Source: an uncultured Intrasporangiaceae bacterium (GTDB taxonomy: Bacteria > Actinomycetota > Actinomycetes > Actinomycetales > Dermatophilaceae). From it: a stretch of DNA of 64,000 nucleotides. The DNA is taken from the NCBI GenBank assembly GCA_964647395.1, contig CAZYHR010000002.1, positions 5,601 through 69,600 of the forward strand. The letters are read 5' to 3'. Positions 1 to 64,000 of the stretch are shown one piece after another; position 1 is the stretch's first letter; the number at the start of each line of letters is the position of its first letter. Under the pieces are notes generated by a model. It had not been told where the DNA came from. It made no database searches and was given only the letters and a program-made list of their open reading frames with translations. The translations under genes and the position numbers were made by a program.

Positions 1-248
1 GTGCCGCGCTGACCCCGATCGTCACCGCCGCCGGCCTCGACCTGGGCGGCCTGCTCGGCGGGGCGGTCATCACCGAGCAGGTGTTCAGCTTCAACGGCCT
101 GGGCAAGCTCGCCGTCCAAGCGATCATGGAGACCGACCTGCCGGTCATCGTCGGTATCGTTATCGTCGCCTCGACCTTCATCGTCACCGCCAACCTCGTC
201 GTCGACATCCTCTACGGCGTCATCGACCCGCGCGTGCGCTACAGCTAG
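1..248 (+). CDS. ABC transporter permease, peptide/nickel (Opp/Dpp) family, C-terminal fragment (5' end outside window)
   Basis: Frame 3 reads ...AVITEQVFSFNGLGKLAVQAIMETDLPVIVGIVIVASTFIVTANLVVDILYGVIDPRVRYS*, a typical Opp/Dpp permease C-terminus. It is followed by two Opp-type ATPases. Confidence 0.8.
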   Translation, partial: AALTPIVTAAGLDLGGLLGGAVITEQVFSFNGLGKLAVQAIMETDLPVIVGIVIVASTFIVTANLVVDILYGVIDPRVRYS

Positions 249-256
249 GAGGGCCG

Positions 257-1336
257 ATGACGACCACCCCCACCACCCGCCCGGGCGCGGCCGCGCCGCC
301 GGCCGGGGACACGGCATACCTCGACGTGCGCGACCTGCACGTGCACTTCCCGACCGACGATGGGCTGGTCAAGGCCGTCGACGGGCTGACCTTCGCCGTC
401 GAGCGGGGCCGGACGATCGGCATCGTCGGCGAGTCCGGCTCCGGCAAGTCGGTGACCAGCCAGGCCATCCTCGGCCTGCACCGGCGCACCCGGGCGCGCG
501 CCTCGGGCCAGATCTGGCTCGACGGCGAGGACCTCATGACGGTGAGCAACGAGCACCTGCGTGGGCTGCGCGGCAGCAAGATGGCGATGATCTTCCAGGA
601 CCCGCTGTCCGCGCTGCACCCCTACTACACGGTCGGCCGGCAGATCGTCGAAGGCATCCGGGTGCACCACGCCGACACGTCCAAGCAGGCCGCCAGGGAG
701 CACGCCATCGACCTGCTCAAGCGGGTCGGCATCCCCAACCCGGCCAAGCGCGCCGACCAGTATCCGCACGAGTTCTCCGGCGGCATGCGCCAGCGGGCGA
801 TGATCGCCATGGCGCTGGCCAACAACCCGTCGCTGCTCATCGCCGACGAGCCGACGACGGCGCTCGACGTCACCGTGCAGGCGCAGATCCTCGACCTCAT
901 GCGCGACCTGCAGGCCGAATACCAGTCGGCGATCATCGTCATCACCCACGACCTGGGCGTCGTCGCCGAGATGGCCGACGAGATCCTGGTCATGTATGCC
1001 GGCAAGTGCGTCGAGCGGGGGCCGGTCGACGCCGTCTTCTACGAGCCCGAGCACCCCTACACCTGGGGGCTGCTGTCCTCGATGCCGCGGCTGGACCGCA
1101 CCCGGCAGACCCGGCTCAACCCGGTGCCCGGCAACCCGCCCTCGCTGATCCACGTGCCGAGCGGGTGCGCCTTCAACCCACGCTGCCGGTTCCGCAGTGA
1201 GGTGCCCAACGACGCCTGCCGCATCGAGGTGCCCGAGCTCGAGCAGTGCGCGCCCGACCACCTGGTCCGCTGCCACATCCCCACCGAGCGGCGCCAGCAG
1301 CTGTTCGTCGAGCAGATCAAGCCGGTGCTGTCATGA
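257..1336 (+). CDS. oppD: Oligopeptide/dipeptide ABC transporter ATP-binding protein (OppD/DppD type)
   Basis: Walker A GESGSGKS, signature FSGGMRQR and Walker [13 protein letters not shown] are present, with a C-terminal Cys-containing Opp extension. SD-like TAGGAGGG lies just upstream of ATG 257. Confidence 0.9.
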
Positions 1337-2379
1337 CCGAGACCAGCCGGACCAGCCCGACCATCGAGGCGCCGGCCGAGGACGCGAACCCGCCGCTGCT
1401 GCGGGTCACCGACCTGCGCAAGCACTTCCCGCAGTTCCGCCAGACCTTGATCAAGCGGCCGGACAACCCGGTCAAGGCGGTCGACGGCGTGACCTTCGAG
1501 GTGCGCGCCGGTGAGACCCTCGGCCTGGTGGGCGAGTCGGGCTGCGGCAAGTCGACGGCCGGCCGAACCCTGCTGCGGCTGCTCGAGCCGACCTCCGGGA
1601 CCATCGAGTTCGAGGGCCGGGACATCACCCACGTCGCGGGTGGCGACCTGCGTCGGCTGCGGCGCGAGATGCAGATGATCTTCCAGGACCCCTACGGCTC
1701 GCTCAACCCGCGCCAGACCATCGGGTCGATCATCGCCGCGCCGTTCGAGATCCAGGGCATCAAGCCCGAGGGGGGCACCCGCAAGACCGTGCAGGAACTC
1801 ATGGCGCGGGTCGGGCTCAACCCGGAGCACTACAACCGCTATCCGCACGAGTTCTCCGGCGGCCAGCGTCAGCGCATCGGGGTGGCCCGAGCCGTCGCGC
1901 TCCGGCCCAAGCTCGTGGTCTGCGACGAGCCGGTGTCCGCGCTCGACGTGTCCATCCAGGCGCAGGTCGTCAACCTGCTCGAGGACATCCAGGATGAACA
2001 GGGCCTGGCCTATGTCTTCATCGCCCACGACCTGTCGGTCGTGCGGCACATCTCCGACCGGGTCGCCGTCATGTACCTCGGCAAGATCATGGAGGAGGCC
2101 GACCGGGACACGCTGTACGAGTCGCCGTTGCACCCCTACACCCATGCGCTGCTGTCCGCCGTGCCGATCCCCGACCCGCGCAAGAGCGAGGAGCGCGAGC
2201 GGATCCTGCTCAAGGGCGACCTGCCCAGCCCGCAGAACCCGCCCAGCGGTTGCGTCTTCCGCACCCGCTGCCCCAAGGCCCAGCAGCGGTGCGCGGACGA
2301 GGTGCCCGAGGTGCGCGAGCTGACGCCCGGGCACCGGGTCGCGTGTCACTTCCCCGAGGAGCGTACGGTCTTGTCATGA
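1333..2379 (+). CDS. oppF: Oligopeptide/dipeptide ABC transporter ATP-binding protein (OppF/DppF type)
   Basis: Walker [10 protein letters not shown], signature FSGGQRQR and Walker [13 protein letters not shown] are present. ATG 1333 overlaps the oppD stop (ATGA coupling). The longer ORF-track start at 1246 lies inside oppD. Confidence 0.9.
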
Positions 2380-3272
2380 GCCGGCTGCTCTTCGTGCACG
2401 CCCATCCCGACGACGAGACGCTGGCCACCGGTGTGACGATGGCCCACTACGTCTCCCGCTGCCACGAGGTAGCCGTGCTGACCTGCACGGCCGGCGACGA
2501 GGGCGAGGTCATCCCACCCGAGCTGGCGCATCTCGACGCGGCCCACGACGATACGTTGGGGCAGTTCCGGCGCGGCGAGCTGGCCGCCGCGATGGCGCGA
2601 CTGGGCGTGACGCGGCATACCTTCCTCGCCCCGGACGGTGACGGTATGCCGCGGTGGCGCGACAGCGGCATGGCCGGCTCGCCGTCGGCGAGCCACCCGC
2701 GAGCCTTCGTCGGGGCGGACCCGGGCGAGGCGGCCGAGGCGATGGCGGCGGCGCTGCGCGAATTGCGCCCGGACGTGCTGGTCACCTATGACGAGCAGGG
2801 CGGGTACGGGCATCCGGATCACATTCAGACCCGACGGGTGACGATGGCCGGGCTGGCGCTGCTGGCCGAGGACGAGCGGCCGGGGCGGGTCTACGAGATC
2901 GTCACCCCGCGCTCCTGGGTGGCCCAGGACCGGGCCTGGCTGGCCGAGCACGTCACTGCCGACCGGGGGTTGCACGTGCCGGCGGCCGACGAACCGGTCT
3001 CGGTGTCGACGGTGGCTGACGATGTCGTCACCCATGTCGTCATCGACGAGGTGGCGCGGGACCGGCAGGCCCATGCGCTCGGGGCCCACCGCACCCAGGT
3101 GACGGTCCACGAGGGGTGCTGCTACTCGCTGTCCAACGACATCGCGCACCGGCTGCCCGGGCGGGAGGCCTTCGTCCGGATCGATCCGGTCGACGGTCGG
3201 CGGATGCGGTGTCGCCGCGAGGTCGTCGAAGGCGAGCACTGGCACCGGGGGCTGCTGCCGGAGGAGCGGTGA
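2376..3272 (+). CDS. mshB: LmbE/PIG-L family deacetylase, probably mycothiol biosynthesis MshB (GlcNAc-Ins deacetylase)
   Basis: N-terminal [11 protein letters not shown] and internal GGYGHPDH motifs are present. Its position upstream of fdxA-dapC matches M. tuberculosis mshB. The Mca paralogue cannot be excluded without a search. Confidence 0.7.
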
Positions 3273-3341
3273 GCGCCGGCGGTCGCCTCGTGGGGCGGCG
3301 GGTCGGTGCGGGCCTGCTGGCCAGGGTGGGCCGGTGAGGCG

Positions 3342-3830
3342 ATGACGGTCACCGAGGCGCAGTTCCGCGCCGCGATGGGACGGCTCGTCAGCGGGGTGGT
3401 CGTGGCCAGCTGCCGGCAGGGCGGGCAGGACCACGCGACGACGCTCACCTCGCTGACGTCGGTCTCGCTGGAGCCGATGCTCGTGCTGGCCTGCCTGCAC
3501 GCGGAGTCGCGGTTCGGTGACGCGGTCCTGCAGGTGGGGCAGTGGGCGGTCAGTGTGCTCGGGGCCCCCGCCCGGCCGGTGGCGCACTGGCTGGCCGATC
3601 CGGGCCGGCCGGTCGTCGGCCAGCTCGAGCGGGTCCCCCACCACCGCGGGCCGGTCACCGGAGCCGCGCTCCTCGACGGGGCGCTCGCCACCCTGGAGCT
3701 GCGGACCTGGGCCGTCCACCCGGGCGGCGACCATCGCATTGTCGTCGGCGAGGTGGTCGGTCTCGAGCTGCCCGACGAGGTTCCCGCCGCGCTGACCCAC
3801 TATCGGGGCGGCTTCGGGGCGCTCGCCTGA
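3342..3830 (+). CDS. Flavin reductase-like FMN-binding protein
   Basis: The pattern QFRAAMGRLVSGVVVAS...TSLTSVSLEPMLVLACL...HRIVVGEVV is typical of split-barrel flavin reductases. ATG 3342 was chosen over the upstream alternative start at 3306. Confidence 0.7.
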   Translation: MTVTEAQFRAAMGRLVSGVVVASCRQGGQDHATTLTSLTSVSLEPMLVLACLHAESRFGDAVLQVGQWAVSVLGAPARPVAHWLADPGRPVVGQLERVPHHRGPVTGAALLDGALATLELRTWAVHPGGDHRIVVGEVVGLELPDEVPAALTHYRGGFGALA

Positions 3831-3994
3831 GCGGTGCTGCCCCCGGGTGGGTGCCGCGCACCGGACCGGGACCTGCCGGTCCTGGCGGAGTCGCCTGGCC
3901 CCGACCCTGCGGCAGCAGGGTGCGCGCGGCGGTCAGACCCCTCGGTTATCGTGGAGCCCGATCCAGCGGCTGCCTCGGCTGCCCGGGCACCGAC

Positions 3995-5704
3995 ATGACG
4001 ACCGAACTCACGAGGAGCACGATGGCGCAGCGGCGGGAGCGGGGGCGCATCGCGCTGCGGCTGATGTTGGCGGTCGTCGTGCTCGGCGGCGCCTATCTGG
4101 CGGTGGCCTGGTGGGCCGGCCGCGCGATTCCATCGTCGGTCAACGTCGAGGGCGTGAGCATCGGCGGACTGAGCCACGACCAGGCGGCCGACCGGCTCGC
4201 CAAGGAACTCGGCCCGCGCGCCAACGCCTCAGTGAGCGTCACCACCCCCAACGGCGGCCCGACGCTGACCATCGACCCCGCCACCGCCGGGCTGTCCCTC
4301 GACATCGACGGCACCCTCGACGGGCTGGTCAGCTACAGCCTCGACCCGCGCAACATCTGGGCCAAGCTCGCCGGCCACGTCGACCGGCCGGTCAAGACCA
4401 TCGTCAACCGCGACACGCTCACCGCCGTACTCACCGAGAAGGCCGCGGCGGTCCGCGTCGCACCCACGGAGGGCTCGGTGTCGGTCGCCGACGGCACCGT
4501 CAAGACCACCCCGGCCACCGAGGGCTCCGAGGTCGCCGTCAACGAGGCCGTCGACGCGATCGCGACCAACTGGCCCCGCCGGCCCAGCGTCCCGACCAGC
4601 GTGCGCAGCATCGCCCCCGCGGTGCCGCAGTCGGCCATCGACGACGCCGTGCGCACCTTCGCCACCCCCGCGATGTCCGCCCCGGTGAGCATCGTCGTCG
4701 GCGACCGGACCGCGGCGCTGGCACCGGCGGCCTACGGGGCCACCATCACCTTCCCGGCAGAGGGCGGCAAGCTCGTGCCGACGATCGACGACGAGGCCGT
4801 GCGCACCGCGGTCCTGCAAGCGACCGCGTCCTTCACCACCGCCCCCAAGGACGCCCGCATCACGCTCGACGGCGGCAGCCCGACGGTCGTCCCGTCGGTC
4901 GACGGCGTCGCGGTCGACGTGGCCCAGGCCCCCCAGTTGTTCCGCGCGGCGGTCACGACGACCACCCCGGCGCAGCGCACGATCACCCTGCCGACCACCG
5001 TCGCCAAGCCCTCGCTCACCACCGAGGCCGCCCAGGCCCTGGGCGTCAAGGAGGTCGTCGCGTCGTTCGACTCGGTCTTCCCCAACGACGGCCCGCGCAC
5101 CCAGAACATCATCATCGCCAGCCGCACCATCAACGGCACCCTGCTCAAGCCCGGCGACACCTTCAGCATGAACGGCATCCTCGGCCAGCGCACCGTCGCC
5201 AAGGGCTACGGCGAGGCCAACGTCATCGTCAACGGCCGGCTCACCAAGGGCGTGGGCGGCGGCATCAGCCAGGTCTCGACGGTGCTCTACAACCTGTCCT
5301 GGTTCGCCGGCGCCGACCTCGTCGAGCACACGACCCACACCTTCTACATCTCCCGCTACCCGGCCGGGCGGGAGGCCACCGTGAGCTGGCCCGACGTCGA
5401 CAACAAGTTCCGCAACTCGACCCCCTACGGCATGCTCGTCCAGCTCTACGTCTCCGGCAACACCGTGCACGGGCGCATTTGGAGCACCAAGCACCTCGAC
5501 GTCCAAGCGGTCGCCGGGCCACGGGTCAACCAGACCCAGCCCCGCACCATCACCGACGGCCGGCCGCGCTGCGTCGCGCAGAGCCCGGTGCCCGGCTTCG
5601 ACATCACGGTGACCCGGGTCATCAGCCGCGGCGGCCAGGTCGTCAAGCGCGAACCGGTCTTCACCCGCTACCTGCCCGAGGACCGGGTCGTCTGCACCGG
5701 CTGA
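3995..5704 (+). CDS. VanW-domain protein with N-terminal membrane anchor
   Basis: A TM anchor (IALRLMLAVVVLGGAYLAVAWWAG) follows ATG 3995. The C-terminal region (TINGTLLKPGDTFSMNGILGQRT...GGGISQVSTVLYN...YPAGREATVSW) resembles VanW. The 5' part of the ORF-track ORF (3542-3994) is Arg/Gly/Pro junk. Confidence 0.7.
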   Translation: MTTELTRSTMAQRRERGRIALRLMLAVVVLGGAYLAVAWWAGRAIPSSVNVEGVSIGGLSHDQAADRLAKELGPRANASVSVTTPNGGPTLTIDPATAGLSLDIDGTLDGLVSYSLDPRNIWAKLAGHVDRPVKTIVNRDTLTAVLTEKAAAVRVAPTEGSVSVADGTVKTTPATEGSEVAVNEAVDAIATNWPRRPSVPTSVRSIAPAVPQSAIDDAVRTFATPAMSAPVSIVVGDRTAALAPAAYGATITFPAEGGKLVPTIDDEAVRTAVLQATASFTTAPKDARITLDGGSPTVVPSVDGVAVDVAQAPQLFRAAVTTTTPAQRTITLPTTVAKPSLTTEAAQALGVKEVVASFDSVFPNDGPRTQNIIIASRTINGTLLKPGDTFSMNGILGQRTVAKGYGEANVIVNGRLTKGVGGGISQVSTVLYNLSWFAGADLVEHTTHTFYISRYPAGREATVSWPDVDNKFRNSTPYGMLVQLYVSGNTVHGRIWSTKHLDVQAVAGPRVNQTQPRTITDGRPRCVAQSPVPGFDITVTRVISRGGQVVKREPVFTRYLPEDRVVCTG

Positions 5705-5744
5705 GCACCAGCTGAGGTGCCCGCCCCAGCCACAGCCGCGTTGC

Positions 5745-6497
5745 TCACTCGGCCAGATAGACGTGCCCGTGGTGCGCCGTGAACCCCAGGGCCGCGTAGG
5801 CCGCCCGGGCACCCTCCTCGGACCGGGGCACCTGCAGGTAGACCCGGGGCATGTGGTGATCCTTGGCCAGGTGGGCGATCGTGGCCACCAGCGCCGTGGC
5901 CAGCCCCTGACGCCGGTGCTCCGGGTCGACCCACATGCCGTGGATGCCGGCCCAGCCCGGCGCGATCGACATCCGGGCGATCGCGCGAGGGCGTCCGGCC
6001 GGGCCGCCGGGCAGCGAGAGGAACAACTGCCCCGCCGACCCGGTCAACACCCCCTCGGTCACCCCCGGACGGATCGGGCGATAGGCCGCGAAAGCCGTCA
6101 ACCAGGGCAGGGTCAGCGCGGCGTCCACGGTGACCCCCGGTAGCTCCGCGCGCAGCGCGGGCAGGTCGCGAGCCGCGGCGGTGAGGGTCAGCGTCGGGGT
6201 GTCGGCGGTGAGCCCGTCGGCCAGCAACAGCGCCGGCAACGCGCCCGCGAACGGCGCCCCGGCCACGTCCGTGACCAGGCAGAACCGCGCCGGCAGGCCG
6301 CGAGCGGCATACCACTGACGCGCGACCCGCACCGCCTGGGGCAACGCGAGGCCCGGCTCACCGGTCGTGAGCACCGAATTGCCGCGCGCCGAGAACCCCG
6401 CCGACGCCCGCAGCAGCCAGTCGCCCAGCCGGTCGGTCTCCAGCGCCGGCCACCCGTCGACCATGACCTGCTCGAGGTCGGCGATCTCACGGTCCAT
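5745..6497 (-). CDS. GNAT family N-acetyltransferase
   Basis: The C-terminal acetyl-CoA binding pattern (IHGMWVDPEHRRQGLATALVATI...AYAALGF) is present. Confidence 0.7.
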   Translation of the reverse strand: MDREIADLEQVMVDGWPALETDRLGDWLLRASAGFSARGNSVLTTGEPGLALPQAVRVARQWYAARGLPARFCLVTDVAGAPFAGALPALLLADGLTADTPTLTLTAAARDLPALRAELPGVTVDAALTLPWLTAFAAYRPIRPGVTEGVLTGSAGQLFLSLPGGPAGRPRAIARMSIAPGWAGIHGMWVDPEHRRQGLATALVATIAHLAKDHHMPRVYLQVPRSEEGARAAYAALGFTAHHGHVYLAE

Positions 6498-6652
6498 GGC
6501 GCTCCTGTCGGGCTCGTCGGGTCACCCCCGAGGGCGGCCGGGACCCCCGGGATCCGGCGAGGGACCACCCTACGGGCCGCACGCCGGACCGGCTCGGCAG
6601 GGCGGCATACTAGGAGGATCACCACGAGGCTCCGCTAGGAGGACCGCCCACC

Positions 6653-6979
6653 ATGACCTACGTCATCGCCCAGCCGTGCGTCGACCTCAAGGACAAGGCC
6701 TGCATCGAGGAGTGTCCGGTCGACTGCATCTACGAGGGCGAGCGGATGCTCTACATCCACCCGGACGAGTGCGTGGACTGCGGGGCGTGCGAGCCGGTGT
6801 GCCCGGTCGAGGCGATCTACTACGAGGACGACGTGCCCGCCGAGTGGGCCGACTACTACAAGGCCAACGTCGAGTTCTTCGACGACCTGGGCAGCCCCGG
6901 GGGCGCGGCCAAGCTGGGCCTGATCAACAAGGACCACCCGCTGGTGGCCGACCTGCCGCCCCAGGAGCACGACCACTGA
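6653..6979 (+). CDS. fdxA: 7Fe ferredoxin (3Fe-4S/4Fe-4S)
   Basis: [29 protein letters not shown]...[20 protein letters not shown] shows the classical actinobacterial FdxA/FdxC cysteine pattern. Confidence 0.95.
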
Positions 6980-8157
6980 GCGACCTCCCGTATGCCGCGC
7001 GGCTCACCCCGCCGGCCCTTCCCGACTTCCCGTGGGACTCGCTGCTACCGGCCAGGGCCGAGGCGGCGGCGCACCCCGACGGCATCGTCGACCTGTCCGT
7101 CGGCACCCCGGTCGACCCGACCCCCGCGGTGGTCCGCGACGCGCTGGTCGCGGCCGCCGACTCGCCGGGCTATCCGCTGACCGTCGGCACGAACGCCCTG
7201 CGCGAGGGGATCTGCGCATGGTTCGAGCGCCGGCGCGGCGTGCCCGGGCTCACCCCCGACATGGTGCTGCCGACGATCGGCTCCAAGGAACTCGTCGCCT
7301 GGCTGCCCACGCTGCTCGGCCTCGGGCCCGGGGACCGGGTCGGCATCCCGGCGGTGGCCTACCCGACCTACGACGTCGGGGCCCGGCTGGCCCGCGCCGA
7401 GCCGGTCGTCATCGACGGCACCGCGGCGGCCGGCCCACTGACCCCCTCGACGACACCCAAGCTGCTGTGGCTCAACAGCCCCAGCAACCCGACCGGCCAG
7501 ATCCTGCCCGTCGAGCACCTGGCCAAGGTGGTCGCCTGGGCGCGGCGGCACGGCATCGTCGTCGCCAGCGACGAATGCTACGCCGAGCTCGACTGGCGCA
7601 CCGACGCCGAGCGCCGCGCCGCCACCGGGGCCAACCGGCTGACGACACCGTCGCTGCTGGACCCACTGGTCTCCGGCGGCTCGGTCGAGGGGCTGCTGGC
7701 GGTCTACTCGCTGTCCAAGCAGAGCAACCTGGCCGGCTACCGGGCGGCGTTCGTCGCGGGCGACCCCGCCCTGGTCGGCATGCTGCTGGAGACCCGCCGG
7801 CACGCCGGCATGATGCTGCCCGGCCCGGTGCAGGCAGCGATGACCGTCGCGCTCGGCGACGACGCACACGTGCGCGAGCAGCGCGAGCGCTACGGCGTGC
7901 GCCGTGAGATCCTCCAGCCGGCCCTGCAGGCGGCCGGTTTCCGCATCGACCTCTCCCAGGCCGGGCTCTATCTGTGGGCCCGCCGCGACAGCGACCCGGA
8001 CTGCTGGGCCAGCGTCGGCTGGCTCGCGCAGCGGGGCATCCTGGTGGCCCCGGGCGCCTTCTACGGGGTGGCCGGGCGGGGCCACGTGCGGGTCGCGCTG
8101 ACCGCCTCGGACGAGCGCATCGAGGCGGCCGCCGCCCGGCTGGCCGACCCGGCCTGA
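6976..8157 (+). CDS. dapC: Succinyldiaminopimelate aminotransferase DapC (class I PLP aminotransferase); start codon uncertain
   Basis: The N-terminus [34 protein letters not shown] and the [12 protein letters not shown] lysine motif are present, and the gene follows fdxA as in mycobacteria. There is no ATG/GTG/TTG between the fdxA stop and the conserved N-terminus. Candidate starts are CTG 6976 or GTG 6844 (inside fdxA). Confidence 0.8.
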
Positions 8158-8280
8158 CCAGGCTCGGCGGCCGGCCCGGCAGCGGCCCGGTGGCGTCCCG
8201 CTGTCGGGAGCGACAGCCCACGCCGGTGCGCGCTCGGGTAACGTCCACATGACAGCCGCCGACGCCGAAAGGACACCACC

Positions 8281-9579
<1,299 letters not shown>

Positions 9580-9586
9580 GGGCGGG

Positions 9587-10465
9587 CTATCGCGCCACGG
9601 TGATGACCACTGCGGCGGCGCCGGCGGGGACGGCACCGCCGTCCGACCAGTTGCCTGGGTCGCGCGACCAGGTGCGCCCGCCGACCTCGACCCGCTCGAC
9701 GTCCAGCGAGTCCGCGTGGGCGATCGCCCACGCCGCTACCGCCCAGGCGCGCGCCGCCGCAGCCTCGACCCGCACCGACCGGTCGGTGGCGGTGCCGGCC
9801 AGGCCGTGGTGGGCCCGCAGCGCCCCGACGACGGCAGCCGTCGACCCGGCCGACCCCTGCCGGGTCAGCTCGCAGGTCAGCGTCGCGGGTGCCGACCCGG
9901 TCAGCGCCGCGGCCAGCGCCCGGGCCTCGGACTCGTGCTGGGCGTACAACTGCGGATACGCGCTGCGCTGGACCGCCTGGGCGGCCTCGGTGAGCGGACG
10001 GGTCTGCCAGTCGCGGACGGTGACCAGCCGGTCGTAGAAGGCGCCCGCGGCATACACCGGGTCGAGGATCTGCTCGACGGTGCCCCAGCCCTGGCTCGGC
10101 CGCTGCTGGAACAGTCCCACCGAGTCCCGGTCGCCGTAACGCAGGTTGCGCAGCTTGGACTCCTGCATCGCCGTGGCGATCGCGATGGTCGCGGCCCGCT
10201 CGGGCAGCCCGCGGCGCATCGCCAGCGCCGCGATCACGGCGGCGTTGCCGGCCTGCTCCGGCGACAGTTCGGCGCGGTCGCCCGCGCTGGCCGCGATGCA
10301 CGAGTCGGACCGGGCCACCCCCAGCAGGGTGCGAACCCCGAGGAACCCGGCGCCCAGCAGCGCGAGCACGAGCCCGGTGACCACGATCCGCCACACCCGG
10401 CGGGCCCGCCGCGAGGGCGGTCCGGTCTCGGCCAGGACCACCCGGCCGCCAGCGGTGCGCGGCAT
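9587..10465 (-). CDS. Conserved membrane-anchored/secreted protein of unknown function
   Basis: ATG 10465 gives an N-terminal TM (VWRIVVTGLVLALLGAGFLGV) and a conserved MQESKLRNLRYGDRDSVGLFQQRPSQGWG block. The ORF-track extension to 10705 runs antisense into dapD. Confidence 0.55.
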   Translation of the reverse strand: MPRTAGGRVVLAETGPPSRRARRVWRIVVTGLVLALLGAGFLGVRTLLGVARSDSCIAASAGDRAELSPEQAGNAAVIAALAMRRGLPERAATIAIATAMQESKLRNLRYGDRDSVGLFQQRPSQGWGTVEQILDPVYAAGAFYDRLVTVRDWQTRPLTEAAQAVQRSAYPQLYAQHESEARALAAALTGSAPATLTCELTRQGSAGSTAAVVGALRAHHGLAGTATDRSVRVEAAAARAWAVAAWAIAHADSLDVERVEVGGRTWSRDPGNWSDGGAVPAGAAAVVITVAR

Positions 10466-10469
10466 CGGA

Positions 10470-11399
10470 TCAGTCGTTGGCGTGCAGCGCGGCGTTGAGC
10501 GCGATGCCGTGCCCGTCGCGAGCCTGGACGACGACGGCACCGGAGACCGAGTCGCGCAGGAACAGCAGTTGGCTCTGGCCGGACAACTCGCGCGCCTTGA
10601 CGACGCTGCCGTCCGGCAGGGTGACCTTGGTACCGGCCGTGACATAGAGTCCGGCCTCGACCACGCAGTCGTCGCCGAGCGCGATGCCCAGGCCCGATTC
10701 GGCACCCAGCAGACAGCGCTTGCCGATGCTCACCCGCTCGGTGCCGCCGCCGGACAGCGTGCCCATCGTCGAGGCGCCGCCGCCGATGTCCGAGCCGTCG
10801 TCGACGACGACCCCCTGGCTGATCCGGCCCTCGATCATCGAGGTGCCCAGCGTGCCGGCGTTGAAGTTGACGAACCCCTCGTGCATGACCGTGGTGCCCG
10901 CGGCCAGGTGGGCGCCCAGCCGCACCCGGTCGGCGTCGCCGATGCGCACGCCCGCCGGCACGACGTAGTCGACCATCCGGGGGAACTTGTCGACGCCGTA
11001 GACGGTGACCGGTCCCCGCGCCCGCAGCCGGGCCCGGATGGTCTCGAAGCCGTCGACGGCGCACGGTCCGTGGTTGGTCCAGACGACGTTGGGCAGCACC
11101 CCGAAGATGCCCTCCAGGCTGATCGAGTTGGGCACCACGAGGCGGTGCGAGAGCAGGTGCAGGCGCAGATAGGCGTCGGCGACATCCACCGGGGGCGCGT
11201 CCAGGTCGATGGCCCGGGTGACGACCTCGGTGCGTATGCCGCGCGCGGGGTCCGTGCCCACCAGCGCCGCGAGTTCGGGGGCCGCCACGGCGTCCGGGGG
11301 CGGCGTGCCGAGGCCGGGCGCGGCATACCAGACCTCCAGCACCTGCCCCGACTCGGTGACGGTCGCGACCCCGATGCCCCATGCGCTGCGCTCATTCAC
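10470..11399 (-). CDS. dapD: 2,3,4,5-tetrahydropyridine-2,6-dicarboxylate N-succinyltransferase
   Basis: A hexapeptide-repeat C-terminal domain and the actinobacterial DapD N-terminus (AWGIGVATV...[12 protein letters not shown]) are present. GTG 11399 is chosen as the start. Confidence 0.85.
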
Positions 11400-11599
11400 G
11401 CGGCCCACCCTAACGGGGGCGTTTCGCGACCAGCCGATGAACCCGGGCGATGAACACTGGGCGTCCACCTGGTGCGCGCCCAGGGCAAGGGTGGTGCCGA
11501 TCCGTCCGGGCCATTACCCTTGGGCAAGCGCCGCCGTGACCCCACCTGCCCTGCCGCCCTCGCGGGGCGTCCGGTCGACGCAGGAAGGTCCGAGACCTC

Positions 11600-12529
11600 A
11601 TGAGCCTGGCGACCGACTGGAGGTCGGCCACCACCCACGTGCCCGTCGACGGCGGCAGGCTGCACGTGCACCGGCTCTCGGCCGCGGTGTCGCCCATCGC
11701 TCCCGCCGTCATCGCGCTGCACGGCATCACCGGCAACTCGCTGGCCTGGCTGCCGGTGGCCCAGTTGCTCACCGGGCGGCTCACCGTGTGGGCCCCCGAC
11801 CTGCGCGGCCGCGCCGGCTCGCGTGAGGTGAGTGCCCCCTACGGGGTCGGCGCGCACGCCGACGACGTGGTCCGGCTGATGGACCACCTCGGGCTGGAGC
11901 GGGCGGTCCTGCTCGGGCACTCGATGGGCGCCTCGATCGGCAGTGTAGTCGCGGCCCGGCACCCCGAGCGGGTGCACGGGCTGATCATGGTCGACGGCGG
12001 CATCTATGCCGGTGGCCCGACCTGGCAGGACCACGACGCCTTCCTGCGTTTCGTCCTCGGCCCGGCCATCGAGCGGCTGTCGATGACCTTCCGCAACCTG
12101 GCCGAATACCTGGCGTTCTGGTCGGTGCACCCGGGGCTCGGGCCGAGTCTGCACGGCCCCTACCGGCACCTGATCCAGACCTATCTGGCCTACGACCTGA
12201 TGCGGGTCGGCGACGTCTTCCGCTCGTCCTGCGTGCAGGAGGCGGTCAGCGCCGACGGCTCGAGCATGGCGGTCGATGCCGAGGTGCTCGCGGCGCCGTT
12301 CACCAGCCTGGCGGCCGGGGTCCCGATGCACCTCATGTGGGCCCCGCGCGGCGCCCTCAACCAGCCGATGGGCATCTACGGCGGCATGTGGCCCAGTTCC
12401 ATCGACCTGCCCGACGGCCTGTCCACCGAGCGGGTGCCCGACACCAACCACTACACCGTGATCTTCGAGCCGCCGGCGGCGCGCCGCGTGGCGCACCGTG
12501 TGTTGGAGACCGCTGGACTGGTCGGCTGA
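11600..12529 (+). CDS. Alpha/beta hydrolase
   Basis: It has an HG oxyanion motif (VIALHGITGN), the nucleophile elbow LLGHSMGASIG and a C-terminal His (DTNHYT). Confidence 0.8.
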   Translation: MSLATDWRSATTHVPVDGGRLHVHRLSAAVSPIAPAVIALHGITGNSLAWLPVAQLLTGRLTVWAPDLRGRAGSREVSAPYGVGAHADDVVRLMDHLGLERAVLLGHSMGASIGSVVAARHPERVHGLIMVDGGIYAGGPTWQDHDAFLRFVLGPAIERLSMTFRNLAEYLAFWSVHPGLGPSLHGPYRHLIQTYLAYDLMRVGDVFRSSCVQEAVSADGSSMAVDAEVLAAPFTSLAAGVPMHLMWAPRGALNQPMGIYGGMWPSSIDLPDGLSTERVPDTNHYTVIFEPPAARRVAHRVLETAGLVG

Positions 12530-12661
12530 CGTATCGTCGGTTAAGCGGCCCGGACGGTCCGATCGGTCGATGTGAGCGGTTTCACTGGCTCCTTATCGTC
12601 GACAGTAAGGTCCGGGGTGCAGTCTGGCCCGGGTCAACGTCGACGGAGGGAGCGGGTGGTG

Positions 12662-13621
12662 ATGGTCGCCGACCCACGCATCGATCCCGTCAACGCCTCG
12701 TTGGCCTGGCAACTGCAGACGACCTTCCCGGCGGCGCACCTCACCTACTTCTCCGACCCGCGCCTGCAGTTCGCGACCAAGGCGATCGCGGTGCCGACGC
12801 AGGTGCTCGTGCCGACCCGGCACGGCCCGATTCGCGCCCTGGTCTACAGCCCGCACATCGGAGACATCCGCGCGGCTGAGCGCGCCCGGCGCCGGCCGCC
12901 GGTGCACGTCCTCGTGCACGGCGGAGCCTTCATCATCCGGATGCCCGAGCAGGAGGACAACGTCGCCCGCTATCTGGCCTCGGAGGTCGGCTGCTACGTC
13001 GTCATGCCGGACTACAGCACGGCCCCCGAGGTCTGCTTCCCGGTCGCCGAGCACCAGGTTTACGACGTCTTCCGCTGGGTCCGGTCCAACGCCCGGCTGC
13101 GGGGCTGGGACGACACCCGCATGTCGGTCGGTGGGCCGAGCGCGGGCACCAAGCTGGCCATCGGGATCGTCCAGCAGTGCCTGACCGACCGGATCCCCGG
13201 CCCGGTGGCCCTGACCAGCGACTACGGCACCTGCGACCTGTCCCGCAGCGACCGCCGGCGGCCCTCGGAGTCGTCCAGCCCGGTGGTCACCCCGGCGCTG
13301 ACCAAACTGATCCGGGCCACCTATTTCGCCGGTGCCGACCTCACCGACCCGCTCGTGTCGCCCTACTACGACGACCGGCTCGACAAGTTCCCACCGACCC
13401 TGGTGGTCACCGCGGAGTTCGACACGCTCAAGCACGAAATGCGCGAGTTCGCCGACGCGCTCGGCGCCGAGGGGGTGCCGGTGACCTATCGCGAGCTGCG
13501 CGGCGTCGACCACGGCTTCACCCACATGCTGCCGGTCTCCGCCGCCCACGAGGCGCTCGAGTTGCTCGGCGCGCACCTGCGCGGGGCGTTCGCCCTGGGG
13601 CTCATCTCGCACGCCGCCTGA
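12662..13621 (+). CDS. Alpha/beta hydrolase fold-3 esterase/lipase (HSL family)
   Basis: It has the HGGAF oxyanion motif, a GPSAG nucleophile elbow and a C-terminal DHGF His motif. Confidence 0.8.
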   Translation: MVADPRIDPVNASLAWQLQTTFPAAHLTYFSDPRLQFATKAIAVPTQVLVPTRHGPIRALVYSPHIGDIRAAERARRRPPVHVLVHGGAFIIRMPEQEDNVARYLASEVGCYVVMPDYSTAPEVCFPVAEHQVYDVFRWVRSNARLRGWDDTRMSVGGPSAGTKLAIGIVQQCLTDRIPGPVALTSDYGTCDLSRSDRRRPSESSSPVVTPALTKLIRATYFAGADLTDPLVSPYYDDRLDKFPPTLVVTAEFDTLKHEMREFADALGAEGVPVTYRELRGVDHGFTHMLPVSAAHEALELLGAHLRGAFALGLISHAA

Positions 13622-13638
13622 CCGGAGCACGCGCCGGG

Positions 13639-14256
13639 TCACCCGCCCGGGTCGCGCATCCCCTCGAAGGCGAGCGCCCAGACGGCGTCGGCCAGCCGGT
13701 CGATGTCCTGCGGCGTCGCCGGGCGGGCCCACTCGATGAGCGAGTTGACCATGCCGAAGAGCAGCCGGGCGGTCACCGAGGGGTCGATGTCGGGCCGCAC
13801 GGATCCCTCGGCGGCGGCCTCCATGACCAGCCTGGCGCAGTACTGGTCGAAGGCTCGCCGCCGCTGCATGGCCCGCCGCTCGACCTCGGTGTTGCCGTGC
13901 ACCCGCAGCAGCAGGGTGACGAACGGTTTGCGCTCGATGAGGACCGCGACGCTGCCCCGGATCAGGTGCTCGAGCCGATCGACGGCGCTGGCCCGCAGTT
14001 CGCGGCTCTGGGCCATCGCGTCGCCCAGGCCGTCCAGGGCCCGGTTGACCGCCAGATCGAGCAGTTGGTCCTTGCTGGACACGTGGTGATAGATCGCCGA
14101 CTTGGAGATGCCCAAGCGCCGGGACAGATCCTCCATGCTCGTGCCGTCGAAGCCCTTCTTGTTGAAGACTTCCACCGAGGTGTCGAGCAGGCTGTCCAAG
14201 TCGTACCCCGGTCGGCCACGACGCCGGGGGAGGGACTCGGCCTCTGGCATGAGCAT
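13639..14256 (-). CDS. TetR/AcrR family transcriptional regulator (candidate PaaR-like repressor)
   Basis: The N-terminal HTH reads LDTSVEVFNKKGFDGTSMEDLSRRLGISKSAIYHHVSSKDQLL. The start is ATG 14256 or 14250. Palindromes lie in its own upstream region. Confidence 0.85.
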   Translation of the reverse strand: MLMPEAESLPRRRGRPGYDLDSLLDTSVEVFNKKGFDGTSMEDLSRRLGISKSAIYHHVSSKDQLLDLAVNRALDGLGDAMAQSRELRASAVDRLEHLIRGSVAVLIERKPFVTLLLRVHGNTEVERRAMQRRRAFDQYCARLVMEAAAEGSVRPDIDPSVTARLLFGMVNSLIEWARPATPQDIDRLADAVWALAFEGMRDPGG

Positions 14257-14267
14257 CAGTATGCTCA
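14250..14267. promoter_or_regulatory. Perfect 7-4-7 palindrome TGAGCAT-CAGT-ATGCTCA overlapping the TetR start codon
   Basis: Read directly from the sequence. It is AT-rich relative to its surroundings and may be an operator or a coincidence. Confidence 0.35.
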
Positions 14268-14372
14268 CTTCCGGCGCCCCATGCGATGCTGGCGCCGTGG
14301 GTAACAGTACGTCCATGCAGTGAAAACCGCTGCTTCGTGGGCTTGGTTCACGGCCCAGGAGCAGGCACACTT

Positions 14373-14390
14373 ACTGAACGAACGTTCAGT
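14373..14390. promoter_or_regulatory. Perfect 8-2-8 palindrome ACTGAACG-AA-CGTTCAGT, candidate TetR operator
   Basis: It lies in the divergent TetR/GNAT intergenic region. It has an AACG-N2-CGTT core and contains GAACGTTC. Confidence 0.55.
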
Positions 14391-14451
14391 GCGACGACGA
14401 TGTCCTCCCGAGGGTCGTTGTCGTATTGACGACGACCCGAGGGAGATTGCC

Positions 14452-14922
14452 ATGCCCCACTCCGCCGCCTCGTCCTACTCGGTCGACGCGCTGACCATCG
14501 AGGATGGTCTGGACATCGCCATGTGGCGCACCCCGGGGCCGTGGGCCGTCGAGGACTCCTTGACCGACCCGCGACCGGACGAGGGCTACTGGGCGGTGCG
14601 CGACGGCAGCGGCGCACTGGTCGGCTACTGCGTCTTCGGCTCCAAGGCCCGCCCGATCGGGCTGCCGGCCAAGCCGGGCACCCTCGACGTCGCGATCGGC
14701 ATGGCACCGCAGTACACCGGCCGGCACCTGTCGGGTGACTTCGCCCGGGCGGTCGTCCAGCGGGGCCGCGACGTCGCCGACGACCGCAAGCTGCGGTGCG
14801 CCGTCGCCCAGTGGAACGCCGTGGGACGGCACACGACCGAGGCCGCCGGCTTCAAGCTGGTCGGCATGCACGAGGTCAAGGGCGGCGCCACCACGGCCAA
14901 CTACTACGTCTACGAGATGTGA
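14452..14922 (+). CDS. GNAT family N-acetyltransferase
   Basis: The size and C-terminal pattern (YTGRHLSGDFARAVV...NAVGRHTTEAAGFKLVG) fit the GNAT family. ATG 14452 was chosen. Confidence 0.6.
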   Translation: MPHSAASSYSVDALTIEDGLDIAMWRTPGPWAVEDSLTDPRPDEGYWAVRDGSGALVGYCVFGSKARPIGLPAKPGTLDVAIGMAPQYTGRHLSGDFARAVVQRGRDVADDRKLRCAVAQWNAVGRHTTEAAGFKLVGMHEVKGGATTANYYVYEM

Positions 14923-14956
14923 CGGGTGACGACCAGAGACGGGTGACGACCAGAGA
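14923..14956. repeat. Tandem duplication 2 x 17 bp (CGGGTGACGACCAGAGA) plus a degenerate third copy
   Basis: Read directly from the sequence. It begins one base after the GNAT stop codon, upstream of the paaH-like gene. Confidence 0.8.
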
Positions 14957-15045
14957 CCGTGTGACGCCAAGAGGCGCGAGATGTGCTGACCAGCGGCCGG
15001 GAGCGACCCGGCCGGTGCCGAACGACTAGGGGAGTGCGGGACAAC

Positions 15046-15942
15046 GTGACCGACCAAGCTGACCTCTCGAGCGACGCCGACGACCCCACGGCCGCGCTGG
15101 CCGGCGTGGGGGTCGTCGGTGGCGGGACGATGGGATCCGGCATCGTCCACAGCCTGCTCGCGGCCGGCCTGACGGTCGTGCTCGTCGAGTCGGACGAGGC
15201 GGCGCTGAGCCGGGCCGGCGGCCTGGTGCGCGCCAGCCTGCAGGGCGCCGCCGACCGGGGCAAGCTGGCCCAGGGGCAGAGCGTCGACGGGCTGCTGACC
15301 CAGCTCACCGAGACCACCGACCGCAGCCGGCTGCGCGGGTGCGGGCTGGTCATCGAGGCGGTCCCGGAGATCCTCGACCTCAAGCGCACGCTGCTGGCCG
15401 ACGTCGAGGGCTACCTCGACCCCGACGCGGTGCTCGCCACCAACACCAGCTCACTGTCGCTGGAGCTCATCGGCGAGTCGCTGCAGCGGCCGGGTCGCTT
15501 CCTGGGCACCCACTTCTTCAACCCGGTGCCGGTGCAGAAGCTGCTCGAGATGGTCCGCACCGACCGGACCGACGAGGACGCCCTTGCCCTGGTCCGGGCC
15601 CTGGGCGCCCGGCTCGGCAAGACGGTCGTCGAGGTCCGCGACTCGCCCGGCTTCGCGACCAGCCGGCTGGGCGTGCTGGTCGGCCTCGAGGCGATCCGGA
15701 TGGTCCAGGAGGGCGTGGCCTCCCCGCAGGACATCGACACGGCGATGGAGCTGGGCTATCGCTACCCGATGGGCCCGTGCCGGCTCGGCGACCTGGTCGG
15801 CCACGACGTGCGGCTCGGCATCGCCGAGTACCTCGCCTCGACCCTCGGGCCCCGCTTCGACCCGCCGCAGCTGCTGCGGGACATGGTGGCCGAGGGCAAG
15901 CTGGGCAAGAAGAGCGGGCAGGGCTTCTACACGTGGAGCTGA
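15046..15942 (+). CDS. paaH: 3-hydroxyacyl-CoA dehydrogenase (PaaH/Hbd-like)
   Basis: It has the Rossmann motif VGVVGGGTMGSGI and the C-terminal GKLGKKSGQGFY pattern of 3-hydroxybutyryl/3-hydroxyadipyl-CoA dehydrogenases. It is followed by PaaF/PaaG-like crotonases. Confidence 0.75.
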   Translation: MTDQADLSSDADDPTAALAGVGVVGGGTMGSGIVHSLLAAGLTVVLVESDEAALSRAGGLVRASLQGAADRGKLAQGQSVDGLLTQLTETTDRSRLRGCGLVIEAVPEILDLKRTLLADVEGYLDPDAVLATNTSSLSLELIGESLQRPGRFLGTHFFNPVPVQKLLEMVRTDRTDEDALALVRALGARLGKTVVEVRDSPGFATSRLGVLVGLEAIRMVQEGVASPQDIDTAMELGYRYPMGPCRLGDLVGHDVRLGIAEYLASTLGPRFDPPQLLRDMVAEGKLGKKSGQGFYTWS

Positions 15943-16715
15943 TCACCGTCCGCCGCGACGGCCCGATCACGCTGATCGGCCTGGACCGGCCCGAGAAGCT
16001 CAACGCCCTCGACCAGGCGCTGTGTGACGAGCTGACCCAGGTGCTGACCGAGATCAGGCACGAGCCGGCCATCCTCGTCATCCACTCGACCACGCCCGGC
16101 ATGTTCGTCGCGGGCGCCGATATCGCCGAGCTGCTCGAGCGCGACGCCGAGATCGGCATGCGAGGGGTCAACGCGACCCTCTTCGAGCTGCTCGAGGCCC
16201 ATCGGTGGCCCACCGTCGCGGCCATCGACGGCCCGGCCCTGGGCGGGGGCTGCGAGCTGGCCCTGGCCTGCGACCTGCGGGTGGCCTCCGACCGGTCCAA
16301 GTTCGGCCAGCCCGAGCTCGGGCTGGGCATCCTGGCCGGGGCCGGCGGCAACTGGCGGCTGGCCCAGGCGGTCGGCCTGCCGATGGCCCGCCGACTGCTC
16401 TACACCGGCCGCGTCCTCACCGCGGCCGAGGCCGAGCAGGCCGGCCTGGTCGACCAGGTGACCTCCCCGGACGAGGTCGTCGACGCCGCGGTCGCCCTGG
16501 CCCGGCAGATCGGCAAGCAGTCGTGGCGGGCGCTGGAGCTGACCAAGGTCGCGCTGCGCCTGCACCGGCCCGCCACGACCCTCTACGACATGACCGCTCA
16601 GGCCCTGCTCTTCGAGAGCGAGGACAAGAAGGCCCGGATGCGGGCCTTCCTCGACGAGCGAGCCCGACGCCGCGCCGAGCGCGAGGCCCGGGCCGCCCAC
16701 ACCCCGGAAGGATGA
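15933..16715 (+). CDS. paaF: Enoyl-CoA hydratase (PaaF-like)
   Basis: Crotonase fold is indicated by LDRPEKLNAL, FVAGADI and DGPALGGGCELALACD. GTG 15933 overlaps the upstream stop. Confidence 0.7.
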   Translation: MELITVRRDGPITLIGLDRPEKLNALDQALCDELTQVLTEIRHEPAILVIHSTTPGMFVAGADIAELLERDAEIGMRGVNATLFELLEAHRWPTVAAIDGPALGGGCELALACDLRVASDRSKFGQPELGLGILAGAGGNWRLAQAVGLPMARRLLYTGRVLTAAEAEQAGLVDQVTSPDEVVDAAVALARQIGKQSWRALELTKVALRLHRPATTLYDMTAQALLFESEDKKARMRAFLDERARRRAEREARAAHTPEG

Positions 16716-16716
16716 C

Positions 16717-17514
16717 ATGACCGAGAGCACTGCAGAGGGCCAGGTCGTCCGCTACAGCGTCACCGACGCGGCGGCCGAGATCGTCCTGGACCGTCCCGCC
16801 CAGCTCAACGCCATGACCGACGCCATGGTCGAGCAGCTGCACGCCGCCCTGGACCGGCTCGAGGCCGACGGGGCCCGCGCGCTGCTGGTCCGCGCCGAGG
16901 GCCGCGGCTTCTGCGCCGGCCGGGACCTGGCCGGGGCCAAACCGGGACAGGAGGACGGCGGGCAGGTCCTGCTCGACATCTTCAACCCGCTGATGCGCCA
17001 GGTCGCCGGGCTGAGCATCCCGACGGTCGCCGCCGTCCAGGGCGCCTGTCTGGGCACCGGCCTCGGCCTGGCGCTGGCCTGCGACGTCATCCTCGCCGCC
17101 GACAACGCCAAGTTCGGCTCGCCGTTCGGCAAGATCGGCGCCGTCCTGGACTCCGGCGGTCACAAGGCCTTCGTCCAGCGGCTCGGCCCGGCGGTCGCGA
17201 TGGACCTCATCTACTCGGGCCGGTTCCTGTCCGGCGCCGAGGCGGCGGCCGCCGGCCTGGTCTCCCGAGCCGTCCCGGCCGACGATCTCACCGAGACCGC
17301 CCGCGCCTACGTCGCCGTCCTGGCCAAGGGGCCGGTGCTGGCCTTCGCCGAGTCCAAGCGACTGGTGCGCGAGGTCAGCGACACGGCGATCGACCTGGAC
17401 CGCATCCTCGACCTCGAGGCGGGCGCGCAGACCCGCGCCTCGCGGACCAAGGACTACACCGAGGGATTCACGGCGTTCCTCGAGCGCCGTGAGCCCCTGT
17501 TCCGCGGGGAGTGA
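16717..17514 (+). CDS. paaG: Enoyl-CoA hydratase/isomerase, PaaG-like (1,2-epoxyphenylacetyl-CoA isomerase)
   Basis: GRGFCAGRDL, FNPLMRQV...AAVQGACLGTGLGLALACD, KFGSPFGKIGAVLDSGG and the C-terminal DYTEGFTAFLERREPLFRGE parallel the E. coli PaaG sequence as I recall it. Confidence 0.65.
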   Translation: MTESTAEGQVVRYSVTDAAAEIVLDRPAQLNAMTDAMVEQLHAALDRLEADGARALLVRAEGRGFCAGRDLAGAKPGQEDGGQVLLDIFNPLMRQVAGLSIPTVAAVQGACLGTGLGLALACDVILAADNAKFGSPFGKIGAVLDSGGHKAFVQRLGPAVAMDLIYSGRFLSGAEAAAAGLVSRAVPADDLTETARAYVAVLAKGPVLAFAESKRLVREVSDTAIDLDRILDLEAGAQTRASRTKDYTEGFTAFLERREPLFRGE

Positions 17515-17517
17515 CCC

Positions 17518-18348
17518 GTGCCGCTTCTCGAACGCCCTGACGCACAGATCTGGTGGGAGTCCCGCGGCACCGGGTCCCCGCTGCTCGTCCTGCAGGGTCT
17601 CGGCGACCCCTCCGACGCCACCTGGCGGCTGATGCCGGCGCTGACCGCGCGGCATACCGTGCTGCTCGTCGACAACCGCGCGGTGGGGCGCAGCTCGATC
17701 CCGCACCGCGACTTCACCATCGACGACATGGCCCGTGACGCCGCCGCCGTGGTTGAGCAGGCGGGGCTGGGCCCGGCCCATGTCATCGGCTTCTCGATGG
17801 GCGGGCTGATCGCCCAGGAGCTGGCCCTGCGGCATCCCGAGCTGGTCCGCAGCCTCACCCTGGCCTGCACGTCACCCGGTGGCCGGGACGCGACACCGAT
17901 GAGCCGGCGGGTGGCGCACATCTTCAACGACCCGCACACGCTGACCTCGCCGGCGCGGGCCGCGGTGATGTATGCCGCCGCGACCTCGGCCATGGCGATC
18001 CACGCCGACGCGCACATGCGGCTGTCGCGGCCGACGACCCACCTCGGCTACGCCAAGCAACTGCTCGCGGTGGCTCGTTACGGCGGGTGCCTGCGCCGGC
18101 TGCACCACCTGTCCTGTCCGACCCTCATCGTGCACGGCACCAAGGACCTCATCGTCCCGGTGCACAACGCCGACCTGCTGCACGCGCGGGTGCCGCACGC
18201 GCAGATCTGCAAGGTGCGCGGGGCCGGTCACATGCTGACGACCGACGCGACCGACGAGTTGCTCAACCGGCTGCTCACCTTCGCGGCCAGTTCCGACACG
18301 CCGGTCGCGCCGGGCCGGGCGACCGCGCTGCCGGGGAGAGCTGGATGA
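17518..18348 (+). CDS. Alpha/beta hydrolase
   Basis: The nucleophile elbow VIGFSMGGLIA and a C-terminal GAGHML His motif are present. It starts at GTG and overlaps the next gene. Confidence 0.8.
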   Translation: MPLLERPDAQIWWESRGTGSPLLVLQGLGDPSDATWRLMPALTARHTVLLVDNRAVGRSSIPHRDFTIDDMARDAAAVVEQAGLGPAHVIGFSMGGLIAQELALRHPELVRSLTLACTSPGGRDATPMSRRVAHIFNDPHTLTSPARAAVMYAAATSAMAIHADAHMRLSRPTTHLGYAKQLLAVARYGGCLRRLHHLSCPTLIVHGTKDLIVPVHNADLLHARVPHAQICKVRGAGHMLTTDATDELLNRLLTFAASSDTPVAPGRATALPGRAG

Positions 18349-19976
18349 TCCGCAGCACCATGCAGGACGACTCCCCGCTGACCGTGGGAGCCATCCTGCG
18401 GCACGCGGAGTCGCTGCACGGTGAGGTCGAGTTGCGCGCCTTCGACGGCTCCCGCGTGCACCGCACCCGCTACGCCGAGGTCGCCGACCGGTCCCGGCGG
18501 CTGGCCGGGGCGTTGCGGGCCGCCGGGGTGCGCGAGGGCGAGGCGGTCGCGACCTTCTCGTGGAACACCCAGCCGCACCTGGAGTGCTATCTGGGCATCC
18601 CGATCTCCGGGGCCGTGCTGCACACCGTCAACCTGCGGCTGTTCCCCGATCAGGTCGCCCAGATCATCGACGACGCCGCCGACCGGGTGCTCGTCGTCGA
18701 CGCCTCGCTGTGGGACACCATCGCCCCGGTGCTGCCGCAGCGGTCGTCGCTGCGGCTGGTGGTCACCACCGGCGGGCTGGACCCCGCCGTCGTCACCGCG
18801 GCCGTCCCCCGGGTCGAGGCGGTGACCTTCGACGACCTGGTGGCCAGCGCCGAGCCCTATGCCGGCGACGTCGCCGACGAACGGGCCGTTGCGTCGATGT
18901 GCTACACCAGCGGCACGACCGGCAGCCCCAAGGGTGTCGCCTACAGTCACCGGTCGGTGTGGCTGCACGCGATCGCCAACCTCACCGCGGCCGGCTTCGG
19001 CATCGGCGAGGCCGACCTGCTGCTGCAGGTGGTACCGATGTTCCACGTCAACGGGTGGGGCTTCCCGTATGCCGCGTGGTTGGCAGGCGCGGGCCTGCTG
19101 CTACCGGACCGCTACCTGCACGCTGACACGCTGGCCCCGCTCATCGCGCAGGAGCGTCCCACGGTGTCCGGGGGCGTGCCGACCGTCTGGCGGGGTGTCT
19201 TCGACTACGCCCAGGAGCACGACCTGGACCTCACCTCGCTGCGGATCATCTCGTGCGCCGGGTCGGCCGTGCCCGAGCAGTTGCTGCGCGACTACACCGG
19301 CCTGGGCATCCAGATGTACCAGGCCTGGGGGATGACCGAGACGTCGCCGTTGGCGGCGATCGCCCGCCCGCCGGTCGTCGACCGCGGCCGGGACGAGTGG
19401 TACTGGCGGACCCGCACCGGCCGGCCGGTGCCCGGCGTCGAGGTGCGCACCGTCGGTGAGGACGGGACCGTGCTGCCCCGCGACGGGGAGTCGGTCGGCG
19501 AACTGCAGGTGCGCGGGCCGTGGGTCGCCGCGGCATACCATCACGGAGCGGGCGCCGACAAGTTCGACGACGGCTGGCTGCGCACCGGCGACATGGGCAC
19601 GGTCGACGACGCCGGCGCCATGAAGATCACCGACCGGCTCAAGGACCTGATCAAGTCGGGGGGCGAGTGGATCTCCTCGACCGAGATCGAGGACATCCTG
19701 GCGCTGCATCCGCAGGTGCGTGAGGCCGCGGTCATCGGCATCCCGGACGCGCGGTGGGAGGAGCGGCCGCTGGCCCTCGTGGCACTGCGCCCGGGCGCCG
19801 ACGTCACCGACGAGCAACTGCGTGAGCACGTGCGCGGTCGGATCGCCAGGTGGCAGGCCCCCGAGCACTGGGTGCGGGTCGAGGCGGTGCCCCGCACCGG
19901 TGTCGGCAAGATCGACAAGCAGGCCCTGCGCGCGGCCTACCAGCAGGACGAGTTCGACATCCACACGCTCGACTAG
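18345..19976 (+). CDS. Acyl-CoA synthetase / long-chain fatty-acid-CoA ligase (AMP-binding)
   Basis: The AMP-binding motif MCYTSGTTGSPKG, YQAWGMTETSP and TGDMGTVDDAGAMKITDRLKDLIKSGGEWISS are present. Confidence 0.9.
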   Translation: MIRSTMQDDSPLTVGAILRHAESLHGEVELRAFDGSRVHRTRYAEVADRSRRLAGALRAAGVREGEAVATFSWNTQPHLECYLGIPISGAVLHTVNLRLFPDQVAQIIDDAADRVLVVDASLWDTIAPVLPQRSSLRLVVTTGGLDPAVVTAAVPRVEAVTFDDLVASAEPYAGDVADERAVASMCYTSGTTGSPKGVAYSHRSVWLHAIANLTAAGFGIGEADLLLQVVPMFHVNGWGFPYAAWLAGAGLLLPDRYLHADTLAPLIAQERPTVSGGVPTVWRGVFDYAQEHDLDLTSLRIISCAGSAVPEQLLRDYTGLGIQMYQAWGMTETSPLAAIARPPVVDRGRDEWYWRTRTGRPVPGVEVRTVGEDGTVLPRDGESVGELQVRGPWVAAAYHHGAGADKFDDGWLRTGDMGTVDDAGAMKITDRLKDLIKSGGEWISSTEIEDILALHPQVREAAVIGIPDARWEERPLALVALRPGADVTDEQLREHVRGRIARWQAPEHWVRVEAVPRTGVGKIDKQALRAAYQQDEFDIHTLD

Positions 19977-19999
19977 CCGCCCCGGACCGACGGCCGGGC

Positions 20000-20293
20000 T
20001 CAGCGGCGTAGGGCCTGCTCCCAGGTGTGGATCCAGGCCAGCGCGAGGTGGCGCTGCAACTCCAGGCCCTTGGTCGTCAGCTCGTAGTGCTGCTCGACGA
20101 TGGCGGCCGGGTCACCCAAGCCGGCCCGGACCACGAGCGGCAGGTGGGCATAGCCCTCGGACCCGCGCCACTGCGCGAGCTGCCGCTGCCAGCCGAACAT
20201 GGCGTCGACGGACGCGATGCCGCCGGCCCGAGCGGCGGACATCGCGGCCTCCTCGAGGGAGGCCGCGATGTCCGACGGCGAGGGAACCCGCAC
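20000..20293 (-). CDS. Small phasin-like paralogue D (unknown function)
   Basis: It shares the GDPxxIVE-x2-YE...L-helix block with ORFs 21538-21867 and 22378-22668. GTG 20293 lies one base after the stop of the upstream gene. Confidence 0.5.
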   Translation of the reverse strand: MRVPSPSDIAASLEEAAMSAARAGGIASVDAMFGWQRQLAQWRGSEGYAHLPLVVRAGLGDPAAIVEQHYELTTKGLELQRHLALAWIHTWEQALRR

Positions 20294-20294
20294 C

Positions 20295-28226: not shown

Positions 28227-29077
28227 CAGTCCTCCTGGCCCTCCACCCGGTCGATGAAGTCGAGGATGTCGCGGGCCGGCTGCTCGGGCTGGTCGAACAG
28301 GAACAGGTGACCCGCCTCGTCGTAGACGTGCAACTCGGAGCCCGGGATGAGCGAGGCGAGCAGCTCGGAGTTGGCCGGCGGGGCCATGCCGTCCTCCTCC
28401 GCGCCGAGCACCAGGGTCGGCAGGGTCAGCGTCCCCGCCCAGGGCAGCGAACTCCAGCCCATGAGCGCGCCGACCTGGCAGCCCACGCCGAGCAGGGTGG
28501 TGCGGTGGGCGTACCAGCCCTTGAGCTCGGTCTCGAACAGCTGCGGATTGCGCCCGACCCGGCCGCGGTAGACGAACGGGGCGGCCATCTCACGGATCAC
28601 CGGGATGACGTAGCGCATCGGGTTGTTGGCCCACATGAGGGTCACCGGGTCGGAGGTGTGGCTGCCGGCCCCGACGTTGGTCGCGCACAGGATGAGCGAC
28701 TCGCAGCGGTCCGGGTAGTCCCGCGCGACCTGCTGGGCGATGGTGCCACCGAAGGAGAAGCCGAGCACGTGGGCCCGCTCCACACCCAGGACGTCGAGCG
28801 ACTCGATGTAGAACTCGGCCAGCTCCGGCATGGACAGGATGTGGTTCGGCGGGCTGGACAGTCCGGTGCCGGGGTGGTCGACGGCGATGATGTCCCGGCC
28901 CTGCAGCCGCTTGGTCAACGGCTCCCAGGCCTCCAAGCAGGCTCCCAGCCCGTTGATCAGCAAGATGGGTACGCCAGGCGCGGGCTGACGACGGATGCGG
29001 ACCTTGAGGTCCTTGATCCGGAGGAAGGTGTCCTCCATCGTCGAGTACTTGACCTTGCGGATCTTCGTCGCGGCCAT
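28226..29077 (-). CDS. phaZ: Alpha/beta hydrolase resembling Pseudomonas-type intracellular PHA depolymerase PhaZ
   Basis: It is 283 aa, with ILLINGLGACLEAW, VLGFSFGGTIAQQVARDYPDRCESLILCAT, PTLVLGAEEDGMAP and DEAGHLFLF. These parallel the P. putida PhaZ sequence as I recall it. Its stop overlaps the phaC start (ATGA). Confidence 0.6.
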   Translation of the reverse strand: MAATKIRKVKYSTMEDTFLRIKDLKVRIRRQPAPGVPILLINGLGACLEAWEPLTKRLQGRDIIAVDHPGTGLSSPPNHILSMPELAEFYIESLDVLGVERAHVLGFSFGGTIAQQVARDYPDRCESLILCATNVGAGSHTSDPVTLMWANNPMRYVIPVIREMAAPFVYRGRVGRNPQLFETELKGWYAHRTTLLGVGCQVGALMGWSSLPWAGTLTLPTLVLGAEEDGMAPPANSELLASLIPGSELHVYDEAGHLFLFDQPEQPARDILDFIDRVEGQED

Positions 29078-29150
29078 CGTGTCGGCCTCTCTCCTCGGTG
29101 GCGCTGTGCGCTCTCGGTCGTGGGGGTGAATCAGGAACTGGTCGCCGGGG

Positions 29151-30236
29151 TCAGTCGAACACGATGACGCTGCGGGCGACCGAGCCCTGCTGCATCTGCT
29201 CGAAGGCCTCGTTGACCTGCTCCAGGGGGATCCGGGCCGAGACCAGCTCGTCGAGTTTGAGCCGTCCCTGCTGGTAGAGCCGCGCGTAGCGGGGGATGTC
29301 GGTGCGGAACTGGTTGCTGCCCATCAACGAGCCCTGGATCCGCTTCTCGTACATGAAGTCGACGCCGGGCAGTTCGATGCTCGTGCCCAGGGCGATCATG
29401 CCGACGACGGTCGCGGTGCCACCGGGGCGCAGCATGGCGAAGGCCTGCTCGGTGGTCGGCTTGAGCCCGATCGCCTCGAAGGAGTAGTCGACCCCGTCGC
29501 CGGTCAGCGCCTTGATCTGCTCGAGGACGTCGCCCTCGGTGCCGTCGACCGTGTCGGTGGCGCCGAACGAGCGGGCCAGTTCGAGCTTGGCGGCGTTCAT
29601 GTCGACGGCGATGACCCGCCCCGCGCCGGCCAGCATCGCGCCCTGGATGACGTTGAGCCCGACGCCGCCGCAGCCGATGACCGCGACGCTCGAGCCGCCG
29701 CGCACCTGCGCGGTGCGGAAGACCGCGCCGAGCCCGGTGGTGACCCCGCAGCCGAGCAGCGCCGCGCGGTCCAGCGGCACGTCCTCGTCGATCTTGGCAA
29801 CCGCGTTCTCGTGCACCAGCATCCGCTCGGCGAACGAGGACAGGTCCAGGAACTGGTTGATGTCCTGGCCGCCCCGCTTGAGCCGCTGCGGCTCGCCGCG
29901 ACCGCGCCGGGTGCCCCGCTTGGCGCACAGCACCAGCCGGCCCGAGGTGCAGTACTCGCAGGTGCCGCAGAAGACCGACAGGCAGGTCACCACGTGGTCG
30001 CCGGGCTTGACGTGGGTGACGTCGCGCCCGACCTCCAGGACGACGCCGGCGGCCTCGTGGCCGACGACCGTGGGCAGCCGGGTGCGGTACTTGCCCTGCA
30101 TGTAGTGCAGGTCGCTGTGGCAGACCCCGGCCGCCTTGGTCTGGACCAGGACCTCGCGGGGCCCGACGGCGTCGGTCTCGACGTCGTCGACGATGACCAG
30201 GTCGCCGGGTGCGGATTCGAGGAAAGCAGCCTTCAC
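29151..30236 (-). CDS. Zn-dependent alcohol dehydrogenase (MDR family)
   Basis: It has GVCHSDLH, GHEAAGVV, the structural-Zn Cys cluster CGTCEYCTSG and the Rossmann motif VIGCGGVGL. Confidence 0.9.
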   Translation of the reverse strand: MKAAFLESAPGDLVIVDDVETDAVGPREVLVQTKAAGVCHSDLHYMQGKYRTRLPTVVGHEAAGVVLEVGRDVTHVKPGDHVVTCLSVFCGTCEYCTSGRLVLCAKRGTRRGRGEPQRLKRGGQDINQFLDLSSFAERMLVHENAVAKIDEDVPLDRAALLGCGVTTGLGAVFRTAQVRGGSSVAVIGCGGVGLNVIQGAMLAGAGRVIAVDMNAAKLELARSFGATDTVDGTEGDVLEQIKALTGDGVDYSFEAIGLKPTTEQAFAMLRPGGTATVVGMIALGTSIELPGVDFMYEKRIQGSLMGSNQFRTDIPRYARLYQQGRLKLDELVSARIPLEQVNEAFEQMQQGSVARSVIVFD

Positions 30237-30282
30237 GTCGTTCTCCTTGGTCGGGCGCGACGTCGCGCGCGGTTGCGTCGGA

Positions 30283-30633
30283 TCACCGGGACGTCGCGCC
30301 GTCCGCCTCGATCACCTCGGGATCATCGAGCGTGACCATGGTGGCCAACTCGATCCCGCCGATCTCGGCGAGGTTGCGTCCCGCCTCGGCCCACTCCGCA
30401 GAAGCCATCGCCGCCTTGACCGCCGCCGGGTCGGTGAAGTGCATGGTGGCGAGCAGCAGCAGCGGCTCGCCCAGCACGGTGCGGCGGACCTTGGAGATCT
30501 CCACCCGGATCAGGCCCGGCGTGCGCGCGACGAGCGGCACGTGGGTGCTCCGGTAGGCGGCCTCGAAGGCGTCCGGGTCGGCAGGCATGCGGTAAAGAGC
30601 GACGAAGCGGCTCAAGAGGTGCCTCCCTGCCAT
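30283..30633 (-). CDS. EthD domain protein
   Basis: The pattern FVALYRMPADPDAFEAAYRSTHVPL...GLIRVEISKV is typical of the EthD family. An alternative TTG start at 30615 is preceded by GGGAGG. Confidence 0.65.
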   Translation of the reverse strand: MAGRHLLSRFVALYRMPADPDAFEAAYRSTHVPLVARTPGLIRVEISKVRRTVLGEPLLLLATMHFTDPAAVKAAMASAEWAEAGRNLAEIGGIELATMVTLDDPEVIEADGATSR

Positions 30634-30730
30634 CGACGGTGATGTTGGTGGTGCCGGGGCAAACGCTAGCCCGCACCTGGGCGGGCCGGGAAGTTCAGCC
30701 GCCACAGGTCACCCTGCCAAGGATTAAGCG

Positions 30731-30745
30731 ACTGAACGTTCGGGA
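30731..30745. promoter_or_regulatory. ACTGAACGTTCGGGA: GAACGTTC-core half-palindrome in the divergent ethD / enoyl-CoA hydratase control region
   Basis: It shares the ACTGAACG arm with the TetR-proximal palindrome at 14373. Confidence 0.3.
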
Positions 30746-31004
30746 TACTACGCGACCCCCGTCCGGTCCGACAGACCGGGGCCTGTGACCTAGCGCTCCC
30801 GGGTCCGGGTGCGCGACCACCGGCCGGTATGCCGCCCCGGCGGCGGCCGGGTGGCCGGGCGGCGGCGGCCGGTCCGCCGAGCCGGGGCGTGGCATACTCG
30901 TGCCACTTGCTCTCCGGCCCGGAAGCAGGCCTATGCTCAGGGTCTGGGGTTTCTCACGACCTCGCCACGACCGTCAACGAGGACCGTCAACGAGGAGGAG
31001 TCGC

Positions 31005-31856
31005 ATGGCCGAGCCGGACTCGATGGTGCAGCGTTACGCCGAGGCGTTCCCGGCGCTGTCCTTCGGATCGTCCGACGACGGGATCCTCGAGTTGGTGATG
31101 AGCAAGCCGGGTCGGCTCAACGCCGCCGACCGCAGCATGCACCGCCAACTCGCCGACGTCTGGCTGACCATCGACCAGGACGACGAGGTCGAGGTCGTCA
31201 TCGTCCGGGGCGAGGGCGGGGCGTTCAGCGCCGGCGGCGACTTCGACATGATCGACGACATCATCGCCGACTTCGCCGACCGGGCCACGGTGTGGCGCGA
31301 GGCGCGCGACCTGGTCTACAACACCATCAACTGCTCCAAGCCGGTCGTCTCGGCGATGGAGGGCCCGGCGGTCGGGGCCGGGCTGGTCGTCGGTCTGCTT
31401 GCCGACATCTCGATCGCCGGGCGCAACGCCCGGATCATCGACGGCCACACCCGCATCGGGGTCGTCGCGGGTGACCACGCGGCGATCGTCTGGCCGCTGC
31501 TGTGCGGCCTGGCCAAGAGCAAGTACTACCTGCTGCTGTGCGATCCGGTGTCCGGGCAGGAGGCCGAGCGGATCGGGCTGGTGTCGCTGGTCGTCGACGA
31601 CGGTCAGACGCTGGCCAAGGCGCACGAGATCGCGTTGCGGCTGCGCGACGGGTCGGCACCGGCGATCCGGTGGACCAAGTACTCGCTGAACAACTGGCTG
31701 CGGCTGGCCGGCCCGACCTTCGACACCTCGCTGGCCCTGGAGTTCCTCGCCTTCACCGGCCCGGACGCCAAAGAGGGCGTCGATGCCCGCCGAGCCAAGC
31801 GGAGCCCGGAGTTTAGGGGACCGCGCCGACCTTCCGGTGTCGAGGCAACCACGTGA
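31005..31856 (+). CDS. Enoyl-CoA hydratase/isomerase family protein
   Basis: Crotonase motifs are present ([28 protein letters not shown]). SD AGGAGG lies upstream of ATG 31005. Confidence 0.8.
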
Positions 31857-31885
31857 TACCTGCGATGAAAGGACGGGTTTACAGA

Positions 31886-31910
31886 CGAACGTTCGGTCAG
31901 TAATACTGAC
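31886..31910. promoter_or_regulatory. Two abutting palindromes upstream of paaA: CGAACGTTCG and GTCAGTA-A-TACTGAC
   Basis: Read directly from the sequence, about 90-115 bp upstream of the paaA ATG. It shares GAACGTTC and the TCAGT/ACTGA arms with the 14373 site. Confidence 0.45.
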
Positions 31911-31999
31911 AGCAAAGCACGGAGGTCCCGTGGCTTCGACGTCCCCTGCCAGTCGATCCCGGACCCACACCCTCGAACCAGGCTCAAGGAGGAGCGCCG

Positions 32000-33001
32000 A
32001 TGTACGGAGCATCGTTCGGTAACGACGACGACGCCAACGCGGTCAACAAGGACGGCACGGCCGAGCAGCAGTCACACTTCCAGGCGATCATCGACGCGGA
32101 CTCGCGCATCGAGCCCCGCGACTGGATGCCGGAGGCCTACCGGCAGACCATGATCCGCCAGATCGCCCAGCACGCCCACTCGGAGATCATCGGCATGCAG
32201 CCGGAGGGCAACTGGATCACCCGGGCCCCGAGCCTGCGCCGCAAGGCCATCCTCATGGCCAAGGTCCAGGACGAGGCCGGCCACGGCCAGTACCTCTACT
32301 CCGCCATGGAGACCCTGGGCATGAGCCGCGACGAGGCCATGGACCTGCTGCACGTCGGCAAGCACAAGTACTCGTCGATCTTCAACTACCCGGCCCTCAA
32401 CTGGGGCGACGTCGGGGCGATCGGCTGGCTGGTCGACGGCGCGGCGATCCAGAACCAGATCCCGCTGTGCCGCACCTCCTACGGCCCCTACGCCCGGGCG
32501 ATGATCCGCATCTGCAAGGAGGAGTCGTTCCACCAGCGGCAGGGCTACGAGGCGCTCTACGTGCTCGCGCACGGCAGCCCGGCCCAGAAGCGGATGGCCC
32601 AGGACGCCATCAACCGGGTCTGGTGGCCCGCGCTGATGATGTTCGGTCCGCCGGACGCCAAGTCGACGCACACCCAGCAGTCGATGGAGTGGAAGATCAA
32701 GCGGCACACCAACGACGAGCTGCGCCAGAAGTTCGTCGACATGTGCGTGCCGCAGGTCGAGGCCCTCGGGCTCACCTTCCCGGACCCCGAGCTCAAGTGG
32801 AACGAGGAGCGGGGCCACTACGACTTCGGCGAGATCGACTGGGACGAGATGTTCCGGGTCGTCAAGGGCGACGGCCCGTGCAACAAGCAGCGCATGGACC
32901 ACCGCCGCCTGGCCCACGAGGAGGGCCGCTGGGTGCGTGAGGCTGCCAACGCGTATGCCGCCAAGGCAGCGGCTCGGGCTCAGAAGGAGCAGGCGGCATG
33001 A
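32000..33001 (+). CDS. paaA: 1,2-phenylacetyl-CoA epoxidase subunit A
   Basis: It is collinear with E. coli PaaA as I recall it ([47 protein letters not shown]). SD AAGGAGG is present. Confidence 0.95.
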
Positions 33002-33297
33002 GTGACAACGGAGAGCGCCGGGACGAGTGGGCCATCTTCGAGGTCTTCGTGCGGCCCAAGCGCGGTCTGTCGCACAACCACGTCGGCAGCATCCACGCCC
33101 CGGACCACAAGATGGCGCTCAAGAACGCCCGTGACCTCTACACCCGCCGGCAGGAGGGGGTGTCGATCTGGGTGGTCGCCAGCAGCGACATCACGGCCAG
33201 TTCGCCGGACGAGAAGGACGCCTTCTTCGAGCCGTCGGCTGACAAGATCTACCGCCACCCGACCTTCTACGACGTGCCCGAAGGGGTGCAGATGTGA
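32998..33297 (+). CDS. paaB: 1,2-phenylacetyl-CoA epoxidase subunit B
   Basis: It is 99 aa with [26 protein letters not shown]...[17 protein letters not shown]. Its ATG overlaps the paaA stop. Confidence 0.9.
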
Positions 33298-34067
33298 TGG
33301 CGGAGGCAACCGATCCCACCGACCTGTTCGAATACGCCATCCGGCTCGGTGACGACTCGCTGGTCATGTCGCACCGCGTCGCGGAGTGGACCAGTTGGGC
33401 GCCCCAGCTCGAGGAGGACATGGCCCTGGTCAACTGCGGGCTCGACCTGCTCGGCCAGGCCCGCAACCTGCTCACCTACGCCGGCGTCGTCGAGGGCGAG
33501 GGCCGCACCGAGGACGACTTCGCCTATCTGCGCGAGGAGCACGACTTCCACAACGTGCACCTCGTCGAGCACCCGACCGTGCACCACTTCGGCCGGCTGG
33601 TCGCCCAGCTGTTCTACTACTCGGCCTACGCGGTGCCGCTGTGGCAGCAGCTGTCCGCGTCGAGCAACTCCGAGTTGGCCGAGATCGCGGTCAAGTCGCT
33701 CAAGGAGGCGCGCTACCACCTCGAGCACGCCGCGTCCTGGGTGATCCGGCTCGGCGACGGCACCGAGGAGTCGCACGCCAAGATGCAGGAGGCGCTCGAC
33801 CACTTCTGGCCCTACACCGGCGACCTGTTCGAGGCCGACGCGGTCGTCACCCGGCTGGTCGCGGCCGGGGTGGCCGCCGACCCGGCCGCGATCAAGGCGT
33901 CCTGGGACCAGACGGTCGACACGGTGCTGGCCGAGGCCACCCTGGCCAAGCCCACGGTCAACCTGCGTCAGGGCAAGGGCCGCGAGGGCGAGCACACCGA
34001 GAACCTCGGCTACCTGCTGGCGGAGATGCAGTACATCCACCGCCTGCACCCCGGAGTGACGTGGTGA
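33294..34067 (+). CDS. paaC: 1,2-phenylacetyl-CoA epoxidase subunit C
   Basis: The position and the pattern (LGDDSLVMSHRVAEW...APQLEEDMALVNCGLDLLGQAR) fit PaaC. Confidence 0.9.
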   Translation: MMAEATDPTDLFEYAIRLGDDSLVMSHRVAEWTSWAPQLEEDMALVNCGLDLLGQARNLLTYAGVVEGEGRTEDDFAYLREEHDFHNVHLVEHPTVHHFGRLVAQLFYYSAYAVPLWQQLSASSNSELAEIAVKSLKEARYHLEHAASWVIRLGDGTEESHAKMQEALDHFWPYTGDLFEADAVVTRLVAAGVAADPAAIKASWDQTVDTVLAEATLAKPTVNLRQGKGREGEHTENLGYLLAEMQYIHRLHPGVTW

Positions 34068-34069
34068 TC

Positions 34070-34573
34070 ATGGCGGACACCGCGGTGACGCCACGGGAAT
34101 CGCTGGATCGGGTCACCGACCCGGAGATCCCGGTGCTCACCATCGCCGACCTCGGGATGCTCCGCGACATCGTGGAGCATCCCGACGGCACCGTCGAGGT
34201 CGTCATCACCCCCACCTACTCGGGCTGCCCGGCGATGGACGAGATCCGCTCGGACATCGAGAAGGCCCTGCACGAGGACGGCTACCAGCAGGTCACCGTG
34301 ACCACGGTGCTGTCCCCAGCCTGGACCACCGACTGGATGTCCGAGGAGGGCAAGGCCAAGTTGCGCGACTACGGGATCGCGCCGCCGACCGGCCGGGCCC
34401 CCAGCGGGCCCGTCCCGGTGGCGCTGTCGACCCGGCCGCCGGACGAGCCGGTGCCCTGCCCGCGGTGCGGTGAGCCGGGCCGGCTCACCGCCCGATTCGG
34501 CTCGACCGCCTGCAAGTCGATGTATGTCTGCACCGCCTGCCTGGAGCCGTTCGACCACTTCAAGAACCTGTAA
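34070..34573 (+). CDS. paaD: 1,2-phenylacetyl-CoA epoxidase subunit D
   Basis: It has VTDPEIPVLTIADLGM...TPTYSGCPAM and a C-terminal Cys cluster (CPRCG...CKSMYVCTAC). Confidence 0.9.
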   Translation: MADTAVTPRESLDRVTDPEIPVLTIADLGMLRDIVEHPDGTVEVVITPTYSGCPAMDEIRSDIEKALHEDGYQQVTVTTVLSPAWTTDWMSEEGKAKLRDYGIAPPTGRAPSGPVPVALSTRPPDEPVPCPRCGEPGRLTARFGSTACKSMYVCTACLEPFDHFKNL

Positions 34574-34607
34574 GCACCGACTCAGCGAGGAGACGGGGAG
34601 AGCACCG

Positions 34608-35708
34608 ATGTCCACCACCACCGACGCCAGCCCGCGCAAACGCGTCGCGTTCCATGTCCTCAAGGTCAAGGAACTCGACCGGATCACCGACGACGCGGTC
34701 GCGATCACCTTCGACGTGCCCGAGGAACTGCGGGACGAGTTCCGCTACGAGCCGGGCCAGCACGTCGCGGTGCGCGCGACCATCGCCGGCGACGACGTGC
34801 GGCGCAACTACTCGATCTGTGCTCCGGCCGGGTCCGGGCGGCTGCGCATCGGCGTCAAGCGGCTGCCGACCGGCGTGTTCTCCGGCTACGCCCTCGAGCG
34901 GCTGCAGGTCGGGGACAGCCTCGAGGTGATGAGCCCGACGGGCAACTTCACCCTCGAGGACAGCGGCGGCCAGCCGCGCCACATCGGGGCCGTGGCCGCC
35001 GGCTCGGGCATCACCCCGATCCTGTCGATCCTGTCCTCGGTCCTGCAGGACGAGCCGCACAGCCGGGCCACCCTGATCTTCGTCAACCCGACGACCAGTT
35101 CGATCATGTTCCTCGAGGAGTTGGAGGACCTCAAGAACGCCCACCTGGGCCGGTTCGAGGCCTTCTACGTGCTGGACAACGAGCGGCAGGACACCGAGAT
35201 CCTGTCCGGCCGCCTGGACGCCGAGCGCCTGGTGCAGATCCTCGAGGGGTCCGGCGCGGGCAGCGTCGACGACTGGTTCCTGTGCGGCCCGCTGCCGCTG
35301 ACCGACGTGGTGCGTGAGGCGCTGATGTCCCGCGGCGTCGAGGACGAGCACATCCACCGCGAGCTGTTCCACACCAGCGCCGCTCCGCCGCCGTCCCCGC
35401 CGAAGATCGAGGGCGACGCCGCCGCCGAGGGCTTCGCGGTGACCGTCGTCCTGGACGGCCGGTCCACCGACTTCAAGCTGCAGCCGGGCACCCAGACCAT
35501 CCTCGACGCGGCCCGGGTCATCCGCGCTGAGATCCCCTACGCGTGCAAGAACGGCGTCTGCGGCACCTGCCGCTGCAAGATCACCTCGGGCTCGGTCGAG
35601 ATGGTCCAGAACTACGCCCTGGAGAAGGACGAGGTGGACAAGGGCTACGTCCTGGCCTGCCAGTCCTATCCGACCTCGGACGGCATCGTCGCCGATTTCG
35701 ACGCCTGA
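34608..35708 (+). CDS. paaE: 1,2-phenylacetyl-CoA epoxidase reductase subunit E (FNR-like + 2Fe-2S)
   Basis: It has the flavin-binding RNYSI motif, the NAD-binding AAGSGITP motif and the plant-type ferredoxin pattern CKNGVCGTCRC...LACQ. Confidence 0.9.
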   Translation: MSTTTDASPRKRVAFHVLKVKELDRITDDAVAITFDVPEELRDEFRYEPGQHVAVRATIAGDDVRRNYSICAPAGSGRLRIGVKRLPTGVFSGYALERLQVGDSLEVMSPTGNFTLEDSGGQPRHIGAVAAGSGITPILSILSSVLQDEPHSRATLIFVNPTTSSIMFLEELEDLKNAHLGRFEAFYVLDNERQDTEILSGRLDAERLVQILEGSGAGSVDDWFLCGPLPLTDVVREALMSRGVEDEHIHRELFHTSAAPPPSPPKIEGDAAAEGFAVTVVLDGRSTDFKLQPGTQTILDAARVIRAEIPYACKNGVCGTCRCKITSGSVEMVQNYALEKDEVDKGYVLACQSYPTSDGIVADFDA

Positions 35709-35764
35709 ACCCTCCCCGTGAGGGGCGAACCTGGCCCGCCTACTGAGCCAGACCATCGACGCCC

Positions 35765-35803
35765 CGGTATGCCGCGTGGCAGACTCGGCCTCGCGGCATA
35801 CCG
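35765..35803. repeat. Inverted repeat CGGTATGCCGCG-N15-CGCGGCATACCG between paaE and paaJ
   Basis: Read directly from the sequence; it has perfect 12-bp arms. The arm sequence is the same as the hairpin at 24976 and the inverted repeat at 58326. Confidence 0.8.
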
Positions 35804-35865
35804 TTGCGCCACCAGTCAGCTGACCACACGTGACCAAATCCGGCACACCAAGAACCGAGAAGGAC

Positions 35866-37068
<1,203 letters not shown>

Positions 37069-37134
37069 CCCGACAACCACCCAATCCCTGAGCCCGCGTC
37101 ACAGACCCTCCCCCTTTAGGAAGGACCGCAACCG

Positions 37135-38445
37135 ATGCTCGACCTCACGCCGAAGGACTCCGATCTCGAGCCGATCGAGAAGGCGTCGCGCAAGGAACTC
37201 GAAGAGCTCCAGCTGGAACGGATGAAGTGGTCCGTCGCCCACACGTACAAGAACCAGGCGATGTACCAGAAGAAGTGCGACCAGGCGGGGGTGCACCCCG
37301 ACCAGCTCAAGACGCTCAAGGATCTGGGCCGGTTCCCCTTCACGGTCAAGAACGACCTGCGCGACACCTACCCCTTCGGCATGTTCTGCGTGCCGATGAA
37401 CCAGATCCGCCGGATCCACGGCTCCTCGGGCACGACCGGCAAGCCGATCGTCGTCGGCTACACCGCCAACGACCTGGACATGTGGACCAACGTCGTGGCC
37501 CGCTCGATCCGCGCCTCCGGCGGGCGGCCCGGCAACATCGTGCACAACGCCTACGGCTACGGCCTGTTCACCGGCGGCCTCGGTCTGCACGCGGGTGCCG
37601 AGCGGCTCGGCTGTGCCGTCGTGCCGATGTCCGGCGGCCAGACCGAGAAGCAGGTCCAGCTGATCAACGACTTCAAGCCGGACGTCATCGTCGTCACCCC
37701 GTCCTACATGCTCTCGATCCTGGACGAGATGGAGCGGGTCGGCGTCGACCCCAAGAAGACCTCGCTCAAGACCGGCATCTTCGGTGCCGAGCCGTGGACC
37801 GCGGACATGCGCCGCGAGATGGAGTCGCGGCTGGACATGCACGCGGTCGACCTCTACGGCCTGTCCGAGGTGGTCGGCCCCGGCGTCGCCAACGAGTGCG
37901 TCGAGACCAAGGACGGCCTGCACGTCTGGGAGGACCACTTCTACCCGGAGATCATCGACCCGGAGAGCGGCGAGGTGCTGCCCGACGGCGAGAAGGGTGA
38001 GCTCGTCTTCACGTCGCTGACCAAGGAAGCCTTCCCGGTCATGCGCTACCGCACCCGGGACCTGACCCGCCTGCTGCCGGGCACCGCCCGCACCATGCGC
38101 CGGCTGGAGAAGATCACCGGTCGCAGCGACGACATGATCATCCTGCGTGGCGTCAACATGTTCCCGAGCCAGTTCGAGGAGATCCTGCTGGAGATCCCGG
38201 GCCTGACGGCGTTCTTCCAGATCCACCTGGGCAAGAAGGGCCGCATGGACACCTGTGACGTCTACGTCGAGGCTCGTGAGCAGGCCGCTCAGGAGCACGA
38301 CCGTGAGGTGCTCGCCAAGCAGGTCGTGGGCCGGGTCAAGGACGTCATCGGCGTCACGGTCGGCGTGCACGTCCTGCCGCCCGGAGGCATGGAGCGCTCG
38401 CAGGGCAAGGCCAAGCGCATCGTCGACAACCGGCCGGACCACTGA
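37135..38445 (+). CDS. paaK: Phenylacetate-CoA ligase
   Basis: It is collinear with the PaaK family (HTYKN...Y..K, FPFT.KNDLRD.YPFG, IHGSSGTTGKP, YGLSE..GPGVA.EC, YRTRDLT). Confidence 0.95.
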   Translation: MLDLTPKDSDLEPIEKASRKELEELQLERMKWSVAHTYKNQAMYQKKCDQAGVHPDQLKTLKDLGRFPFTVKNDLRDTYPFGMFCVPMNQIRRIHGSSGTTGKPIVVGYTANDLDMWTNVVARSIRASGGRPGNIVHNAYGYGLFTGGLGLHAGAERLGCAVVPMSGGQTEKQVQLINDFKPDVIVVTPSYMLSILDEMERVGVDPKKTSLKTGIFGAEPWTADMRREMESRLDMHAVDLYGLSEVVGPGVANECVETKDGLHVWEDHFYPEIIDPESGEVLPDGEKGELVFTSLTKEAFPVMRYRTRDLTRLLPGTARTMRRLEKITGRSDDMIILRGVNMFPSQFEEILLEIPGLTAFFQIHLGKKGRMDTCDVYVEAREQAAQEHDREVLAKQVVGRVKDVIGVTVGVHVLPPGGMERSQGKAKRIVDNRPDH

Positions 38446-38463
38446 CCAGCCGGACCGCACGGT

Positions 38464-38498
38464 CCCGGCCGGCCGGCGCAACGCGCCGACCGGCCGGG
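38464..38498 (+). terminator. GC-rich hairpin (16-bp stem, one mismatch, AAC loop) downstream of paaK
   Basis: It reads CCCGGCCGGCCGGCGC-AAC-GCGCCGACCGGCCGGG and starts 19 nt after the paaK stop. Confidence 0.45.
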
Positions 38499-38615
38499 GC
38501 CAAAGTGCTGTTCTCCGGGCCCGTTGCGGCATAGCATCCGACAATCGATGCATCGGACGGTCGGTGCATCCGGGAATCGATGACCGTGCTGCTCCCCTGA
38601 CGACAAGGACGTTTG

Positions 38616-39407
38616 ATGGCTGGGACGAAGCTCTCCGGACGGGTGGCCCTGGTCACCGGTGGCACCCGCGGCATCGGCGCGACGATCTGCCGATCGCTGG
38701 CCGGGCAGGGCGCCACGATCGCCGCGGCCTTCAGTGGCAACACCGAGGCGGCCGAGCGGTTCCGCACCGAGTTCGCCCAGCAGCACCCGGACAGCGTCCT
38801 GTCGCTGCACCGGGGCAACGTCGGCGTGGGGGATGACTGCCGGCGGATGGTCCAGGAGGTCCTGGACGCCCACGGCCGTCTGGACATCCTAGTCAACAAC
38901 GCGGGCATCACCAGCGACGGGCTGGTGCTCAAGATGACCGACGAGCAGTGGAGTTCGGTCATCGACGTCAATCTCTCCGGGGCGTTCTACCTGTCCCAGG
39001 CCGCCCTGCGACACATGCTCGACCGCGGCAGCGGTCGCATCATCTTCATCGGCTCGATTGTCGGCGACATCGGCAACATGGGCCAGGCCAACTACTCGGC
39101 CAGCAAGTCCGCCCTCACTGGGCTGACCATGAGCTTGGCCCGGGAGACGGCCTTCCTGCTCAAGCGTTCCGGCAAGCTCGATGTCGCCCCTGGGCTCACG
39201 GTCAACTGTGTCAGCCCTGGCGTCATCGGCACCGAGATGGTCCAGGCGATCCCCGACAAGATCAAGGAGAGCCTGCTGGAGGAGATCCCGCTCCACCGCT
39301 TCGGTGACCCCGAAGAGGTGGCCAGAGTCGTGCACTTCCTCGCGGCTGACGCCTCGTCCTATATCCACGGACAGGTGTGGCGTGTCAACGGGGGCAAGGC
39401 GATGTGA
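38616..39407 (+). CDS. SDR family 3-oxoacyl reductase (FabG / acetoacetyl-CoA reductase PhaB-like)
   Basis: It has TGGTRGIG, NNAGI, the catalytic YSASK and PGVIGTEM, with an insertion relative to classical FabG. Confidence 0.8.
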   Translation: MAGTKLSGRVALVTGGTRGIGATICRSLAGQGATIAAAFSGNTEAAERFRTEFAQQHPDSVLSLHRGNVGVGDDCRRMVQEVLDAHGRLDILVNNAGITSDGLVLKMTDEQWSSVIDVNLSGAFYLSQAALRHMLDRGSGRIIFIGSIVGDIGNMGQANYSASKSALTGLTMSLARETAFLLKRSGKLDVAPGLTVNCVSPGVIGTEMVQAIPDKIKESLLEEIPLHRFGDPEEVARVVHFLAADASSYIHGQVWRVNGGKAM

Positions 39408-39472
39408 GCCCCCTAGGTTTCATGCATCCCCGCTGACGCGGCGCCCGCCGCTACCCAACGAAAGGATTCGGC

Positions 39473-39778
39473 ATGCCGCCGGTCAATCCCCACGCTGCTG
39501 AACTGCAGGCGTATTACGAGGCCATGTCGGCCAAGCGCAACAAGTTGGTCTGGCCCCTGGTCACGCTCACCTTGGTCTACTTCTTCGTCCCGACCTCGAT
39601 CGTCTACTTCACCAACTGGATGGACGGTCAGGTTGTTCCCGGCCTGAGCTGGGCGTTCCTCTACGTGTTCACCACGTTCTTCTTCGTCGTGATCCTCACG
39701 ACCTACTACCGTTCCCAGATGCAGAAGGTCGAGGCCGAGATGCGGCCGGCTGAGACCAAGACGGAGGCCGCCAAGTGA
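39473..39778 (+). CDS. DUF485 small membrane protein (YjcH-like)
   Basis: It is 101 aa with two TM segments, and it immediately precedes and overlaps an SSS-family permease, like yjcH-actP. Confidence 0.75.
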   Translation: MPPVNPHAAELQAYYEAMSAKRNKLVWPLVTLTLVYFFVPTSIVYFTNWMDGQVVPGLSWAFLYVFTTFFFVVILTTYYRSQMQKVEAEMRPAETKTEAAK

Positions 39779-41394
39779 ACACCGGCCAGATCAGCCCATC
39801 GGCTGCCATCATCTTCGTCGCCCTCATCGGCGTCACCCTCTACATCACCTACTGGGCGGGCAAGCGCAACACCTCGGCGGCCTCCCACCTGGTCGCCGCC
39901 GGCCAGATCACCGGCCGGCAGAACGGCGTCGCCATCGCCGGTGACTTCATCTCGGCGGCCACCTTCCTCGGCATCACCGGCGCCATCGCGCTCGGTGGTC
40001 TCAACGGGGCCAGCACCGGCTTCTTCCTCGCGGCATACATCCCGATCGCCTACCTGCTGACCATGCTGCTCATCGCCGAGCCGCTGCGTAACCTCGGCCA
40101 CTTCACCCTCGGTGACGTGCTCGCGACCCGCTTCCCGGGCAAGAACGTCCGGGCCGCCATCGCGGTGGGCTCGGTCGTCCTCTCGCTCATCTACATCACC
40201 GCGCAGTTCGTCGCGGCCGCCAACCTGCTCAAGCTGCTGTTCGGTCTGCCCTACTGGGGCGCCGCCGCGGCCATCGGCATCCTGACGACGATCTACACGC
40301 TGTTCGGCGGCATGCTCGCGACGACCTACATCCAGATCGTCAAGACCGCCATCCTGCTGTTCTGCGGCGCGATCCTGCTGTTCCTCATCCTGGTGAAGTA
40401 CGGCTTCAACCCGCTGAGCCTGTTCCAGGAGGCCGACAAGATCTTCGCCTCCGACGGGGCCAAGGGCCTGCCGACGGCGGCGACGACGCCAGTCCATCCG
40501 ACGCCGATCAAGCAGTGGGACAACTTCAGCCAGACCCTCGGGCTGACCCTCGGTGTCCTCGGGCTGCCGCACGTCATGATCCGCTTCCTCACCGTCAAGG
40601 ACGGGCACAACGCCCGCACCTCGGCGGTCACCGCGATCTGGATCTTCGCGTGCTTCCTCATCACCCTGCCGGTCCTCGGCTTCGGTGCGTCGGTGCTCGT
40701 GGGCCGCAACGACATCCCCGCCGGTGGCACCATCGCGATGCCGCTGCTGTCCTTCGAGCTCGGCGGCGACCTGCTGCTGTCGTTCGTCTCAGCGGTGACC
40801 TTCGCGACGATCCTCGCGGCCCTCTCCGGCCTGGTCATCGCGACCTCCGGGGCCGTTGCTCACGACATCTACGGCAAGCTGCTCAAGGACGGTCTGGTGA
40901 CCCCCGAGAAGCAGTTGCTCGTGGCTCGCATCGCCACCGTCGGCGCGGCGACCGTGTCGCTGTTCATCTCGCTGCCCCTGGCCACGGTCAACATCGCGTT
41001 CTTCGCGGGTCTGGCCATCGCCATCGCGGCCAGCTCCAACCTGCCGGCGCTGCTGTTCACCATGTACTGGAAGAAGGCCACGGCCACCGGCCTCACCGTC
41101 GGCATGTGGACCGGACTGGTCGTCGCGGTCGGCATGATCCTGCTCAGTCCCACGGTGCCCTGGTTCGCGAGCAACCCGGCCAGCGCCCCGGTCCAATTGA
41201 CCGGTCCAGCGGTCATCTCCATCCCGGCCGGGTTCCTCGTCATGGCGTTGGTGTCGATGATGACCCAACCCAAGGGCGAGGCGGCCACCGAGCACGCCGA
41301 TCGGTATGAGCGGGTCCGCTTCCAGTCGATCACCGGCATCGACCCGAGCGACCCGAACAGCCTGCCGCCGTCGCTGCGGGTGGCCTCGCACTGA
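39775..41394 (+). CDS. Sodium:solute symporter family permease (ActP-like monocarboxylate/phenylacetate permease candidate)
   Basis: It is 539 aa and polytopic, with a GDFISAATFLGITG motif typical of ActP-type SSS transporters. Confidence 0.8.
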   Translation: MNTGQISPSAAIIFVALIGVTLYITYWAGKRNTSAASHLVAAGQITGRQNGVAIAGDFISAATFLGITGAIALGGLNGASTGFFLAAYIPIAYLLTMLLIAEPLRNLGHFTLGDVLATRFPGKNVRAAIAVGSVVLSLIYITAQFVAAANLLKLLFGLPYWGAAAAIGILTTIYTLFGGMLATTYIQIVKTAILLFCGAILLFLILVKYGFNPLSLFQEADKIFASDGAKGLPTAATTPVHPTPIKQWDNFSQTLGLTLGVLGLPHVMIRFLTVKDGHNARTSAVTAIWIFACFLITLPVLGFGASVLVGRNDIPAGGTIAMPLLSFELGGDLLLSFVSAVTFATILAALSGLVIATSGAVAHDIYGKLLKDGLVTPEKQLLVARIATVGAATVSLFISLPLATVNIAFFAGLAIAIAASSNLPALLFTMYWKKATATGLTVGMWTGLVVAVGMILLSPTVPWFASNPASAPVQLTGPAVISIPAGFLVMALVSMMTQPKGEAATEHADRYERVRFQSITGIDPSDPNSLPPSLRVASH

Positions 41395-41449
41395 CCCAGG
41401 CAGACCAGCACCACAGCTCCATCAGCACGACTGATCATCAGCACGACGC

Positions 41450-41480
41450 AGGGGCCCCCGGCGATCCGCCGGGGGCCCCT
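41450..41480 (+). terminator. Perfect 14-bp stem hairpin AGGGGCCCCCGGCG-ATC-CGCCGGGGGCCCCT
   Basis: It lies 56 nt downstream of the permease stop, at the right edge of the inserted block and before dapE. Confidence 0.6.
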
Positions 41481-41522
41481 CGCCCTGCGCCGCCCGGGGC
41501 CACGCTGCCTTAGGGTGACGGT

Positions 41523-42620
41523 ATGCCGCCCGCGCACCCCATCGCGCCCGCCCTCGACCTCACCCTCGACGCGGCCGAGTTGACCGCCGCGGTCTGCGAC
41601 CTCGAGTCGGTGAGCGGCGCCGAGGGACCTCTCGCCGACGCCGTCGAGGCCGCGCTGCGGCCGCTGGCCCACCTGCAGGTCGAGCGGGACGGCAACGCCG
41701 TCGTGGCCCGCACCCAGCTCGGCCGCCCCGAGCGCATCGTGCTCGCCGGGCACCTGGACACGGTGCCGCTCAGCGACCCGCCCAACCTGCCGACCCGGCG
41801 GGCCGGCACCGACCTGGTCGGCCGGGGCACCGTCGACATGAAGGGCGGGGTGGCGGTCATGCTGCGCCTCGCGGCGCTGCTGCCCGAGCCGGACCGGGAC
41901 CTCACCTTCGTCTTCTACGACTGCGAGGAGATCGACGCGGACAGCAACGGCCTGGGCCGGCTGGCCGCGACCAGGCCCGAGTTGCTTGCCGCGGACTTCG
42001 CCGTGCTGCTCGAGCCGACCGGCGGCGCCGTCGAGGGCGGCTGCAAGGGCACCCTGCGGGTCGAGGTGACGACCACCGGCGTGGCCGCCCACTCGGCGCG
42101 CCCCTGGGCCGGCCACAACGCGATCCACGACGCCGCCGAGGTGCTGGCCAGGCTGGCGGCATACCAGGCCCGGACGGTGCGGGTCGAAGGCCTGGACTAC
42201 CACGAGGCGCTGCAGGCCGTGCTGATCAGCGGGGGCACGGCCGGCAACGTCATCCCGGACCGGTGCGTCGTCACCGTCAACTACCGCTACGCACCCGACC
42301 TGGGCGAGCCGGAGGCGGTCGAACACGTCCGCGCCGTGTTCGCCGGTTTCGACGTGGTGGTCAAGGACAACGCCGGCGGCGCCCGGCCCGGCCTGGACCG
42401 CCCGGCCGCCCGGGCCTTCGTCGAGGCGCTCGGCGTGCCCGTGCAGGCCAAGGAGGGCTGGACCGACGTCGCCCGGTTCAGCGCGCTGGGCGTCCCGGCG
42501 GTGAACTTCGGGCCCGGCGACCCGCTGCTGGCGCACCGGGACGACGAGCGGGCCCCGGTGCAGCAGTTCCTCGACGCCGAGGCGGCGCTGCTGCGCTGGC
42601 TCGGCGGAGCGCCCCGGTGA
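41523..42620 (+). CDS. dapE: Succinyl-diaminopimelate desuccinylase (M20 peptidase)
   Basis: It has LAGHLDTVP, GRGTVDMKGG and the actinobacterial DapE pattern. It is the conserved neighbour of dapD in mycobacteria. Confidence 0.85.
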   Translation: MPPAHPIAPALDLTLDAAELTAAVCDLESVSGAEGPLADAVEAALRPLAHLQVERDGNAVVARTQLGRPERIVLAGHLDTVPLSDPPNLPTRRAGTDLVGRGTVDMKGGVAVMLRLAALLPEPDRDLTFVFYDCEEIDADSNGLGRLAATRPELLAADFAVLLEPTGGAVEGGCKGTLRVEVTTTGVAAHSARPWAGHNAIHDAAEVLARLAAYQARTVRVEGLDYHEALQAVLISGGTAGNVIPDRCVVTVNYRYAPDLGEPEAVEHVRAVFAGFDVVVKDNAGGARPGLDRPAARAFVEALGVPVQAKEGWTDVARFSALGVPAVNFGPGDPLLAHRDDERAPVQQFLDAEAALLRWLGGAPR

Positions 42621-43396
42621 GCGAGCGCGGCGGCATGCGCGCCCGCCGCGAGCACCGCAAGGGCCCGATCACCCTGCGCGGCGACCAGGTGCCCGCGCAG
42701 ACGACCGACCAGCGGCTGCTGGACAGCCGCGGCTCGGCCGACTGGGTGCACACCGACCCGTGGCGGGTCATGCGGATCCAGGCCGAGTTCGTCGAGGGCT
42801 TCGGCGCGCTGGCCGAGCTGGGCCCAGCGGTGAGCGTGTTCGGCTCGGCCCGGCTCGGCCCGGACGACCCGGCCTACCAGCTCGGCGTGCGGCTCGGGGC
42901 CGCGTTGGCCCGGGCCGGGCTGGCGGTGATCACCGGCGGTGGCCCGGGGCTCATGGAGGCAGCCAACCGGGGCGCGCTCGAGGCGGGCGGGGCGTCGGTC
43001 GGGCTGGGCATCGAGCTGCCGTTCGAGGCCGGGCTCAACGACTTCGTCGACCTCGGGGTCAACTTCCGCTACTTCTTCGCCCGCAAGACGATGTTCGTCA
43101 AGTACGCCGAGGGGTTCATCGTGTTGCCCGGTGGGCTGGGCACCCTGGACGAGCTGTTCGAGGCGCTGACCCTCGTGCAGACCGGCAAGATCACCTCGTT
43201 TCCTATCGTGCTCATCGGCAGCAGTTACTGGGGCGGGCTGCTGGACTGGCTGCGCGACACCCTCGTGGCCCGCGGCACCATCGCCGCGGCCGACCTGGAC
43301 CGCATCCAACTGACCGACGACGTCGAGGAGGCGGTCCGGCTGGTGCTCAGCGGGGTCGAACCGCACGAGCTGCCCGAGCAGGAGGTGGTCCGGTGA
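42617..43396 (+). CDS. LOG family protein (TIGR00730 Rossmann fold; cytokinin riboside 5'-monophosphate phosphoribohydrolase-like)
   Basis: It has VFGSARL, GGGPGLMEAANRGA and PGGLGTLDELFE. The start is GTG 42617 (overlapping the dapE stop) or ATG 42635. Confidence 0.85.
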   Translation: MSERGGMRARREHRKGPITLRGDQVPAQTTDQRLLDSRGSADWVHTDPWRVMRIQAEFVEGFGALAELGPAVSVFGSARLGPDDPAYQLGVRLGAALARAGLAVITGGGPGLMEAANRGALEAGGASVGLGIELPFEAGLNDFVDLGVNFRYFFARKTMFVKYAEGFIVLPGGLGTLDELFEALTLVQTGKITSFPIVLIGSSYWGGLLDWLRDTLVARGTIAAADLDRIQLTDDVEEAVRLVLSGVEPHELPEQEVVR

Positions 43397-43950
43397 TCAT
43401 CGTCGGACTGTGCATCGCGGTGGTGCTCATCGCGCTGACCGTCGCCGCCGTGCTCGGCCGGATCGACGGGTCGCTGCGGGAGCCCACCAGCACGCTGGCC
43501 TACCTGCCGCTGCCCGAGGACCGGCTCACCCCCGACGACCTGGCGGCGCTGCGCCTGGACACCGCGCTGCGCGGCTACCGGATGGAGCAGGTGGACCAGG
43601 TCATCGGCCGGCTCGCCGCCGAGATCGCGCAGTTGCGCGAGCAGGTCGCGGCCAGCTCCGACGGAGTCGGTATGCCGCCCCCGGCCGCTCCGGCCGCCCC
43701 GGACGCATCCCCGTTCGCCCGGCCCGACGAGGCTGCGCCGCGGGAGTCGGCGGCCGGCGAGTCGCACCCGGGCCAGTCGCAGCCGGGCCCGTCGCAGCCG
43801 GGCCCGTCGCAGCCGGGCCAGTCCCAGCCGGGCCAGTCGCAGCCGGGCGAGGCGGCGCCGACGAGCCCGGAGCCGGAGCTGCCTGTCGGGCTGCCGCCGC
43901 GGCGCCTCGACCCCGACGGCCCGGCGCACCCCCGCCGGCCGCCGGACTGA
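43393..43950 (+). CDS. DivIVA-domain membrane protein with Pro/Gly/Gln/Ser repeat tail
   Basis: It has an N-terminal TM, an ALRGYRMEQVDQVIGRLAAEIAQLREQ motif (DivIVA-type) and a C-terminal (SQPGx)n repeat. Confidence 0.65.
   Translation: MIIVGLCIAVVLIALTVAAVLGRIDGSLREPTSTLAYLPLPEDRLTPDDLAALRLDTALRGYRMEQVDQVIGRLAAEIAQLREQVAASSDGVGMPPPAAPAAPDASPFARPDEAAPRESAAGESHPGQSQPGPSQPGPSQPGQSQPGQSQPGEAAPTSPEPELPVGLPPRRLDPDGPAHPRRPPD
43768..43848 (+). repeat. In-frame 15-bp tandem repeat x5.4 (CCGGGCCAGTCGCAG) encoding PGQSQ/PGPSQ
   Basis: Read directly from the sequence, inside CDS 43393-43950. Confidence 0.9.
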
Positions 43951-43993
43951 CCCGAGTGACCGGTGCTCCCGCCGTGCGGGCGGTGCGAACCCG

Positions 43994-44470
43994 GTGACCG
44001 CGGCCGGTGCCGGCTCGGCGCCCGGGGTGCGCCTGCAGCGCCACCTGCCGCACCCGATCGAGACGGTGTGGCAGGCGGTCTCCGACGTGCGGCGGCACCG
44101 GGTGCCGCTGACCAGGGTGCGCCCGGGGCCGGGCGAGCCGCAGGTCGGCTGGCGGTTCGTCGCGCAGACCCGCCTGGCCGTGGGCCGGGTCGGCGTGGGC
44201 TTGCAGGACTCCATGGTCGTCACCCGCTGGCAGCCGCCGGCAGCCGACCGGGACGAGGCCGGTTACGCCCTGGTCAAGACCGGCCGGGTGGTCGGCGGCT
44301 GGGCCGAGATCGGCCTGCGGCGCACCGCGCCGGACCGCACGCTGGTGACCTGGCGCGAGTCGATCACGGTGCACCCGCAGCTGGTCGGCCGCCTCCTGCA
44401 GCCCGCGACCGACCGAGCCACCCGCGCCCTGCTCAGGGCCGTCCTGAACGAGCTGTTCGGCCGTGCCTGA
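43994..44470 (+). CDS. SRPBCC (polyketide cyclase/dehydrase-like) family protein
   Basis: The size (158 aa) and the pattern (PIETVWQAVSDVRRH...) fit the family. This is a weakly supported family call. Confidence 0.5.
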   Translation: MTAAGAGSAPGVRLQRHLPHPIETVWQAVSDVRRHRVPLTRVRPGPGEPQVGWRFVAQTRLAVGRVGVGLQDSMVVTRWQPPAADRDEAGYALVKTGRVVGGWAEIGLRRTAPDRTLVTWRESITVHPQLVGRLLQPATDRATRALLRAVLNELFGRA

Positions 44471-45053
44471 CCTGGTCCGCGGCCCGGACGGCCTGACCCG
44501 GTGCGGCTGGGCCGGCCCGGCCGCCGACTACCTGGCCTACCACGACGACGAGTGGGGCCGGCCGGTGCACGGCGAGGCCGAGCTCTACCAGCGGCTCACC
44601 CTCGAGGCGTTCCAGTCCGGGCTGTCCTGGCTGACCATCCTGCGCAAGCGGGAGGCCTTCCGGCGGGCGTTCGCCGGCTTCGACCCCGAGCGGGTCGCCC
44701 GCTTCGGCGACGCCGACCGGGCGCGCCTGCTCGCCGACGCCGGCATCGTGCGCAACGCCCGCAAGATCGACGCGGCGATCCACAACGCGCGCGCCGTGCT
44801 GCAGTTGCGGGCGGCGGGCGGGCTGGCCGCCCTGATCTGGGCGCACGCGCCCGCGCGGCATACCCGTCCCACCCGGTCGGCCGAGGTGCCGGCCCGCACC
44901 CCCGAGTCCGCCGCGCTGGCCACGCAACTGCGCCGGCACGGGCTGGTCTTCGTCGGTCCGACCACCGCGTATGCCGCGATGCAGGCGTGCGGGCTGGTCG
45001 ACGACCACCTGGTCGGCTGCCATCGGGCCGGCGGTGATCGCGCCGGCCGGTAG
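44463..45053 (+). CDS. tag: DNA-3-methyladenine glycosylase I
   Basis: It has YHDDEWGRPVHGE, LTLEAFQSGLSWLTILRKREAFR and the C-terminal Cys/His zinc site. Confidence 0.9.
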   Translation: MPDLVRGPDGLTRCGWAGPAADYLAYHDDEWGRPVHGEAELYQRLTLEAFQSGLSWLTILRKREAFRRAFAGFDPERVARFGDADRARLLADAGIVRNARKIDAAIHNARAVLQLRAAGGLAALIWAHAPARHTRPTRSAEVPARTPESAALATQLRRHGLVFVGPTTAYAAMQACGLVDDHLVGCHRAGGDRAGR

Positions 45054-45063
45054 AGTCCCGCTC

Positions 45064-46293
45064 GTGCCGGACCTCACGCAGCGGTTCCCGCGCGCCGAGG
45101 CGGTCCTGGACCGGATCCTGGGTGGGCGGTTCGTCTGGCAGGTCGTCGTGCTCTATGCGCTGACCCGGATCGTCACCGGCATCATGCTCGCCGTCGTCGC
45201 CCCGACCCAGGCCCCGGCCGGGATGACCGACGGCCAGCGGGTCGGCTATCTCGGCTTCACCCGGCTCTGGGACGGGGAGTGGTACGAGCGGGTCGCGGTC
45301 GACGGCTACCCGGTCGACGTGCCCCGCGACCGCAACGGCTTCGCCGTGCAGAACCCGTGGGCCTTCTATCCGCTGTTCCCCATGTTGTCCCGGGCGGTCA
45401 TGGCGGTGACCGGGCTGCCGTTCGCGCCGGTCGGTTCGACGATCGCGCTGCTGCTCGGCTTCGGGGCCGCGGTGGCGCTGGCCGTGCTGATGCGCGAGAC
45501 CATCGGCCGGGTCGGCGCGCTGACCGTGCTCACCCTGTATGCCGTGTTCCCGTCCTCGCCGGCGCTGCAGGTCGCCTACACCGAGTCGCTGGCCATGCTG
45601 CTGCTGTGCTGCTATCTGCTGGCCCTGCGCCGCGAGCGATGGCTGGTCGCGACCGGACTGGCCCTGCTGGTCGGGGTGTCCCGGCCGATCGCGCTGCCGC
45701 TGGGGCTGGTGACCCTCGTGGCGCTGGTGCTGCGCTGGCGACGTCGGCACACCGCCCCGATCCGGCTGCGCGAGGGGGCCGGCGCGCTCGCCGCGCTGGT
45801 GGGGTGCGGGGTCGCCGGGCTGACCTGGCCGGCCATCGCCTGGTGGGTGACCGGGGAGCCCGGGGCGTACGTCGACACGATGGGCGCCTGGAACCCCGGC
45901 GGGCGGGTGCGGTTCTTCCAGCCCTGGTTGGACACCCCCGGCTACTACCTCGGCGACTGGGGCCGGCCGGCCCTGGTGCTGGTCGTCGCGCTGCTCATCG
46001 CGGGCATGGCCGGGCCCTGGGCGGTGCGGCTCGGACCGGTGCTGCGGGTCTGGCCGCTGGCCTACGCGGCATACATCATGGCGGTGCAGGGGCCGGGCAC
46101 GAGCACGCCGCGCTACCTGCTGCCGATGTTCCCCTATCTCGCGGTCCTGCTCGGCCTGGCCGGTCCCGGCCTGCCGCGCTGGTTGCCGACCTGGCTGCGG
46201 TTCGCCTGGCTGCTGCCGCTGTCGCTGTGGTGGCAGTGGAAGTGGATCACCGTGCTCTGGCATTTCCGGCCGCCCACGGACTGGGCGCCCTGA
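45064..46293 (+). CDS. Polytopic membrane protein, GT-C/PIG-V-like glycosyltransferase candidate
   Basis: It has multiple TM segments and a WDGEWYERVAVDGY motif like PIG-V/DUF2029-type mannosyltransferases. Confidence 0.45.
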   Translation: MPDLTQRFPRAEAVLDRILGGRFVWQVVVLYALTRIVTGIMLAVVAPTQAPAGMTDGQRVGYLGFTRLWDGEWYERVAVDGYPVDVPRDRNGFAVQNPWAFYPLFPMLSRAVMAVTGLPFAPVGSTIALLLGFGAAVALAVLMRETIGRVGALTVLTLYAVFPSSPALQVAYTESLAMLLLCCYLLALRRERWLVATGLALLVGVSRPIALPLGLVTLVALVLRWRRRHTAPIRLREGAGALAALVGCGVAGLTWPAIAWWVTGEPGAYVDTMGAWNPGGRVRFFQPWLDTPGYYLGDWGRPALVLVVALLIAGMAGPWAVRLGPVLRVWPLAYAAYIMAVQGPGTSTPRYLLPMFPYLAVLLGLAGPGLPRWLPTWLRFAWLLPLSLWWQWKWITVLWHFRPPTDWAP

Positions 46294-46437
46294 GCGACCG
46301 GCCGCCCGGCGAGAACCAGCCGGGTGGCCGATTTCACGTCACCCCTCCCGGCAGGGGATAATGCTTCCTGGTCGGCAGCGCCTTGCTGCACGCGCACAAC
46401 CCCGCGCACGACCGGAGCACCGAGGAAGGGGAGCCAC

Positions 46438-46611
46438 ATGGCGGCGATGAAGCCGAGGACCGGCGACGGTCCGCTCGAGGTCACCAAGGAGGGCCGCGGC
46501 ATCGTCCTGCGGATGCCCCTCGAGGGTGGCGGACGCCTGGTCGTCGAGATGACGCCCGACGAGGCCGCGGCACTGCGTGACGCGATCGCTGGGTGCGACG
46601 GCGTCTCCTGA
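46438..46611 (+). CDS. DUF3117 small conserved actinobacterial protein (Rv1211-like)
   Basis: MAAMKPRTGDGPLEVTKEGRGIVLRMPLEGGGRLVVEMTPDEAAAL is nearly identical to the mycobacterial orthologue as I recall it. SD GGAAGGGGAG is present. Confidence 0.8.
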   Translation: MAAMKPRTGDGPLEVTKEGRGIVLRMPLEGGGRLVVEMTPDEAAALRDAIAGCDGVS

Positions 46612-46629
46612 CTCCGCCCCGCACGCAAG

Positions 46630-46657
46630 AGGCCCCCGATCCATCGGTCGGGGGCCT
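46630..46657. terminator. Bidirectional hairpin AGGCCCCCGA-N8-TCGGGGGCCT between convergent genes
   Basis: It has a perfect 10-bp stem and lies between the DUF3117 stop (46611) and the O-methyltransferase stop (46675). Confidence 0.6.
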
Positions 46658-46674
46658 TCGTCGCGTCGCGACGC

Positions 46675-47307
46675 TCAGCGCTTGACGGCCACGAGCAGCC
46701 CGTCGCCGACCGGCAGCAAGGTGGTGCGGAACCGCTCGTCGTCGCGCAGCGACTTGCCCAGGACGCGCAGGGTGCGGGTGGTGTCGTCGCGGGCGGCCGG
46801 GTCGGCCACCTGGTCGTGCCAGAGCATGTTGTCCAGCGCGAGCACCCCACCGGCGCGCAGCAGCCGCACGGCCTCCTCGACGTAGGTGGGATAGGTCGGC
46901 TTGTCCGCGTCGACGAGCACCAGGTCGTAGGCGCCGTCCGTCATTCGGGACAGCAGGTCCAGGGCCCGGCCGGTGATGACCCGGGTGCGCTGGTGGGGGT
47001 AGCCGGCGGCGGCGAAGGCCTCTTTGGCGGCCCGCTGGTGCTCGGCCTCGACGTCGATCGTCGTGAGCACCCCGTCGGCCGGCATGCCGGACAGCAGCCA
47101 CAAGCCGGACACGCCGGCGCCGGTGCCGATCTCGACGACGGTGCGGGCCGCGATGCCGGCGGTGAGCATCCGCAGGGCGGCCCCGGTCGCGGCCGCCACC
47201 GGGGTCGCGCCGAGCTCCTCGCCGCGCAGCCGGGCCCGCTCGATGATCGGGTCCTCGGTGACGAACGACTCGGCGTAGGACCAGCTCGCGGCACGGTTGG
47301 CGCTCAT
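46675..47307 (-). CDS. Class I SAM-dependent O-methyltransferase (caffeoyl-CoA OMT-like)
   Basis: It has the SAM motif VVEIGTGAGVSG and DLVLVDADK. It is the conserved neighbour upstream of sigE in actinobacteria. Confidence 0.85.
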   Translation of the reverse strand: MSANRAASWSYAESFVTEDPIIERARLRGEELGATPVAAATGAALRMLTAGIAARTVVEIGTGAGVSGLWLLSGMPADGVLTTIDVEAEHQRAAKEAFAAAGYPHQRTRVITGRALDLLSRMTDGAYDLVLVDADKPTYPTYVEEAVRLLRAGGVLALDNMLWHDQVADPAARDDTTRTLRVLGKSLRDDERFRTTLLPVGDGLLVAVKR

Positions 47308-47479
47308 GTCCTCAGCCTAGTGGCGGCGTGCGGCGCCGGCCGGATATTGCCGGCCGGGTGGGCGCGCGGTGGCCCGCCCGCCGGGGTGCGTATCAGGGTC
47401 TGGTCGGGGGAATCTGGGGGTCGACCCGGATTGTTAGCGTGGAGTGTCTGGGGGCACAGTGAAGATGTGCCCTCCAGGG

Positions 47480-47505
47480 GGAACTCTGGAGCCCAACCGC
47501 ACGTC
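47480..47505 (+). promoter_or_regulatory. Candidate ECF-type promoter GGAAC-N17-CGTC upstream of sigE
   Basis: Read directly from the sequence, about 30 nt upstream of GTG 47534. It resembles the GGAAC...GTT class of SigE-dependent promoters, but the -10 element is imperfect. Confidence 0.3.
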
Positions 47506-47533
47506 AGACGAGCAAGCTCCCGGAAGGTGACAC

Positions 47534-48199
47534 GTGACCGAGATGACGACCCAGACCGTGCCGACCACGGCCGGTGCCGTCGACGAGCCCTGGTCGCCGC
47601 CGTCCTGGGAGCACATCGTCACCGAGCACTCGGGCCGGGTCTATCGCCTCGCCTACCGGCTGACCGGTAACCCGCACGACGCCGAGGACCTCACCCACGA
47701 CGTGTTCGTGCGGGTGTTCCGCTCGCTGCACTCCTACACGCCGGGCACCTTCGAGGGTTGGCTGCACCGCATCACCACCAACGTCTTCCTGGACAAGATG
47801 CGCCGCAAGCAGCGGATCCGCTTCGACGCGCTGCCCGAGGACGCGCCGTCCCGCCTGGCGACCCGCGAGCCCGGCCCGGAGCAGGTCTTCGACGAGCGGC
47901 ACCTGGACGACGACATCCAGCGGGCCCTCGACGCGCTGAGCCCCGAGTTCCGGGCGGCCGTCGTGCTGTGCGACATCGAGGGCCTGTCCTACGAGGAGAT
48001 CGCGGCCACCCTCGACATCAAACTCGGCACCGTCCGCTCCCGGATCCACCGCGGCCGGGCCCAACTGCGCGAGGCGCTGGCCCATCGCGCGCCGCGGCCG
48101 GAAGCCGTGCCGGCCGGGACCGCCGCGAGCGGGCCGTCCGCCCGCCCCACCCGGACCCTGCCGGTGCGCCGACTGCTCCCCGCCGGTCGAGGGGCGTGA
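47534..48199 (+). CDS. sigE: ECF RNA polymerase sigma factor SigE
   Basis: Region 2 ([25 protein letters not shown]) and region 4 ([25 protein letters not shown]) are present, and the gene is followed by a ZAS anti-sigma factor and htrA. Confidence 0.9.
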
Positions 48200-48807
48200 T
48201 GGCCCGACACCTCGGCGACGAGCTCAGCGACTACGTCGACCGCCGGATGCCGGCGGCGCTGCTGCTTGCCTGGGACCGGCATCTGGTCGGCTGTCAGCTG
48301 TGCCGGTGCGCGGCCGATCAGGAGCGCCGGGTCCTGGCGTCGCTGCGGGCCAACCCGGCCCCGCACGTGCCCTCCGGCCTGCACCAGATGCTGCTCGCGC
48401 TCAGCCTGCCCGGTGAGCCCCCGGCCGGCGCTGCCGGGGTCGCCCCCGCGGGCCCGCCGATCCCCGCGCCACCGCCGGGCGCGCCGCACCCGCTGGCCGT
48501 CGGCCCGTCCCGGCTGCCCACCCTCGGCCGGGCCGCCCCCGCGCACTACCGGTCGCTGCGTCGCCCGCTCGCGCTGGCGGGCGCGGTCGCCGGGTCCGCC
48601 GCCGCCGCGGCGCTGACCATCGGCCTGGCCACCCCGGTCGGCTCGTCCTCGGCGGCGGTCGTGCAGCCGGCCCCCGCCACCGCGCCCGGCTGGAACGCGG
48701 TCGGCGTCTCCGGCGCCTATTCGTGGGTGCCCAGCGTCGTGCAGGTCGGCGGGCCCAGCCGGGTGCAGAGTGTCCTGGCCCCCGCCACGGAGCGACCCAG
48801 CCGATGA
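48199..48807 (+). CDS. rseA: Zinc-associated anti-sigma factor (RseA-like)
   Basis: It has an N-terminal HxxxCxxC motif (RHLVGCQLC). Its ATG overlaps the sigE stop (GTGATG). Confidence 0.8.
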   Translation: MARHLGDELSDYVDRRMPAALLLAWDRHLVGCQLCRCAADQERRVLASLRANPAPHVPSGLHQMLLALSLPGEPPAGAAGVAPAGPPIPAPPPGAPHPLAVGPSRLPTLGRAAPAHYRSLRRPLALAGAVAGSAAAAALTIGLATPVGSSSAAVVQPAPATAPGWNAVGVSGAYSWVPSVVQVGGPSRVQSVLAPATERPSR

Positions 48808-50231
48808 GCCAGCCAGGCAGCCCCCCGCCGGCCGGGCCGCCTGGCGGCTATCCGCCGCCCGGCTCGTCCGCACCCACCCAGCGGTTGACCGGCTTCGACC
48901 CGGGCTACCCGGCCCCGCAGGGCTGGCACCCCGATCCGGCCGGACAACCCCGCCCGGCCCCGTCGGGTCCGATGGCCCCCGGCCCGGCCGCCCCGGGTCC
49001 GGGCGGCCCCGGTCCGGGCGCCCCCGGTCCGGTCGCCGCTGGCTACTCGATGCCACCGGGCGCCGGCGGCCCCGGGCAGTGGGGTGCGCCCGCGGCATAC
49101 CAGGGGAGTCCGGCGACCGCCCCGCTGCCGCGCCCGGGGACCCCGGCTCAGCAGCCGCCGGCCCGGCCGCGGCGCTCGACCGGCCTGCTCGTGGGCGTCG
49201 CCGCGATCGGGCTGACCGCCGGCCTGCTCGGCGGGGGCGCCGCCGGAGTGCTGGCCGGGCGCACCGTGACCCCGCAGCCGCTGTCCCCGACGCCCGGCGC
49301 CCCGGTCGCGGTCAACCGGCCCGACGGCAGCATCGCCAAGATCGCCGCCCAGGCGCTGCCCTCCGTGGTGACCATCAAGATCCGCGGCAGCGCCGGCTCG
49401 GGCACCGGGTCGGGGTTCGTCGTCGACGACAGCGGCCACATCGTCACCAACAACCACGTCATCTCGACCGCGGCCAGCGGCGGCACGATCCGGGTCGAGT
49501 TGCACGACGGCACCTCGGTCGACGCGACCATCGTCGGCCGGGACGCGTCCTACGACCTGGCCGTGCTCAAGGTCGACCGGTCCGGGCTGGTCCCGCTGCA
49601 GTGGGGTCGCTCGGCCGACATCGTCGTCGGTGACGGGGTCATCGCGGTCGGTGCACCGCTGGGTCTGGAGTCGACGGTGACGACCGGCATCGTGTCGGCG
49701 CTCGGGCGCCCGGTCTCGGCCGGCGGCGGCGACGAGACCTCCTACATCAACGCGATCCAGACCGATGCGGCCATCAACCCGGGCAACTCCGGCGGGCCGC
49801 TGCTCGACCTCAACGGCCGGGTCATCGGGGTCAACTCGGCGATCGCCCGCCTGCCGGGCTCGACCAGCGGCACCGGCGGCAGCATCGGGCTCGGTTTCGC
49901 GATCCCGAGCGACCAGGCGGCCAAGACCGTCCAGCAGTTGATCAGCACCGGCAAGGCCGTGCATCCGATCGTCGGGGTGCGCCTGGACTCCAACTACGAC
50001 GGCGACGGCGGCAAGATCCTCAGCTCCGGCGGTGTTCCCAGCGGCGGCAACGCCGCGGCGGCCGGCCTGCGCGACGGCGACGTCATCGTCGCCATCGACG
50101 GCAAGCGGATCACCAGCGCAGAGCACCTCATCGTCTCGATCCGCAGTCGCGACGTGGGCGATACAGTGCGACTGACGGTGGATCGCGGTGGGCAGACCGT
50201 GGACATCACCCTGACCCTGCAGGCGGGTTGA
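48804..50231 (+). CDS. htrA: HtrA/DegP family serine protease with PDZ domain
   Basis: It has a Pro-rich N-terminus and a TM, the catalytic triad context (TNNHV; D...AVLKV; GNSGGPL) and a C-terminal PDZ (GLRDGDVIVAIDG). Confidence 0.9.
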   Translation: MSQPGSPPPAGPPGGYPPPGSSAPTQRLTGFDPGYPAPQGWHPDPAGQPRPAPSGPMAPGPAAPGPGGPGPGAPGPVAAGYSMPPGAGGPGQWGAPAAYQGSPATAPLPRPGTPAQQPPARPRRSTGLLVGVAAIGLTAGLLGGGAAGVLAGRTVTPQPLSPTPGAPVAVNRPDGSIAKIAAQALPSVVTIKIRGSAGSGTGSGFVVDDSGHIVTNNHVISTAASGGTIRVELHDGTSVDATIVGRDASYDLAVLKVDRSGLVPLQWGRSADIVVGDGVIAVGAPLGLESTVTTGIVSALGRPVSAGGGDETSYINAIQTDAAINPGNSGGPLLDLNGRVIGVNSAIARLPGSTSGTGGSIGLGFAIPSDQAAKTVQQLISTGKAVHPIVGVRLDSNYDGDGGKILSSGGVPSGGNAAAAGLRDGDVIVAIDGKRITSAEHLIVSIRSRDVGDTVRLTVDRGGQTVDITLTLQAG

Positions 50232-50244
50232 CCCGGAGGACGAC

Positions 50245-50589
50245 GTGCTGGACATCAACGGCTGGGAGCTCATCGTCCTGGTCGTCGTCGCGGTCCTCGT
50301 GCTCGGCCCGGAGCGGCTGCCGACGTATGCCGCCAAGCTCGGTCAGCTGGTCCGCCAGCTCAAGGCGATGGCCGACGGGGCCAAGGGCCAGCTCAAGGAG
50401 CAGCTCGGGCCGGACTTCGACGACCTCAACTGGCGCCAGTACGACCCCCGGCAGTACGACCCGCGTCGCATCGTCCGCGAGGCGCTCCTGGACCCGGGGC
50501 CCGAGCCGGTGCGGCCCGAACCACCCGCGGCGACCCGGGTCGAGCACGACCCGGCCCGGCCCACCCCGTGGGACCCGGACGCCACCTGA
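50245..50589 (+). CDS. tatB: Sec-independent protein translocase TatB
   Basis: It reads INGWELIVLVVVAVLVLGPERLPTYAAKLGQLVRQLK, and it keeps the conserved position after htrA. Confidence 0.85.
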   Translation: MLDINGWELIVLVVVAVLVLGPERLPTYAAKLGQLVRQLKAMADGAKGQLKEQLGPDFDDLNWRQYDPRQYDPRRIVREALLDPGPEPVRPEPPAATRVEHDPARPTPWDPDAT

Positions 50590-50631
50590 GCGCAGGTCGG
50601 GACGGATGCGGCCGGTGGTGGCCGGGACGGG

Positions 50632-51777
50632 TCAGCGCCGGACCGGCGTGACCCCCAACGACCGACCGGCCAGCCCACGCGCCCGGCTGGACAACGAGCG
50701 GGCCACCGCGCGCAGCGCGACCGCAGCGGGGGAGTCCGGGTCGCGCAGCACGACGGGGCGGCCCTCGTCGCCGCCCACGCGCAGGTTGGTGTCCAGCGGC
50801 ACCTGGCCGAGCAGCGGCACCGACGCGCCCATGATCCGGGTCAGCGAGTCGGCGACCGTCCGGCCACCCCCGGCCCCGAAGATCTCCTGCCGTGAGCCGT
50901 CCGGCAGTTCCAGCCACGACATGTTCTCGACGACCCCGACGACCCGCTGGTGGGTCTGCGCCGCGATCGACCCGGCCCGCTCGGCCACCTCGGCGGCGGC
51001 CGCCTGGGGCGTGGTGACGACGATGATCTCGGCCGTCGGCAGCAGTTGACCGATCGAGATCGCGACGTCGCCGGTGCCCGGCGGCAGGTCGAGCAGCAGC
51101 ACGTCGAGGTCGCCCCAGAAGACGTCGGACAGGAACTGGGTCAACGCCCGGTGCAGCATCGGTCCGCGCCACACGACCGGCTGGTTGCCCGGCACGAACA
51201 TGCCGACCGAGATGACCTTCACGTCGTGCGAGATCGGCGGCAGGATCATCGCGTCCTCGCCGTCGCCGATCTGGGTCGGCCGGGCCTCGACACCGAGCAT
51301 CCGGGGGATCGAGAAGCCGTGGATGTCCGCGTCGACCACCCCGACTTTGAGCCCCGCGGCGGCCATGGCCACGGCGAGGTTGGCGGTGACCGAGGACTTG
51401 CCGACGCCACCCTTGCCGGAGGCCACGGCATACACCCGGGTGGTCGAGCCGGGACGGTTGAAGACGACCTCGCGCTCCGGCGCGCCGCCGCGCAACTTGC
51501 CGCGCAGCACCGCGCGCTGCTCGTCGCTCATGACGTCGAGGCGCACCTCGACGCCGTTGACGCCCTCGACGCCCAGCAGCGCCGCCGTCGTGTCGCGGCG
51601 CAGCGTGTCCTTGAGGGGGCAGCCGGCGACGGTGAGGTAGAGCTCGAGCATGACCTGACCGGCCTCGTCGACCGTCACCGACTTGACCATGCCGAGCTCG
51701 GTCACCGGTTTGCGGATCTCCGGGTCGTTGACGGTCGAGAGCGCGCGGAGCAGGTCGTCCTGGGTGGGTGCGGGCAT
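50632..51777 (-). CDS. mrp: Mrp/ApbC Fe-S cluster carrier ATPase
   Basis: It has an N-terminal DUF59-like domain (LSTVNDPEIRKPVTELGMV), the deviant Walker A SGKGGVGKSS and the CxxC-free Mrp core (DLPPGTGD). Confidence 0.9.
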   Translation of the reverse strand: MPAPTQDDLLRALSTVNDPEIRKPVTELGMVKSVTVDEAGQVMLELYLTVAGCPLKDTLRRDTTAALLGVEGVNGVEVRLDVMSDEQRAVLRGKLRGGAPEREVVFNRPGSTTRVYAVASGKGGVGKSSVTANLAVAMAAAGLKVGVVDADIHGFSIPRMLGVEARPTQIGDGEDAMILPPISHDVKVISVGMFVPGNQPVVWRGPMLHRALTQFLSDVFWGDLDVLLLDLPPGTGDVAISIGQLLPTAEIIVVTTPQAAAAEVAERAGSIAAQTHQRVVGVVENMSWLELPDGSRQEIFGAGGGRTVADSLTRIMGASVPLLGQVPLDTNLRVGGDEGRPVVLRDPDSPAAVALRAVARSLSSRARGLAGRSLGVTPVRR

Positions 51778-51837
51778 ACCGTCGATCCTATGCGCTCGGT
51801 CTGATCCCGCTGGGTGCCGTCGCTGGAGCGCCGGCCG

Positions 51838-51945
51838 GGGCTGGGGGGTTCCGGGAACGTTCCAGGCAACCGTTTTCACCGGGGAGTGGGGGGCTGGGGG
51901 GTTCCGGGAACGTTCCAGGCAACCGTTTTCACCGGGGAGTGGGGG
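51838..51945. repeat. Tandem duplication 2 x 53 bp, each copy carrying the palindrome GGAACGTTCC
   Basis: The unit CTGGGGGGTTCCGGGAACGTTCCAGGCAACCGTTTTCACCGGGGAGTGGGGGG occurs at 51841 and 51894. It lies between the DUF1003 stop and the mrp start. Confidence 0.9.
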
Positions 51946-52542
51946 TCAGCGGTCGCGCTTGCGGGGCTTGGCCTTGGGCTGGGGCTTGGCCTTGGGGGTG
52001 ATGGCGCCGCGCCGCTCCATCTCCTCCAGCAGGTCGCGCAGCTCGGAGCGGATGAAGTCGCGGGTCGCGGCGTCGCGCAGGGCGATGCGCAGGGCCGCGA
52101 CCTCACGGGTGAGGAACTCGGTGTCGGCGAGGTTGCGCTCGTCGCGGGCCCGGTCCTGCTCCAGCGCCACCCGCTCGCGGTCGGCCTGACGGTTCTGCGC
52201 GAGCAGGATGAGCGGGGCGGCGTACGAGGCCTGCAGCGACAGGATGAGGGTGAGCAGCGTGTAGTTGAGCTCGCGCGGATCGAACTGGAGCTGGGTCGGG
52301 GCGAAGGTGTTCCAGACCAGCCAGATGATGACGAAGGCGGTCATCCCGATGAGGAACTGCACCGTGCCCATGAACCGTGCGAAGGCCTCGGACAGCACCC
52401 CGAAGCGCTCCTGGTCGAACCCCCGCCACTGCAGGAAGGACCGCCGCCCAAACTCGCGGGGCTGGTCGATGCGGCCGTCGCGGGCCGCCCGCGGTCGGCC
52501 GGCCGCGCGGCGCAGCGCGGCGCGGCGGGCGCCGTCAGCCAT
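51946..52542 (-). CDS. DUF1003 membrane protein
   Basis: It has two TM segments, the SLQASYAAPLILLAQNRQ motif and a C-terminal coiled-coil. It is the conserved partner of the MgtE-like gene. Confidence 0.75.
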   Translation of the reverse strand: MADGARRAALRRAAGRPRAARDGRIDQPREFGRRSFLQWRGFDQERFGVLSEAFARFMGTVQFLIGMTAFVIIWLVWNTFAPTQLQFDPRELNYTLLTLILSLQASYAAPLILLAQNRQADRERVALEQDRARDERNLADTEFLTREVAALRIALRDAATRDFIRSELRDLLEEMERRGAITPKAKPQPKAKPRKRDR

Positions 52543-53806
52543 GGGTGACCTCGCGGGCCTCGCGCCAGTCCTCGGGCAGGATGTGGTCGAGCACGTCGTC
52601 GACGGTCACCGCGCCGACCAGCCGGCCCACCGGGTCGACGACCGGCACCGCCATGAGGTCGTAGGCGGCCAGGGTGCGGTGCACCTGGTCGATCGACGCT
52701 TCGACCTCGACCGGCTTGACCCGCTCGATCGCGGCACCCAGCGGCGAGTGCGGCGGCTCGCGCAGCAGCCGCTGGATGTGCACCAGCCCGAGATACTTGC
52801 CGGTCGGCGTCTCCAGCGGCGGCCGGCAGACGAACACCGCCGTCGACAGCGGCGCGGACAACTCCTCGCGCCGCACCACCGCGAGCGCCTCGGCGATGGT
52901 CGCCTCGGGACCGAGGATCACCGGCTCGTTGGTCATGATGCCCCCGGCGGTGTCCTCCTCGTAGGCGAGCAGCTGGCGGACCGGCTCGGCCTCGTCCGGC
53001 TCCATCCGCCCGAGCAGCTGCTCCTGCTGCTCCGGGGGCAGCTCGGCGAGCAGGTCGGCGGCGTCGTCGGGCTCCATCGCCTCGAGCACGTCGGCGGCGC
53101 GTTCGGCGTCCAGGCCGACGAGGATCTGCACCTGCTCGTCCTCGGGCAGCTCCTCCAGCACGTCGGCCAGCCGCGAGTCGTCCAGCGCTGCGGCGACCTC
53201 GGCCCGGCGCTGCGGCTCCAGGTCGTGGATCGCCTCGGCGAGGTCGGCCGGCGCGAGATCCTCGTAGGCCGCGATGAGCAGCTCGGCGTCCTGCTGGGCA
53301 TCCCGCACGTCCAGGCCGGTCGTGTCGGCGATGTCGACCAGCAGCGTCTCGCCCCGGCGCCGGCCGAAGGCCCGGATGCCGCGACGCTGACCGTCGGTCT
53401 TGCGGCAGAACACCCGGCTCACCGTCCAGTCCTTGCGGCGCACGTCGATGGCCAGGTCCTCGACGGTCGCCTCGAAGGTCGTGTCGTCGTCGGTGACGGT
53501 GACGGTGCGCTCGAACAGCTCGGCGACGGCCAGCGTCTCGCCGATGCGCTGCTCGAACCGGCGCAGGTTGACCAGCCCGGTCGTGATGACCTGATCGGCG
53601 TCGATCGAAGTGATGCGGGTCATCGGCACGAAGACCCGCTTGCGGCCGGGCACCTCGAGCACCAGCCCGATGACCCGGGGCCGTGACCCGATCGGCCCGC
53701 GGAACGTCACGACCACATCGCGGACGCGGCCCACCGGGTCGCCCAGCGGGTCGAAGGCGTCCAGACCCACCAGTCGGGCCACGAAGACGCGGGTGGGCAA
53801 GGTCAC
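52535..53806 (-). CDS. MgtE N-terminal domain / CBS-pair protein (no transmembrane module)
   Basis: It has a PRC-barrel-like N-terminus, acidic MgtE_N helices ([16 protein letters not shown]...AADLLAELP) and a CBS pair. It overlaps the DUF1003 gene by 8 nt. Confidence 0.75.
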
Positions 53807-53916
53807 AGGACAAGGCTAGCCGGGGGGACCCGAGGCCCGTGGTCGCGGCATACCGGCTGTTGCTAGCGTCCGGAGGGAAGACCGCCGACGAGCCCGCAGC
53901 CACTGGAGGCCGAACC

Positions 53917-54984
53917 ATGCGCCACCCCAAGGACTTCTATGCACCGCTGGCCCTCGGGGCGCCGCAGCCGCTGCGGCAGGTGCCGGCCCGGCCCTCGCGG
54001 TGCATCCACTTCTTCGACCCGAGCAACCCCAAGATGGCGGCCAAGGTGCCCGAACTGGTCGGCACCGTCGACGTGCTGCTCGGCAACCTCGAGGACGCCG
54101 TCAAGGCCGACAACAAGCAGGCCGCCCGGGCCGGGCTGGTGGCGATCGGCCAGGCCACCGACTTCGGCGAGTCGACGCAGTTGTGGACCCGGGTCAACGC
54201 GCTGGACTCGCCGTGGGTCCTGGATGACCTGACGACGCTGGTCACCGAGATCGGCGACAAGCTCGACGTCATCATGGTCCCCAAGGTGCAGGGCGCCGAG
54301 GACATCCACTACGTCGACCGGATCCTAGCCCAGCTCGAGGCCCGGGCCGGGCTGCAGCGCCCGATCCTCGTGCACGCGATCCTCGAGACCGCCCGCGGCA
54401 TGGTCAACGTCGAACAGATCTGCAACGCCAGCCCGCGGATGCAGGGGCTCTCGCTCGGCCCGGCCGACCTGGCCGCGGACCGACGGATGAAGACCACCCG
54501 GGTCGGCGGCGGGCACCCCGGCTACCTGGTGCGCCAGGACCCGCCGGGCGGGGTGATCGAGGCCGAGCGGGCGGCATACCAACAGGATCTGTGGCACTAC
54601 ACGATCGCGCGCATGGTCGACGCGTGCGCGGCGGCCGGCATCTTCCCCTACTACGGGCCGTTCGGCGACATCAAGGACGTCGTCGCGTGCGAGGACCAGT
54701 TCCGCAACGCCTTCCTGCTCGGCTGTGTCGGCGCATGGTCGCTGCACCCGGCCCAGATCGCCATCGCCAAGCGGGTGTTCAGCCCGTCCGCCGAGGACGT
54801 CGCGCACGCGCGGCGGGTCGTCGAGGCGATGGGCGACGGCACCGGGGCGGTCATGCTCGACGGCAAGATGGAGGACGACGCCAGCCTCAAGCAGTGCCTC
54901 GTCATGCTCGAGCTGGCCGACCGGCTGGCTGCCACCGACCCCGCCCTCGCGGCTCGGTATGCCGCCCCCGCGGCCGGCGAGTGA
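53917..54984 (+). CDS. HpcH/HpaI aldolase-citrate lyase family: L-malyl-CoA/beta-methylmalyl-CoA lyase-like
   Basis: [72 protein letters not shown] and YGPFGDIKD match the long Mcl-type lyases as I recall them. Confidence 0.6.
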
Positions 54985-55024
54985 CCCTCGCCCCGGCCGC
55001 GCCCGACCCAAGGAGAACCCCCCG

Positions 55025-55897
55025 ATGAACACCTATCGGCCCCGCCGCACCGTGCTGTACCTGCCCGCCTCCAACGAGCGGGCGCTGGACAAGGCCAAGA
55101 CCCTGCCGACCGACGGGTTGATCCTCGACCTGGAGGACTCGGTGGCCCCCGACGCCAAGGACGCCGCTCGCGAACTCGCTTGTGCAGCAGCGAAGTCCGG
55201 CGCCTACGGGCGGCGCGAGGTGACGATCCGGATCAACGCCATCGACAGCGAGTGGCACTGGGACGACTTGCGCGCCGCCTGCGCCGCCGGCCCCGACGCG
55301 ATCGTCGTGCCCAAGATCACCAGCCGCAAGCAGGTGCGCTACCTGGCCCGGATGCTCGATCGGCTGCACGCCCCGGAATCGACCCAGCTGTGGGCGATGA
55401 TCGAGTCGCCGGCGGCGATCCTGGAGATCGAGAAGACCGTCGGCAGCGACCCGCGGCTCACCGTGCTGGTGCTGGGCACCAACGACCTGGTCAAGGAGCT
55501 CAACGCCGAGCACGTGCCCGGCCGCGAGCCGCTGCTCTACGCGCTGTCCAAGGTCGTCATGGCCGCCCGGGCCGAGGGATTGGCCGTGCTCGACGGCGTC
55601 TACAACGACGTCAAGGACACCGAGGGGTTCGCCGCCGAGTGCCGGCAGGGGCGGGCCATGGGCTTCGACGGCAAGACCGTCATCCACCCCGGCCAGCTCG
55701 AGCCGTGCAACAACGCCTATGCGCCCAGCGCGGAGCAGGCCGAGCAGGCCAGGGCCCTCATCGAGACCTTCGAGGGGGCGCTGGCCGAGGGCAAGGGTGT
55801 GGTCACCCATCAGGGCAAGCTCGTCGAGCAGTTGCACGTCGACATGGCCCGCAAGGTGCTCGCCACCCGGGAGGCCATCGCCGCGCTCGGCGAGTAG
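55025..55897 (+). CDS. CitE-like / HpcH family CoA-ester lyase or malyl-CoA thioesterase-like protein
   Basis: It has RRTVLYLPASNERALDKA, LILDLEDSVAP and IESP...LGTNDL. Its length is 290 aa. Confidence 0.65.
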   Translation: MNTYRPRRTVLYLPASNERALDKAKTLPTDGLILDLEDSVAPDAKDAARELACAAAKSGAYGRREVTIRINAIDSEWHWDDLRAACAAGPDAIVVPKITSRKQVRYLARMLDRLHAPESTQLWAMIESPAAILEIEKTVGSDPRLTVLVLGTNDLVKELNAEHVPGREPLLYALSKVVMAARAEGLAVLDGVYNDVKDTEGFAAECRQGRAMGFDGKTVIHPGQLEPCNNAYAPSAEQAEQARALIETFEGALAEGKGVVTHQGKLVEQLHVDMARKVLATREAIAALGE

Positions 55898-55930
55898 CGG
55901 CCCGGGCGCTGAACGCCGGCGCCGGCGGCC

Positions 55931-56854
55931 TCACTCCAGCAGGCCGAGCTCGGTGAACAGCTCGCCGAGCATGCCCTCGACCCGGATCGAGGTGCCCTCG
56001 TCGCCCTGGTGGCTGATCCGCTGCAGCCGGCCCTGGCGCCAGTAGTAGACGTGCGGGCTGATGCCGCCCTGCCCGGTGCTCTCGCCGCGGGCCAGGTTGA
56101 GCAGGCCGCTGATCGCGGCGACGATCTCCGGCCCGGTCGGCACGTGGATCGCCAGCAGCGAGCGGTTCGGCACGGCCACCAGCGCGCCGAGCGGAGGCAG
56201 TTCGATGCCGAAGTCCTGGGACAGGACCCGTTCGAGCACGAGCAGCCGGCTGGCGTTGAAATAGCCGCCGATGCTCAGCAGGACCCGGGAGCCCGGCTCG
56301 TCGCCGAGGGTCATCGTCTCGTCCGAGCGCAGCCCGGCGAGGTTGCGCAGCGCCTGCTGCCGGACCACCTCCCAGCCGCCCCAGACGTCGACCTGGTCGG
56401 CCTTGCCGGCGGTCTTGACCGTCTCGGGGAAGTCGCGCGCCGGCACGGCCAGCAGGTCATCGGCGAGCGGGATCGCCAGGTCGGGCTCGAACGGCAGGTC
56501 GCCGCGCTGCCACAACCCGAGGTAGAGGCTGCCGGCCACCTGCTCGGGCGTCTCGACCGGCTCGTGCTCGTGGGCGAGCAGGATCGCGGCGTGGTGGTCG
56601 AGCAGCCGCGGCCAGTCGCGCTCGGGCGCGGCGGCGGCCTGCGCGGAGATGTTGTGCAGCGGGTAGCGCACCCCACCGATCGCCTCGAGCACGCCCGCGT
56701 CGCAGATCGTTTCGACGCCGCGCCGGCGGAAGGCGGCCATCGCCTCGACCCGGAAGCGCTGACCCTGCTCGGCGTCCAGGGCCGGCAGGTCAGGATCGGG
56801 TATGCCGCCCGGTGTCGGCTCGCTGCCGCCGCCCCTGCGCCCGAACCACCCCAT
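55931..56854 (-). CDS. Hypothetical protein (307 aa)
   Basis: It shows a clean codon-bias ORF with an ATG start, but I recognise no motif. Confidence 0.5.
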   Translation of the reverse strand: MGWFGRRGGGSEPTPGGIPDPDLPALDAEQGQRFRVEAMAAFRRRGVETICDAGVLEAIGGVRYPLHNISAQAAAAPERDWPRLLDHHAAILLAHEHEPVETPEQVAGSLYLGLWQRGDLPFEPDLAIPLADDLLAVPARDFPETVKTAGKADQVDVWGGWEVVRQQALRNLAGLRSDETMTLGDEPGSRVLLSIGGYFNASRLLVLERVLSQDFGIELPPLGALVAVPNRSLLAIHVPTGPEIVAAISGLLNLARGESTGQGGISPHVYYWRQGRLQRISHQGDEGTSIRVEGMLGELFTELGLLE

Positions 56855-56981
56855 GAACCTCGCCTCCCAGTCGGTTCCCCCGATGGTAAGCGGGGTGGCG
56901 GCCGCCGGACGGCCCCGTTCGCGGTCCGGCTGGCCGGTGGCGGATAATGGTCCTGTCCCGTCTCCCCTGGAAGCCGTCGTC

Positions 56982-57398
56982 GTGATCCGCTACCTGCCCG
57001 TCGTCCTCGAGCTCGGCATCGTCATCTACTGCCTGGTCGACATCTCCCAGGCGGATCGGACCCGGGTGCGCAATCTCCCCAAGGGCTGGTGGATCGTCCT
57101 GGTCATCGTCGTGCCGCTGCTCGGCGGTCTCGCGTGGCTGCTGGGCGGTCGGCCGCAACGACCGCCGCAGGGCGGGACCCCGCTGCCCCGCCGGCCCGGT
57201 CCGGTGGCCCCCGAGGACGACCCGGAGTTCATCGCCCGTCTGCGCCAGTCCAACAGCGAGCACGAGCACCTGCTGCGCCAGTGGGAGGACGAGTTGCGCT
57301 CCCGCGAGCAGCGGCTGCAGCGCCCGCCGCGCGACGCGCCGCCACCGGACGGCGGCAGCGACGACCCACCGGCCGGCAGCCCGCCCACCGGCGGCTGA
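56982..57398 (+). CDS. PLDc_N-type small membrane protein with charged C-terminal tail
   Basis: It reads IRYLPVVLELGIVIYCLVDISQADRTRVRNLPKGWWIVLVIVVPLLGGLAWLLGGRP. The alternative in-frame ATG at 56883 would leave only 28 bp to the divergent gene. Confidence 0.6.
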   Translation: MIRYLPVVLELGIVIYCLVDISQADRTRVRNLPKGWWIVLVIVVPLLGGLAWLLGGRPQRPPQGGTPLPRRPGPVAPEDDPEFIARLRQSNSEHEHLLRQWEDELRSREQRLQRPPRDAPPPDGGSDDPPAGSPPTGG

Positions 57399-57407
57399 GC
57401 CGCCAGG

Positions 57408-58241
57408 TCACCAGCGCGACGTGGCAGCGGCCAGCACCTCGCCGAACAGCACCCCCGCGTCGATGTCGTAGCCGCGCCGGGTGAACCACTCGGCCATGGT
57501 CCGCGCGTCCCGCTCGAGGAACTCGAATCCGTGCGGATTGCCGATGACGTCGACGATCTGCGGCCAGTCGATGAGGACCAGCCGGTCGCCGTCGAGCAGG
57601 ACGTTGTAGGGCGACAGGTCACCGTGCGCCCAGCCGAGGCCGGCCAGGTGCAGCATCGCGTCCCGCACCTGCTCGAACAGCCCGGGCAGTGCGCGCCGCT
57701 CCGGCCGGCACTGGGCCAGCCGGGGCGCGGCCACCCCGTCGGCGCCGACGAACTCCATGAGCAGTTCGCGGTCGTCGAGCTGCACGGGATAGGGCACCGG
57801 CAGTCCCTGGGCCCACAGTGTCGCGAGGGCGCCGAACTCGGCGCCGGCCCACTGGCCGGCGATGACCTCCTTGCCGAAGGCGGTGCGGCGGGCCATGGCG
57901 CGGTTCTCCCGGGAGCGGCGCACCCGGCGCCCCTCCAGATAGCCGGCGTCCCGGTGGAACAGCCGGTGCTGCGAGGTGCGGAAGCGCTTGGCCGCCATGA
58001 TGCTGTCGCGGTCCGGCCGGCCAGGGACCCACCGGTGCACCAGGTGGACGTCGGCCTCCTTGCCGGTCTTGAGGATGCCGAGGTCGGCGTCGACGGCGCC
58101 GAACTCGGTGACGACCCAGCCGGGTCGCGGTGCCGGCCCGTGGGTGGCGCCGTCCCAGCTGGACCAGCGCTCGCCCTCGGGGGCGGCGTCAGGCAGTGAG
58201 TCGAGGGCGAATCGGTTGTCCTCGAAGGGGGTTGCGGGCAT
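57408..58241 (-). CDS. RIO-type atypical serine protein kinase
   Basis: It has the ATP-binding LKTGKEADVHLV, catalytic loop HGDLSPYNVLL and metal-binding LIDWPQ. ATG 58241 was chosen; the ORF-track 5' extension lacks coding character. Confidence 0.75.
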   Translation of the reverse strand: MPATPFEDNRFALDSLPDAAPEGERWSSWDGATHGPAPRPGWVVTEFGAVDADLGILKTGKEADVHLVHRWVPGRPDRDSIMAAKRFRTSQHRLFHRDAGYLEGRRVRRSRENRAMARRTAFGKEVIAGQWAGAEFGALATLWAQGLPVPYPVQLDDRELLMEFVGADGVAAPRLAQCRPERRALPGLFEQVRDAMLHLAGLGWAHGDLSPYNVLLDGDRLVLIDWPQIVDVIGNPHGFEFLERDARTMAEWFTRRGYDIDAGVLFGEVLAAATSRW

Positions 58242-58325
58242 GAGTGGTCTCCGGAGCGTGAGGGGTGGGGGTGCGGGAGGCACCCCGGGCAGTGGTGGAC
58301 ATCTCGCGCTCCTTCGCTCGCCGGA

Positions 58326-58378
58326 CCGGTATGCCGCGGCTGCGGCCACCTCGTCGGTCCACCGTGGCGGCATACCGG
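58326..58378. repeat. Inverted repeat CCGGTATGCCGC-N29-GCGGCATACCGG in the RIO-kinase / CHAT-gene intergenic region
   Basis: Read directly from the sequence. The spacer contains a second GCCAC...GTGGC pairing. Confidence 0.75.
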
Positions 58379-58524
58379 GTCCACCGCAACCGGTTTTCCC
58401 TTCTCGGCCCCGCCCGGCCAGGCGGCAGGAAGTATCACCAAAGGGGTGCGCCGCTCCTCCCACTCGCGAGACAGTGGACCCGTCGCCGTCCCACCGTCAG
58501 CGTGGACTCTCCCAAGGAGGCGCC

Positions 58525-61500
58525 GTGCCCGAGAAGCGACTTGCCCGTGGCAGCCTGCGAGTCAACTACCCCGACTCGCACACCATGTCCCGCGACCGGC
58601 CGGGGTCGCAGGAGCGCGGGCTGGAGGGCGACCTCGTCCACGGTGCCCTGCTGGAAGCGTTGCGGGACACCGGGTTCCAGGACGTCGAGGAGATCTCGCT
58701 CAAACCCAAGCGGACTCGCGGCCTCGACCCGTCAGGCGGCGCCGGCAAACCGCTCACGCTCGACCTGGACGTCGCCGCCGGGGAGGACGCGGTCGTGCTG
58801 GTGGAGCAGGACGGCTGCTACTCGTGGCATCTGCCCAAGAGCGCGACGACCAGGACCCGCCGGCTGCCGGGGGAGGCGCACACGGCGTCGTTCGAGATCC
58901 CGTTGCGGGCCGCCGCCCCGACCCGCCCGCGGGGGCGCGGCGGCGGCCGGGCCGGCGCGATCCGGACCCGCGGCCTGGTCGGCGACCTGGTCGGTGGGGC
59001 GGTGCGGGCGCTGGTGCTCAAGTTCGCCGCGCCCGTGCTCGTCGGCAAGGCGATCGACTTCCTCGAGCGGCACGTCGAGCCCGGACTGGTGCACATCGCG
59101 GGCGTCGACCCCGCCACCTGGACGCGGGTCGACCGGCTCGAGCAACTCCCGCTGCCGACCGGCCGACCGCTGCGGATCCTGCTGTTCGTCCACGGCACGT
59201 TCTCCTCGACCGTCGGGGCGTTCGGGACCCTCGGTGTCGTCGGCGCCGGGCCCGACTTCCTGCGCGCGGCGGTGGACCGCTACGACGCGGTCGTCGGCTT
59301 CGACCACCCGACCCTGTCGGTCGACCCGCTGGCCAACGCGACCGACCTGCTGCAGCGGGTCCGCGGGGTCACCGGTGGGGTGACCTTCGACGTCGTGTGC
59401 CACAGCCGGGGCGGGCTGACCACCCGATCCTTCGCGGAATACGTGCTGCCCCCGTCCGGCTGGGACGGGCGGGTCGGCACCGCCGTCTTCGTCGCGGCGA
59501 CGAACAACGGCACCCACCTGGCCGACCCGCAACGCTGGAACGACCTCATCGACCTGACGACCAACCTCGCGGCGGTCGGCGCGGGCGCGCTGGTCGCGGT
59601 GCCCGGAGCCGGGCCGGTGCTGGCCGGGGTGGCCGGCGCCCTCAAGGGCCTCGGGGCGCTGGTCAAGTACCTCGCGGCCTACCTGTTCACCGAGGGCGGC
59701 GTGCCCGGCCTCGCGGCGATGACCCCGGGCGGCGCGTTCGTCACGGGGATCAACCAGACCCAGCCGGGACAGCCCGGGCCCGGCGCCGCGTGGCACGTCG
59801 TGCAGTCCAACTTCCACGTCACCCTGCTGGACGACAGCCACCGGCCGCCGCAGTTCCCCAAGGAACTCGCGGTGCGCCTGGCCGAGGGTCTGGTCGATCA
59901 GGTCTTCAAGGGCGACAACGACCTGGTTGTCGACTGCGCGTCCATGGGCTCGATCGACGCGGCGGCCGGCGGCGGATTCGTCGCCAGCACCTACGACTTC
60001 GGCACCAACGACGTCGTCTATCACGGCAACTACTTCGACCAGGCCGACTTCGTCGGCGCGCTGGGCGACATGCTGTTCGGCGGCGAGGCGACGGCGGCAC
60101 CGACGATCGACCGCGGGGACTTCGATCTGCCCACCCCGGTCACCCCGGCCGGCTCGCCCCCGGAGTCGACGCCGGACGAGGTCGACCCGGGCCGGCGCAG
60201 GCCCGCCAAGGGTGGCGGCGCGGGCGGGGTCCGGTCGCGCGGCATCACCTGGGCCGGGGCGGCCGACCAGCCGGTGACCACCACTGCGGGCGACTTCGCC
60301 GACCCGGGTGAGCCGGCGACCGCCGGGGCCGACCCCGATGAGCCGGTGACCGGCACCGCCGACGAGCCGGTCACTGCTGCCGCCGACGAGCCGGCGCAGG
60401 CCCATCTACTCGCCGAGATGCCCGATCGTCCGGTCGTGGGCCGGCCGGCCTCGCTGCGAGTGGCCTTGTCCCGCAAGGAGATCGCCTCGGTGGTGAGCGC
60501 CCCCGCGACGGGCCGGGCGACGATCATGGGGATGCCCGGCCGGGTCCTCGACGTCCGGGTGCTGCCGAAGAAGAACTGCTCGATCCAGGGCGACGACGAG
60601 GGCTCCTTCACGCTGCCCACCGGCAGCGGCACCTCCGAGCTGCGCTTCGACGTGGTGCCCCGGGACGCCGGGCCGCTCGTCGTCACGGTCCTCGTCGAGG
60701 CCGGTGGCTATCCGCTGGCCCGGCTCACCGTGCAGGCGACAGCCACCGCGAAGGCACCGAAGGCCGGCGGGCGGACCTCGGCGCGGGCGACCGCGGTGGC
60801 CGACCCGGCCGCGGACGCCCCGGGCCTGGCGTCGGCGCTGTGGCTGCAGATCGAGCCGGTCGAACGCGACCAGGGCACCACCTTCGTCTACACGGTCAAG
60901 TCCGAGAAGCTGGGCCTGCTCGAGCGATTCGAGTCCGCGCCGCTCAAGGACATCGAGGGCTTCGTCGTCGAGCTGTTCCGCGACCTGAGCCGGTCCTTCG
61001 ACGACCACGGCACCGGCAAGGCCTTCGTCACGGCGCTGCAGGACCGTGGGGCGCAGCTGTTCGACGAGCTGTTCCCGGAACCGCTGCGGGCGCTGCTGTG
61101 GCAGCACCGGGCCGAACTGGGCCAGATCTGGCTGCTCGCCGACGAGCCCTACCTGCCGTGGGAACTCGTGCACCTCAAGCCCGCGAAGGGGCGCCGGCCA
61201 CGCACGCCGTGGTTCCTCGGCCAGCTCGGGCTGGTGCGCTCGCAGTACGGCGCCTTCCCGCCCCGGGTGCTGTTGGCCCGGCCGGGCCGGGTGCGGTCGC
61301 TGTGCCCGGACTACCTGGATTCCCGGTGGCGGCTGGAGGAGTCCGCGGCCGAGGCGGCATACCTCAAGGATCGGTTCGGCGCCGAGCCGGTCGCCGCGAC
61401 CGAGCGTGACGTGCTGGCCCTGCTGCGCAAGGGCGACTTCGACCTGCTGCACTTCTCCGGTCACGGCCTGTGCGATCCCGGCGACGTCGCCTCGGCCAAG

Positions 61501-61905
61501 ATCATGCTCGCCGGCCGCAAGGGCCGCGGCGGCGCGGTCACCCCGCAGTATCTGTCGGCCACCACGGTGAGCCAGAACGTCGACTACACCAAGAGCGAGA
61601 ACCGGCCGGTCGTCGTGCTCAACGCCTGCCAGACCGCCCGGGGCGGCCAGCAGCTGTCCAGCCTGGGCGGCTTCGCCCGCGCCTTCCTCGAGGCCGGTGC
61701 CGGGGCCTACGTGTCGACCCTGTGGTCGGTGCGCCAGGAGCCGGCCCGCGACTTCGTCGAGACCTTCTACGACCGGCTGCTCGGCGGAGCCACGGTCGGC
61801 GAGGCGTCGGTGGCCGCGCGTGAGGCGGCGCGGGCTGCCGGGGATGCCTCGTGGCTGGCCTACGCCGTCTACGCCAGGCCCGACGCGATCCTGCAGACGA
61901 CCTGA
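58525..61905 (+). CDS. Multidomain protein: unknown N-terminal domain + lipase-like alpha/beta-hydrolase + acidic linker/beta-sandwich + C-terminal CHAT (caspase-fold) protease
   Basis: GTG 58525 is preceded by AAGGAGG. Hydrolase motifs are ILLFVHGTFSS, VVCHSRGG (Ser codon 59404), GDNDLVVD (59920) and VVYHGNYF (60022). CHAT motifs are DLLHFSGHG (His codon 61462) and VVVLNACQTARG (Cys codon 61627). The ORF-track 5' part (57976-58524) is antisense to the kinase. Confidence 0.8.
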   Translation: MPEKRLARGSLRVNYPDSHTMSRDRPGSQERGLEGDLVHGALLEALRDTGFQDVEEISLKPKRTRGLDPSGGAGKPLTLDLDVAAGEDAVVLVEQDGCYSWHLPKSATTRTRRLPGEAHTASFEIPLRAAAPTRPRGRGGGRAGAIRTRGLVGDLVGGAVRALVLKFAAPVLVGKAIDFLERHVEPGLVHIAGVDPATWTRVDRLEQLPLPTGRPLRILLFVHGTFSSTVGAFGTLGVVGAGPDFLRAAVDRYDAVVGFDHPTLSVDPLANATDLLQRVRGVTGGVTFDVVCHSRGGLTTRSFAEYVLPPSGWDGRVGTAVFVAATNNGTHLADPQRWNDLIDLTTNLAAVGAGALVAVPGAGPVLAGVAGALKGLGALVKYLAAYLFTEGGVPGLAAMTPGGAFVTGINQTQPGQPGPGAAWHVVQSNFHVTLLDDSHRPPQFPKELAVRLAEGLVDQVFKGDNDLVVDCASMGSIDAAAGGGFVASTYDFGTNDVVYHGNYFDQADFVGALGDMLFGGEATAAPTIDRGDFDLPTPVTPAGSPPESTPDEVDPGRRRPAKGGGAGGVRSRGITWAGAADQPVTTTAGDFADPGEPATAGADPDEPVTGTADEPVTAAADEPAQAHLLAEMPDRPVVGRPASLRVALSRKEIASVVSAPATGRATIMGMPGRVLDVRVLPKKNCSIQGDDEGSFTLPTGSGTSELRFDVVPRDAGPLVVTVLVEAGGYPLARLTVQATATAKAPKAGGRTSARATAVADPAADAPGLASALWLQIEPVERDQGTTFVYTVKSEKLGLLERFESAPLKDIEGFVVELFRDLSRSFDDHGTGKAFVTALQDRGAQLFDELFPEPLRALLWQHRAELGQIWLLADEPYLPWELVHLKPAKGRRPRTPWFLGQLGLVRSQYGAFPPRVLLARPGRVRSLCPDYLDSRWRLEESAAEAAYLKDRFGAEPVAATERDVLALLRKGDFDLLHFSGHGLCDPGDVASAKIMLAGRKGRGGAVTPQYLSATTVSQNVDYTKSENRPVVVLNACQTARGGQQLSSLGGFARAFLEAGAGAYVSTLWSVRQEPARDFVETFYDRLLGGATVGEASVAAREAARAAGDASWLAYAVYARPDAILQTT

Positions 61906-61947
61906 AAACCCTTACCCCCCAAGACGATCGACAGGAGTTGCGGCATC

Positions 61948-62778
61948 ATGGCCAAGCGTGCGGTGTGCGTCGGGATCAACGAGTTCGCCAACCTGCCCCG
62001 GGCCGACTGGCTCTATGGCTGCGTCAACGACGCCCAGGACATGTCGGCGATGCTGCGCAAGCGCGGGTTCCCCACCAAGGCCATCACCGTGCTCACCGAC
62101 TCGGCGGCCACCAAGGCGGCGATCATGGCGGCCCTGGACGCGATGGTGGCCGGCGCCCAGGCCGGTGACCAGCTGGTCTTCTCGCTGTCCTCGCACGGCA
62201 CCCAGGTGCCGGACACCAGCGGTGACGAGGTCGACCGGGCCGACGAGTGCTTCGTCTGCTACGACATCCGCCAGGAGGGTGGCCAGTGGTCACCCGACAC
62301 CGTCATCCTCGACGACGAACTGCGCGACCTGTTCGCCCGGGTGCCCAAGGGGGTGGTCCTGGAGGTCTTCCTGGACACCTGCCACTCGGGCACCGGGTTG
62401 AAGTCGGAGGACCTGCTCTCGGGGCGCCGGCCCCGCTTCCTGCCGCCGCCGACGGTGCGCGGGCTGCGGGCGGTCGCCGGCGCGGCCGCGAGCCGCACCG
62501 TCACGGACGCGGTCAAGGGCCTGCCGGCGGCCAACCGCCCGATCCTCTACGCCGGCTGCCGGTCCGACCAGACCTCGGCCGACGCGACCTTCGAGGGCCG
62601 GTCCAACGGCGCGTTCACCTACTACCTGCTCCAGGCGCTGGCCCAGGACGCCACCCGGCCGCGCAGCGAGATCCACCAGGCGCTGACCGCCAGCCTGCGG
62701 GCGGCGGAGTTCTCCCAGCGCCCGACCCTCGAGGCCGCGCCGAAGGCGAAGAAGACGCCGGTCGGCGAGCCCTGGTGA
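61948..62778 (+). CDS. Caspase family (peptidase C14, metacaspase-like) protein
   Basis: It has AVCVGINEF, the His motif LVFSLSSHGTQ (codon 62194) and the Cys motif FLDTCHSGTG (codon 62380). SD CAGGAG is present, 42 nt after the CHAT gene stop. Confidence 0.85.
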   Translation: MAKRAVCVGINEFANLPRADWLYGCVNDAQDMSAMLRKRGFPTKAITVLTDSAATKAAIMAALDAMVAGAQAGDQLVFSLSSHGTQVPDTSGDEVDRADECFVCYDIRQEGGQWSPDTVILDDELRDLFARVPKGVVLEVFLDTCHSGTGLKSEDLLSGRRPRFLPPPTVRGLRAVAGAAASRTVTDAVKGLPAANRPILYAGCRSDQTSADATFEGRSNGAFTYYLLQALAQDATRPRSEIHQALTASLRAAEFSQRPTLEAAPKAKKTPVGEPW

Positions 62779-62820
62779 GCCGCCCACCGCGGCGCCCGGT
62801 CCGGTGATCCGGGGCGGCCG

Positions 62821-62841
62821 GGCACCCGCGGCCCGGGTGCC
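62821..62841. terminator. Short hairpin GGCACCCG-CGGCC-CGGGTGCC between convergent genes
   Basis: It has an 8-bp stem and lies between the caspase stop (62778) and the ABC transporter stop (62863). Confidence 0.35.
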
Positions 62842-62862
62842 TCCGCACCCGAGCGGCGGGGA

Positions 62863-64000
62863 TCAGCCGGCCAGGTGACCCCACGCGGGGGCCAGCGCCG
62901 ACCAGGGACCGACGGCGGCCACCCGGCCCTCTTCGAGGACGACCACCCGGTCGGCCCGAGCCAGTGCGGCGCGCTTGGACGTGGCGCCCACGACGGTGGC
63001 CGACCGCTCGCGCAAGGCGTGCCACAGCTCGATCTCGGTGCGGGCGTCGAGGGCGCTGGACACGTCGTCGGCGAGCAGCAGCTCGGCGTCGGCGGCCAGG
63101 GCCCGGGCCAGCGCCAGCCGCTGCACCTGGCCGCCGGACAATCGCACGCCGCGGTGCCCGACCAGCGCCGTGGCGCCACCGGCCGACTCGACGTCGAGCT
63201 GCAGCCGGGCATCGGAGACCGGCCCGGCGAAGTCGCGGCCGAAACCGAGCTGGACGTTCTCGGCGAAGGTGCCGGAGAGCACCCGCGGCACCTGAGCGAC
63301 ATAGGCCACCTGCCCGGGGCGCAGGAACACCTCGGCGTCGTCGACCTCGGTGTCGTTCCAGCGCAGCGATCCGGTGTAGTCGGTGAGGCCGGCCAGGGTG
63401 CGCAGCAGTGTCGACTTGCCCGAGCCCACCTGCCCGAGCAGCAACACGAGCTCGCCGCGCTCGATCGTCAGGTCGACGTCCTCCAGGCCGATCGTGCCGT
63501 CCTCGTGCACCGCGGTGAGGGTGGTGAGGCAGAGCCGTTGCAGCGGCACCCGATCGACCTCGGGCGGCGGTGGCGCGGCCCCGGTGAGCAGGTCGACGCC
63601 CGGGGGCAGGTGCATGAGGTCGACTCCACCGGCCATCCGGCTGGTCGCCGTCTGCCAGGACCGGGTGCCCGGCGCCTCGGTGACCACCGCGCTCGCCACC
63701 CGCCCGAACCATTCGAAGCCGTTGACCGCGTTGACGACGAGCAGGGCGGTGGCCAGGCCCCACAGGTCGGCGAGCACGGCGGCCCAGGCCGCGACGGCGC
63801 CGACCCGGACCATGACACCGGGGACCCCCTCGAGCACGGCCTGCACCCGGTGCTCGCGGACCGCCGCTTCGACCCGGCCATGGTCGACCCGGCGCAGATG
63901 CCGGGCGGCCTCGGGCGTGCCGGCGGCCAGCTTGACCGTCTGGGCCGACTCGAGCGTGGACACCAGGGCCCGGCCGAAACGCGCCCGCGCCGCCGCTGCC
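62863..64000 (-). CDS. ABC transporter, fused permease/ATP-binding protein (exporter type), 5' end outside window
   Basis: The C-terminal NBD has Walker A GQVGSGKST, signature LSGGQVQRLALARAL and Walker B LLLADDVSSALD. The upstream part looks like TM helices and runs off the window. Confidence 0.8.
   Translation of the reverse strand, partial: AAAARARFGRALVSTLESAQTVKLAAGTPEAARHLRRVDHGRVEAAVREHRVQAVLEGVPGVMVRVGAVAAWAAVLADLWGLATALLVVNAVNGFEWFGRVASAVVTEAPGTRSWQTATSRMAGGVDLMHLPPGVDLLTGAAPPPPEVDRVPLQRLCLTTLTAVHEDGTIGLEDVDLTIERGELVLLLGQVGSGKSTLLRTLAGLTDYTGSLRWNDTEVDDAEVFLRPGQVAYVAQVPRVLSGTFAENVQLGFGRDFAGPVSDARLQLDVESAGGATALVGHRGVRLSGGQVQRLALARALAADAELLLADDVSSALDARTEIELWHALRERSATVVGATSKRAALARADRVVVLEEGRVAAVGPWSALAPAWGHLAG

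Follow-up and report, generated by a model that had tools for sequence, protein, structure and literature searches.

A lipase-like hydrolase-CHAT protein and an adjacent metacaspase form a linked accessory gene pair, a candidate protease-triggered module in actinobacteria

The 64,000-nucleotide stretch of DNA analysed here (the window) carries two adjacent genes, ORF1 and ORF2, which form a functionally linked, accessory unit and encode three enzymes that appear to be active, as judged by their intact catalytic residues: a lipase-like alpha/beta hydrolase and a CHAT protease, both within ORF1, and a metacaspase (ORF2). We read the pair as one protease-gated lipase-like effector module that would be activated by proteolysis and cause growth arrest or death, with a probability of roughly 55%. 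Such a module, conserved in soil and wastewater actinobacteria and as yet uncharacterised, would be a candidate device for self-destruction or defence set off by proteases, of a kind described in recent work. Re-reading of the sequence showed that the original prediction had given the ORF sizes, the shared strand, the 42-nt gap and a Shine-Dalgarno sequence for each gene correctly. The features of the locus are as follows (window coordinates):

57408-58463, - strand: RIO kinase gene (Pfam RIO1, 3.5e-33), divergently oriented neighbour that bounds the variable slot on one side; context, outside the module
58514-58520, + strand: Shine-Dalgarno sequence AAGGAGG of ORF1, read from the sequence, 4 nt upstream of the GTG
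58525-61905, + strand: ORF1, 1126 aa, with DUF7362, alpha/beta hydrolase (DUF7379), linker, DUF7363 and CHAT (sequence, Pfam)
58549-59025, + strand: DUF7362, beta-rich N-terminal domain, aa 9-167 (Pfam 6e-34; AF2 strands 3-125)
58615-58623, + strand: R31-G-L, candidate protease site 1, within a loop of pLDDT <50
58717-58725, + strand: R65-G-L, candidate protease site 2, in a local block of mean pLDDT 64
58969-58983, + strand: R149-G-L-V-G, candidate protease site 3, where a disordered loop meets the hydrolase
59002-60078, + strand: lipase-like alpha/beta hydrolase, aa ~160-518, containing DUF7379, aa 219-410 (Pfam 6e-63; Foldseek)
59404-59406, + strand: Ser294, nucleophile, in an H-S-R-G-G elbow
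59527-59679, + strand: hydrophobic helical hairpin at the lid position, aa 335-385 (AF2 helices 335-356 and 363-385)
59920-59922, + strand: Asp466, triad acid (N-D-L-V-V-D), invariant
60022-60024, + strand: His500, triad base, invariant
60085-60381, + strand: Pro/Asp/Glu-rich disordered linker, aa 521-619 (pLDDT ~30-40)
60412-60729, + strand: DUF7363, all-beta in the model, aa 630-735 (Pfam 2e-23; AF2 strands 624-741)
61126-61902, + strand: CHAT caspase-fold protease domain, aa ~868-1126 (Pfam 935-1102, 1.5e-24)
61462-61464, + strand: CHAT catalytic His980, invariant in 111 homologues
61627-61629, + strand: CHAT catalytic Cys1035, invariant in 111 homologues
61934-61937, + strand: GGAG ribosome-binding site of ORF2, inside the 42-nt spacer (61906-61947)
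61948-62778, + strand: ORF2, 276 aa, metacaspase/orthocaspase-type Peptidase_C14, ATG start (Pfam 1.8e-27)
62194-62196, + strand: caspase catalytic His83 of ORF2, present in 72/72 loci
62380-62382, + strand: caspase catalytic Cys145 of ORF2, present in 72/72 loci
62386-62493, + strand: disordered p20-p10 linker of ORF2, aa 147-182, candidate processing site (pLDDT <50)

The start of ORF1 at GTG 58525 (stop codon at 61903-61905) is supported by the coinciding N-termini of its homologues and by the DUF7362 profile, which begins at residue 9. All Pfam matches of ORF1 exceeded the curated cut-offs, and the four-domain architecture of ORF1 is common to 326 homologues. In Foldseek comparisons the hydrolase matched family I lipases of Proteus, Pseudomonas, Burkholderia and Geobacillus as well as the phospholipase PlaB, in agreement with its earlier designation as lipase-like. 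Its catalytic triad is invariant, with Ser294 unchanged in 111 homologues and H223, S294, D466 and H500 intact in 78 of 79 loci. The hairpin, with Kyte-Doolittle values of up to 1.8 (19-residue windows), is possibly a membrane-interacting lid. DUF7362 is proposed to act as an inhibitory or pro-domain, and we read DUF7363 as Ig-like from its all-beta model. The linker between the hydrolase and DUF7363 is variable in length and sequence between homologues, and it is here that variant loci lose or replace domains. Since the AF2 model of ORF1 (mean pLDDT 83) has a pTM of 0.59, it does not fix the inter-domain arrangement, and hence autoinhibition.

The claim that both proteins are caspase-fold proteases was borne out by the Pfam CHAT and Peptidase_C14 profiles and by Foldseek. 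Among PDB sequences, the CHAT domain matched that of DdvA (8rot) at 9e-8, and the C-terminal ~380 aa of ORF1 showed structural likeness to Csx29/TPR-CHAT, DdvA, separase and SAVED-CHAT. H980 and C1035 are intact in every locus that has a CHAT domain. ORF2 gave a PDB profile match to Yca1 (4e-34) and Foldseek matches to GSU0716 (3e-15) and to plant, yeast and trypanosome metacaspases. The catalytic motifs and residue numbers of the original prediction (S294, H980 and C1035 in ORF1; H83 and C145 in ORF2) proved right. Metacaspases cleave C-terminal to Arg or Lys, and the acidic S1 residues D28 and D143 of ORF2, together with an acidic cluster (D96, D99, E100), are kept in 72/72 loci; ORF2 is predicted to select Arg or Lys at the cleavage position.

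The expectation that the two genes would be neighbours in other genomes was also confirmed. Of 80 related loci, 66 have a caspase gene immediately 3' of the ORF1 homologue and in the same orientation; among actinobacterial loci with sufficient downstream sequence the figure is 66 of 69. The adjacency persists down to ~44% identity and recurs in two chromosomal contexts that are unrelated to each other, namely the RIO slot and a purK/purE-MFS slot. Moreover, five loci carry in-frame fusions: three (L004, L016, L042) encode DUF7362-DUF7379-DUF7363-CHAT-C14 in one ORF, and two (L029, L055) encode DUF7362-DUF7379-C14, with C14 in place of the DUF7363-CHAT half. Conserved adjacency in two contexts and in-frame fusions establish ORF1 and ORF2 as a functionally linked unit. 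That they are mere neighbours, with a metacaspase acting independently of ORF1, is highly improbable: each gene does have its own ribosome-binding site, but the adjacency, the fusions in two architectures and the joint gain or loss of the pair at the RIO slot argue otherwise. Two loci (L031, L070) encode the hydrolase only; these and L079 display truncation and decay.

Three R-G-L tripeptides occur in the first 150 aa of ORF1, in low-confidence loops (shuffling P ~3e-4 to 1e-3). R31 is found in 107/107 aligned homologues. The caspase-linked clade keeps the R31 motif, as do about half of the distant loci that lack a caspase; nearly all caspase-linked loci have a basic residue at position 65, against one of eight distant caspase-less loci. 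Phylogeny is a confounder of this association of the two motifs with caspase presence. The third candidate site follows a segment with pLDDT <50 (aa 130-145); of 111 homologues, all have R/K149, 99 have G150 and 104 have G153. Because R149-G150 is retained in six of eight distant caspase-less loci, it could have a structural role or be cut by CHAT instead of the caspase. The p20-p10 linker of ORF2 carries a conserved G-R-R-P-R-F-L-P-P-P-T and [RK]171-G-L, with R/K at R163 in 72/72 loci, R/K at position 171 in 61/72 and G172 in 67/72.

According to our model, ORF1 would be latent, its hydrolase restrained by DUF7362 and tethered via the flexible linker to the CHAT protease. Upon a trigger, CHAT would process ORF2 within its disordered p20-p10 linker, cut ORF1 itself, or do both; the activated metacaspase would cut ORF1 at the R-x-L sites R31, R65 and R149 in exposed loops; and the freed hydrolase, via its hydrophobic lid hairpin, would act on membrane lipids or on some other ester. 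The outcome would be growth arrest or cell death, as abortive infection or regulated cell death. Zymogen status, cleavage sites, protease order, substrate, trigger and phenotype are all elements that we infer.

The combination is less unprecedented than originally assumed. In VMAP systems, caspase-superfamily peptidases never occur without an alpha/beta hydrolase, a pairing described in 2020 (PMC7159879), and in an example tested in 2025 LcHydrolase is a zymogen that LcCaspase cuts twice between R and G, yielding fragments that kill E. coli (PMC12642450). Furthermore, PCaspase, a broad-specificity executioner degrading many cellular proteins, is cleaved and activated by SAVED-CHAT, i.e. in a CHAT-to-caspase cascade (bioRxiv 10.1101/2023.06.23.546230). 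The predicted proteolytic cascade activating the hydrolase has precedent in these systems, whereas cleavage, toxicity, a lipid substrate and a link to phage are hypothetical for the present pair. LcHydrolase is cut inside the hydrolase fold, whereas the candidate sites of ORF1 precede the hydrolase, and DUF7379 is compared with LcHydrolase by analogy. Compared with the known hydrolase/caspase systems, the proposed lipase-like effector is here fused to one protease, and a recognisable sensor is lacking.

The order of SAVED-CHAT, with an N-terminal sensor, then CHAT, and a caspase next door as executioner (bioRxiv 10.1101/2023.06.23.546230), is matched by the N-terminal module and CHAT of ORF1 followed by ORF2. 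This likeness, and the lack of an alternative sensor among the neighbours, would suit a sensor made of DUF7362 and the hydrolase, which would bind or turn over a small molecule, lipid or peptide reporting infection or damage and signal through CHAT to a metacaspase degrading many proteins. We regard this as quite unlikely, since the wider family is mostly without a caspase partner, hydrolase-only and hydrolase-caspase forms occur, the hydrolase is the death effector in the experimentally tested hydrolase-caspase pair (PMC12642450), and the invariant triad and hydrophobic lid suit an enzyme effector better.

As predicted, the pair is accessory; it sits in a small variable slot flanked by housekeeping genes and not in a defence island. 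The slot, bounded by the genes for a RIO kinase and an acyl-CoA dehydrogenase, is filled in two of six independently sampled relatives, and other cargo is found in it. The RIO kinase gene adjoins the module in most Dermatophilaceae loci and is missing from the second context. Its homologues align solely with the C-terminal 271 aa (57411-58223), so translation probably begins at a codon downstream of the first GTG (58463). Neighbours of the pair include DUF1003, an MgtE-like gene, an HpcH/HpaI lyase, a PLDc_N gene, RIO and an ABC transporter. In line with the original prediction, no STAND NTPase, TPR, gasdermin or nucleotide-signal synthase, nor any sensor, was found among them, and no integrases or other defence genes adjoin the pair in the 64-kb window or at L081-L083. 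PADLOC did not recognise the pair as a known system (no system-level match; ORF1 only ~1e-3 versus BovA and SAVED_CHAT), and no phage homologues of the family were found. Housekeeping flanks, the absence of a nearby sensor, NTPase or signal synthase that could account for a trigger, the lack of a PADLOC system and the hydrolase-only loci L031 and L070 were counted against the effector module.

A non-lethal role in Dermatophilaceae physiology is possible, though unlikely: ORF1 would be a lipase or esterase under regulation, serving stress response, development or the remodelling of envelope or storage lipids, with the proteases serving maturation or turnover and no phage conflict. The chromosomal location in the same slot across many genera, between housekeeping flanks and with no mobile-element genes, fits such a role, as do the PADLOC and phage results and the case of DdvA, a regulatory rather than lethal CHAT protein. 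However, the pair is patchy in close relatives, where the slot may hold other cargo, and the family shows the truncation and decay described above. In addition, distant ORF1 relatives are found on plasmids, beside an IS element and an AAA ATPase, and in conflict islands with toxin-antitoxin genes, EACC1-caspase pairs and AAA ATPases (one relative's island contains PhdYeFM-PIN, a second CHAT protein and an EACC1-caspase pair), and half of the wider family carries TCAD7, a domain known from ternary systems of the conflict type. The patchy slot and such settings of the relatives also count in favour of the effector module. Other ORF1 relatives adjoin trypsin, an AAA ATPase and an OmpA-domain gene.

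The pair consists of two genes on the same strand, separated by a 42-nt spacer, that encode a hydrolase-CHAT fusion (ORF1) and a metacaspase-type C14 peptidase (ORF2). The reading frames, the gap and the two Shine-Dalgarno sequences of the original prediction were confirmed from the sequence, and the GTG at 58525 is supported as the start of ORF1 since homologues share the same first position. The features are as follows:

58525-61905 (+), ORF1, GTG start, 1126 aa, with AAGGAGG upstream at 58514-58520
ORF1 aa 9-167, DUF7362 (Pfam, far over the cut-off)
ORF1 aa 219-410, DUF7379 (Pfam, far over the cut-off)
ORF1 aa 630-735, DUF7363 (Pfam, far over the cut-off)
ORF1 aa 935-1102, CHAT (PF12770; Pfam, 87 bits against a cut-off of 24)
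61948-62778 (+), ORF2, 276 aa, with GGAG at 61934-61937
62224-62247 (ORF2 aa 93-100), acidic cluster D93-x-x-D96-x-x-D99-E100, aligning with the acidic loop of Yca1

Beyond these four domains of ORF1 and Peptidase_C14 in ORF2 (97 bits against a gathering cut-off of 21.4, E 1.8e-27), the Pfam search of both proteins returned nothing, and it detected no sensor domain fused to a protease, such as STAND or beta-transducin repeats. As had been proposed, a STAND or nucleotide-signalling component was found neither in ORF1 and ORF2 (Pfam) nor among the neighbouring genes. The catalytic residues named in the original prediction, including their numbering, proved correct: S294, H980 and C1035 of ORF1 are invariant among 111 homologues, and the ORF2 dyad H83/C145 (SHG ... 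DxCHSG) is invariant in 42 homologues and in 72/72 related caspase genes. The hydrolase triad is formed by S294, located in an H-S294-R-G-G nucleophile elbow, D466 and H500, all of them invariant. This triad is intact in 78/79 loci (from the best 80 of 441 relatives), and the CHAT and caspase dyads are intact in every locus possessing those domains, so that by their residues all three enzymes look catalytically competent. A scan of 58100-63000 identified no promoter or terminator, as expected for DNA of 73% GC with a non-σ70 consensus. Reading the sequence by eye, we saw no signal-peptide-like N-terminus on ORF1, a point that bears on the idea of a secreted lipase toxin.

ORF1 was modelled with AlphaFold2 from 111 sequences (mean pLDDT 83, pTM 0.59). 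The model showed a beta-rich N-terminal domain (aa 3-125), loops of low confidence at 30-33 and 130-145, an α/β-hydrolase core (aa about 160-518) whose lid position is taken by a pair of long hydrophobic helices (335-356 and 363-385), a disordered linker (aa 521-619), an all-beta domain (aa 624-741) that we read from the model as Ig-like, and a caspase-fold domain at the C-terminal end. When the C-terminal ~380 aa were compared with the PDB by Foldseek, the best match was Csx29/TPR-CHAT (7zoq, 6.7e-10), and further matches of the CHAT part included the CHAT anti-sigma factor DdvA, separase and SAVED-CHAT (7zoq, 8rot, 8d9h, 8tl0 and 9hms, ranging from 7e-10 to 1e-6). The hydrolase matched family I lipases of Proteus, P. 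aeruginosa, Burkholderia and Geobacillus as well as the phospholipase PlaB (6jd9, 1ex9, 2es4, 4x85, 6zth). Together with the invariant Ser-Asp-His triad, these matches bear out the lipase-like hydrolase claimed for ORF1, which by sequence and model is an α/β-hydrolase fold with putative lipolytic or esterase activity. The caspase fold expected in both proteins was likewise recovered, by Pfam matches to CHAT and Peptidase_C14 and by agreement of the Foldseek results.

ORF2 is a metacaspase in minimal form: Yca1 was retrieved at 4e-34 by profile search, Foldseek matched GSU0716 and plant (At), yeast and trypanosome (Tb) metacaspases (1e-15 to 1e-9), and the p20-p10 linker (aa 147-182) was predicted to be disordered. 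Metacaspases cleave after Arg or Lys; D28 and D143 of ORF2 are invariant (72/72 loci) and correspond in the alignment to acidic residues of their S1 pocket, from which ORF2 is predicted to cut after Arg or Lys as well. D96, D99 and E100 of the acidic cluster are kept without exception (72/72 loci). The acidic loop of eukaryotic metacaspases takes part in Ca2+ binding, and because the cluster matches this loop, Ca2+ is a candidate trigger.

The four-domain architecture of ORF1 was found in 326 proteins. A genome scan with one genome per species yielded 441 loci, and the best 80 of these were fetched. In 66 of these best 80, a caspase gene was located downstream on the same strand, adjacent or fused; the exceptions were mostly contig ends or distant relatives, and adjacency reached 66/69 among the actinobacterial loci with sufficient downstream sequence. 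Only the actinobacterial clade has the metacaspase partner. The hydrolase-CHAT and caspase genes are therefore neighbours in other genomes, as anticipated, and they are so in two chromosomal settings: beside a divergent RIO kinase gene in Dermatophilaceae/Intrasporangiaceae (Intrasporangium, Terrabacter, Terracoccus, Humibacillus, Lapillicoccus and Ca. Phosphoribacter) and, in a second lineage, between purK/purE and MFS/MerR genes, a setting unrelated to the first. In most of the best 80 loci the two genes were separate. Three loci (L004, L016, L042) contained a single ORF with all five domains, two (L029, L055) had DUF7362-DUF7379 joined directly to the caspase without DUF7363-CHAT, and two (L031, L070) had DUF7362-DUF7379 only. 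Three strains bearing the single species name Humibacillus xanthopallidus (DSM 21776, KV-663 and SLM-627; L016, L055 and L063) displayed three architectures, namely the all-domain single ORF, the hydrolase-caspase fusion without CHAT, and two separate genes.

The in-frame fusions and the conserved adjacency link ORF1 functionally to the caspase, and they show that the DUF7362-hydrolase half is the constant core and that the caspase-fold proteases are exchangeable partners. On the same grounds we rejected the explanation that the two genes are unrelated neighbours brought together by chance, which is extremely improbable. The family thus offers a natural dissection series (hydrolase alone, hydrolase-caspase, hydrolase-CHAT, hydrolase-CHAT plus separate caspase, and all three fused) that could reveal the way in which caspase-fold proteases license an effector of the lipase type, and whether two of them work one after the other or side by side. 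The only locus in which the nucleophile was lost (S294 to G, with D470 also changed to G) was L079 1729-4854 of a Marmoricola sp. MAG. It has neither a downstream caspase gene nor R-x-L motifs, and since nucleophile, caspase gene and motifs are all missing, it is suggested to be a decaying copy.

Potential cleavage motifs were found in both proteins. R-G-L tripeptides occur three times in ORF1 (R31, R65 and R149), all within the first ~150 aa and nowhere else, a clustering with a P of about 3e-4 to 1e-3 by shuffling, and each is placed by AlphaFold2 in a loop of lower model confidence. R31 is kept in 107/107 aligned homologues. Position 149 always holds R or K (111/111), and after it come G (99/111), L, L and G. 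Nearly all caspase-linked loci have basic residues at 31 and 65, which eight distant caspase-less loci retain poorly; this tie to caspase presence is confounded by phylogeny. Six of these eight retain R149-G150, which may for that reason be structural or a target of CHAT. We infer that R31, R65 and R149 are candidate protease sites; a cut at R149|G150 would bare a Gly-rich hydrophobic N-terminus. The most hydrophobic 19-residue window of ORF1 (aa 155-173, 58987-59043; Kyte-Doolittle 1.86), LVGGAVRALVLKFAAPVLV, starts five residues past this candidate site. In ORF2, the disordered linker carries a conserved G-R-R-P-R-F-L-P-P-P-T and [RK]171-G-L, plausibly a processing site. A rival scheme, with the hydrolase as sensor and the caspase as executioner, we consider quite unlikely.

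P-R-F-L is also strongly conserved in homologues of ORF1, just ahead of the CHAT core; F and L are present in 111/111, P in 102/111 and R in 89/111, and the window's own protein reads PWFL (aa 895-898, 61207-61218). In the ORF2 linker it occupies aa 162-165 (62431-62442; P 39/42, R/K 42/42, F/Y 42/42). The two proteins might share it as a motif for docking or cleavage or as a pseudosubstrate, or by coincidence.

The module shares features with several described systems. VMAP ternary systems always add an α/β-hydrolase gene to a caspase-superfamily peptidase (Kaur et al. 2020, PMC7159879), and the LcHydrolase of Lysobacter capsici is a zymogen which LcCaspase cleaves at two R|G sites, generating fragments that kill E. 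coli (Evans et al. 2025, PMC12642450). Common to these modules and the pair are a lipase-like α/β hydrolase genetically coupled to a caspase-superfamily cysteine protease, frequent occurrence in Actinobacteria and Pseudomonadota, and conserved Arg-Gly motifs in exposed segments; ORF1 is likened to LcHydrolase by description and genetic coupling. Pairing with a caspase-like protease, as in LcHydrolase, was found at the genomic level (66/80 adjacent or fused) and additionally in cis through CHAT. The wider ORF1 family also bears TCAD7, a domain named for NTP-dependent ternary conflict systems. Unlike in VMAP/LcHydrolase modules, however, the hydrolase is fused in cis to CHAT and preceded by an N-terminal DUF7362, the window's module adds a second, free-standing metacaspase, and it lacks a MoxR, vWA, VMAP, STAND or repeat sensor; genes for MoxR AAA+, vWA or VMAP proteins were present neither in the window nor in three related actinobacterial loci (L081-L083). 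Moreover, the candidate sites of ORF1 lie ahead of the hydrolase fold, whereas those of LcHydrolase lie inside it.

In type III-B CRISPR/CBASS, SAVED-CHAT cuts and activates PCaspase (Steens et al., bioRxiv 10.1101/2023.06.23.546230; PDB 8tl0). As in that system, the CHAT gene adjoins a small caspase gene, the CHAT folds are alike (Foldseek about 1e-6), and ORF2 has a p20-p10 organisation with a putatively cleavable region. In contrast to SAVED-CHAT, the N-terminal module of ORF1 is a lipase-like hydrolase, with no SAVED domain (Pfam) and no cA3 signalling, and no type III CRISPR or CBASS signalling genes were found among the gene neighbours in the window and L081-L083. The PADLOC SAVED_CHAT model matched ORF1 with 14 bits, over the CHAT core only. 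In Craspase (Cas7-11 plus TPR-CHAT/Csx29, with Csx30 as substrate), the CHAT protein is a sequence-specific protease that licenses a downstream response. Its Csx29 is the best structural match of the ORF1 C-terminus, but the module is without TPR repeats, Cas7-11 and Csx30/Csx31/RpoE, and RNA-guided activation of the Craspase type is ruled out for it. Borvo (BovA), a single-gene CHAT defence, resembles ORF1 in its large size, its C-terminal CHAT domain and the absence of an obvious NTPase partner, yet the N-terminal parts of the two are unrelated, and the PADLOC BovA model matched only residues 958-1103, the CHAT core (E 8e-4, 16.5 bits).

ORF2 has its fold, His/Cys dyad, acidic S1 residues and acidic loop in common with metacaspases and orthocaspases (Yca1, TbMCA2, AtMC4/9, GSU0716); unlike them, ORF2 is minimal, with 276 aa and no prodomain, and is always coupled to a hydrolase-CHAT gene in its clade. 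EACC1-caspase systems combine a caspase-family protease with a membrane-damaging effector freed by cleavage (PMC12642450), and the pair similarly joins such a protease to a candidate effector. ORF2 scored 38 bits against a cut-off of 140 with the NCBIfam model caspase_w_EACC1, and no EACC1 gene was found near the pair in the window. Borvo, SAVED-CHAT and EACC1-caspase identities were thus ruled out by model scores. PADLOC and NCBIfam gave no system- or family-level assignment past generic caspase and CHAT matches, so that the PADLOC check did not recover the pair as a known defence system.

The module joins both published themes, the protease-cut hydrolase and the CHAT-to-caspase cascade, in a new cis-fused combination. 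We interpret it, with a probability of roughly 0.55, as a protease-gated, lipase-like effector of cell death or defence that is licensed by two caspase-fold proteases. ORF1 would then be a zymogen, cut upon a putative trigger at the candidate sites by proteases acting in a presumptive order, with a membrane lipid or another ester as putative substrate and death or defence as the predicted phenotype. The proteolytic cascade freeing a lipid-attacking hydrolase, as originally predicted, is supported in part. The module would extend the recently described logic of proteolysis-gated effectors to a cis-fused form without a recognisable sensor. A more specific version is speculative, and we regard it as improbable: a self-contained three-enzyme death switch without a dedicated sensor, in which a Ca2+-responsive metacaspase and the cis-tethered CHAT would form a two-key lock on a membrane lipase, and envelope damage rather than a phage component would trigger lysis, providing filamentous or floc-forming Dermatophilaceae, wastewater phosphate accumulators among them, with regulated cell death. 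If true, this would be a bacterial counterpart of damage-activated plant metacaspase signalling. Hosts of the module include abundant activated-sludge bacteria (Ca. Phosphoribacter), in which lysis modules could have a bearing on phage ecology and on the stability of the process.

The pair resides in a slot between the RIO kinase and acyl-CoA dehydrogenase genes. When this slot was sampled independently through RIO kinase orthologues of at least 70% identity, the pair was present in two of six loci (L086, Monashia; L093, I. mesophilum), three held other cargo (a trypsin gene; DinB_2 and Peptidase_S51; a PLP decarboxylase) and in one the RIO gene directly abutted the acyl-CoA dehydrogenase gene. 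With four of the six relatives lacking it, the pair is variably present and not a universal housekeeping feature of the family, which confirms its proposed accessory status. The slot is a small hotspot of gene turnover, hypervariable among close relatives; loci L087, L088, L094 and L095 have a 291-aa trypsin gene, DinB_2 plus Peptidase_S51, a PLP-dependent decarboxylase, or nothing in it. The variable context that had been expected was therefore found, but a defence island was not: none was evident around the pair in the window or L081-L083, where the flanks are housekeeping genes (in the window RIO, PLDc_N, HpcH/HpaI, an MgtE-like gene and an ABC transporter). That the pair has a non-lethal physiological role is unlikely in our estimate. 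The RIO kinase gene (57408-58463, −) is divergent from ORF1 in most Dermatophilaceae loci, and its product scored 25.7 bits, below the cut-off of 40, with TCAD9, a kinase-like domain of ternary conflict systems. Because the second lineage has the pair without RIO, their association is probably synteny only.

ORF1 belongs to a large family that carries DUF labels only. With its N-terminal half as query, about 2,100 clusters (50% identity) were retrieved at an E cut-off of 1e-3 and 477 at one of 1e-30, from Actinomycetota, Acidobacteriota, Gemmatimonadota, Myxococcota and Alphaproteobacteria, in length classes of about 520-700 and about 1100-1330 aa. Among 37 sampled members, of which the named ones included Gemmatimonadaceae and Acidobacteria, DUF7379 was present in 37, DUF7362 in 35, DUF7363 in 23, CHAT in 20 and TCAD7 in 19, although the last is missing from the window's ORF1 (Pfam). 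A phage search found an ORF1 homologue in no phage, and a plasmid search with ORF2 returned no hydrolase-caspase pair, only unrelated multidomain caspases. Searches of the available literature found no paper mentioning DUF7379, DUF7362 or DUF7363 and, for CHAT, lipase and anti-phage, no description of the ORF1 family.

Distant ORF1 relatives are found in conflict-type contexts. In Caulobacter vibrioides T5M6 (L071 13352-18824) a hydrolase-CHAT homologue is followed by Trypsin_2, an AAA ATPase and an OmpA-domain protein, and on the Ruegeria pomeroyi DSS-3 megaplasmid (L089 11521-15388) the homologue lies between an IS5 element and a 986-aa AAA ATPase, with a hypothetical protein also downstream; these may be NTPase-dependent versions of the system. 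In a Gemmatimonadaceae MAG (L084 7409-18162), an ORF1 relative beside a second, divergent 780-aa CHAT protein is accompanied by a PhdYeFM-PIN toxin-antitoxin pair, a faint M48 peptidase match and a pair of EACC1 and a 598-aa caspase, an arrangement that looks like a conflict-system island.

Elsewhere in the window, GC content peaks at 80% at 48.0-49.5 kb. This peak falls within 47758-50231, which encodes the Pro/Gly/Ala-rich N-terminal part of a protein read from its translation as an HtrA-like serine protease, downstream of one read likewise as a zf-HC2-type anti-sigma factor, and which appears to be an ordinary sigE-rseA-htrA-type region.

Follow-up and report, generated by a model that had tools for sequence, protein, structure and literature searches.

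A lipase-like hydrolase fused to a CHAT protease in an actinobacterial chromosome: candidate for a protease-controlled lipase

What does a bacterium do with a single polypeptide that joins a lipase-like hydrolase to a caspase-like protease, and which of the two enzymes acts on behalf of the other? In bacterial immunity and cell death, caspase-like proteases are coming to be seen as central switches. To our knowledge, their outputs known so far are either pore-forming gasdermins or indiscriminate proteolysis, and we know of no function that has been assigned to the caspase-partner hydrolase of the conflict systems catalogued in 2020. The question is raised here by a gene of an uncultured Intrasporangiaceae bacterium, located in a stretch of 64,000 nucleotides of contig CAZYHR010000002.1 that we refer to as the window. 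An original prediction, made from the nucleotide letters, had placed a lipase-like alpha/beta-hydrolase, preceded by an unrecognised domain of about 190 residues and fused to a CHAT protease, at positions 58525–60120.

This segment is the N-terminal half of one gene encoding 1126 amino acids (Table 1). The open frame extends from 57976 to 61905, and its GC3 of 0.92 marks it as a real reading frame. The true start is the GTG codon at 58525, 5 nt after an AAGGAGG sequence, and the N-termini of homologues line up from this codon; the methionine of MSRDRPG, with which the protein had been quoted, is internal residue 21. The end coordinate 60120 corresponds to residue 532, shortly after the hydrolase domain finishes. 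Pfam identifies four domains in the full-length protein, each exceeding its gathering threshold and arranged in the order typical of the family: DUF7362 (PF24062; 118 bits versus a threshold of 27.6), DUF7379 (PF24096; 212.6 bits versus a cutoff of 33, with the profile covered in full, 1–191), DUF7363 (PF24063) and CHAT (PF12770, clan CD; 87.4 bits versus 24). The literature library that we searched by DUF name contains no mention of DUF7362, DUF7379 or DUF7363, and the gene adds one more member to a family that is known but uncharacterised. The N-terminus, MPEKRLARGSLRVNYPDSH, forms a beta strand that is conserved in DUF7362 and, judged by eye, contains no hydrophobic signal segment of the kind expected for a secreted family I lipase; from its sequence, we predict that the protein is cytoplasmic and lacks a secretion signal.

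Table 1. Positions of the hydrolase–CHAT gene, its parts and its neighbours in the window (residue numbers refer to the 1126-aa protein)
Feature	Position	Strand	Basis or remark
RIO1-type kinase gene, divergently transcribed	57408–58241	-	in 37/79 loci (tblastn)
Ribosome-binding site AAGGAGG	58514–58520	+	5 nt upstream of GTG start
Whole gene, 1126 aa: DUF7362, DUF7379 hydrolase, linker, DUF7363, CHAT	58525–61905	+	
N-terminal beta-rich domain, residues 1–205 (DUF7362, residues 9–167)	58525–59139	+	Pfam, AF2, profile search
R31, loop 1; candidate protease P1 site	58615–58617	+	97% basic in 77 sequences
R65, loop 2 (KRTRGL)	58717–58719	+	88% basic
R112, loop 3 (TRTRRL)	58858–58860	+	86% basic
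R149-G150, end of disordered Arg/Gly-rich loop (IRTRGL)	58969–58974	+	92% basic, 88% Gly
Predicted lipase-like alpha/beta-hydrolase domain, residues 210–522 (DUF7379, residues 219–410)	59152–60090	+	Pfam, AF2, Foldseek
Predicted oxyanion hole H223-G224, directly after strand 216–222	59191–59196	+	alignment, AF2
Predicted nucleophile S294 in H-S-R-G-G, between strand and helix	59404–59406	+	alignment, AF2
Predicted two-helix hydrophobic lid hairpin, residues 335–385 (helices 335–357, 363–385)	59527–59679	+	AF2, hydropathy
Putative catalytic acid D466 in N-D-L-V-V	59920–59922	+	conservation
Putative catalytic H500 in V-Y-H-G-N-Y-F, after strand 488–495	60022–60024	+	conservation, AF2
Disordered low-complexity linker, residues 523–629	60091–60411	+	AF2, pLDDT 32–49
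DUF7363 domain, residues 630–735	60412–60729	+	Pfam
CHAT caspase-like protease domain (Pfam match, residues 935–1102); part runs to the last codon	61327–61902	+	
Predicted catalytic H980	61462–61464	+	
Predicted catalytic C1035	61627–61629	+	
Peptidase_C14 caspase gene, 276 aa, own AGGAG	61948–62778	+	42 nt after stop codon

The N-terminal region does form a separate domain without a fold relative, as searches with Foldseek against the PDB and BFVD gave no match at E<0.001 and no TM score above 0.3 (query-normalised), but it is known to Pfam as DUF7362 and is to that extent not unrecognised. A C2/PLAT-like or Ig-like fold was considered and dropped, the same searches giving it no support. Homologues of the domain, which the original prediction had proposed to look for, were collected by a profile search of 1.84 billion representatives, followed by a local HMM for each domain and targeted Pfam scans. 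DUF7362 was found in 716 representative proteins; among the 150 listed, it is N-terminal or nearly so in all but one, and the hydrolase follows wherever the length of the protein allows. In these sequences, DUF7362 and the hydrolase appear to form a constant module.

Residues ~210–522 are predicted to be an alpha/beta-hydrolase with a lipase-like fold and a conserved putative triad, S294/D466/H500. The four motifs on which the original prediction rested are all present: LRILLFVHGTFSS (residues 215–227), VVCHSRGGLT (290–299), GDNDLVVD (463–470) and DVVYHGNYF (496–504). In the AF2 model (pLDDT 83.5, pTM 0.83), they follow each other in canonical order, with the HG pair after a strand and then S294, D466 and H500, and strand 286–293 leads through H-S294-R-G-G into helix 296–311, forming a nucleophile elbow. 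Conservation among homologues had been set beforehand as a test of these motifs and was assessed in two separate samples. H223, G224, S294, R295 and G296 are invariant in 49 aligned homologues, whereas 47 of these retain D466 and 47 retain H500; among 77 genome-derived sequences, 74 have S294, 76 have D466 and 76 have H500. The predicted triad and oxyanion residues are thus 96–100% conserved.

Foldseek retrieves 97 matches to the model from the PDB at E≤0.001, the best of which are lipases with a probability of 1.0, and the original reading as a lipase-like hydrolase is borne out by the fold. The best 37 hits (E values of 2e-7 to 1e-5) comprise nothing but lipases and EstA, an esterase of the lipase family, and include 1tah, T1 lipase and 1ex9; the lipase hits have TM scores of 0.45–0.54 (normalised to the target) at 12–18% identity. 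Sequence homology to lipases in the PDB is not significant, with best E values of 1.1 (6nkc, single sequence) and 0.23 (7x2p, profile). The proposed assignment to the PGAP1 (PF07819) or DUF676 (PF05057) type has to be abandoned: a Pfam scan of the hydrolase region at E≤10 returned only DUF7379 and Palm_thioest (E 0.29), a scan of the whole protein at E≤1 contained no PGAP1-like or DUF676 family, and the model has its structural neighbours among the true lipases of family I. For the lid hairpin, the best 19-residue Kyte–Doolittle window has a value of 1.8 (family median, 1.67).

From the similarity in fold, we infer that the substrate is probably a lipid. An alpha/beta-hydrolase fold does not fix the substrate, and polyketide thioesterase domains and other esterases are found at Foldseek ranks 38–50, so that the domain might conceivably be a serine peptidase or thioesterase of this fold with proteins or small molecules as substrates, constituting, together with CHAT, a two-enzyme proteolytic device. 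We consider this very unlikely in view of the unbroken run of lipases and EstA among the best structural hits and of the long, hydrophobic helical lid, which is typical of interfacial enzymes; moreover, Pfam scans of the hydrolase gave no peptidase S9/S33 match and no thioesterase match above threshold.

The predicted fusion to CHAT proved to be the norm in the family, occurring in 67 of 79 related loci, and a CHAT sequence in any arrangement is present in 72. All CHAT-bearing relatives without exception have both residues of the dyad, H980 (in HFSGHG) and C1035 (in LNACQT). When the CHAT half was compared with the PDB, a single-sequence search gave no match, and the sole hit of a profile search was the CHAT domain of DdvA (8rot, E 0.009). 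The C14 gene downstream, whose product has a metacaspase-type SHG/DTCHSG dyad, belongs to the same operon and is found downstream in 49 of the 79 loci (tblastn). Other arrangements occur elsewhere: one relative (P0004) has a fused C14 caspase, another type of partner is a fused M4 thermolysin with an adjoining CHAT gene, and two CHAT-less loci (L064 and L078) have an astacin-like peptidase gene immediately upstream, in the position of which a third locus (L068) has a homologous ORF. Judged by these sequences, the DUF7362–hydrolase module seems to be coupled nearly always to some peptidase, fused or adjacent.

A constant hydrolase module with a variable protease can equally mean that the protease is the effector. 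The module would then be its regulator or sensor, for example by binding or turning over a lipid or acyl ligand or by reporting membrane damage, and a promiscuous, Arg-specific CHAT or caspase protease would be switched on to degrade cellular proteins. This would agree with the mode of action of known bacterial caspase-like effectors, which is promiscuous Arg-specific proteolysis, and with a module that stays the same while its peptidase partner changes between CHAT, C14, M4 and astacin-like types. It would also suit the observation that the CHAT dyad is invariant and the hydrolase nucleophile is not: S294 is replaced by Gly in 3 of the 77 sequences, two of which (L040 and L043) keep the CHAT dyad while the third (L042) has its CHAT part in a separate frame. 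However, the degree of conservation of the triad argues for catalysis over mere binding, and a single allosteric interface common to peptidases of four unrelated folds is improbable, whereas all of these peptidases could cut exposed loops. Furthermore, one relative (L056) has a separate DUF7362–hydrolase gene beside EAD8-nSTAND1-FGS, EAD8-CHAT and NACHT-FGS genes; it is the only relative with an NTPase switch beside the module. With its STAND NTPase carrying EAD8 and its EAD8-CHAT, this locus already has a sensor and a protease, yet it keeps the hydrolase. Since the NTPase fills the role of sensor or switch there, the hydrolase is left as the likely downstream target, a context that favours the hydrolase as effector without proving it. 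Taken together, we regard a protease effector under the control of the hydrolase module as unlikely.

Exposed loops are found in DUF7362. The Arg/Gly-rich stretch that the original prediction had singled out as a possible cleavage or regulatory segment (residues ~128–158) is a disordered loop of variable length, with pLDDT values below 50 at residues 145–151, and it does end in a conserved pair, R149-G150. It is one of four disordered loops in the domain, each with a conserved Arg (86–97% basic) that is usually followed by a small residue. R31, R65, R112 and R149 are conserved across phyla within loops that are otherwise variable and have low pLDDT, and they are retained in the M4 peptidase-fused members as well. 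In the N-terminal domains of the 77 sequences, the pattern basic-(x)-Arg-small occurs 337 times versus 135 ± 10 after shuffling; in the hydrolase region, it is depleted (36 versus 78 expected from shuffling). Cleavage after Arg, in the vicinity of small residues, is documented for those bacterial caspase-like proteases whose specificity has been mapped (10.1101/2024.10.24.620036). Binding of anionic lipids or of another partner could be an alternative role for the conserved Arg loops.

The linker behind the hydrolase contains a VRSRGI motif from residue 570 and DEPVT repeats, and a TCAD7 domain occupies its position in many distant relatives. A conserved cleavage motif in the linker is not claimed here, as R-[GSA]-hydrophobic is present in the linker of only 43 of 67 relatives.

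The surroundings of the gene are those of an ordinary core chromosome (Mrp/ApbC, MgtE-like, HpcH aldolase, PhaC and WS/DGAT genes) and not of a defence island. In close actinobacterial relatives, of which those named are of the Dermatophilaceae/Intrasporangiaceae type, the gene shows vertical conservation, and all loci with the RIO1-type kinase gene belong to the same group. Since no conserved neighbours were found outside these close relatives, the association with the kinase is probably shared gene order only. A promoter and terminator scan of the 283-bp divergent intergenic region gave nothing. No NTPase switch (MoxR, vWA, VMAP, iSTAND, STAND or GTPase) is encoded between 50.6 and 64 kb of the window or by 10 further ORFs checked across it. 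PADLOC v2 gave no defence-system match for residues 1–592 and, for the whole protein, weak hits to the CHAT region (BovA, 8e-4; SAVED_CHAT, 4e-3), and megablast against plasmids gave no match.

Such a setting might point to a housekeeping or developmental pair of enzymes outside any conflict system, engaged in remodelling of envelope or storage lipids or in protein de-acylation, with a protease that merely matures or anchors the hydrolase. The core chromosomal site beside the RIO kinase gene, identities that fit vertical descent, the lack of a PADLOC hit in the N-terminal half and of a plasmid match, and the weak similarity to Palm_thioest at the nucleophile elbow would all be consistent with it. 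Nevertheless, the coupling to caspase-superfamily proteases and the TCAD7 domains and EAD8, STAND and FGS genes of relatives are the signature of the conflict systems described by Kaur et al., and the distribution of the module over many phyla is patchy, with no conserved neighbours outside the module itself. A housekeeping role therefore appears distinctly unlikely.

Given how regularly this widespread module is found fused to a protease or next to one, the hydrolase most likely acts under protease control to damage membranes. Our preferred reading, to which we give a probability of roughly 0.42, is a latent cytoplasmic lipase that is released or activated by Arg-directed cleavage. The core-chromosome setting, the vertical conservation and the lack of a PADLOC match in the N-terminal half count against a lipase effector, as do the three S294G relatives. 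Cleavage at the Arg loops, the direction of control and the biological role are proposals that we build on the observed gene, domains, fold, motif conservation, protease partnership and Arg-loop conservation. In the proposed mechanism, DUF7362 (residues 1–205) would pack against the hydrolase, a latent esterase or lipase effector, and the disordered linker would join the pair to DUF7363 and CHAT. A trigger would switch on the CHAT domain, the downstream caspase or both, and the protease would cut after the conserved Arg residues exposed in the four DUF7362 loops, possibly also in the linker. Cleavage would remove or loosen the inhibitory N-terminal domain or free the enzyme from the polypeptide; the hydrophobic lid might then engage the inner face of the membrane, and lipid hydrolysis would kill or arrest the cell in an abortive-infection-like or programmed-death response.

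More specifically, DUF7362 may be a multi-site, Arg-Gly-cleavable inhibitory prodomain and the whole family a caspase/CHAT-activated pro-lipase that executes bacterial cell death, although we hold this narrower version to be doubtful. If true, control would be gasdermin-like, but membrane lipid would be destroyed enzymatically; a trigger-sensing region, a protease and an executioner would reside in one chain, and the second, metacaspase-type protease would act as an amplifier. What the analysis predicts is a lipase-like enzyme with an intact predicted triad, a hydrophobic lid and a private N-terminal domain with four Arg loops, which goes with varied classes of partner peptidase. Should it be a protease-activated lipase, it would represent a new class of executioner in bacterial programmed death and offer a compact model in a single gene, for which Terrabacter and Intrasporangium are examples of culturable hosts; otherwise, the gene simply enlarges a Pfam family that is uncharacterised.

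Among known enzymes, the family I true lipases of Burkholderia glumae (1TAH), Pseudomonas aeruginosa (1EX9) and Geobacillus (T1 lipase, 2Z5G) are the best structural matches (E 2e-7, probability 1.0). They share the HG pair, nucleophile elbow, acid motif and His in the same order as well as a helical lid, and the acid motif of family I lipases is N-D-x-x-V. The protein described here differs in its low identity and TM scores, in the absence of a significant sequence match and of an evident secretion signal, and in its extra N-terminal domain and protease fusion; no gene for a Lif-type foldase is present among its neighbours. In MARTX toxins, a clan-CD cysteine protease autoprocesses the chain and thereby frees effectors that include an alpha/beta-hydrolase phospholipase. 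Here too, a caspase-fold protease and a lipase-type hydrolase share one polypeptide, with cleavable linkers as candidates. However, the MARTX protease is of family C80 and not CHAT, the toxin is secreted whereas our protein is predicted to be cytoplasmic, cleavage takes place after Leu whereas the candidate sites here are Arg-Gly, and as far as tested, the hydrolase domains are not homologous.

Next to the caspase-superfamily peptidases of the NTPase conflict systems (VMAP/MoxR-vWA, iSTAND and GTPase) there is always a gene for an alpha/beta-hydrolase, to which no function was given, and release of effectors by proteolysis has been proposed for these systems (Kaur, Burroughs, Iyer & Aravind, eLife 2020, PMC7159879). 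The window has the same combination, compared at the level of alpha/beta-hydrolases, with the fused CHAT and the downstream C14 gene as caspase-superfamily proteases; TCAD7 occurs in relatives, and EAD8-nSTAND1-FGS and EAD8-CHAT genes lie beside one of them. In contrast to those systems, a scan of the ~8 kb upstream and 2 kb downstream in the window gave no MoxR, vWA, VMAP or STAND gene, and hydrolase and protease are here fused in one self-contained polypeptide.

[quoted passage not shown] Near the gene described here, there are no SAVED, TIR or CRISPR genes, and PADLOC yields weak CHAT-domain hits only. In these systems, as proposed here, a protease of the caspase superfamily governs a lethal output, but the putative executioner in the window would be a lipase rather than a pore-former or a promiscuous protease. 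The two-protease cascade of SAVED-CHAT and PCaspase is mirrored in the window by CHAT followed by the C14 caspase.

Because the G+C content of the window is ~72%, spurious open frames are plentiful in it. A codon-position filter singled out one plus-strand frame, which ends at 61905, has a GC3 of 0.92 and is open as far back as 57976. Its start is the GTG at 58525, 5 nt past AAGGAGG; the N-termini of homologues (MPxxxLxxGxLRVxYP...) begin to align at this codon, and the first strands of the N-terminus have pLDDT values of 94–95 in the AlphaFold model of residues 1–592. The gene product has 1126 residues, and the sequence MSRDRPG, quoted in the original prediction, starts at internal Met21. The upstream extension of the frame overlaps the RIO kinase gene, which is encoded on the other strand; we rejected this extension as a high-G+C artefact that does not belong to the hydrolase coding sequence.

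Pfam assigns four domains to the protein, all far over threshold. Additional matches in NCBIfam and PADLOC are weak and confined to the CHAT region, residues 1–592 have no match in PADLOC, and DUF7362, DUF7379 and DUF7363 are not mentioned in the literature searched. The linker is of low complexity, with near-tandem DEPVT(G/A) peptide repeats (GADPDEPVTGTADEPVTAAADEP), and carries a VRSRGI motif similar to the Arg sites of the N-terminal domain; in many distant relatives a folded TCAD7 domain takes its place. The closest database relative shares only 62–64% identity with the window protein, which typifies a widespread family noticed so far by computation.

Positions of features in the window, its 1126-residue protein and related loci
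Feature	Sequence	Position	Details
Hydrolase–CHAT gene	Window	58525–61905 (+)	
Originally predicted interval	Window	58525–60120	Residues 1–532
DUF7362	Protein	9–167	Pfam E 6e-34
R31	Protein	31	Basic in 97% of 77 sequences
R65	Protein	65	Basic in 88% of 77
R112	Protein	112	Basic in 86% of 77
R149	Protein	149	Basic in 92% of 77; then G150, 88%
DUF7379	Protein	219–410	Pfam E 6e-63
Linker, hydrolase to DUF7363	Window	60091–60411	
DUF7363	Protein	630–735	Pfam E 2e-23
CHAT	Protein	935–1102	Pfam E 1.5e-24
Rejected upstream open frame	Window	57976–58524	
RIO1-type kinase	Window	57408–58241 (-)	
PLDc_N-domain protein	Window	56802–57398 (+)	
307-aa ORF	Window	55931–56854 (-)	
ABC-type ATPase	Window	62863–63963 (-)	
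WS/DGAT and PhaC genes	Window	25018–28589 (-)	
~300-aa ORF	L064	6920–7852	
~300-aa ORF	L068	6771–7715	
~300-aa ORF	L078	6725–7600	
Conflict-system cluster	L056	1340–9650	
Hydrolase, CHAT and C14 in one frame	L025	8496–12302	1483 aa
Hydrolase–C14, no CHAT	L023	8490–10502	883 aa

All four motifs quoted in the original prediction are present, and the triad and HG are kept in at least 47 of 49 homologues (35–62% identical): H223, G224, S294, R295 and G296 are invariant, and D466 and H500 each occur in 47. Among 77 sequences from genome contigs, the counts are 74 (S294), 76 (D466) and 76 (H500). In the AlphaFold model of residues 1–592 (pLDDT 83.5, pTM 0.83), HG lies immediately past strand 216–222, S294 is flanked by strand 286–293 and helix 296–311, and H500 follows strand 488–495. 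Foldseek searches of the PDB returned 97 matches at E ≤ 0.001, led by family I bacterial lipases (1tah, T1 lipase and 1ex9; E 2e-7, TM 0.45–0.54 on target). The N-D-L-V-V acid motif resembles what we take to be the N-D-G-x-V acid motif of these lipases. A two-helix insertion (residues 335–385) is strongly hydrophobic (best 19-residue Kyte–Doolittle window 1.8; family median 1.67), as expected of a lipase lid or membrane-engaging element. Conservation, model and structural matches support an alpha/beta-hydrolase fold with a putative S294/D466/H500 triad. The proposed PGAP1/DUF676 type did not survive, as the domain alone matches only DUF7379 and Palm_thioest (E 0.29) in Pfam at E ≤ 10; with the weak PDB sequence matches (E 1.1 and 0.23), this places it outside all classical lipase families at the sequence level. 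We regard a hydrolase that is not a lipase as very improbable.

Gly replaces S294, with both D466 and H500 kept, in L040, L042 and L043, which come from a Marmoricola sp. and two MAGs of uncultured Actinomycetota. The CHAT His/Cys dyad is retained in L040 and L043, and the CHAT part of L042 is in a separate frame. These hydrolases are predicted to be naturally occurring, catalytically dead variants.

Residues 1–205, modelled alone (pLDDT 82), are mainly beta with one long helix and have no significant structural neighbour (best E 0.035 in the PDB and 0.0065 in BFVD; TM < 0.3 on query). The domain, originally called unrecognised, thus stands apart structurally but was already catalogued as DUF7362. 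Its profile retrieved 716 representative proteins from 1.84 billion. Because it lies at or near the N-terminus in 149 of the 150 matches listed (the exception is protein P0142) and, by local domain HMMs, every long-enough protein among them also has the hydrolase, DUF7362 is a private appendage of this hydrolase and not a module common to other effectors.

Four DUF7362 loops, variable in length and rich in Pro, Ala and Gly, each carry one nearly fixed Arg, within R-T-R-[GSD]-L in close relatives and R-R-G in distant phyla. The basic-(x)-Arg-small motif occurs 337 times in the 77 N-terminal domains versus 135 ± 10 after shuffling and is depleted in the hydrolase region (36 versus 78); since the sequences are related, the z-score of this excess does not equal a probability, and the conservation of Arg positions across phyla is the stronger evidence. 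The loops could also be binding elements.

Scanning genomes turned up at least 522 loci, spread over Actinomycetota, Chloroflexota, Verrucomicrobiota, Acidobacteriota, Gemmatimonadota, Bacteroidota, Planctomycetota and Proteobacteria, and partners were counted in 79 fetched loci. CHAT sequence lies downstream in 72 and in-frame with the hydrolase in 67, so many ~550-aa "stand-alone" database proteins are probably fragments or split genes; split forms comprise DUF7362-hydrolase-TCAD7 and DUF7363-CHAT. Other arrangements have another peptidase each time: direct fusion to Peptidase_C14 (protein P0004 and locus L023), an M4 (thermolysin-type) peptidase, with its FTP propeptide motif, fused to the hydrolase and adjoined by a separate CHAT gene, an astacin-like metallopeptidase gene directly upstream in L064 and L078 (Gemmatimonadota loci that lack CHAT), or, in L056, a divergent gene cluster that includes EAD8-CHAT.

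The upstream ~300-aa ORF is conserved in L064, L068 and L078; the L064 and L078 copies, those scanned with Pfam, show weak astacin/matrixin-type similarity (E 2e-7 and 2e-6), and blastp groups the L068 copy with them. Of two further conserved upstream ORFs near Gemmatimonadota hydrolase genes, one resembles metallo-beta-lactamases only below threshold (L064 and L068 scanned) and the other has no Pfam match. Fusion state differs between two strains of one species, Humibacillus xanthopallidus DSM 21776 (L025) and KV-663 (L023), which sequencing or assembly differences could explain.

A C14 caspase gene follows here and in 48 further loci (49/79), all close actinobacterial relatives except one Miltoncostaeaceae locus, where the caspase-like match is upstream, not downstream. 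The window copy starts 42 nt past the stop codon and has its own AGGAG and an SHG/DTCHSG dyad. The divergent upstream RIO1-type kinase gene recurs in 37 of 79 loci at 67–77% identity (tblastn), probably through shared gene order only; its product matches the ternary-complex-associated domain TCAD9 below threshold (25.6 bits, cutoff 40). Outside close relatives, the module has no other conserved neighbour. Convergent with the caspase gene is one for an ABC-type ATPase, whose match to PADLOC "mad3" covers residues 271–346 only (E 1.2e-22); with occurrences in 2 of 79 loci, it is not a conserved neighbour of the module. The small PLDc_N gene is kept in four of the closest loci; the ORF beside it has no Pfam match and is conserved in one locus (L072). 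Further away, a WS/DGAT wax-ester/triacylglycerol synthase gene adjoins a PhaC polyhydroxyalkanoate synthase gene, and such storage-lipid/polymer metabolism is in keeping with a polyphosphate-accumulating organism of Dermatophilaceae-like type.

In the Rhodocyclaceae MAG locus L056, a stand-alone DUF7362-hydrolase gene is divergent from a compact one-strand conflict-system cluster of NACHT-FGS, EAD8-CHAT and EAD8-nSTAND1-FGS; this hydrolase lacks EAD8 and carries a disordered, basic tail.

We tentatively propose, as the best fit to the data and with a probability of about 0.4, that the protein is a latent cytoplasmic lipase/esterase. Arg sites in DUF7362 and the linker would be exposed to the fused CHAT, the downstream metacaspase-type protease or both, and cleavage would let the hydrolase loose on the membrane. 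The constant module with variable proteases can be read in reverse, with the protease as effector, which we consider unlikely; that the protease controls the hydrolase is favoured because four unrelated peptidase folds interchange, which is easy if exposed loops are merely cut, because STAND/EAD8 proteins already fill the sensor and adaptor roles in L056, and because strong purifying selection acts on the triad. Against the latent-lipase model stand the three S294G variants, the possible binding role of the Arg loops and the setting of the gene, vertically inherited within its clade in ordinary core chromosome (Mrp/ApbC, MgtE-like, HpcH aldolase, PhaC, WS/DGAT and ECF sigma genes); we regard a housekeeping role outside conflict as improbable. 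The original observation was correct and its interpretation partly right: the family label was wrong and the domains were already catalogued as DUFs, but its fold, triad, fusion logic and cleavable Arg/Gly segment hold, as working hypotheses.

In NTPase conflict systems, caspase-superfamily peptidases are reported to be accompanied in every case by an alpha/beta-hydrolase gene next door; related hydrolases also occur in other NTPase systems, and effectors are probably released by proteolysis (Kaur et al., eLife 2020, PMC7159879). TCAD7 in relatives and the L056 context tie the present family to this hydrolase theme, with putative kinship. Those bacterial caspase-like proteases whose specificity has been mapped are Arg-specific (type IV Thoeris preprint, 10.1101/2024.10.24.620036), and a CHAT-to-caspase cascade is known in type III-B CRISPR.
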